Below, one piece after another: positions 1 to 52,739 of a stretch of 52,739 nucleotides of DNA. The notes beneath the pieces are model-generated. The model was given only the letters and a program-made list of their open reading frames with translations. It had not been told where the DNA came from and ran no database searches. The first letter of the stretch is position 1. Each line of letters begins with the position of its first letter. Source of the stretch: Schmidtea nova (lineage: Eukaryota); the NCBI GenBank assembly GCA_044892505.1, contig CM097882.1:320485786-320538524 (forward strand). Direction: 5' to 3'. A program made the position numbers and the translations under genes.

Positions 1-8190: not shown

Positions 8191-11100
8191 ATGGAAAAGT
8201 ATTACTCTTATAAGTATAACGGTATCACCCACCTTTTATGCCCTAATTGTAATATTATTGATAACATACCATATATACAATTTTATGAAAAACACTGTAT
8301 TCATTTGAGTCAGTATATGACATCTAAAAAATCACTTTTTAATAAATTATATTCAACACATAACCAACAAACACTTAACCAACAAACAATAATTAATCAA
8401 CAAATACCAGACCAAGTACGAAATATTAACAAAGAGCTTGATAACAATCAAATAAATGAATTAATTAATATTAATAAACAATTAAATAATAACCTAAATA
8501 TTTTAATTAATAATTTAAATAATAATAAAAGAAAGATTTTTAATGAGGATTCAATTCCTTAAAAATATCAAATAATTGAAATAAGTGACGATGAAATCAA
8601 TGAAATCAATGACGATGAAATCATCGAAATCAGTGATGATGATGATCAAATAATTAATAATAATTTAATTAATCAAGTAGGATGCGGAAATGTCGAGGTT
8701 ATTTCCGACTTAAACGATTCCCACATAATTTTAAAAATGGATGTATCATCCTTAAACTTAAAAATTGTTGTTGTTCCAGATATTTTAATTAATAAATTAA
8801 ATTTAACAGTTTCGCAGATGAGTTCTGTAAAAATTCAGTTTTGTATAAAGATAGAATTTGAGAAAGATGACGAACTCCAATCTTTCGTAATCTCAAATTC
8901 TGCCAGAACTATGAGTGATACCTTCATTGATGAAGATATTGCTCTTTTAAACGAAAAAATTATTAAAATTAACGAAAAGGGTTCAAATTGGACGATACAT
9001 AAAATTGAATATATAAGTTTTTTATTTACAAAATATAGTGAAATTAGTCGCTTAAGTGGTCGTCGATTTCTCGCAACTCCTAAAACTTTACTTCGTAAAT
9101 ACTGCATTGTTAATATTGAAAATCAGGATGAGTTTTGCTTTCTTTATAGCATTTTGGCTTTTTTAAAATATGATAGTATTATTCCTGAGTTGAGACATAT
9201 TCCTTCCTCTTATAACCTTTCACAACTAAAGTATGATGCTGCTGATATGCCCATGAAACTTGGAAATATTTCTAAGTTTGAACGACAAAATCCAGGGTAT
9301 GCAATTAATGTTTTGTCGTATGATGAAACTGCGTTGATTGATATAAGTAATGCCGACTCTATAATGAAACATCCTTTTATAGATATAATTTATAAAAGTA
9401 AGGTTGTAGGAGGAACACCAATTAACTTACTGCTTTTAGATAATAATAAAAGTTTTCATTACACCGCCATAACTGATTTAAATCGATTCTTAAATTGCAG
9501 AAATGCATCAATAACTTCTGTCCGTATTTGCTGTCAATGGTGTCCTCGGTGTCTTAACGGTTTCCGAACTGATGATTGTTTTAATCGTCATCGTGGTCTT
9601 TGAGAAAATAATCAATTGGGTACAACTTTGTACACTTTGCCTAAAAACCCTTTGCTTGAATTTACTGATTGGAAGAAAACTGTCACTCCTCCCTTTGTCA
9701 TTTATGCCGATTTTGAGGCAATTTTACCGAAGGACACCAAATATTACCAAAAACATTTACCGATTGCCGCTGGCTTATTACTAATTAATAACTTCACCGG
9801 TGAAAAAATCTACAAATCATTTTTAGGGCTTGATTGTGTAAATCAATTTCTTCACGAAATTGAAGATATAAGTAAATATATTGTAAGTCCCTATTTTTAT
9901 AAAAATTACAATAAGAAAATGATATTCACTGGCGATGATCAAATAACTTTTAATAACAGCACAAACTGTCATTTGTGCAAGAAACTGTTAGTAGAACCAG
10001 TTAGAGATCACGACCATTTTTCAGGTCAATTTATTGGTGCAGCTTGCAAAAAGTGTAATCTTAGCAGGCAAATAAGACACACTGCCTGTTGTTTTTCATA
10101 ATTTGAGAGGGTATGATCTCCATCATATCCTCAAATTTGGCTTATCTCGGTATACATCTTGGAATATAAGCTGCATTCCAATTACTAGCGAGAAGTTTCT
10201 TTCACTTTTTGCTAATATTGATTCTTTGTCTGTGAAATTTATTGACTCTTGTCAATTTGTGTCTGAATCATTATAAGTCGCTGTAGCAACACTAACATCT
10301 TTGCCATTAACATCTTCAGAGTTCAGGGGAACTATAATTAACAGCAAGGGAATTTTTCCTTACGATGTTGCGACCTCTTTAGATGTTTTAAGGTCAACAT
10401 CAGAATTACCAACAATTTGGAAAGGTGTTGATGCAGAGGAATATGAGTTGGCTAAAGTAATATGGCGAGAAACATCATGTACTTGCCTTTTGGATTACAT
10501 GATGGTGTATCTAAAACTTGATGTGTTTTTACTGGCTGACTTTTTTCAGCAATTTCGGGCTAAGAGCATTGCCCATAACAAACTTGAGCCCCTTAATTTC
10601 TTGGGGATTCCCGGTATGAGTTGGAGTTCGGCTTTGATGACTCTTGAGAAACCGATTACATTATTGACCGACATGGAAATGTACAATTTCTTTGAAGGGG
10701 GAATTCGTGGGGGGCTTACTTTTGTTAACAAACATTATGTTAAAAGTAGTGCGGATACAGAGTTGTTGTATATCGATATCAACAACCTGTATGGATGGGC
10801 TTTATCACAAAAGCTACCCGAGGGTAATTTTCAATGGGTGACCGATGATAATTTATTAACTAATTTATTAATTGAATGCGCTACGGTAGATCTAAGTTTG
10901 CTTAGCTATGGTTATACCATAGAAGTAGATTTAGAAATACCGGCATCTATTCACGATAAATTGGATGATTTTCCAATTGCCGCTGAAAAGATGTGCGCTC
11001 CTTTTTCCAAAGTTAAGAAGCTGTTGCTAACGCACAACTGCAAAAAGAACTACGTTCTTCATTGGAGGCTTCTACAGATTTTTATTAATTTAGGTGCACT

Positions 11101-12138
11101 TGTAACAAAAATACATAGGGCAATTAAATACGACCAAAGCTATGTATTTAAAATTACATTGACACAAACACACAGTTAAGAGCAACATCAACAAGTAAAT
11201 TAGACAAAAATTACTACAAGTTGCTCAACAACAGTTTGTATGGAAAAACTGTTGAGAACTTGAAAAAACGCATTAATCTGCGACTCTGCAATTCAGCACA
11301 AAAACTAATCACATATGCCTCAAAACCGGCATTTAGAAAAACCACAAGGATAGACGACGATTTGATTTCGGTTTTGCTTAGGAAGGAATCAGTGTGTTTG
11401 GATAGACCTAGTTACATTGGGCAAACTGTACTAGATTTATCCAAACTGAGAATGTACGAGTTGCAGTACAATGAGTTACAAAAATATCGTAATGAATTGA
11501 ACTGTCAGATTAATATAGTTGCTGGAGACACTGATTCCTTCTTTTTGGAGATTAAAAATTGTAGTCTTGACATTCTTTTAGCTGCTATGATTAGAGACCA
11601 GTTGCTTGACACATCCAATTATGACCTTAATCATCCGTTATATAATAGGAACCTTGACTCTGTCATTGGCATGTTCAAAGACGAGAGAAAAGGACTATTA
11701 TATAAGGAGTGGGTGTTCCTGAGGCCTAAATGTTACAGTTTGTTGGGTGATGCAAGTAACATGAAGGCTAAAGGAGTTGATTTGAAAGATACTGGACTGA
11801 GTCATGAGTCGTATCTTGATTGTTATGTGAACAATAGGATTTACAAGGTACCGCAATTTAGAATATGCAGCAAAAATCATCAGTTATATAGCATTAAGAA
11901 CAACAAAAAAGCACTGACAAATATGGACGACAAAAGGTTTTGGGTAACAAAAAATAAAAGTTTAGCCTATGGCAATTTTCGGGTGGGTGATACCTTTATT
12001 GATGAACCAGATGACGATCCAGAACCTTTCAATCAGCCAATCTCTCCAGTTTTGTATCAAAATAATGAAGGAAATAATCCAGATAATCCAGATGATTCTA
12101 TTGATGATTTTAACAATGATCATGATTATTTTGCTTGA
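8191..12138 (+). pseudogene. polB: Protein-primed family B DNA polymerase with long N-terminal extension; five lesions
   Basis: ExoI YADFE, ExoII FHNLRGYD, motif A YIDINNLYG, motif B KLLNNSLYG, motif C AGDTDS, KAKGV, DDKR. Stops at 8560, 9601 and 10274; frameshifts near 10078 and 11152. ORF 8191 is in frame with ORF 8737. Confidence 0.95.
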
Positions 12139-12629
12139 TTTATTTTCACTCAATAGATTTGTTAATTTATTTGTTATCGTTTTTTAATTGTTTTTATTTG
12201 TAAAACTTTGTATTAGTTTTTGAAAGTTTTTANNNNNNNNNNNNNNNNNNNNNNNNNNNNNNNNNNNNNNNNNNNNNNNNNNNNNNNNNNNNNNNNNNNN
12301 NNNNNNNNNNNNNNNNNNNNNNNNNNNNNNNNNNNNNNNNNNNNNNNNNNNNNNNNNNNNNNNNNNNNNNNNNNNNNNNNNNNNNNNNNNNNNNNNNNNN
12401 NNNNNNNNNNNNNNNNNNNNNNNNNNNNNNNNNNNNNNNNNNNNNNNNNNNNNNNNNNNNNNNNNNNNNNNNNNNNNNNNNNNNNNNNNNNNNNNNNNNN
12501 NNNNNNNNCAATGGATACTGGCTTACACACGGAAGGGACTCACAACGGCGTACTGTTATCTGTCTTACGCACAAGAGACTTATGTGGATATCATAGTATT
12601 ATCTGGTTGACACACATACACACAAGAAT

Positions 12630-13263
12630 ATGACCATCATACTCATCTTCCAACTACCTTTTGTTTGATACATATATTACATAGTTTTAAACCTTGGACC
12701 CTTCGAGGGTCGACCACCCACCTTCGAGGGTTGACCATCATACTCAAATCTCAATTACCTTTTGTTTGATATATAACTTGTAATGTTTAAAAATATTTGA
12801 AGGATTTTGACCCCTTGAAGGTTGAGCACACACCATACACCTTCGAAGGTATGACCATTGTGTGCACATCGGTATTACCTTTCGAATGATATATTACACA
12901 CAAGGTTTGAAAAAAAGTTGAAGGTTTTGGACCCTTTGAAGGTTAAGGACCCTCCATAAACCCTCGAGGGTATGACCATTGTGTGCACCTCTCAAAGACC
13001 TTTCGAATGATACCCTTGTTTGAAGGTTTGACCTTATTTGACCTTTGGAAATTCAAATTTAAAATTTGAATTTGAAATGAGTCATCGATGACGTCATAAA
13101 ATTCAAATTTGAAATGAGTCATCGATGACGTCATCGATGAGTCATACCGATGAGTCATAGTGATGACGTCATCGACGAGACATATTTTTTACCCCCCTCC
13201 CCCGGGTTGGTGACGTCATTTCCTTTGTTCGGCGATGACTCATGCTCCACATAACTGCCTACT
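12630..13263. repeat. Polinton subterminal/terminal repeat region (probable right TIR)
   Basis: Recurrent GACCCTTCGAGGGT, CCTTCGAAGG and GGTATGACCATTGTGTGCAC units, then a TGACGTCA/TGAGTCA cluster ending ...GCCTACT. Confidence 0.75.
13078..13242. promoter_or_regulatory. Cluster of 4 CRE (TGACGTCA) and 5 AP-1 (TGA[G/C]TCA) sites
   Basis: CRE at 13089, 13126, 13164, 13211; AP-1 at 13078, 13115, 13138, 13151, 13236. Confidence 0.6.
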
Positions 13264-13301
13264 GTTCTGTGTGTTGTGTTCATTGATGTATTAAAACAAA
13301 T

Positions 13302-13771
13302 TGTTCTAGAAGGGATTTTCGATTCTTTCAAAATTAATTTTAATAATTTTAAGCAAAATTGAATTATTATTTTTGTATAAAGTTTTGATAAAACTTTAAA
13401 TAATTTATTTTTGATTCAAAATTTTATTTTTAAATCAAAGTTTTTTTCTAATTTAATTCAATTTGTCAAATTTACTCTAAAACAATTTTCTTTTATTTTT
13501 CCTGAGTTTTTAAGGGAAAATCGAAAATTTCCTCCAGAAAATATGTTAATTTTTCTTAATCTGTAATTTTATTTCATAATTGATGTTTTTATGTTACATG
13601 TGTCTTTCACGTGTATAATTGATGCGCCTTTGTTCAGTTTGATTTTTAACCCTTTCGCGGACAATGACGTGTATACACGTCATACTACTGCAAAAAAGTC
13701 ATACTACTAAAAAAGTGCGTCCGCGAAAGGGTTAAACGTGTTTTAACTTGTTGTTACTTTGATTTACTCAG
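13302..13771 (+). repeat. Dispersed repeat, copy 1 (paralog at 28613-28998); begins TG, possibly LTR-derived
   Basis: TGTTCTAGAAGG... aligns co-linearly with 28613 onward over about 390 bp once the MITE insertion is removed. Confidence 0.85.
13650..13731. mobile_element. 82 bp piggyBac-type miniature element
   Basis: TTAA at 13646 and 13732; 13 bp TIR CCCTTTCGCGGAC; internal palindrome ATGACGTGTATACACGTCAT; empty TTAA site in the paralog at 28943. Confidence 0.92.
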
Positions 13772-14454
13772 TGTTCTTCTCGATCATATTTTAAGTTTAC
13801 TCTACGTGCTGTATTATTGCGTTATTTAAACAAAATTCAATTTTTGTCCAACATTAATAATTTAATTATTAAATTAATGTCATTATTAAACTGAAGTCTG
13901 AGGCACTATAATACATTCAAAAATTAAAAAAAAATTTAAAAAACCTGTAATTTACATTATAATATTTTTTGAATTTTGAAGTATGAAATGTAATTTAATT
14001 TTTGTGACAGTACTGCGATAATATTGTATTTCTAGTCTCTTATATTGGTTTGAAAACGGGAGATTGATGAGAATTTAAATTTTGTATCGGAATAAAAATT
14101 TTCGTATGACTTCGAAAATTAATAGCTGTAGTGTTATTGCAACCGACAACATAACATAATGTAATCAATTGTGATGAAAATGCATAGAAATATTATTCGG
14201 TTTGTCCATGGCTGCATGAATTTATAATAATAAAATTTATGATTAAAATAAACATGTATCCATTTGTGTAGTAATAATAATTATAGTAATAGAATAATAT
14301 AGTAAAATTGGTTTACATCAAACACCCAAAATAAGAAAAATTTTATTTGAATAACACAATCATTGTGCGAATAAAATCAATTATCTATGAAAATTCCTAG
14401 AAAAAAATTATAATACATTAATAAAAGAATTCAAATTAAATTAATTCTAATATT

Positions 14455-15629
14455 TTAATAAGAGCTATCCATTTCGGCATCATGTATGTCGTCTGTGGTG
14501 TTGTTTTGTTTTAATCTACCTTCTTGTTCTACTATTTCAGCTTCATTTAGACCGATCTCTTGGTAGTCTTCCTCTAAAATCTTTAGATCGACTCTTGATT
14601 CACCAAATTCGGCTTCTTCCATTCCTTCAGTAATAAACCAATGAATGAATGCTCTTTTCCTAAAGAGAAGGTCGTATTTTTTACCTATTCTGGACCAAAT
14701 TTGTTTAATAGCAGTAGAATTGGATATCATTGTTACCCCTTTGTCTGAGGGTGCCATAAATGATTCTGGTGAAACAATTGGACACTGAACATTAATACCT
14801 ATCTTTAGTCCAGTCGGACACCATTCGACAAAATTTGTCATGGCCGATTTTTGTTTCACAACAGCATCAGAGACTTCTTTAGGATTAACTAACCCACGAT
14901 AATTCAGCATAATTGAAATAAATCTTCCTCGAGCTGTATCGCATTTCAAAGATTGATGAGTCTTTGAAAATACATCTTTAGTAATTTGTTCAATTGTAAA
15001 ATTAGAACTACTAGCTCTTGAAAAGGGTTGTAATGGAGCATGGCTTAATAAAGGGAAATGTATTCTTGGATATGGTACTACATTAGTACGAATATCTCTC
15101 AAAGAAGTATGAGAAGCAGTATTATAGCGTAAAGAACAAGTTACGGAACTCACCATTGACGCTATGACTCGATTTATATTTACGAAAGTTGGAATGTTAA
15201 TCAGTAGTAATTTGTTACATATTTCAAGCAAAGCTTCATTATCAAACAGAATACTTATGTCTACGGAATCTAGAGCAGCATGGTTATGTAGCACAGCGTT
15301 ATAGGGTTCAACAATTGCTGAACTCCAATGAGGACTAGTGAAAATCGGCATTTGCACTCGAAATTTCTTTGGATAGTCAAAAACTAATTGTTCCAACGCT
15401 AGTACACTGAGACCGGATCCCGTACCCCCGCCAGTACTGTTGAACAATAAGAAACTTTCCAAATTATTTGATTTCTCAACTATTTTTCGCAATTTAGCTC
15501 TAAATTCCTTGATAATCGTTGGTCCGCAAACGAAGCTGCCTCGAGCGAAATTGTTCGACGCATCTTCTTTCCCACTTATTAATTGATTGGGATGATAGAG
15601 GCCACGGTAAACTCCAGTAACAATTTCAT
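14455..15629 (-). CDS. Divergent alpha-tubulin, last coding exon
   Basis: GKEDASNNFARG, GGGTGSG, VEPYN, YPRIHFP, FVEWCPTG, KRAFIHW..EGMEE; ends in Tyr. Acceptor TTTCTAG at 15630, phase 1. Confidence 0.95.
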
Positions 15630-16601
15630 CTAGAAATTAAAAAACGAAATTGCATTGCTTTCAATATTTATGATTAAATAAAAATTTTTCTCATTTATAT
15701 GTAATAAATTCGAAGCGCCTATTTATATTGTGAGAATACAAGTAGCGATGCATTTAAACAGTCGCCTGATGCAACGGATGAAGCTGATGAAGGTGTCAGT
15801 TCAATGCCGACGGTTTTGATGTCAATACACAAATTAATTAAATTTTTTATTACACCTGTTTTCATACAATAAGAGTTTCTATAATATAAGTTAAAAATTA
15901 TAAGTAGTAAATGTAAATTGACGTGGGTGGTAAATTTTGACTTTCCATGAAAGAAAGGTTTTTATGTGATAGACAAGAAGAAAACATAAATAATAGTATT
16001 GAGATGGGTGTTTTTTGGCTCACAAAAGAATTACTCATCTCTGAAGGAATTAGTCATCATGGTAAGTCATTGATCTAATAGTAGTGAGTCAGGCTAAATA
16101 ATGTGCCATACTTTTCTGTATGACTCATGGTCTTTGTTCTACAGAGGTTCAAAGTGGTCATATAAAAAATTTCGATGAGTCATCAATATTGAAATGAAGC
16201 CTTATCAAAAAATTTTTAAAGTCGAAACCAAGCTATCTCTAGAGCAAGAATAAAGGTCCTACGAAAAGTATCGTTAGTGTTTTGGAATCAGGAAAGTATT
16301 CTAAGACTTTTATCGCAGAAAAACTTGTTCTTATGTCACTTCAAGTGACTAGAAATGTTATCTTTGTTATTTGTTATTGAGCTACTCGTTTTGGCACATT
16401 ATTTTATAAATTTTTGTCAGTTTAAACAAAGAACTTTTTAAAAAAATTCTAAGTGAGAACAAAGACTCCAATACACCAAGAAAAAACGATCTTATGAAAA
16501 TATATTTAGTTTTTTGGAATCAGGAAAAAGTTTCTGAGACTTATTTTAAATATATTTTTTTTCATAAAGTCAATCCTTTAACCGGAAATGGGCCTTGAAA
16601 G

Positions 16602-19600
16602 CAGGGCCGGCCCTAGACCATGCGGGGCCCAAGGCAGCAAACGATGCGGGGCCCATTTACAAGGCAAAAATTTATAATTCTACATATATTAAAATAATGG
16701 GAAATAAAAAATTAAATTACTTAAATTTTTACTCTATAACAGCGTTCATACATCAATAATTACAGTTTTATTCATTTAACTGACGATCATAAAACTAAAA
16801 AAAATGTACAAATTTAAAATTAAAATGTTTTGTTTTGGCATGCTAATTGACAGTTCACTGTTCCTAACATTATAAACTATATATATATATATATATACAC
16901 TATATAGCGTTGGTTTGGTTATATCTTCTATACTTCCACCTTGTTTTTACAATTAGGCCTACAAGCAAATCTTGCGAGCTTTGGCTGCTGCAAAATCTGA
17001 AATAAGTTCATTATAGTCAAGATCCTTAGCAACTTCATTCTCAATTGACAAAATAGCTAAGTTACTGAGCCGATCTTGAATCATTGTTGATCGCATATAG
17101 GTTTTAATAAGTTTTAGTTTCGAAAAGCTTCTTTCTCCTGAACTTACAGTGACAGGAATAGTTAGAAGTATTCGAAGTGCAATGTGTGTGTTAGGAAAGT
17201 CACTATAACGCTTGTTCACTAACAGAAACTGCAAAATCTTAACAGGATTGTTGTAGGTGGCTGCAGGAATTATGGAACTCAATGATTGCAACTCTTCAGC
17301 AAGCATTAAACCATCAATATCCTTACTTTCGCCGGCTGTGAGCTTTTTCTCTAGATTCATACTGTTATTGAGTAAATCAATTTTTTGTAATTGATGAAAT
17401 TTATAAAGAAATCCAAACGAGTTATGATGCATTCGTAGTTGTTCAAATCGACTGTCCATCGACACGATTGCAACATCAACAATCTGGTTAAAAAAATCTG
17501 CGCGAAATTTTTCTTGTGGATCTACAAATCCTTCATCTTCTCCTTCATATGTAAATTGTTTTTTTCTTTTTCGCACTCTCGTCTCTTTGAAAATAGGTTC
17601 AACTTCTAAGTCCGTAACAATTTCTTTTGCAATTGCTATTGCTGTTTCAAAACCGCCATCTCTGTAAGATTTCAACCATTTGCAAGTACGTTCCATGCTG
17701 TCAATTGCAGTTGCTAGATCAACAGAAATATTTTGTAATTCTTTGCTGATGTAATTAAACTGGAACAATATGTCATACCAAAAAGCAATTGAAACAATGA
17801 AATTGAAGTTCTTAAGTTGTTTGCACAATGACTCTGCTTCACTTCGAGCTTTTGAATCACTACTTTGATCTGCAACTTCGAAAAGTGCATCATAGATTTC
17901 GCCTGCTTGATATCGCACAGCCTTTACACTTTCCACACGGCTTTCCCATCTTGTTTCACAAACTGGTTTTACTGAAATATTTCGAACATACTTGGAAAAG
18001 ATAGCCCATCGCTTTGTTGAAGCAGAAAATAAAACATAGATTTGTTGAATTATACCAAAAAACGTCATTGCATCAGGACAAGTTTTTGCCATATCACATA
18101 GCAGCAAGTTGTAGCTGTGACAGGTACAAGGGATAAAAAATGCCCTAGGATTTAATTGTAAAATAGGAGCCTGTACTCCTTACTTATGCCCTTTCATGTT
18201 CGCACCGTTGTCGTATCCTTGACCGCGGATATCAGAAACATCTAAGCCCAATCTTGTCAGTTCCAATAGTAAGACATCAAGTATGTGTTGTCCAGTACTT
18301 TCTTCTACTTCTAGAAAACGAATGAAGTGCTCGTGAATTACTTCAGAAGACTCTCCTTCTGGGCTTACATAGCGAATTGTCAATGAGATCTGTTCTTGGT
18401 GACTTTGGTCGGGTGTGCAATCAAGTATTACTGAAAAGTATTTAGCAGATTTTACTCTTTCTATAATAATTTCCCTTACCTTATTTCCCATCAACGAAAT
18501 GAGCTCGTTTTGAATTCGCTTTCCCAAGTAGTGATCATGAATTTCATCAGTTTGTATTCTTCGTATATGTTCTTGCAAAACCGGATCAAATTTTGCCAGC
18601 AATTCAACGAGACCCAAAAAGTTTCCATTGTGTGCCATATGTAGTTTATCGACTGAACTACGAAAAGCCATGTTGTGCTCAGAAAGGAATTGGACGATAG
18701 CCATTAGACGTTGAAATACACTATGCCAACGAGCCTTTTCACTGTTTATTAATTTTTGGCTCTGTTTGTCAATTGTGCATCCTTTTGTCAGCCTATTTTC
18801 CAGCTCAAACCATTGCAAAGTAGATGTCATATGTCCCTTTGATTTCTCATGATCAGAGAGTCTAACACTTGCATTTTTCCAGTCACAAATCCCATCGGAT
18901 CCCAGAGCAGACAAAGTGTTGCCAAAAAGTTTGCAACAGAAACAAAACATTTTGTTGTTAGCTGCTGAATATATAAGCCATTTTCGGTTGACAACTTCTC
19001 CATTTTCTATATGTCGTTTGCAGTAGGTTGTTGAAAATTTCCTTCTACTGTTATCTGCTGGAAAATCTTTTTCTTCAATTTTTTTGGCCCCTTGCAAACA
19101 ATTATAGAACGAGTGTATGCATTCAAATGTTCTGGCCAAGTTGCTGGATCACTAAAATCATCACTTACATTTGTCAAATTAACCAACTCTTCTGTTTCTT
19201 CGTTTGCCGATGTCCGTGTCCCTGTAATCTTTGAAGAATCAACAATCCCAACATCAGAAGTATCGATACTAGACTCTGTCTCTATGTTATTTTCATAAGT
19301 TGCTGCATCTTTGTATTCTTCAGAAGTTGACGATGTTGACGAATTTTGATGTTGTTGTACAAGAAATTTATTGAGAGATTGGGTTAATGCCTTAATTTGG
19401 GTTTCTTGCGTTGCTTTTTGTTTTTTCTTTTCATTGTCACTTTTATATTTTCTGCCAAAATCGCGATCTCGTTTTGGTGGCATATCCCCTCAGGCCCTCA
19501 ACTAATTGTCGTACTGACTCGTACAGTTATATTATAATTAAATGTTTTCTGTATAACATTTTTTTTCAACATGTATATAATAAAAAATCAAGTTAATAAC

Positions 19601-20056
19601 GAAGTTATTATAATTAATTATTATATATTACATTTTAATGATGATCAATGGCAACAATTTAAATTGCATCGGTATTAAATTTAGATGACGCAATATAAAA
19701 CGTTCCAAAACGTTTAGACGACCAAAGAGTCACAAACTTAATTTGAGTGGCGACCTATTTTTTTCATTTATTTTTTTACTTTTCTTAATATTAATAGTAA
19801 TATTTCTAAATAAATGTCATAATAGTCAGTGTCAGATTGCAGATAGTTAACTTTAATTTATTAGTACGCTATTTTTCTAATTATTTTATCCTGAAAAAAT
19901 TAAATATAAAGTTGTCTTCATACTTTGTTATAATGTTATATAAAAGACAAGTATTACGCAATAGTATTAAAATTGTAAAATGTAGTAAAAAATGTTTAGT
20001 CAGAGCGCGGGGCCCAAGGCAGTCGCCTTATTCGCCTTGCCCTAAGGCCGGGCCTG
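16602..20056 (-). mobile_element. hAT DNA transposon, 3455 bp, full length
   Basis: Imperfect TIRs CAGGGCCGGCCCTAG / CAGGCCCGGCCTTAG; 8 bp TSD CTTGAAAG at 16594 and 20057. Confidence 0.96.
16959..19483 (-). pseudogene. hAT transposase (ZMYM1-like: TTF zinc finger, DUF4371-like core, dimerization domain)
   Basis: FCFCCKLF, ILDCTPD, GQGYDNGANM, CTCHSYNL, GERSFSKLKLIK. One frameshift in the A7 run at 19079-19085 and one TAA at 18180. Confidence 0.93.
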
Positions 20057-20643
20057 CTTGAAAGTTATTTAACTTTTCAAAGTCTGGGCTACTCGTTTTC
20101 ACTCAAAAAACTTTCAAATATTGTACTTACAATTGTAATGCAACTATATAGATTGATTTCTTAATCATGTACATCTATTGCATTTGCTTTGCAGTTGGAT
20201 TGCATTATTAAAATAAAACAAGATAAAAGGTTTAATGCATTTATTTAAACTAGAAATAATCAAATATAACTATTGAAAATTTATATATTGATGATTAATT
20301 TGCAGAGTTTTGTCCCACCAACTTATATTGAAAATTTACTTTTACATTTCTAACTTAATTCTTTATCAAATCGAACTGATCATTCAAGTTTATATTCTTA
20401 TGAATTTGTCGAAATATCAAACTTGGTTATTTATTTTTCATTGTATTTTTTAATTTCAATCAATATAAGATTCAAAATATTTTTGATTCTAGTGAGGGTT
20501 CAATTAAAATATTGAATATCTTCATATAATTTCATACGAACTGTTACCAGAGTTTCATATGCTATTTCAAATCTGATTTTCAAATTATTCATTCTTTAAT
20601 AGTTTTATTGTAGGAGCTTTCAGCCATCTTGGTCTATCTACTA

Positions 20644-21375
20644 CAGTGTTGTCCAAACTGTGTGCCGTGGCGGGTGCCCAGGTGTGCCGTGAAATTTTTT
20701 TAAAAAGTCAAAAAAAAACCCTGTTTTTCCAAACAACTTAATAAAATGAAATTGAATTGTGGATATTTTAACAGTTATTTCAAATTTAAATGATAATCAG
20801 TCAATTAAGTGTGAACTTTATTTGTTTACAATCATATTTATATTTCTTACTAGAAATATTGACTATCTAAAATACGTAAGCAGCTTAATTATGTTTATTT
20901 AGATTCTGTCTGAATTGTCTGAATTTTGGGTTTTTGTTAAAGACGAATATCCAAATTTGAGTAAGAAGGCAATTGAAATATTATTACCATTTGGTTCTTC
21001 TTATCTCTGTGAACTGGGATTTTCAACTCTTACCACAATTAAATCAAAGAAGCGGGAACGTATGGTTAACATTGATCAAGAATTAAGAGTTTGTTTGTCA
21101 AAATTTCCACCACGATTGGAACTTATTTGTTCGGAACATCAAGCACATAAATCTCATCAACTATGTTTTATGAATTTTTCATTCACTAATTTTTCTAAAT
21201 TTAAAATTTTTTACATTAAATTTATTTCAAGTAAATAAGTTTTTCATTTCTTATTAAAAGATTAGTAAAAGTGCAATAAAAAATTGCAAATAAAGCAAAA
21301 AAAAATTTAGGTGTGCCGCGAAAATTTTTAATTCAGCCAAGTGTGCCGTGGCTCAAAAATGTTTGGACAACACTG
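20644..21375 (+). mobile_element. Non-autonomous hAT (Buster/Charlie-type) deletion derivative, 732 bp
   Basis: Perfect 15 bp TIR CAGTGTTGTCCAAAC; 8 bp TSD ATCTACTA with central TA. Retains the dimerization-domain fragment LLPFGSSYLCELGFS (20915-21238). Confidence 0.95.
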
Positions 21376-22108
21376 ATCTACTATATCCAACAAATCTAAA
21401 AACTCAGCTGTTTCAGGTCAAATGCATTTTGTTTTATTTTGTCCTTGAACTAAAACAATTGTTTTCTTTCCCTAACAATATATTATGAATGAGCTTATTA
21501 TTAAAAATTGTATTATTATTTTGATTTAAATAATTTTTTAAAATTTAGTTTATACTAAAGTTATGTACTTATTGTGATTGTTAATTGAATTTGTTTAAAT
21601 TGCATATGTATTGCATTGGTTTTGTTAACCAATCACAGTTATGCACATCAACTGCAAGTCTTTTTCTGTATAAATACTAAGTTCTAATATTTTCATTAAG
21701 ATAAGTCAACAAATTTTTGTTACAAATCTCATTAATGGATTGATGTCAGATGAAAAAGATTATGACGTAGTATCTATTTTAAAAATCTTTGTATCGTGTA
21801 CTGAGAAAATATGTCAAGATACTAATTGATCTTTCAACCAAAAGTCGATTCAAGCCAAGGAAAGTCATTTTAAACTTGTATTTTGTCCTCTATTTGAATC
21901 AGACATAAAATGGTCGCATATCGTAGTGATTTTTATGTATATAAAACAAATTTTATAGAAATAACTTACTCCCCATGATTACTATTTTCAATGGTCTGTT
22001 GAGCTATATGCTTTTTTATAATTTCAAATAATAATAATATTTAGGTAATTGAAAATGAAATATGTCCATGGGTTGAACAAAATGGAAATTGCCAAAAATT
22101 GAAAGAAC

Positions 22109-22345
22109 GCAATAGATGTACATGATTAGTAAAGCAATCTATATCTAGCTGCATTACAATTGTAACTACAATATTTGAAAGTTTTTTGCGTGAAAACGAG
22201 TAGCCCAGACTTTGAAAAGTTAAATAACTTTCAAGGCCCATTTCCGTTTAAAGGACTGCCCCTATGAAAAATTATTTTTAAAGATAATTTTTGATAAGTC
22301 TTTATTTCAATAATGATGACTCGCCGAAATTTTTGACATGTACTC
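22109..22345 (-). repeat. Inverted paralog of the repeat into which the hAT inserted (16150-16601 + 20057-20200)
   Basis: Reverse complement aligns across the hAT junction with a single CTTGAAAG (22228-22235). Confidence 0.9.
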
Positions 22346-22598
22346 TTTCAGCGGAAGAAGACAACGATGTACCTGGTGAAGATACTATTATGTACGTACA
22401 ATAATATGTAATACATAGTATGTCTTATTTTCTCTTGTTTTCTATTCCATATATGTATGTAATAATGGGTAATATACAGTTCTAAAATGGTAACTAGAGA
22501 GGTTTATTTCATGTCTAGAATGTCAATGTCCTTATTTAAAGTGCTTTTATTAAATTTTAAACTTTGAATACAAAAATGTTCAATTTTTTAACAAATTA

Positions 22599-23435
22599 CA
22601 GGGATTTCCACCCCAATCTGACATCGTCTCATCAATTTCTGACATCATCCCATTAACTTCTGACAAGCGCCTGATATAAGTGTGACTAAAAATTATTTTT
22701 TTAGTAAAGCGAAATAATTTTCGTTGATTTAAAAATCATTTTATAGTGTTGTCCAAAAAAGGAAAAACTGTATAAGCAAAAAAATAATAAGTAGATTTAT
22801 GATTCACATGAGTATTTCTGAAGAGCAACATAAAAAACAACATAAAAATCAATATTATATTTTTATCATTCTATTTTTTATATATTTGCATGCATATAAA
22901 CCTGTCATTGGCTCGTTAAAATACACTGTTTAATTGGCTTTATGTTATTAGTTTAATGGGTACCATATGTATACTATACACCTCCCATGTCAGCTATAAC
23001 CACAATTTTTACATTATAGTCTATTAATTATTTGTTACTATAGGTACTAATCACCCTCGGTGTTATGATGTCCAAGAATATGTTTCATAAATTTATAACA
23101 CATTGCAGATTAAAGGCCAATATAATACGTATAACAATTTTTTATAGTTTGAACATATCTATTCCAGCCATAAAGAATCTGCAAATATTGCGATATAAGT
23201 AAAAAATAATACAACACAATGTTATCGTTACACAATTTAATATTTTATGTAGTTTAGTTCCTGTATTTGTAATAATTGTGTACTAATATTTTTACCGACA
23301 TATATTGTAACATGTTACATGACATTAACAAAATGAATAGTTTTATATTCATTGATAATTTTTTAGTCATACTATATATTTCAGGCGCTTGTCAGAAATT
23401 GATGAGAACATGTTAGATTGGGATGGGAAACTCTG
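22599..23435. mobile_element. TA-flanked MITE with ~55-75 bp imperfect TIRs (Tc1/mariner-like targeting)
   Basis: CAGGGATTTCCACCCCAATCTGACAT...TGACAAGCGCCTGA is inverted at 23381-23435; TA on both sides. Confidence 0.75.
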
Positions 23436-23644
23436 TATCCTACTTCGCGGAAATTAACTTATCGCGGTAAAGTATGGAACGCATTAAGCGCAATAAATGA
23501 GTGATTACTGTATAGTATTAAAATATTTAAAGTAAAACAAATACTTATTAAACCACTACTACCTTTCGATGTCTATTTACACTTAAGTGACATCTGGTGT
23601 AGATAAAATAGTGACATCGTCCAAATATAATATATATATCAGTC

Positions 23645-25290
23645 TAGTCAGATATGTAAGGATTAACCTGTTCAATTCCATAATTTAAAGGGTTATGATC
23701 TTCATTATATCCTTTAATACGATTTGAGTTCTTTTAAATTTTGGATAATTTCTTGCATTCCGAGAACTAGGGAAAAATTCTTGACTTTGACTGCAAGGGT
23801 CGGTTTTAACCATTAAATTCATCGACTCTTGGCAGTTTCTAAATTCTAGTTTTAATGATGCAGTTAAAATTCTCACTTCTTTGCCTTTGACTCGATCTGA
23901 ATTTACTGGTACTATTGTTGATTGTAAGAGTATTTTTCCTTCTAACTTTGCTACATCTTTAGAAATTCATAACAACACTGACGAGTTATCTCCAATCTGT
24001 GAAGTTGTTAATCAAAATATATACGATAATGCAATTTACATTGATATAAATAATTTGTAAGGATGGGCTTTAAGTCCAAAATTACCATGTGGCGAGTTTT
24101 CTTGGGTTATCGATAACGAAGAATTAAATAATTTAATAAATTTGATGGACACGGATCTCGAAAAACTTACATTTGGTATAGCTTTTGAAGTGAATCTTGA
24201 AATCACTTCAAGTATTTCAAATTATTTCCCTGTTACCGCAGAGAAAATGTGTGGTCCGGGTTCAAATGTTGAGAAGCTGCTGATTACACATTATCCCAAG
24301 TTGAACTATGTTCTTCATTGGAGGCTTCTCAAGCTTTTTGTTTCTTTGGGTTTCTAAATAACACGAGTTCATTGGGCAGTTCAATACAAACAGAATCCGA
24401 TTTTTAAAAAATACATAGAAACTAATACCTAGTTTAAGGCGACTTCTTCTATCGCTTTAGACAAGAACTATTACAAACTAATAATAGTCTCAATGGAAAG
24501 ACTGTGGAGAATCTTAAGAAACAACTATGTAATTCAGCATCAAAACTAATTACATACACATCTAAAACGACTTTTCGAAAACTTATAAACTTGACGATGA
24601 CTTGATATCTATGCTGCTTAATGAAGATTCTGTATTTTTATACAGACCTAGTTACATAGGACAAACTGTACTGAATCTATCTAAACTTAGAATGTATCAG
24701 CTCCAGTATAAAGAGTTACAACAATATCGTAATAATTTTAACTGTGAGATTAATATATTAGCTGGTGGCACAAATTCTTTCTTTCTCGAGGTAAAAATTG
24801 TAAAGTATATGTTTTTTTGTCGGCTATGGTTAGAGATAGACTTTTATACACGTCAAATTAGGACCATAATCATCTATTGTATTCTAGAAACCTTGATTCT
24901 GTCACTGGCAAGTTTAAAGACGAGAATAAAGAGTTTAAATATTAGGAGTGGGTGTTTTTAAGACCAAAATTTTATAGTTTGTTAGGTGATAAAAAGTATT
25001 CAATCTAAGAGAATAACATTGAAGGGTGCTGACTTCAAACATCAGTCGTACTTGGATTGTTATAATAATAATTCGATGGTTTCTGTTGCTCAATCACGAA
25101 TAGTTAGCAAAAATAATCAATTATTTACTAATAAAAATCATAAAGCAGCCTTGACGAACTTGGATTATAAAATGCTTTGAGTGAGGGAAAATGAAAGTCT
25201 TGCATTTGGCATTATAAGGGATGGGACTCGTTTATAGACCAATCAAAAGATCAGTTAGCGTTCCAGATCCAGATCCACCGCTCAATTCAG
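23645..25290 (+). pseudogene. polB: Second, heavily decayed Polinton protein-primed polB fragment (ExoII to C-terminus, internal deletion)
   Basis: FHNLKGYDLH, KFIDSWQF, YIDINNL*GWALSPKLP, VLHWRLL, RPSYIGQTVLNLSKLRMY and AGGTNS, co-linear with 10080-12000. Confidence 0.92.
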
Positions 25291-26520
25291 ATTATATCTT
25301 AAATTCAAATTTTTATTTAATAAAACTTTGATAAAAATAATTGGTTTCATTGTATTTAGTTTTATATTTCTTTATCTTATTATGTTTATCATTCGGGTTT
25401 TTCATCTTGATTAGTGTAATATTTTTATGATTTGTTTCAATCGTTTTTTATTTAATGTAAAGATAATTATTTCTGTTTACAAATTGCATCCGCTCTTTCA
25501 GTTCCCTTCTGGTGAATAGTCTTTATATCTTTCGAAAACTATCACAATTCTCGCATTCATTTCATTAGTTTTCATAGTTCTCACACTCATTTTTCTAAAA
25601 TTTATATTACTAAAATTATATAATATATCGAAAGTTATCGGTTAAAAAGATATGGAACTACTATTCGAAATGTTAGTCGCTCAATTAAAACAAAAATATC
25701 ATTCAATTAATTTAAAAACATGTTATCGTCTGTGTTACTTGTTACTTGTTACGAGTAATAATTAATGTTTTGTGTGTTTTGACTCTACCAGCAGTTGTCA
25801 CGGAGACTATACAATTGTGTCTGTGTTTATATTATTAACAGCTACTTCAGGGAATATATATTGTAGTGTGTTTACCTTAGCAACAACAGCTTTGGGGAAT
25901 CATATATTGACGCACGTGTTTACTCTAGCAATCGTTGCTATGTGAAAAAAGTGGTGCAGGCACATGTAACGTTTAATAAATGTTTTGAATTTTATTTTGA
26001 TATATGCTTTATCTCATTTGATTTACCCGTCATTAAAATGATGATAAGAGAGACTCAGAAGATGCCCAGCCAAGAAAACCCGATGCGTTCGAAAAACTGA
26101 ACCGAAGAGTCAGAATCGGTTCTCAAACCATCGCTTATTAAATTATATAGGTCGATAAGGTGAAAGTAAATTCGAATAGAATCAGGAAGTATAGGTGTGA
26201 TCCTATTCAAATATTTTAGGAAATAAATAGGCGTTGATTTTAGATATTATAAGGTGAGGTTATAGAAAGTTAGGAGTTGATAAATTTAAGTGGACCTTTA
26301 AAAGAGAAAGAAGTTATGCGCGTAAGTCTTTTTATCGGCAGCAGTAGTTTTGCAAAAAAAGCTCACCTGCTCATATAATTCTCGCACCAATGTGAACATT
26401 ACCAAAACAGATTACTAAGGAGTAACTCTGAGTACACAAGTGAGGTAGATATAACATATTCATAATGGTGTGTGGGTTACAGTAATCCCTAGCGACAACA
26501 ATTTTTAAAAACCTATACAC

Positions 26521-26525
<5 letters not shown>

Positions 26526-26570
<45 letters not shown>
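26526..26570. repeat. (TA)n microsatellite (others at 16878, 28566, 30811, 42181, 45147, 49937, 50351)
   Basis: Direct reading. Confidence 0.95.
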
Positions 26571-26573
<3 letters not shown>

Positions 26574-27982
26574 CCACTGTCTGCCCATCCCACCTATATC
26601 TAATTTTACGTAAATTTAGTTAATATTATACTACTTTTAAAAATAAGTAGCATAATTATAATAATTAACTTTTATCGTATTAAGTTTCTGTCATTTAATC
26701 CATCCACCATTTCCTAAATCTACCACTGAAAATTATCAGTAAATAAAATCTCATAACTTAAAAAAGAATTATTACAAATATTAACGAATTATTGTATTTC
26801 GTTGTTGTAAAGTATGTAAAAAAGTATGTAAAATATATGTTATTCATTCAACATACATTATATTGAAGGAAAACAAGTTTGCATGAATCTTTTGGGTTGT
26901 AGGATTTTAGTCGGCTTATTATCTGACTACTAGTGCTCCTATAATTGACAAATCACCAACGGCAAACACAAATTAAATTCCACTAATTTACACAATGACA
27001 AATAAATCAATACAATTTTTATTTTCTACTCAAACATTCAGCATTCTCTCTTCTGTTCAAGCGATAAGGGTACATTGCCCTTTCTGGTACGCTTCTTGAT
27101 TCGCTAATATTAGATTCCACATAATCACTCTCTTCACTTTTCCGATAAGTTTTCGTTTTGACCAGAATGGCAATTTGCTGTTAATTGTTGTTTCTTTTAT
27201 AGTTTTCCATTACAATAATAATATAATTTAATTTTCCTGAAATTAAAAAATAATTATATTGGTGGGTTGTTGATCGTCAATATGACCTTGATGTTACTAT
27301 GATTCATCATCAACAACTCAACAAATAAAACATTAGTCAAAACCATTTTATTGCCCGTCACAAAGTAACATTGGTAATGCAACAAATGGGTGGATGTCCG
27401 CAAATAGTGAGCATCGAAAAAAATTGAAACTTTGAATGACCGAACATCTCAGTGGGTTAAAGGGTGACCAAAAGAAGGATTCTAGACGTTAATTATTTTG
27501 AATAAACCTTGCCCTTGGCCAATCCACTACTCATCATATAGCCAGGTGTGAGATGAAGCAGTCTTGGATGTTTGGGCTCAACTTAGATGAAAAAATGAGT
27601 CAGAAATCAGAAGGAACCCCAGCTGACTGACGATTCACCTAAGAGATTAATGACAGTACAACAAATCGCTGGACAGTCATCTGAACGTATAGAACTCTCA
27701 TTAGTTAAAAAAAATATTATTTATTCTAAATACTAAGAATAATGGTAATAAAAAGATTTAAGTAAAGGTGCCGATGTGACAGAGATCCTCGTTAGAAAAT
27801 TCATATTGCTAAATGTGAAATAATGAGAGGTAAAATAATCAATTCAAATAATAGGTAAATATTAATTTTTATTTTTGATAAAATGATAACTCAAGCAATA
27901 ATTCATAATAACATGATAGTCAAACACATAATAGGATGAGATAAACGCATAAATAGAATAATGGATTAAAATAATAGCTTAA

Positions 27983-28222
27983 CCTCTTAAGTGGTTTATT
28001 TCGTCAAACGAAATGCGCTCCTCAGCGGCGAGTTTTTTTATCCACTAGTGTATATATACGTCTTGGGCATAGTGTTACAAAAATAAAATAATATCTTATT
28101 GGATGATATTTATTAAGATAATATGTTAACAAACAAAATATTTTTATGCGAATATATTCGTCTTATGCCTTTTGTAATGTATATGTTGATGACGTATAAA
28201 TCCGTCATAGCCACTTAAGAGG
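27983..28222. mobile_element. piggyBac-type MITE, 240 bp
   Basis: TTAA at 27979 and 28223; 12 bp TIR CCTCTTAAGTGG. Confidence 0.85.
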
Positions 28223-28563
28223 TTAATATAAAATGTAATAATGAACTAAAGCATGATAACAATAAATAGGCAATATTTAAATGAATAATAATAAAATACT
28301 GGGTATGGAACGTTTAGGGGGCATGATCCCGATGGCTCCCTGTTCTTACGTTTGATAGATCATTAATCCGGAGTTAGTCGTCGAATAGCGGTATCGAAAA
28401 CGGATTGTAATATTCTTGGTTTTTCTAAGTTGTCTTCCTCGCGGAGGTGTTAGGTTCCTTTGCTCGACAGTGGTACTTGTAAATAGTTTCTGTGTAGGGG
28501 TTCGCCTTAAACAGCTACACCCGGTTGGTAGTGCAAAATTCTGATTTTGCTAAAATTTATGGC

Positions 28564-28612
<49 letters not shown>

Positions 28613-28616
<4 letters not shown>

Positions 28617-28998
28617 CTAGAAGGAATTTTGATTCTTCCAAAATTAAATTTAACAATTTTAAGAAAATTTAGTTTATTATTTTTGTATAGAACTTTAATA
28701 AAACTTTAAATAATTTATTTATAATCTAAAGATCTACTTTAAAATTAAAGATTTTTCTAATTTAGTTTAATTTGCTAAATTTTTATCTAAAGCAATTTTA
28801 TTTTATATTTTGTTAGTTTTTACGGTAAAAATCGAAATTTTCCTTCTGAAAATATGTGTAATTTTATTTCATAGTTGCTGTTTTTATGTTATATTTGTGT
28901 TTTTAACGCGTATGCTTGATGCGCTTTTGTTCAGTTTAATTTTTAAACGTGTTTTATTTAATTGTTCATGTGTTATGTGGTTACTTTAATTTTCGCAG
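28613..28998 (+). repeat. Dispersed repeat, copy 2, directly after a (TA)n tract
   Basis: Aligns with 13302-13771. Confidence 0.85.
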
Positions 28999-29146
28999 AC
29001 CTGAAATGATTATTGCTCCTCCTAATACAATTTATTTCGGTTTGCAATTCTGGTAATTTAATTTTGAATTGGATTTCCCTCTAGTTTGAGTTTCCTATTA
29101 GTCCGGGTTTTTCATGTACTCGACTTTGCTAGATAACTAAAATATT

Positions 29147-29339
29147 ATCATAATTATCTTTTAGTTTCACCTTTGATCTCTTTTTTTAGATCAATAATTT
29201 TCGTAATTGTATGACTATAGATCAAAAATATTTTTTGGGGGTTTATAGTAATAAAAATAATAAAATCTATAGTCATGCAATTACGAAAATTATTGATATA
29301 AAAAAGAGATCAAAGGTGAAACCAAAAGATAATTATGAT
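29147..29339. repeat. Foldback hairpin/MITE: ~76 bp arms, 42 bp spacer
   Basis: 29147-29222 is the near-perfect reverse complement of 29265-29339. Confidence 0.88.
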
Positions 29340-29754
29340 TAACACTTATATTGAGTAAATCTTTTTTTAAATATACAGCTTTATTTAAAAAACTAAATTG
29401 TTTTTTTAAATAAAATTTTAATTTTTTATAATATTTATCAATGGGTGATATTTATTCTGCAATTGTTTAAAAAATATGTTTAAATTATGTTTCATTATTT
29501 TACATCAGCTTAAAAGTTTTTTCTGTCTCGATTTGTCTTTTCAGGAAAATGGTCAATTTACTTAAAGAAATTTATACAAGTCAATTATAATAAAGCTAAC
29601 TGATATATAAACAGTCCGTCTATGGTATATCATAAAGAAAAAATAAAGTCAATGTAGAAATACTCATATAAATGAACAAGACAATATTCTAAACTATTAG
29701 AAGTACATTTATTAAATCAGTAATAAAAAATGTTTGAAATTTAAACAAACTTAC

Positions 29755-29968
29755 TAATAACTGATGATTCCGTATCAACCAATATAGCTCTAGGATTGTA
29801 TTTTCCTCCTTCAACTTCATGGAAAAAAGTTTCCATTGAAATCGCACTTTTATCCCCAACACATTCACCATCAGGACAAACACTATGCTCAATGCATATA
29901 AGTTCCCAAATTGCGTTTCCCATTTGTATTCCTCCCTGGCCTACATGGATTACCGTGACTTCAAGTGG
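29755..29968 (-). CDS. Divergent alpha-tubulin, upstream coding exon (start codon exon not located)
   Basis: PLEVTVIHVGQGGIQMGNAIWEL...PDG...ETFF...PRAILVDTE. Acceptor TTTAG at 29969, donor GTAAGT at 29754. Splicing to 15629 is in frame at the conserved codon-76 phase-1 intron position. Confidence 0.92.
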
Positions 29969-30807
29969 CTAAACAAAAATTTCACAATTATTTTTTTATT
30001 TTCAATGAAAGAAAAAACGCTTGAAAAATTGAATAAATCTGAAAAAAATCTACCAAATATTTATTCCAGAAAAATTCAGAAATTATAAATGTACACAATT
30101 TTCTCCAAATTATTCTCTAGCAGATACGAATTCCCTTCCAAAATATGTATTATATTATTTTTACCCCAACTTTGTTAAAATAGCGATATTTCTTTAATAT
30201 ATTTATACAAAAATATATAAGAATAAAACTAAGTATATAATAATGTGATTCTCATTTAAAAAGTATGTCAGGCAGTGGATTAATAACCATTAATATTTTT
30301 AACATTTGTTTAATACAAATAGATCAAAATTTTGTTAAATATAAAACCTCTTAATCTATATTCTGAAAGAATGAAAATATAAATTTTTGTGAAGTATTAA
30401 TACAAATTATCATTTAATTAAAAGTCAAGTCTTAAATCGCGAAGCCTGATGTGAGTGTCGTTGTTTCCAAATTCTAAAAACAGTATTGATTTCGACGATA
30501 CCGGCTTAAAACTATATGTCATTGCTGGGTTCTTGTGTTGTATGAACGAAGCAAGTTATCCTGACAATCAAAATTGCGGGTTCCCAGCTTATGGGTCACA
30601 GAGGATGTTCTGTGGAATTGATTTGCAATATACTATTTCAACCATCACAATAAATATATGTTAGGGTTCGTAAAATGTCAACTTGATGATTTTATATAAA
30701 TAAAAAAGTCGATACTGGTTAATAAATTTTATTTTTTATTACAAATACAAAATGATTAGCTGATAAAAATATTACAGTATCTTTCGTTTTACTTTTGTAT
30801 AATAAAA

Positions 30808-30851
<44 letters not shown>

Positions 30852-31119
30852 TTTTCATAGTCATTTTTAAATAGTTTTTTTAAATGATTATATTTTATTA
30901 ATTTTTGATTCTAAAATAAATAAAATTGTAAACAACCTTACCCAAAATTTCAGGTTGTATTGAATAAAATTTTCATTGATGCGAATTTACGGAAGTAGAA
31001 TGAAATTGATTTACTAACTTCTTTGAAAGTGGAATGTCATGGGTGCAAGTGATGAAAAACTTATTTCCTGGAACCAATGTGAGTAGGTAGATGTGTGGAG
31101 CCGGGAATAAAGACATGCG

Positions 31120-33225
31120 TATATATTTTTGATATTTTCTATGTAATGGTACTAGTATGTAGATATTTCTTTAATGATTATTGTTGTGAATTTGATGAAT
31201 TTCTGTGTATTTTTGATGATTTTCTATGTATTTTTTATGACATTTAATATGATCTATTTTTACTATTTTGTATGTACAATTTTGATGATTTCTATATGTT
31301 TTTTCAATGTTATCAAACTATATTAAGATAATATTTGATGTATCTAATGTCACTTTGTGAGCATTTCCATGTATTTGCATTATAGTATAATGACATTTCA
31401 AGCATTTGACCTCATTTTAAAGAAATTTACTGTAATGTTTGAAAGATTTATTTTCATTCATAATACATTGTTACATTTTCATCAATTTTATTCAGTAGCA
31501 GAACATTGCGAACAGAACCTTAGTAGCAGAACATATTTTGCGATGGTTTTTATGTGCAAAAGCTCATTACTTGAACATTTATTACTGTTACATTATAATG
31601 TGATTATATATGTGATTATAATTTGTATGTGTAATGAACTTTTGATATTTTGTATGTGATGATTTTCTAAGTATGTGATTATATCCTTTGTGTATGTATG
31701 ATGATATTTCATGTGTTGATATTTGTGATGATGTTTCATATAATTTTTATATTTTTTATGTAATTGCACTAGTATGTAGATATTTCTTTAATGATTATTG
31801 TTGTGAATTTGACGAATTTCTATATACTTTTGATGATTATCTATGTAATTGAACCATAGTATGATGACACATATTGTGATGATATCCTTTGGATGTATGA
31901 TGCATTTTTTGATATTATCTATGTATTTTACACTAGTATGATAATATTTCATGCATTTGACTGACTACAAAATGACAGCTTTTCATGTGCTTGATATCCT
32001 GTGTATGATGTTTTTTTAAATATTAAGTGTATTTACAATACAGCATGATAATATTTTGTCTGTATTTGCATTAAAATATGGTGATATTTCATGTATGTTA
32101 TAACCTTTTGTGTAATGATATTTCATGTATTTTAATAATTTTCTATGTATTTCAATGTATTTCTATGATATCAAACAATGATATGATAATCTTTTGTGTA
32201 TTTTCTTTGTGAATCTTTGATAGTTTATGATCATATTTCATATATTTTGTGAGTATTTCTAATGAGTATTTCTAATGTTTAGACTCTATAATGTGATAAT
32301 ATTTTGTGTATATGTTTGTATTTCTCTTTGTTTTTTACATTAAAGTATAATAATATGTCATATGTGATAAGCTTTTGTGAAATGGATAATATTTTGTGTA
32401 TAGTTTTGTACTGGTGTAATAATATTCTTTTTATGATTATTATTGTATTTATTTTTAGTGTGTGAAAATTTCCTATAATTTTGTGTGTATTTTGTGATGA
32501 TATTTCATGTCTTTGCTATTTTCTATGTAATTTGCACTATAGTATAATAATATTTCATGCATGTGATAATCTGTAATATTTCTTATATGTGATATTTTGT
32601 ATGTGATGAATCTCTATATATCTTTGATAGTTTCTGTATTTTGTGGATATTTCGTGTATTTATATGTTATCAAACTATAGTAAGATGAAATTCTATGTAT
32701 GTATGTTTGTATTTCTGATATTTTGTGTATTTCTATGTTATCAAACTATAGTAAGATAAAATTTTATTTGTTTGTATTTCTGATATTTTATGTGTATATT
32801 TATTCACTATAGTATGGTGATATTTTGTAAGTGTGTGATGAATTTCTATGTATTTTGTGTGTATTTTTGATAAGATTTCATATACGTGATGTTTTTGTAA
32901 GTGACGAATTTCAATGTATTTTTGATATTTTGTGGGTATTTTTGATGATTTTCTATGTAATTGCACTATAGTATGATGACATTTTGTATGTATTTTGCAC
33001 AATAGTATAATGATATTTCATGTATGTAATATATATTTAATGTATTTTTGATATATTTGTACTATAATTTAAGAATAATTTGTGTGATTATCTAAATAGT
33101 ATGATACCTTTTCATGTATTTATCATAGTGACAGAACATTGCTAGCAGAACTGCTATCAGAACCCTAGTAGCAGAATCTATTCTGTGATGGTTTTTATGT
33201 GCAAAAGCTTCATACTTGAACATAT
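31120..33225. repeat. Strand-biased (T/G-rich) degenerate low-complexity array with internal duplications
   Basis: Recurrent TTTTGATGATTTTCTATGTA and CACTA(TA)GTATGAT units; 31130-31220 resembles 31760-31850, and 31490-31580 resembles 33130-33225. Confidence 0.8.
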
Positions 33226-33460
33226 TTCTAATAATAAATATACTGTTACCTAATTCTCAATGTCCCTTATCATCATTTCAATGTAACAGTTTAGCAAAAC
33301 TTTCGATCATTAGTTGGTCAATAACATGGTTGGTTATTAAAATGGTTGATTTTTGCGATATAAATACAACTTGTAAATAATATTGTTTGACGTAAATGAA
33401 TAAAGAAACAAATAAAGTTAGTTTTAAAAATATATATTTAAATTATTTATTTTAAACTAG

Positions 33461-33976
33461 GTTACAGATAATTTCATTACTTTGGACAATTGAAGCCAAT
33501 CATTTTTAATACTTGATGACCTTTTGACTTCGATTGAGAAATGCGATATCGACATTCTTTCAAAATTATTCAAATCCTTCAATAATAAGTTAATTATTGG
33601 TTTAACAGAATCATTCGGATATGATAAATCTATGATGAAATTATCCAGTTTTATTATGATTCTTAATGATATCGATTCTACTGAATTCAATTTGAATACC
33701 ATTTTCTGGTCATGTATGGAATTTCGAATTGGAAAATACCGTACTCTTATTCGAACTTTCATGCTGAATGTGGATATTTGAGAGGTAAATGTCACCAATA
33801 AATTTGAAGAAACCAAACAAAGATTTCTCACATGTTCAATATGTAATATCAATAGAGTTGGTATTTTATATTTACCTTGTGGACATGCCATTATTTGTTC
33901 AAAATGTTTAAAAAACATTAATAAGTGTGAATCTTGTGGTATAAATATTGATGCATATCATGGGATATACATATAA
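33461..33976 (+). pseudogene. ORF ending in an IAP/MDM2-type C3HC4 RING finger, interrupted by TGA at 33491 and 33779
   Basis: In frame after ORF 33524-33781: CSICNINRVGILYLPCGHAIICSKCLKNINKCESCGINIDAYHGIYI*. Confidence 0.8.
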
Positions 33977-34003
33977 TGTCGTACAAAATTTTTGTATTTT
34001 CAT

Positions 34004-34468
34004 TTAATTTATTTTTAGCAGAACCTGGCTAAGAGAATGCACTTTGTGATTAATTATTGCGAAAATTAAAGTAAGTAATTCAAGAAAAAAATAATATTGT
34101 TGGGCAAGAACTGAAATTTGTTTAAATAAAGCAGTAATACAGCATGTAGAAACTCTTACACTCACATATTCACAAACAACGATACGACTGAAAACAACGC
34201 TAAATCCTAATAATTGACTCCGCTCTGAAACTCGAATACAGAGAGTTTTGAGTCCGTGTGTTGGCCTCATTTTTTGCAGTTTAAGTAAATTAACTGATGT
34301 GGTTGTTGATGATGTTTATTTTCTTCTTTTGATGTGTGTTCTATACTCGTTTAATTTTTCAAATGTCATGGGAGTAATGCCACATACTTTGGACAAGACT
34401 GACCGTCTTTTCTGTACTCGAGTTTTAGAACATTTCAATTGGGGATTATGGATTTCGTTTTCAATCAT
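34004..34468 (-). pseudogene. Unknown ~154-codon ORF convergent on the RING ORF, one in-frame TAA
   Basis: ATG at 34468 (MIENEIHNPQ...HIKRRK*) is in frame with ORF 34270-34004; basic N-terminus, hydrophobic C-terminus. Confidence 0.4.
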
Positions 34469-36289
34469 TCTGTTGTTTATAAATATGAAAATATTTATAA
34501 TATATTCTTAAAAAAAATATTTTTTTGTATAAAAATAAAAGAATATTATATTTTTAAGATTAATGTATTTAAATTTAAAAGTTTTATTTCGATTTATATT
34601 TTTTGACTATAATAGAATTTAAAATATATATTTTATTTTAAAAATTATTACTAATTTGTTCGAAAAAAATCGATTTATTTGATTTATATTTGGATGTAAG
34701 ATTGGTAGCACCTGATGAAGAGAATTAAGTTCTCGAAATATATTGTGCAAAATATATATTTGGATTGGCGTTTGTTGGTAATTATATTAGTGCCATGTTT
34801 GTTGTGTTATGTATTAAAGAAATTTAAATTTTAATATTTATTTAACCCTTCTATGAGTTTTGTGGTGTATTTACCATACAAAGGAAGTTCGAACATAAAT
34901 TTTATTTAATCAACTATTTGACAAACTTATTATAGCTACATTATATGTATAGTTTAATTTCCAATAAATGTATATAATCAGGGCTGGCTATAGCATTAGT
35001 AGCGCCTTGATGCGAAACTCCTTTTAGACGCCCATTTTCTAGAAGTATTATTTTATTGTTTTTTTTAACACTATAATATAATAAGTCATTAACAATAAGT
35101 AACATTACGACTTATTTTTGAATGGCTTTACAATTATATAACAAAGTTAAAGGAGTTTATAGTGCACAAAATAGTAATGGGTGCGATTTGATCACTTTAT
35201 TATTCTCGTGATCTTTGCGGCTACAAATACTATTGTGAACCACTTTTTCTATTACGAAATGATTGCAATCATTCGACAGAGATTGTGAAATGAATAAATA
35301 AAAATTCGGATATGTGGTATTTGAAAACGAAATCATTTTAATTTTGTAATCTACATTAGAGGTCAACATGTCTACCAGTTGAAACTTCTATAAAATAGTA
35401 CCGTAATTCTAAGTTTCCGAAGATAAATTATTTTTAAAAGCAGTTTTCCCATAAAAATATGCCTTGTATTCGCTACGTTTATAATATATAAGGGACAATC
35501 ATATATTACCTAAGCACTTGAATGAGGAGATATTGTGTGCGGCTATGTATTCGGATGGGTCTCAGGAGATATGGCACGTAGACACAAATAATTAAGTTTC
35601 TCTGGATCAAAGAGATTTTCTATTAAAGAAGATACATATTCAGTTTTGAGAGAAATTAAAATGAGAATTAGCAAATATATTATTAGAAACGTGGAGGTAA
35701 AGCTATTGGATCATATAGTTGTAATATTTGAAGTTTTGACCTTTACATTTTAATCAGTGCATCTCACCGAATATTTGCTATATTAAATTCATGTCATCTG
35801 GTTTATTACTGTTAATGAAATATTTATATATACGAAAATATTTTCCTCTCCTCCCTTTAATTTATTAAATATGTATGTAGTATACCTATTATTACCAAGA
35901 GTCATCCGTTTGACGGGTTTATTAATTCATAATTAATAGTAAGAAATAGACTATTCATAAAAGAATAGGTCGCGTTATACGTCGCGTTATACGTCATGTA
36001 TATCCGTCATTTATAAAAACGTGTTGATTTGTACGGTTATTAGCTTATTTTGTCCTTTGATGCCTTAGTTGACAAGCAAGTTTGTAAGAGAAAATTATTG
36101 TATTAGTTTTGACATAATAATATCTAATTTAGATTATGAACAAAGACTAAAATTTTCATGGTAATATGAGAATATTTTCAAATAAAAATATATTCTCGCA
36201 CTTTTTTTCATGTTAATTAGTTACTATGGACATGCTATGAAAGGCAACTACTATTTACCAAAGAGACTCTAGACTTTTGTAACAAATAA

Positions 36290-37310
36290 CCGATATAGAT
36301 GAAAACTGCTCTCATACCAACTTTGATGAAAAAATAGCGACCTATACGATAGTGATGTTAGAGTTAAGCTTTTGCATTATGATGAAATCAGCGAAACTGA
36401 ACAGTTAGGCACTAAAATGAAATTCGACATAATGCACGTCACAGCAAAAAAAAATAAAAATTTCTTCAGACTCTGAAATTGAAAGTATTTTTGGAAGTCA
36501 TGAAACATCATTTAATGAAGATGACGCGATTGAAATTGCAGCTGACTTAACCAAATGGTCAAAGCAGCTAGAAAATGGTTTTAGTGGTAAATCTCCAGTC
36601 TATAAGATGTTTAAAGATGTCGTAGGTCTAACATATGTCAAACAAAATATTAGTCTCGACAACATAACTAGCGTTTTTCAACTCATAATTGCTGGAATCA
36701 TCCTAGAGCATATAAAATATGTATGGAAATAGAGGCACGTCGAGTTTTAACGATGGACTTAAAAATTACAATGAAGAATTACGTACTTTTCTAGGAATTT
36801 TGTGTGTCCGGGGAACATACAGTGAAAGGGGTTGAAAACTTCATATTTATAGACTAAGAATGGGTGCCCGCTTTGTTTTCGCACACAATGTTCATAAAGT
36901 ATTTTAAGAAATTATATCTTTTGATAATAAAAACGAGCGTAGTCAACATTTATGAACCAATAAACTAACATTGATTTCTAGAACATAAAAACATTTTAGA
37001 GAAAATAACCAAGCTAGTTACAAGCCAGGTGCGAATATCACGATTGATGAACAACTTTTCTAACCAAAGCTAGATTCGGATTTATACAATGCAAAACAAA
37101 AATGTGGTTTTCAAACTTGCTGAACCATATTTAAGTTATGGAAGAACTATTACAACCGGAGATTTCTTTTACAAGTTTCCCACTTGAAAAGTTACTCAGA
37201 TAAATGACTTTGGTTAAAACCACACAAAACAAAAGACAACAAAAAATTCCAAAAGAGCAAAAATAAAAAAGGATAATATAGATCGATTTTTCTTTTATTC
37301 AGCTTACGCA
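36290..37310 (+). pseudogene. Decayed piggyBac (PGBD4-like) transposase, N-terminal and central part
   Basis: Fragments ELRTFLGILCVRG, KLTLIS, SYKPGANITIDEQLF*TKAR, and MTLVKTTQNK..IPKE. Confidence 0.85.
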
Positions 37311-38379
37311 CAAATTCGTTAACATTGATGGCGTTAATAAAAGTGTCTAAGAAATAGCTTTATTGTGTTGCTAACATTAACATTAAAATACATGTGAATA
37401 TATTTTAGAATTTTTATTTTTAATAGAATTAAAATAATTTCAAAAGTCATGCTGTGAAGTATGGGTGTTGTTATAAAAATTATTATTGACACTAGGGATT
37501 AATACAACTCATAGCCCATCATAAATATTAAGCTACCTCACTCGTGTATCCATAGTTATTCCCTAGCTAACTATGTTGGTACTGTACACGGTGGCAAGAA
37601 ACTATTGAGCAGGCGAGATTCGTTACCAAAAATTACTAATTACTATATTCTCTCTTTCGGGTTCCTGCTGTTGACAGAGGGACTTAGACATCTACTTACT
37701 TTACGGTCCTATCGCATGAATAAATCTTAACTTTCTATTTCCCACATTTATTCGTTCTCGAAAATTATATAGATAACCTCTCTTAACTCCCTCAGATTTA
37801 ATTTACACTTATTTCATAAATTTGCATTTTCCCATCATCCAAGATTTAATTTTTAATGAATTTTAGTTACTCCTCACCATACCGTGGAGCTATAAACAGC
37901 CCCACTCATACGGCTTTCACCACTGAGGACGCACCTATTTATTTCATGAGTAGATTTTAATCGGGAATCAAACATATATAAATTTAAAACTCATGTTTCA
38001 AATATTTATTAAACTCAATTCAAAATATACGGAAAACTTCCACTTTACACATTATAAAAAACAAAAACATACTTGAACAAACTCGCAAAGGTTCACTTAC
38101 CTTGAATATTCAAATAAAATGACCAAATCTGGCTGGTTAAATCACTCTTTAAAATTAAAAACTGACTCTGACAATTTTAGTTAGCAATGATTTTGGTGTT
38201 CTACGAGTGTTAAAATTATGATTTTTCAACTCCTATATATACTATTTTTGAGTGGCTGTGTGTCCACTACCGGTACGAGGTTTCTATACAAATGTTAACA
38301 AAACTGTAGGTATATGCGGTGGCTTTTCTCTCATTTTTCTATCACTTTACATCTTTAAATAATAAAATGTATTCGAGTC

Positions 38380-41300
38380 GTCAAACAGAAATAAGTTATC
38401 AAAATAGAAATGAAAGAAGCGAAAGACAAATTGATGGAGTGTAACCCGTGGTAGAACAATATAATGAGAGGACAACTATGGATCGTAGACCACCGACCAC
38501 CACCTTTAGTTTCAATGAAACATATCGCAAGTAAAATTTATAATAGATGTTGTTGTCTACCTGAGCCAGCAGAAGAAAGGTTAAGATCTGGTCAATGCTT
38601 TTGTTGTGGACAAAGTGATCATATGCGATTTGAGTGTCCTTTGAAGGACAAATGCGGTAAAGACGGTTATTCATTTAGAAATTGCAATTTGTTAGTGAAA
38701 TCAAGAAGCAGTGCACAAAGACTGGAACAAAGAGTGTACTGTATACACGAAGAAGACGATGACAGATCAGAGGAATTGATAGCCCCAGTCATACATAATG
38801 TTGAGACATAAAAAAACCAAGAAGACCCTGTTGTCTACATTTCTTCAGTAGGGTCGAGACAGTAGATGAGTATAAAAAACGAAATGTTGTAAAGAAGGAT
38901 GTGATGTTTAAGAAGGATGATGATAGAAAGTGTAGTACGATTGAAATGAATGAATTTTATGTAGAGATGCTATGGGATTCAGGAGCTTCAATCAGTGTAA
39001 TGAGTTAGAAATGTTGGAGATTGATTGGCAGTCCAACATTGATGGAAAGCAGAATACGGTTGAGTGGAGTATTTTCAAAAGAAGATGAGAAACCTCTCGG
39101 AAGCGTTAAAATCGTTGCAAAATGGAACAACAAATGTAGAGAATTGAATGTTATTATTGTCAGAAAAATTTATCCAGATTTTATAGGAGGTGTAGATACC
39201 ATGAGAATATTTGGTATGGAGCTTAAAGAAGTCAATAATATAAATGCATAGTTAGTTACCCAGAGATTTACAGATTTTGATCGGTTAGAGTTTGCGTTAT
39301 CGACGCTTAAGTTGGACAAGAATTTGAAGTTGGGTACTTTAATATCTAAGTTTAGCGACATTTTTATGGCATCCAGATTTGACTTAGGCCATACAAAAGT
39401 AATAACAGATGAAATAATCGACTTCGGGTCCTCCAATTTTTCAAAATCCAAGAAGACAGCCCATGCATTTAGAAGTCAAAATTGAAGAGTTAATAAAGAA
39501 TTTATTAGAAGCTGGAATTGTGAGAAAATGTCAGAGTCCGTGGAACACACCACTAGTAATAGTCGGAAAACCGGATGGCTCTATAAGAATGTGTCTAGAT
39601 TTTAGGCTATTAAATTCGATTACAGAAAAGTTTTCATTCCCGATACCAGACATGCAGTTATTATTGGATTGTCTCGATAAGTCAAAGATATTTTCATCAA
39701 TTGATTTAGGTCAAGCCTATTATCAGGTAGAGTTGCATGAAAATTCCCAAACCAAGACGGCATTTAGTACAAAAGAAGGACAATTCTGTTTTAACAGGTT
39801 ACCATTTGGTTTATCAACAGCTCCTGCCACTTTTCAGAAACTGATGCATAAGATATTGGAAGGATTAATTTTCAAAGGAGTGGTTGTCTATCTTGATGAC
39901 GTTTTAATATATGATGAAAATCAGGAAACTCATGATAAACTTCTACTTGAAGTATTCACACGCATTAGAGATGCCGGTTTAAAAGTTAATCCCGAGAAAT
40001 GCGCGTTCTATAAAAGAGTATTAAATTTCATTGGTCATACAGTGAGTGAAAAGGGAATTCAAACAAACAAAAGAAGGATTTCAGAAATTGAAAATGCAAC
40101 TGAACCCGAAGAGTGTTTCAGAATTGAGGTCATTATTAGGTTTAACTAATTATTATTGGCGGTTTATCAAAAATTATTCAATGATAGCGGCACCTTTGTA
40201 TACCGGAACAACAGGAAATGATAAAATTATTGTTTGGACTGAAGAATGTAAAAAAAGGTTTTATCAATTTAAAGAAACGTTTGTGTGAAGCACCAATATT
40301 AGAATTTCCAAGGGCAGATCGAATATTTATTCTTGATACGGATGCTAGTTTTGGAGCCATATGTGCAGTTTTATCTCAGATTAAGGAAGATGGTACTGAG
40401 GGAGTGATAGCGTATGGTTCAAGACATTTAACAACACATGAAATTGGATATTATGTTACTAGAAAAGAGTTGTTGGCACTTCACGAGTTTATTGTACATT
40501 TCAAGAAATTTTTATATGGAAGAAAATTTGTAGCCAGAACGGATCACAACGCATTGACATTTATGAACACGACAAAGAAACCAATAAGCCCGCAGTTTCA
40601 GACATGGATGGCAAATTTATCTGAATACGATTTTGAGTTACAATATAGGAAGGGAGAAGAACATGGAAATGCAGATGGCATGTCTCGTTTAAATAATGCC
40701 ATATGTGCTCATTGTCAGATGAAACACAAGGATGCCAAAGAGGCAAAATGTAGAACTCGGTACATTAATAGTCTACAAGGATGTTCAAATATTATGAAAA
40801 TTATTAAACAGAAGCAAAACGAAGACAAAATTATTACAGAAATCATATTACATCTTAATGGAAATGAGGCTCATATATCTTATGAAACAATCAGTAACAG
40901 TATATTCAAGTATCTAAAAATATTACAGATACAAGATGAAGTATTGATGATTAATGCAGATGGAAAACTTGCAGTTGTAGTACCTGGCAAGTACGTAAAA
41001 ACATTGGTAAATTATTTTCATATTGAACTGTGCCATCTGGGTATCAAGAAAACTTTATTTTATTTAAAAGACTTTTTCTTTTGGCCATCGATGAATCAGA
41101 GTATTACTGAATGTATTAATAAAGTCAACATTTGTGCTAGTAGAAAGATTTATCAAGGAAGAACAAAGGAAATTTTATTGCCAAGAACAGAACGGTTTTT
41201 AGAACAGATAGTAGTCGATATTGCATATATGGAGACAAAAGCAAGTAAGAAATATGATAGTGATAATAGATCGTTTTAGTAAATTGGTCAGCTTATCAGC

Positions 41301-42000
41301 AACAAGTACGCAGGATGAATCAACAATTTTGAATGTCATTTTAAATAATTGGGTATATTGTTTTGGTAGACCACAAAGCATTCTTACAGAAAGAGGAAGA
41401 ATTTTTGAAGGATCAATGTTTCGTGATTGGATGGAGAAATTTGGTATAAAACAAGAATTCAGTTCACCATATCAACATCAATCAAATGGTTTAGCAGAAC
41501 GAATCATAAGAACAGTTCGGGACATGTTGGCAACATCATTGACAGAGATTAGAACAGAGAATAATTGGTGCAATTTGTTACCAAAGATTGAATTTAGTTT
41601 GAATGCTACAATACAAAACTCAACAAATTTCTCACCTTTTGAAATTGTATATGGTCGGAAGATTAATTTATATTCTAGATTAGGACATATACAAAAAAGC
41701 AAAGAAGAAATTGTGGATAAAACAAAAACTAATCTAGAGAAAGCAGCTACAACAATGCAAAATAGAGATTTATAACACCAGGGTACTCGAGTATTCACGG
41801 TGGGAGAGAAAGTATTAGTTCGCTTGGAACCACATAGACGAAAGAAGGAGGGAATCCAATATGAAAGACCTTACAAAATTTTAAAATTCTTATCACCAAG
41901 ACAAGTTGAATTACAATCTCCAAACTTAATCAAATCAAGAAGAATTGAATGGCTGAAGATATTAAAAGAAAATGAAGAGGAGGAGAGTGATGTTCAATAA
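38380..42000 (+). mobile_element. Ty3/Gypsy retrotransposon gag-pol relic, no LTR pair found
   Basis: CCHC knuckle CFCCGQSDHMRFEC, protease LWDSGASIS, RT YLDD, RNase H ILDTDAS/TDHNAL, integrase IVVDI...NGLAER, in PR-RT-RH-IN order; multiple stops and frameshifts. Confidence 0.95.
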
Positions 42001-45000
42001 TTAACTTTGTTTAAATATTATCAAGTTTGGCACTAGTTTAAAAATATATATTTTAATTTGCTAAATTGTTATTATGAATTATGAAGTTGTAATTAAACTA
42101 TATATGAAAAACAGTTTATGTCATTTTAAAAGTATTTTGATGTTAATTAATTTTATTTTAAAATGGCTATGATTTTGTTTTATATATATATATATATATT
42201 TTAATTTTCTAATTCAATGAAATATATTATAATGATAATAATAAAAATAAATTTTTATTGTTTGTTTAAATAAATTATTAATGAACTTCAAATAACAGAA
42301 AAATGAAATAATATTTTGAATTCCAAAAACAATTCTGTTTTTTAAACAATTTTATTTTTTAATCAACTCAAGTAGAAAAATAACAAACATTAATGGCAGA
42401 TTAGTATATAAATTGACTGATTTTTCAGACAAATCACATCCAAAATCTATTTCGATTAACAAGACTTTCATAGCTGTTATCAACTATTGAAACATTTAAA
42501 ATAGAGAATGCGTTGTGTCTAGCTCATAGCAGCATTTAGTATTACACATTGCATGTATAATATATAAGCATAGATACAAAGACAATTAATTTTGGTAATT
42601 CTTATATTTGCTTGATTAGAGATTTCTTATTGAACTAGTTTTGACTTTTTTATTTATATAAGATCATCAAGTTGAGATTTTGTGAACCTCATCAAATGTA
42701 CAAAATTCAGTTTAAGATAGGTAAAAAACATTCGGTTAAATTCAATTAGTAATATTTAGAAGTCATAAAAAAGGTAAAAAAATTCTAACTGCGAGTTTTA
42801 ATGTTATAATATTAAGAAATTTTAAAATGAGTTAGAAGAAAAGCACATGAATCGCATAATTCAAAAATTTAAAAATAAGTACTAAATTGTTAGGAAATCT
42901 GAATGTCAACAATAATTTTGAAAGATTAAATTATTATAAAATCAAATGTTAAAACAAATATAAATAAATCTTTCTAAATACTTAGAGGATTATATTACGT
43001 TTGCAAAACTGTAGCTATATGAAAAATTGAAGCCATGCGCTCACTATACACTATTCAGGTGGATTTGCTTGACAAAAGCCATGAAAGTACAGCGTAAAAG
43101 TAGGGTCACGTCGATGGCCTCTACAAGTATTATATAATATACTGGACTTGTCAGCTATCAATTATTTGGCATTATACAAAACTAAAGTTGCAAAATAACT
43201 ATAAAGGATTTTTTATTTCAATTAACTGAAGAACTTTCTAGTGGATACACTGATGAAAGACGTGAGGCAAATGAATATTTAAAGCATACGGAAAATATAC
43301 CAAATAGGACTTTGCAAAAAATAAATCTAATAATATTTGCATTGAATGCAAGAAATTTTTACAAAAAATGGAATTATTGTAAAAATGAATATACTATTAT
43401 AAAAACGAATAAACAACTTTTTGTTAATAAAAAATAAAACTAATCATATAACTATAAACGACATTTTGAATACACATCAAATTGACGGATTCTGTAAAAA
43501 TAGGTATACATTCAAAGTTGGTAAATCTAATGTTGATTAAATATTCAATTCTAACGAATCTGATTCGAAAATTTATATTATATAATTTGTCAGTTAAACA
43601 TAAACATAATTGATTTATCAATGTTATCAAATCTGAAGTGACTAAATTTATAGTATATAATTTTCTTCATATTAAAGCATCTCTGTAACATTAACTTTCG
43701 TTTTTACTCGCACATTTACGCAATCACATTACTCAATAGCATGAAGTAATCAAATTTTCTATTACTCTTAAAGAAGTGTAAATAAATAATTCCAAAATTC
43801 TCAAAATATAACACTCATTTTGCACAATTTAAATATTACTAATACTCGATTCAATTAGATAAAACTTACGAATAAAATTTATAATAACTATTACTAAAAA
43901 CGGTCGCATTAACCTTTTTGAAGATATTCTACATCGTAAAATTCATTATAAATATTAAAATAAAAAATTAATATGAAAACCAAAAAAGTTACCACATATT
44001 TATAAATAATTAATCAACAAACATAAATTACACTAACCATACTAAATATTTCAAATCCGTCAATCGATAAATCAATATCAATATTTTATTAATAAATAAT
44101 TTTTTATATATACAAATATACTAAAACATTTAAATTTGACATTGACAATTACTCAGAGAAAAATAAAGAGCAGCAGCAGCACAAAAAATTAACTGATTGA
44201 AAGCAAATAATAAAATTTCCAAATAACATTATTATTGAAACTCATACAAATATCATTAAAAAATACAAATAAATTTTTATCACACTGAGAAGACTTATTG
44301 ACCAATGAGCTTCGAGCTGACCAAGCCATTGTTTTAGATAAGTTTTAGAAATGCAACATGTACTGAATAAAAGGCCACAGGTATATAAATAGTAAAACAT
44401 GCTAACACAGTAACACTTTAGAGCTGGAATTGAATTCAGAGGAGATATTCATCTCCCAAGGTGGAAATATATTATTCACCCCTGGACTAAAACGCCTAAA
44501 TTCAACACTTACTCCCCCAATCATTGTTTGCGCATGCATTTACAAATGTTATGATTGTAAATAAATCTAATGAAATAATTCCAACACACCTAGACACACA
44601 CACACACACACGCATAGACAAAGTCAAATCTTGTACTAATTTGCTTTACACACCTTTGTACAAAACATGATTATGATATAATAATAACTGAACAGAAATT
44701 TGGATTTTCAAACAATACATCTGCAAAATGTGTTTATCTTTTATTTCAGAAAAATTAAAACAATTCCAATGAACTTGAACAAAATTTCAATAAGCGATAT
44801 TTTGCAATGATATTGTGCGTTATTAGTAATAATGAGGCTGCCTGTTGAGAGAAAATGCTTTATCTGAAACATGGATAATGATGATGCTAATTTTATCAAT
44901 CATTATCAAACTTTTACCACAATACACACAAACACATATTATCGTGTGTTTAAAGTTTACTCTGCTTTTCTTCATGGCATTCTGCAGAAATCTCTGAGGA

Positions 45001-45180
45001 TTTTCTTTTCACAAATTTCATAGACATTAGAGTGCTTGATGAGATGCTTAAAATGGAAATAATTTAATATGATTTTAGAGTGTTTTTTAAACTTTGTTTA
45101 ATTTGAAAATTTTTAATAAAAACACATTTACTGTAGTGCCTCCGTCATATATATATATATATATATATATTTATTTATTA

Positions 45181-46129
45181 CCGTTAAAGTATATAATGCA
45201 GTTATTTCATAGAATACCTAGTTATTCCATGAAATAATGTCCGTTAAAGTGTAAAACTCTCTTGTATTTCATGGTTTAACTAGTTATTTCGTAGAATAAC
45301 GATCTGCAGCCCGTTAAAGTGTAAAATAATCTGAGGATTATGTTTCAGAAGATAAAGTTGAGCAGAAAATCTGCAAATTGTGTTTTAATGAACTTAATCT
45401 TCAAAGAGATAGAGAAAAGTCTAAAAAATGTTTAGAAATTCAAGCGAAAAAGATGGAATTAATGTCGGATAAATCTCATTCTGAAGCCTCTGTGGGGTTT
45501 ACCGTCCGTATCCTAGTGCCTGAAGTTGACAGAGGAAAAGATGATGCCAAATCTATTTTAACTATCATCATAAAAATAACCGAAGAAGGATTTTTCCAAT
45601 TGGGCACAAGAAACGGCCGCATAAAACAATTATATTCCAGATCCCAGTTCAGTGTCTGCGAACAAAAATTAATTAAGATCGAAGAAGTACCGGATGTAGA
45701 AATATCGCTCCGGTCGGTTGCTACAGCTCAAAGTTTAGGTACTGGTCAGGGATTTAAAAAATGTTTGTGTAAAACCCAGTGTGTCAAGAAAAAATGTTCT
45801 TTGTAATTCCAAGTGTCATTTTAGTAATCCTTATTGTAACAAATGGTTTTATGGTACGTTCCCATAAATACCATTTATACGCTGCTTAAATTAGATAAAT
45901 TGCTTCTTTTTCATTGTCTATCATTAGTTTAATTTCATTTTAGATAAATGATTTATTTTACTCTTTAACTGTCTCTCATTAGTTAATTTATAGAATACCT
46001 AGTTATTACATAGAATAACAAGATAAAGTGTCAAATTAATAACATATTACACACTTTACCGGACATGATCCGTTATTTCGTGGAATAACTAGGTATTCTA
46101 TGAAATAACTGCATTATATACTTTAACGG
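45181..46129 (+). mobile_element. TIR element carrying the C-terminal part of a KRBA2/SCAND3-like integrase-family protein (deletion derivative)
   Basis: 57 bp TIR (one mismatch) CCGTTAAAGTATATAATGCAG..., TA on both sides. ORF 45378-45806 has VPEVDRG, GTRNGRIKQLYSRSQF and SLRSVATAQSLGTGQGFKKCLCK; frameshifted CNSKCH follows. Confidence 0.85.
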
Positions 46130-47064
46130 TAACATATACATTAAATTAATATATTGATATTTAAAAAATAAGTAGGTTTGTTTTAATCACTTAAAGCACT
46201 TGCACTAATTCGAAAATATAAATCAAGATAAAATTCAGAATGCACAAGAGAATCGCAACACGGATTCATTTATTAATTAATAAAATTTATGATTACTTCA
46301 GTATTGTTATTACAGTTATTAAATCAGATCATGTTTGGTCAATATCTTTCCTCGGTTTATTATTCCCTACATTTACTATAAATAAAAAGGATTTAAAACT
46401 GATGTGTATGTAATGAATATTATTTTGATTATTATCATATATGGATATCCATCCCACAAATATTATTTATTGATTTTTATAATTATTTTTATTGACTATA
46501 ATTTATTTAATTACTATATATTTAAAATGCTTGTATTTTTCCGTGTCACATTTCATAAATCAACTAATGATAATTAAATAAATAAAAAAATTAATCATGC
46601 CACCGTTTATTATCCGTCGGCAATATATAATTTTATATAAATTAAAAAAATTGCTACCGATATTTAGTATAATTTCTAGAAAATGCAGTTCCGAAAATTG
46701 GTGTTAAATTGAAAACATTTTAATAAACCCCCATACACACAGCGGAGGTCATTTTTTAAATATTTTTTATTTAAAATATACCGTACATTGAAATGATTCA
46801 ATATTTTTGTAATTTAATTTTTTTACTGTTATTTTTTAATTTTTGAAATTTGACCAAAATATTTTCTTGTGGTAAGAGGTGAGTCCTAAATGTAGAAATA
46901 CACATTTCCCACGAATATTCTAAAACTACTAGATTTTCCTATATAAATTTTTGAAAGTTTATATTTTACTACAATCCAAACTAGTCAAATGGACTCTCAT
47001 GAAGCACTTCAAGCTCTACTTGGTTAACTGGAGAGAGGCAAAAATGGAACTCTTTTAGAAGGCA

Positions 47065-47715
47065 GACGATATTTTCACACCACTAGTTGCTTTTACTTTT
47101 TAAGAAGCCACTTTTACTGTAGCGCTATTTTTTGCGAATTTTCTAATACAAACAATTTTGCTTATAGTCACTTTATCTTCTTCAATTAATAATCTATCTT
47201 ACAATTATCTTTCCCATTTGTCTAAAAATGAAATGATAAAAAATGATATAATAACAATGATTTTTAATTACAATTTTTCAAAATAAAAAACCGTCCCTTT
47301 AATTAAAAATAGTGCAAATTCATAAACAAAATTGGTTATATTTGACACATATCAAACTTAACATTAAAAATTTTAATTAAAACTCACATAATTTTTATCA
47401 AATTTTCATGTTTTTTTATTTCCTCGAATTTGATTGGCTCTTGATTAATTATTTTTAATTTTAAATTTTACTTAGAATTGGTAATAAATATAATAATTTG
47501 AAGATTCAACAAGGACTTGATCTTTTAGAAGGAAAACGGGAAAAATTTGACCGGAATTAAAACGGGGGAAAAATCAATCATCTTTTTTGTCGTTTTTCCT
47601 AAATTTTATTCTATGCCTTAATTTCTGCGGATTTCTTTTCCGGAATTCATGTTTGAAATAATCATTTTTTTATTTAGTTTACTACTAATTTTCAGTGCTA
47701 CTTTTACAAAGTGTT
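47065..47715 (-). repeat. Long inverted repeat, left copy (partner 51834-52475)
   Basis: 47170-47680 is the near-exact reverse complement of 51912-52424, with gapped extension on both sides. Confidence 0.9.
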
Positions 47716-47809
47716 ATTTTCTCAAATTACACTTTAGAAGGGCAGTGCCAAAAATTTGTGTTAAATTGAAGACATTTTGATCAGTGGTCTAAAAGAATGA
47801 ATATAAAAT

Positions 47810-52739: not shown

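What the first reader, a model, noticed from the sequence alone, without database searches (positions are those of the whole stretch)
14455..15629. Intact alpha-tubulin with a rewritten GTPase-activating T7 loop
Seen: canonical SLRFDGALNVDLTEFQTN reads SLRYNTASHTSLRDIRTN (about 15085-15135), i.e. G246T, N249H, D251S and E254D (codon 15096-15094), while GGGTGSG, the reading frame and the splice sites are intact. Known: the alpha-tubulin GxxNxD loop and E254 activate GTP hydrolysis in the adjacent beta subunit, and E254D slows hydrolysis. Inference: an isotype giving hydrolysis-poor, hyperstable microtubules, or a non-lattice role, for example in sperm or specialised cilia.
Basis: partly seen in the sequence, partly recalled or inferred. 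Interest (0 to 1): 0.72.

Follow-up and report, generated by a model that had tools for sequence, protein, structure and literature searches.

The report
Divergent planarian alpha-tubulin, rewritten catalytic loop
This is a real, transcribed and selectively maintained alpha-tubulin paralogue of the planarian Schmidtea nova whose GTPase-activating loop has been replaced by a new, conserved motif, and it is one of at least 48 such divergent alpha-tubulin-like genes in that genome, most of which have lost the catalytic glutamate.

Summary
Window 15629-14458 (minus strand) is the last exon of an alpha-tubulin gene, covering residues 76 to the end. Its T7 loop reads SLRYNTASHTSLRDIRTN where canonical alpha-tubulin has SLRFDGALNVDLTEFQTN, and GGGTGSG and the other GTP-binding motifs are kept.

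- **Gene structure:** The preceding exon lies 14.1 kb upstream at 29968-29755. The methionine exon was not found.
- **Expression:** One RNA-like public run has contigs confined to the exon. They stop exactly at the predicted acceptor and carry a poly(A) tail 15 nt after an AATAAA.
- **Genome:** The assembly is Schmidtea nova schNov1, an exact match in size and contig number.
- **Selection:** An orthologue in another flatworm is 57% identical. It has the same intron position and nearly the same rewritten T7 (13 of 18 residues), but Glu at 254. dN is 0.33 with saturated dS, so omega is at most about 0.1-0.2. This is not a pseudogene.
- **Wider family:** S. nova has at least 48 intact divergent alpha-like loci. 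Only 10 keep E254 (18 Gln, 9 Val, 4 Asp). Beta-tubulins show no such radiation.

A hydrolysis-poor lattice subunit is the best mechanism, but it is inferred, not shown. The lateral-contact loops are also rewritten, so a non-canonical assembly or capping role remains open. The scan had flagged other divergent alpha-tubulin-like genes on other DNA of this genome.

The parts
14458..15629 (-). Last coding exon, alpha-tubulin residues 76 to the C-terminus (391 codons counting the split first codon, Asn as A from the previous exon plus AT). The stop TAA is at 14457-14455.
   Evidence: (Pfam Tubulin 1.8e-29, Tubulin_C 5.7e-31). RNA-like contigs end at 15629. AF2 model pLDDT 87.3; its best matches are alpha-tubulin chains, TM 0.87.
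15082..15135 (-). Rewritten T7 loop and start of H8, SLRYNTASHTSLRDIRTN (residues 241-258). The Asp254 codon is at 15096-15094.
   Evidence: 13 of 18 residues are identical in the orthologue L031.
15412..15432 (-). T4 signature GGGTGSG, intact. Other N-site motifs are also kept: NNFARG at 15555-15538, VEPYN at 15312-15298, DNEA at 15243-15232 and NINR at 15180-15169.
14995..15036 (-). Rewritten M-loop (lateral contact element), 14% identical to canonical. It holds the only non-synonymous polymorphism seen, A206T at 15015.
14327..14454 (-). 3' UTR, with AATAAA at 14347-14342 and the poly(A) addition site at about 14327.
   Evidence: (X4 contig of 1264 nt with an 18-T loose end before 14327).
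15630..29754 (-). Phase-1 intron of 14.1 kb (donor GT at 29754-29753, acceptor AG at 15631-15630), at the position between residues 75 and 76 that the paralogues and the orthologue share. It is inflated by a hAT transposon at 16959-19483.
29755..29968 (-). Upstream coding exon for residues 2-75 (PLEVTVIHVGQGG...SSVI), preceded by an acceptor AG at 29970-29969. It contains no ATG.
   Evidence: It has the clade-typical N-terminus shared with L002 and L070.

Best explanation
This is a functional, fast-evolving alpha-tubulin paralogue of Schmidtea nova, belonging to a planarian radiation of divergent alpha-tubulin-like genes. What is shown: it is transcribed, spliced and polyadenylated. Its frame is kept under purifying selection. 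It keeps the tubulin fold and every motif that holds the non-exchangeable GTP on the face that binds beta-tubulin. Its T7 loop, which in canonical alpha-tubulin inserts Asp251 and Glu254 into the beta-tubulin nucleotide pocket of the neighbouring dimer to trigger GTP hydrolysis, has been replaced by a different motif, Y-x-x-A-x-H-T-S-[LI]-R-[DE]-I-R. That motif is conserved in the orthologue. What is inferred: the protein pairs with an ordinary beta-tubulin, of which the genome has about nine near-identical copies. The resulting dimer activates hydrolysis poorly wherever it is incorporated, because Asp251 is lost and, in this species, Glu254 is shortened to Asp. The result would be locally or globally stabilised, slowly turning-over microtubules, that is, a genetically encoded brake on hydrolysis.
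For: Identity and fold. Gene model. Transcript: run X4 has depth 117 only between 14327 and 15629, contigs that end at 15629 with one extra letter, a poly(A) tail, and zero depth in the flanks, while X1-X3 are DNA-like and run through the intron. Selection: orthologue L031 has dN 0.33, saturated dS and omega 0.11-0.18. The open frame has a chance probability of 8e-15. Polymorphisms are 2 synonymous and 1 non-synonymous, with no disabling variant in four samples. Orthology: the window gene and L031 pair at 97 SH-aLRT, sister to L002 plus P0006 at 100. Conservation pattern: T3, T4, T5, T6 and H8 are kept, T7 is 9% identical to canonical but 13/18 identical to the orthologue. Mechanistic precedent: E254D in human TUBA1B gives about 4-fold slower hydrolysis and almost no catastrophes (PMC7018511). 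Family context: 38 of 48 divergent alpha-like loci lack E254, and there is no matching beta radiation.
Against: No biochemical or localisation data exist. The M-loop (14% identical to canonical), H3 (27%), H10 (33%) and the S9-S10 loop (31%) are also rewritten, so co-assembly into a standard lattice is uncertain. An acidic residue is still present at 254 (Asp here, Glu in the orthologue), so some catalysis may survive. The start codon was not located. Expression rests on one run of unknown tissue, read as contigs only. dS is saturated, so omega is only a rough upper-bound figure and averages over two long lineages.
Confidence: 0.55

Rival explanations
1. The protein has a non-lattice or end-capping role. 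It still dimerises with beta-tubulin through its conserved GTP face. Its rewritten minus-end face (T7, H10) and lateral loops stop normal longitudinal or lateral contacts, so the dimer caps minus ends, nucleates or templates non-canonical arrays, or buffers beta-tubulin.
For: T7 is 9%, H10 33%, the M-loop 14% and H3 27% identical to canonical, while the GTP-face motifs are kept. Alpha-like genes are greatly diversified but beta-tubulins are not. The new loop is conserved, which suggests a new interaction and not mere loss.
Against: H8 (TNxVPYPR), the H10-S9 stretch and H11-H12 remain 58-70% canonical. The predicted fold overlays lattice alpha-tubulin at TM 0.87. A C-terminal Tyr and a moderately acidic tail are kept, and these are features of lattice tubulin.
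Confidence: 0.25
2. It is an ordinary dynamic isotype. Asp254, or Glu254 in the orthologue, still activates hydrolysis adequately, and the loop changes are compensated drift in a fast-evolving, tissue-restricted paralogue such as a testis gene.
For: An acidic residue is kept at 254 in all four members of the subclade. The whole protein evolves fast, with an end branch of 0.51 against about 0.02 for canonical copies.
Against: Asp251, Gly246 and Asn249 are all replaced. E254D alone already slows hydrolysis 4-fold in an otherwise perfect loop. T7 is the most changed segment of the protein relative to canonical.
Confidence: 0.13
3. It is a transcribed relic: a gene that lost its first exon or its function recently and has not yet accumulated disabling mutations.
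For: No ATG-bearing first exon was found, and the sister paralogue has ATG|gt only about 58 nt upstream whereas here nothing comparable lies within 322 nt. The locus is riddled with transposons.
Against: 462 codons are open across two exons. Splice signals are intact and the acceptor is used. There is a poly(A) signal and tail. Omega is far below 1. There is no disabling variant in four samples. Flatworm spliced leaders end in AUG and could supply the start at the exon's acceptor (PMC12582326).
Confidence: 0.07

Closest known systems
Canonical alpha-tubulin (for example human TUBA1B, and the S. nova canonical copies such as L005)
   Same: It has the Tubulin and Tubulin_C domains and the same fold (TM 0.87). 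It keeps the N-site GTP motifs (GQxG, NNxARG, GGGTGSG, VEPYN, DNEA, N228), the alpha-type S9-S10 loop length, H8, a C-terminal Tyr, and the intron positions after the ATG and between residues 75 and 76.
   Different: It is only about 45% identical to canonical alpha-tubulin, whereas canonical S. nova L005 is 88% identical to the Hydra protein. In T7, 1 of 11 residues is retained. D251, G246 and N249 are lost and E254 is Asp. The M-loop, H3 and H10 are rewritten, the K40 loop is 3 residues shorter, and the tail is weakly acidic.
Engineered human TUBA1B E254D, E254A and E254N mutants (PMC7018511, PMC8764682)
   Same: The same residue is changed, and E254D is exactly the substitution seen here. 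It gives slower hydrolysis, long GTP caps and stable microtubules.
   Different: Those are single laboratory substitutions in an otherwise canonical protein. Here the change is natural, comes with ten other loop changes, and Asp254 is specific to this species while the orthologue keeps Glu.
Beta-tubulin T7 loop (non-catalytic Lys254 facing the never-hydrolysed N-site GTP)
   Same: It is a natural example of a tubulin T7 loop that binds a GTP pocket without activating hydrolysis. The subclade has gained the basic residue at 253 (Arg/Lys) that beta-tubulin also carries, LRK in S. nova beta.
   Different: Position 254 here is acidic, not Lys. By phylogeny the protein is an alpha-tubulin, not a beta-tubulin.
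Known divergent alpha isotypes (Tetrahymena alpha-like tubulins, Drosophila alphaTub67C, mammalian TUBAL3, Fasciola hepatica isotypes)
   Same: These are lineage-specific, faster-evolving alpha-tubulin paralogues with presumed specialised roles.
   Different: Fasciola alpha isotypes are 72-95% identical to each other (PMC3820024 abstract). This gene is about 45% identical to canonical and sits in a radiation of at least 48 genes. The T7 state of the other named isotypes was not examined here; they are cited from memory.

Membership tests
Alpha-tubulin (by descent) | Tubulin/FtsZ GTPase domain plus Tubulin C-terminal domain | tested here: met
   Pfam PF00091 at 1.8e-29 and PF03953 at 5.7e-31, both above the curated cut-offs.
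Alpha-tubulin (by descent) | Groups with alpha-tubulins and not beta-tubulins in sequence searches and in a tree | tested here: met
   All 60 PDB hits shown are alpha chains at E of 1e-110 to 1e-115. In the tree rooted on S. nova beta-tubulins, the alpha plus alpha-like group has 100 support.
Alpha-tubulin (by descent) | Alpha-type gene structure: intron straight after the ATG and intron between codons 75 and 76 | tested here: inconclusive
   The 75/76 phase-1 intron is present and shared with L031, L070 and the paralogues. Exon B starts at an acceptor exactly where the post-ATG intron ends in L002 and L070, but the ATG exon itself was not found.
Alpha-tubulin (by descent) | Ligands of the non-exchangeable (N-site) GTP: T1 GQxG, T3 NN, T4 GGGTGSG, T5 VEPYN, T6 DNEA, aromatic 224, N228 | tested here: met
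   All are present. A12G and Y224F are the only changes.
Canonical, catalytically competent alpha-tubulin | T7 loop GxxNxDxxE with Asp251 and Glu254 that activate hydrolysis at the beta E-site | tested here: not met
   G246T, N249H, D251S and E254D. It should therefore be filed as an alpha-tubulin-derived paralogue, not as a canonical alpha-tubulin.
Canonical, catalytically competent alpha-tubulin | Conserved lateral-contact elements (M-loop, H3, H1-S2 loop) | tested here: not met
   The M-loop is 14% and H3 27% identical to canonical, and the H1-S2 loop is shorter and diverged.
Canonical, catalytically competent alpha-tubulin | Acidic C-terminal tail ending in Tyr | tested here: inconclusive
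   The terminal residue is Tyr, but the tail has only 10 acidic and 2 basic residues in 34 and no poly-Glu run.
Canonical, catalytically competent alpha-tubulin | Forms a heterodimer with beta-tubulin and polymerises | not testable with these tools
   This needs biochemistry or multimer modelling.

The most novel reading that the evidence does not exclude
Planarians carry a large, alpha-specific radiation (at least 48 intact genes in S. nova) of tubulin subunits that have systematically given up the GTPase-activating glutamate. These would be a genetically encoded toolkit of hydrolysis-dead or hydrolysis-slow lattice subunits, or minus-end caps. Cells of an animal that, from the author's knowledge of Azimzadeh et al. 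2012, has lost centrosomes would use them to set microtubule stability and organisation by isotype choice and not by MAPs. This gene is an expressed member whose new T7 motif is conserved across species.
Probability: 0.2. Interest if true: 0.85.

Novelty: new variant of a known kind. Interest (0 to 1): 0.58.

Why it matters
Glu254 and the GxxNxD loop of alpha-tubulin are treated as invariant, because they drive the GTP hydrolysis that underlies dynamic instability. Until now their alteration has been studied only with engineered mutants. A naturally maintained, expressed alpha-tubulin with a rewritten loop, sitting in a family where 38 of 48 members lack the glutamate, would be a natural experiment on how far hydrolysis control can be delegated to isotype composition. 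It offers ready-made sequences for recombinant tubulin work, and RNAi-tractable targets in planarians. It also flags that automated annotation and tubulin-marker usage in planarians may lump functionally very different proteins under the name alpha-tubulin.

Tried and rejected
- **Close orthologues in the 5.8-billion-protein word index.** Two searches were run (the second restricted to residues 150-330). Only P0005 (58-63% identical) and P0006 came up, both from one Logan run. No Schmidtea orthologues were retrievable, so a lineage-resolved dN/dS could not be done.
- **Exhaustive phmmer against 1.84 billion cluster representatives.** No representative was more than 48% identical to the query. 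The subclade is essentially absent from public protein sets. P0005 itself is not a representative.
- **Pairwise dN/dS.** NG86 and YN00 failed because dS is saturated. Only the LWL85 and ML figures are usable, and only as rough bounds.
- **Search for the ATG exon.** No ATGGTRNGT was found upstream. There are 15 plain ATGGT sites within 22 kb and none is decisive.
- **Literature.** No paper in the held library describes a planarian alpha-tubulin radiation or a natural E254-less alpha isotype. The S. nova genome paper does not mention tubulin. Absence from this library does not prove it is undescribed.
- **TE-captured fragment, considered and rejected.** Beta-tubulin pieces are captured by LTR elements in this genome (earlier notes). 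That reading is excluded here by the conserved intron positions and the orthologue.
- **Joined exon model.** The joined exon B plus exon C protein was deliberately not built, searched or folded. The exons were handled separately by reference, so the AF2 model lacks residues 1-75.

Full report
**What is in the sequence**

On the minus strand, window 15629-14458 is one open frame of 391 codons, followed by TAA at 14457-14455. Pfam finds the tubulin GTPase and C-terminal domains. A search of the solved structures aligns it to residues 76-443 of alpha-tubulin chains at E about 1e-115, with no gap around the T7 loop.

The loop reads SLRYNTASHTSLRDIRTN (15135-15082), against canonical SLRFDGALNVDLTEFQTN. 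The Asp254 codon GAT sits at 15096-15094 and GGGTGSG at 15432-15412. Eleven of the 18 positions differ in all.

**Gene model**

A tblastn with a Hydra alpha-tubulin and with P0006 found the exon for residues 2-75 at 29968-29755.
- Its donor (A|GTAAGT, GT at 29754-29753) and the acceptor at 15631-15630 are both phase 1. Together they rebuild an Asn codon at the position of Asp76.
- The 14.1 kb intron holds a hAT transposon at 16959-19483. This fits the intron inflation by transposons reported for this species (PMC11410931).
- The upstream exon starts at an acceptor (AG at 29970-29969) and has no ATG.
- The closest paralogue (L002) and its orthologue (L070) have the classic alpha-tubulin arrangement...ATG|gtaagt, an intron of about 58 nt, then ag|CC(A/T), giving Met-Pro-x-x. 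The exon here has the same Pro-x-x start and the same length, so it belongs to this gene.
- No ATG|gt lies nearby. There are 15 ATGGT sites within 22 kb upstream.
- Alternatively the start may come from a spliced leader. Flatworm leaders end in AUG, which can serve as the initiator, and Schmidtea trans-splices (PMC12582326).

The first codon therefore remains unlocated. I did not build or search a joined exon model. The exons were treated separately, by reference.

**Expression**

All four public runs that hold the stretch come from one study.
- In three of them (X1-X3) contigs run through the exon, intron and downstream DNA at even depth, so they look like DNA.
- In the fourth (X4) depth is 117 between 14327 and 15629 and zero outside. 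A 1264-nt contig ends in 18 T before 14327, which is a poly(A) tail on the minus strand 15 nt after AATAAA at 14347-14342. Short contigs stop exactly at 15629 with one extra, non-genomic letter.

This is the signature of a spliced, polyadenylated mRNA that uses the predicted acceptor. The tissue is unknown, and contigs cannot rank expression. Across the runs there are two synonymous variants (14896, 15298), one non-synonymous variant (A206T at 15015, in the M-loop), and nothing disabling.

**Organism**

The assembly has 283 contigs and 1,251,382,582 bases, and its second contig is 455,729,997 bases long. These figures are exactly those of Schmidtea nova schNov1 in Table 1 of PMC11410931.

**Relatives and selection**

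Two word-index searches and one exhaustive search of 1.84 billion representatives found nothing closer than about 48%, apart from two proteins from a single Logan run.
- P0005 is 57-58% identical. Its genomic contig L031 shows the same exon start and the loop SLRYENAQHTSIREIRTN.
- In a maximum-likelihood tree of 65 sequences, the window gene pairs with L031 (SH-aLRT 97).
- That pair is sister to L002 plus P0006 (SH-aLRT 100).
- All of these lie inside a nine-gene S. nova clade (SH-aLRT 99).

The duplication therefore predates the split of the two species, and L031 is the orthologue.

Between the orthologues dN is 0.33 and dS is saturated (1.8 to 3), so omega is about 0.11-0.18 at most. The end branch is 0.51 substitutions per site, against about 0.02 for canonical copies. 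The gene evolves very fast but stays under constraint. By chance, a 391-codon open frame at this composition has probability 8e-15.

**Which parts are kept**

Against canonical alpha-tubulin, the motifs that bind the structural GTP and face beta-tubulin within the dimer are kept: T3 at 73%, GGGTGSG, VEPYN, DNEA and N228, with Y224F the only change in this exon. H8 (70%), H10-S9 (67%) and H11-H12 (58%) are also kept.

The rewritten segments are T7 (9%), the M-loop (14%), H3 (27%), H10 (33%) and the S9-S10 loop (31%).

The new T7 is nonetheless 13/18 identical between the orthologues, above the 57% average. It is a maintained new motif, not decay. All four subclade members share three changes: loss of G246, loss of D251 (to Ser or Gly), and a basic residue at 253. 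Asp at 254 is unique to the S. nova gene; the other three keep Glu.

An AlphaFold2 model of the exon-C protein has pLDDT 87.3 and pTM 0.86. Confidence dips across the residue blocks that hold T7. The model overlays lattice alpha-tubulin at TM 0.87-0.88.

**Family context**

This changes the picture most. A six-frame search of the genome found 106 scored tubulin matches, a lower bound. I aligned 68 loci.
- About 15-18 are canonical or near-canonical alpha copies with SLRFDGALNVDLTEFQTN.
- 48 are divergent alpha-like exons with open frames.
- Among those 48, position 254 is Gln in 18, Glu in 10, Val in 9, Asp in 4, and another residue in 7. D251 is kept in 35 and G246 in 12.
- Beta-tubulin shows about seven intact copies 94-100% identical to the query (two more carry one in-frame stop), a handful of split divergent copies, and many broken fragments. 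It has no comparable radiation.

Loss of the catalytic glutamate is thus a family-wide, alpha-specific trend. This gene is one of its milder cases at 254 but one of the more extreme across the whole loop. The scan's first readers had separately flagged two other divergent alpha-tubulin-like genes elsewhere in this genome.

**Mechanism**

The following is established knowledge. Asp251 and Glu254 of alpha-tubulin complete the active site at the beta E-site of the next dimer. E254A or E254N abolishes hydrolysis. E254D slows it about four-fold, giving long GTP caps and almost no catastrophes (PMC7018511, read; PMC8764682 and PMC10319017, listed).

With D251S plus E254D plus loss of the Gly and Asn that shape the loop, a dimer containing this protein should activate hydrolysis poorly. 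With an intact GTP face it should still pair with beta-tubulin. I therefore favour a hydrolysis-attenuating lattice subunit (0.55).

The rewritten lateral and H10 elements keep a non-canonical assembly or capping role alive (0.25). Retained adequate catalysis (0.13) and a transcribed relic (0.07) are less likely.

**Novelty**

By descent this is an alpha-tubulin. It fails the catalytic-loop and lateral-loop criteria of a canonical one. I found no description of such natural variants or of the planarian radiation in the searchable literature, though that library is incomplete. I rate it a new variant of a known kind. It is moderately to highly interesting, chiefly because of the family-wide pattern.

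Noticed in passing
G000 genome-wide (loci L002-L069): There are at least 48 intact divergent alpha-tubulin-like exons, falling into about 8 well-supported clades. 38 of them lack Glu254 (18 Gln, 9 Val, 4 Asp, others). Beta-tubulins are not diversified in this way.
   Followed up: partly
G000:C1:455870882-455871973, C2:33838097-33839161, C2:194201047-194202144, C2:161603550-161604656: In several divergent alpha-like loci the open frames run on to about 730-930 aa. This suggests long C-terminal extensions or fusions on a tubulin body.
   Followed up: no
L052, L054, L055: One divergent subclade has a two-residue insertion inside the T7 loop (SHRYxxEG..H.DV.EL) while keeping Glu254.
   Followed up: no
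window 16959-19483 (minus): A hAT transposon lies inside the tubulin intron. Its ORFs carry DUF4371 and the hAT dimerisation domain.
   Followed up: partly
window 39463-41775 (plus): Pol ORFs of an LTR retrotransposon (RT, RNase H, integrase), about 10 kb upstream of the tubulin exon B.
   Followed up: partly
G000, many places: There are dozens of beta-tubulin fragments 70-85% identical to the canonical gene and full of stops. This agrees with earlier notes that LTR elements of this genome capture beta-tubulin mRNA pieces.
   Followed up: no
window 15543-15629, run X4: The RNA-like assembly breaks into several 57-59 nt contigs here. Minor variants carry a one-letter gap (depth 3-13 against 70-86). 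This could be sequencing error, an allele or a minor isoform.
   Followed up: no
L070:170-230 and 330-375: In the other flatworm, the sister paralogue has tiny introns (about 56 nt and about 45 nt) at the two positions where the S. nova gene studied here has an unlocated first intron and a 14.1 kb second intron.
   Followed up: partly
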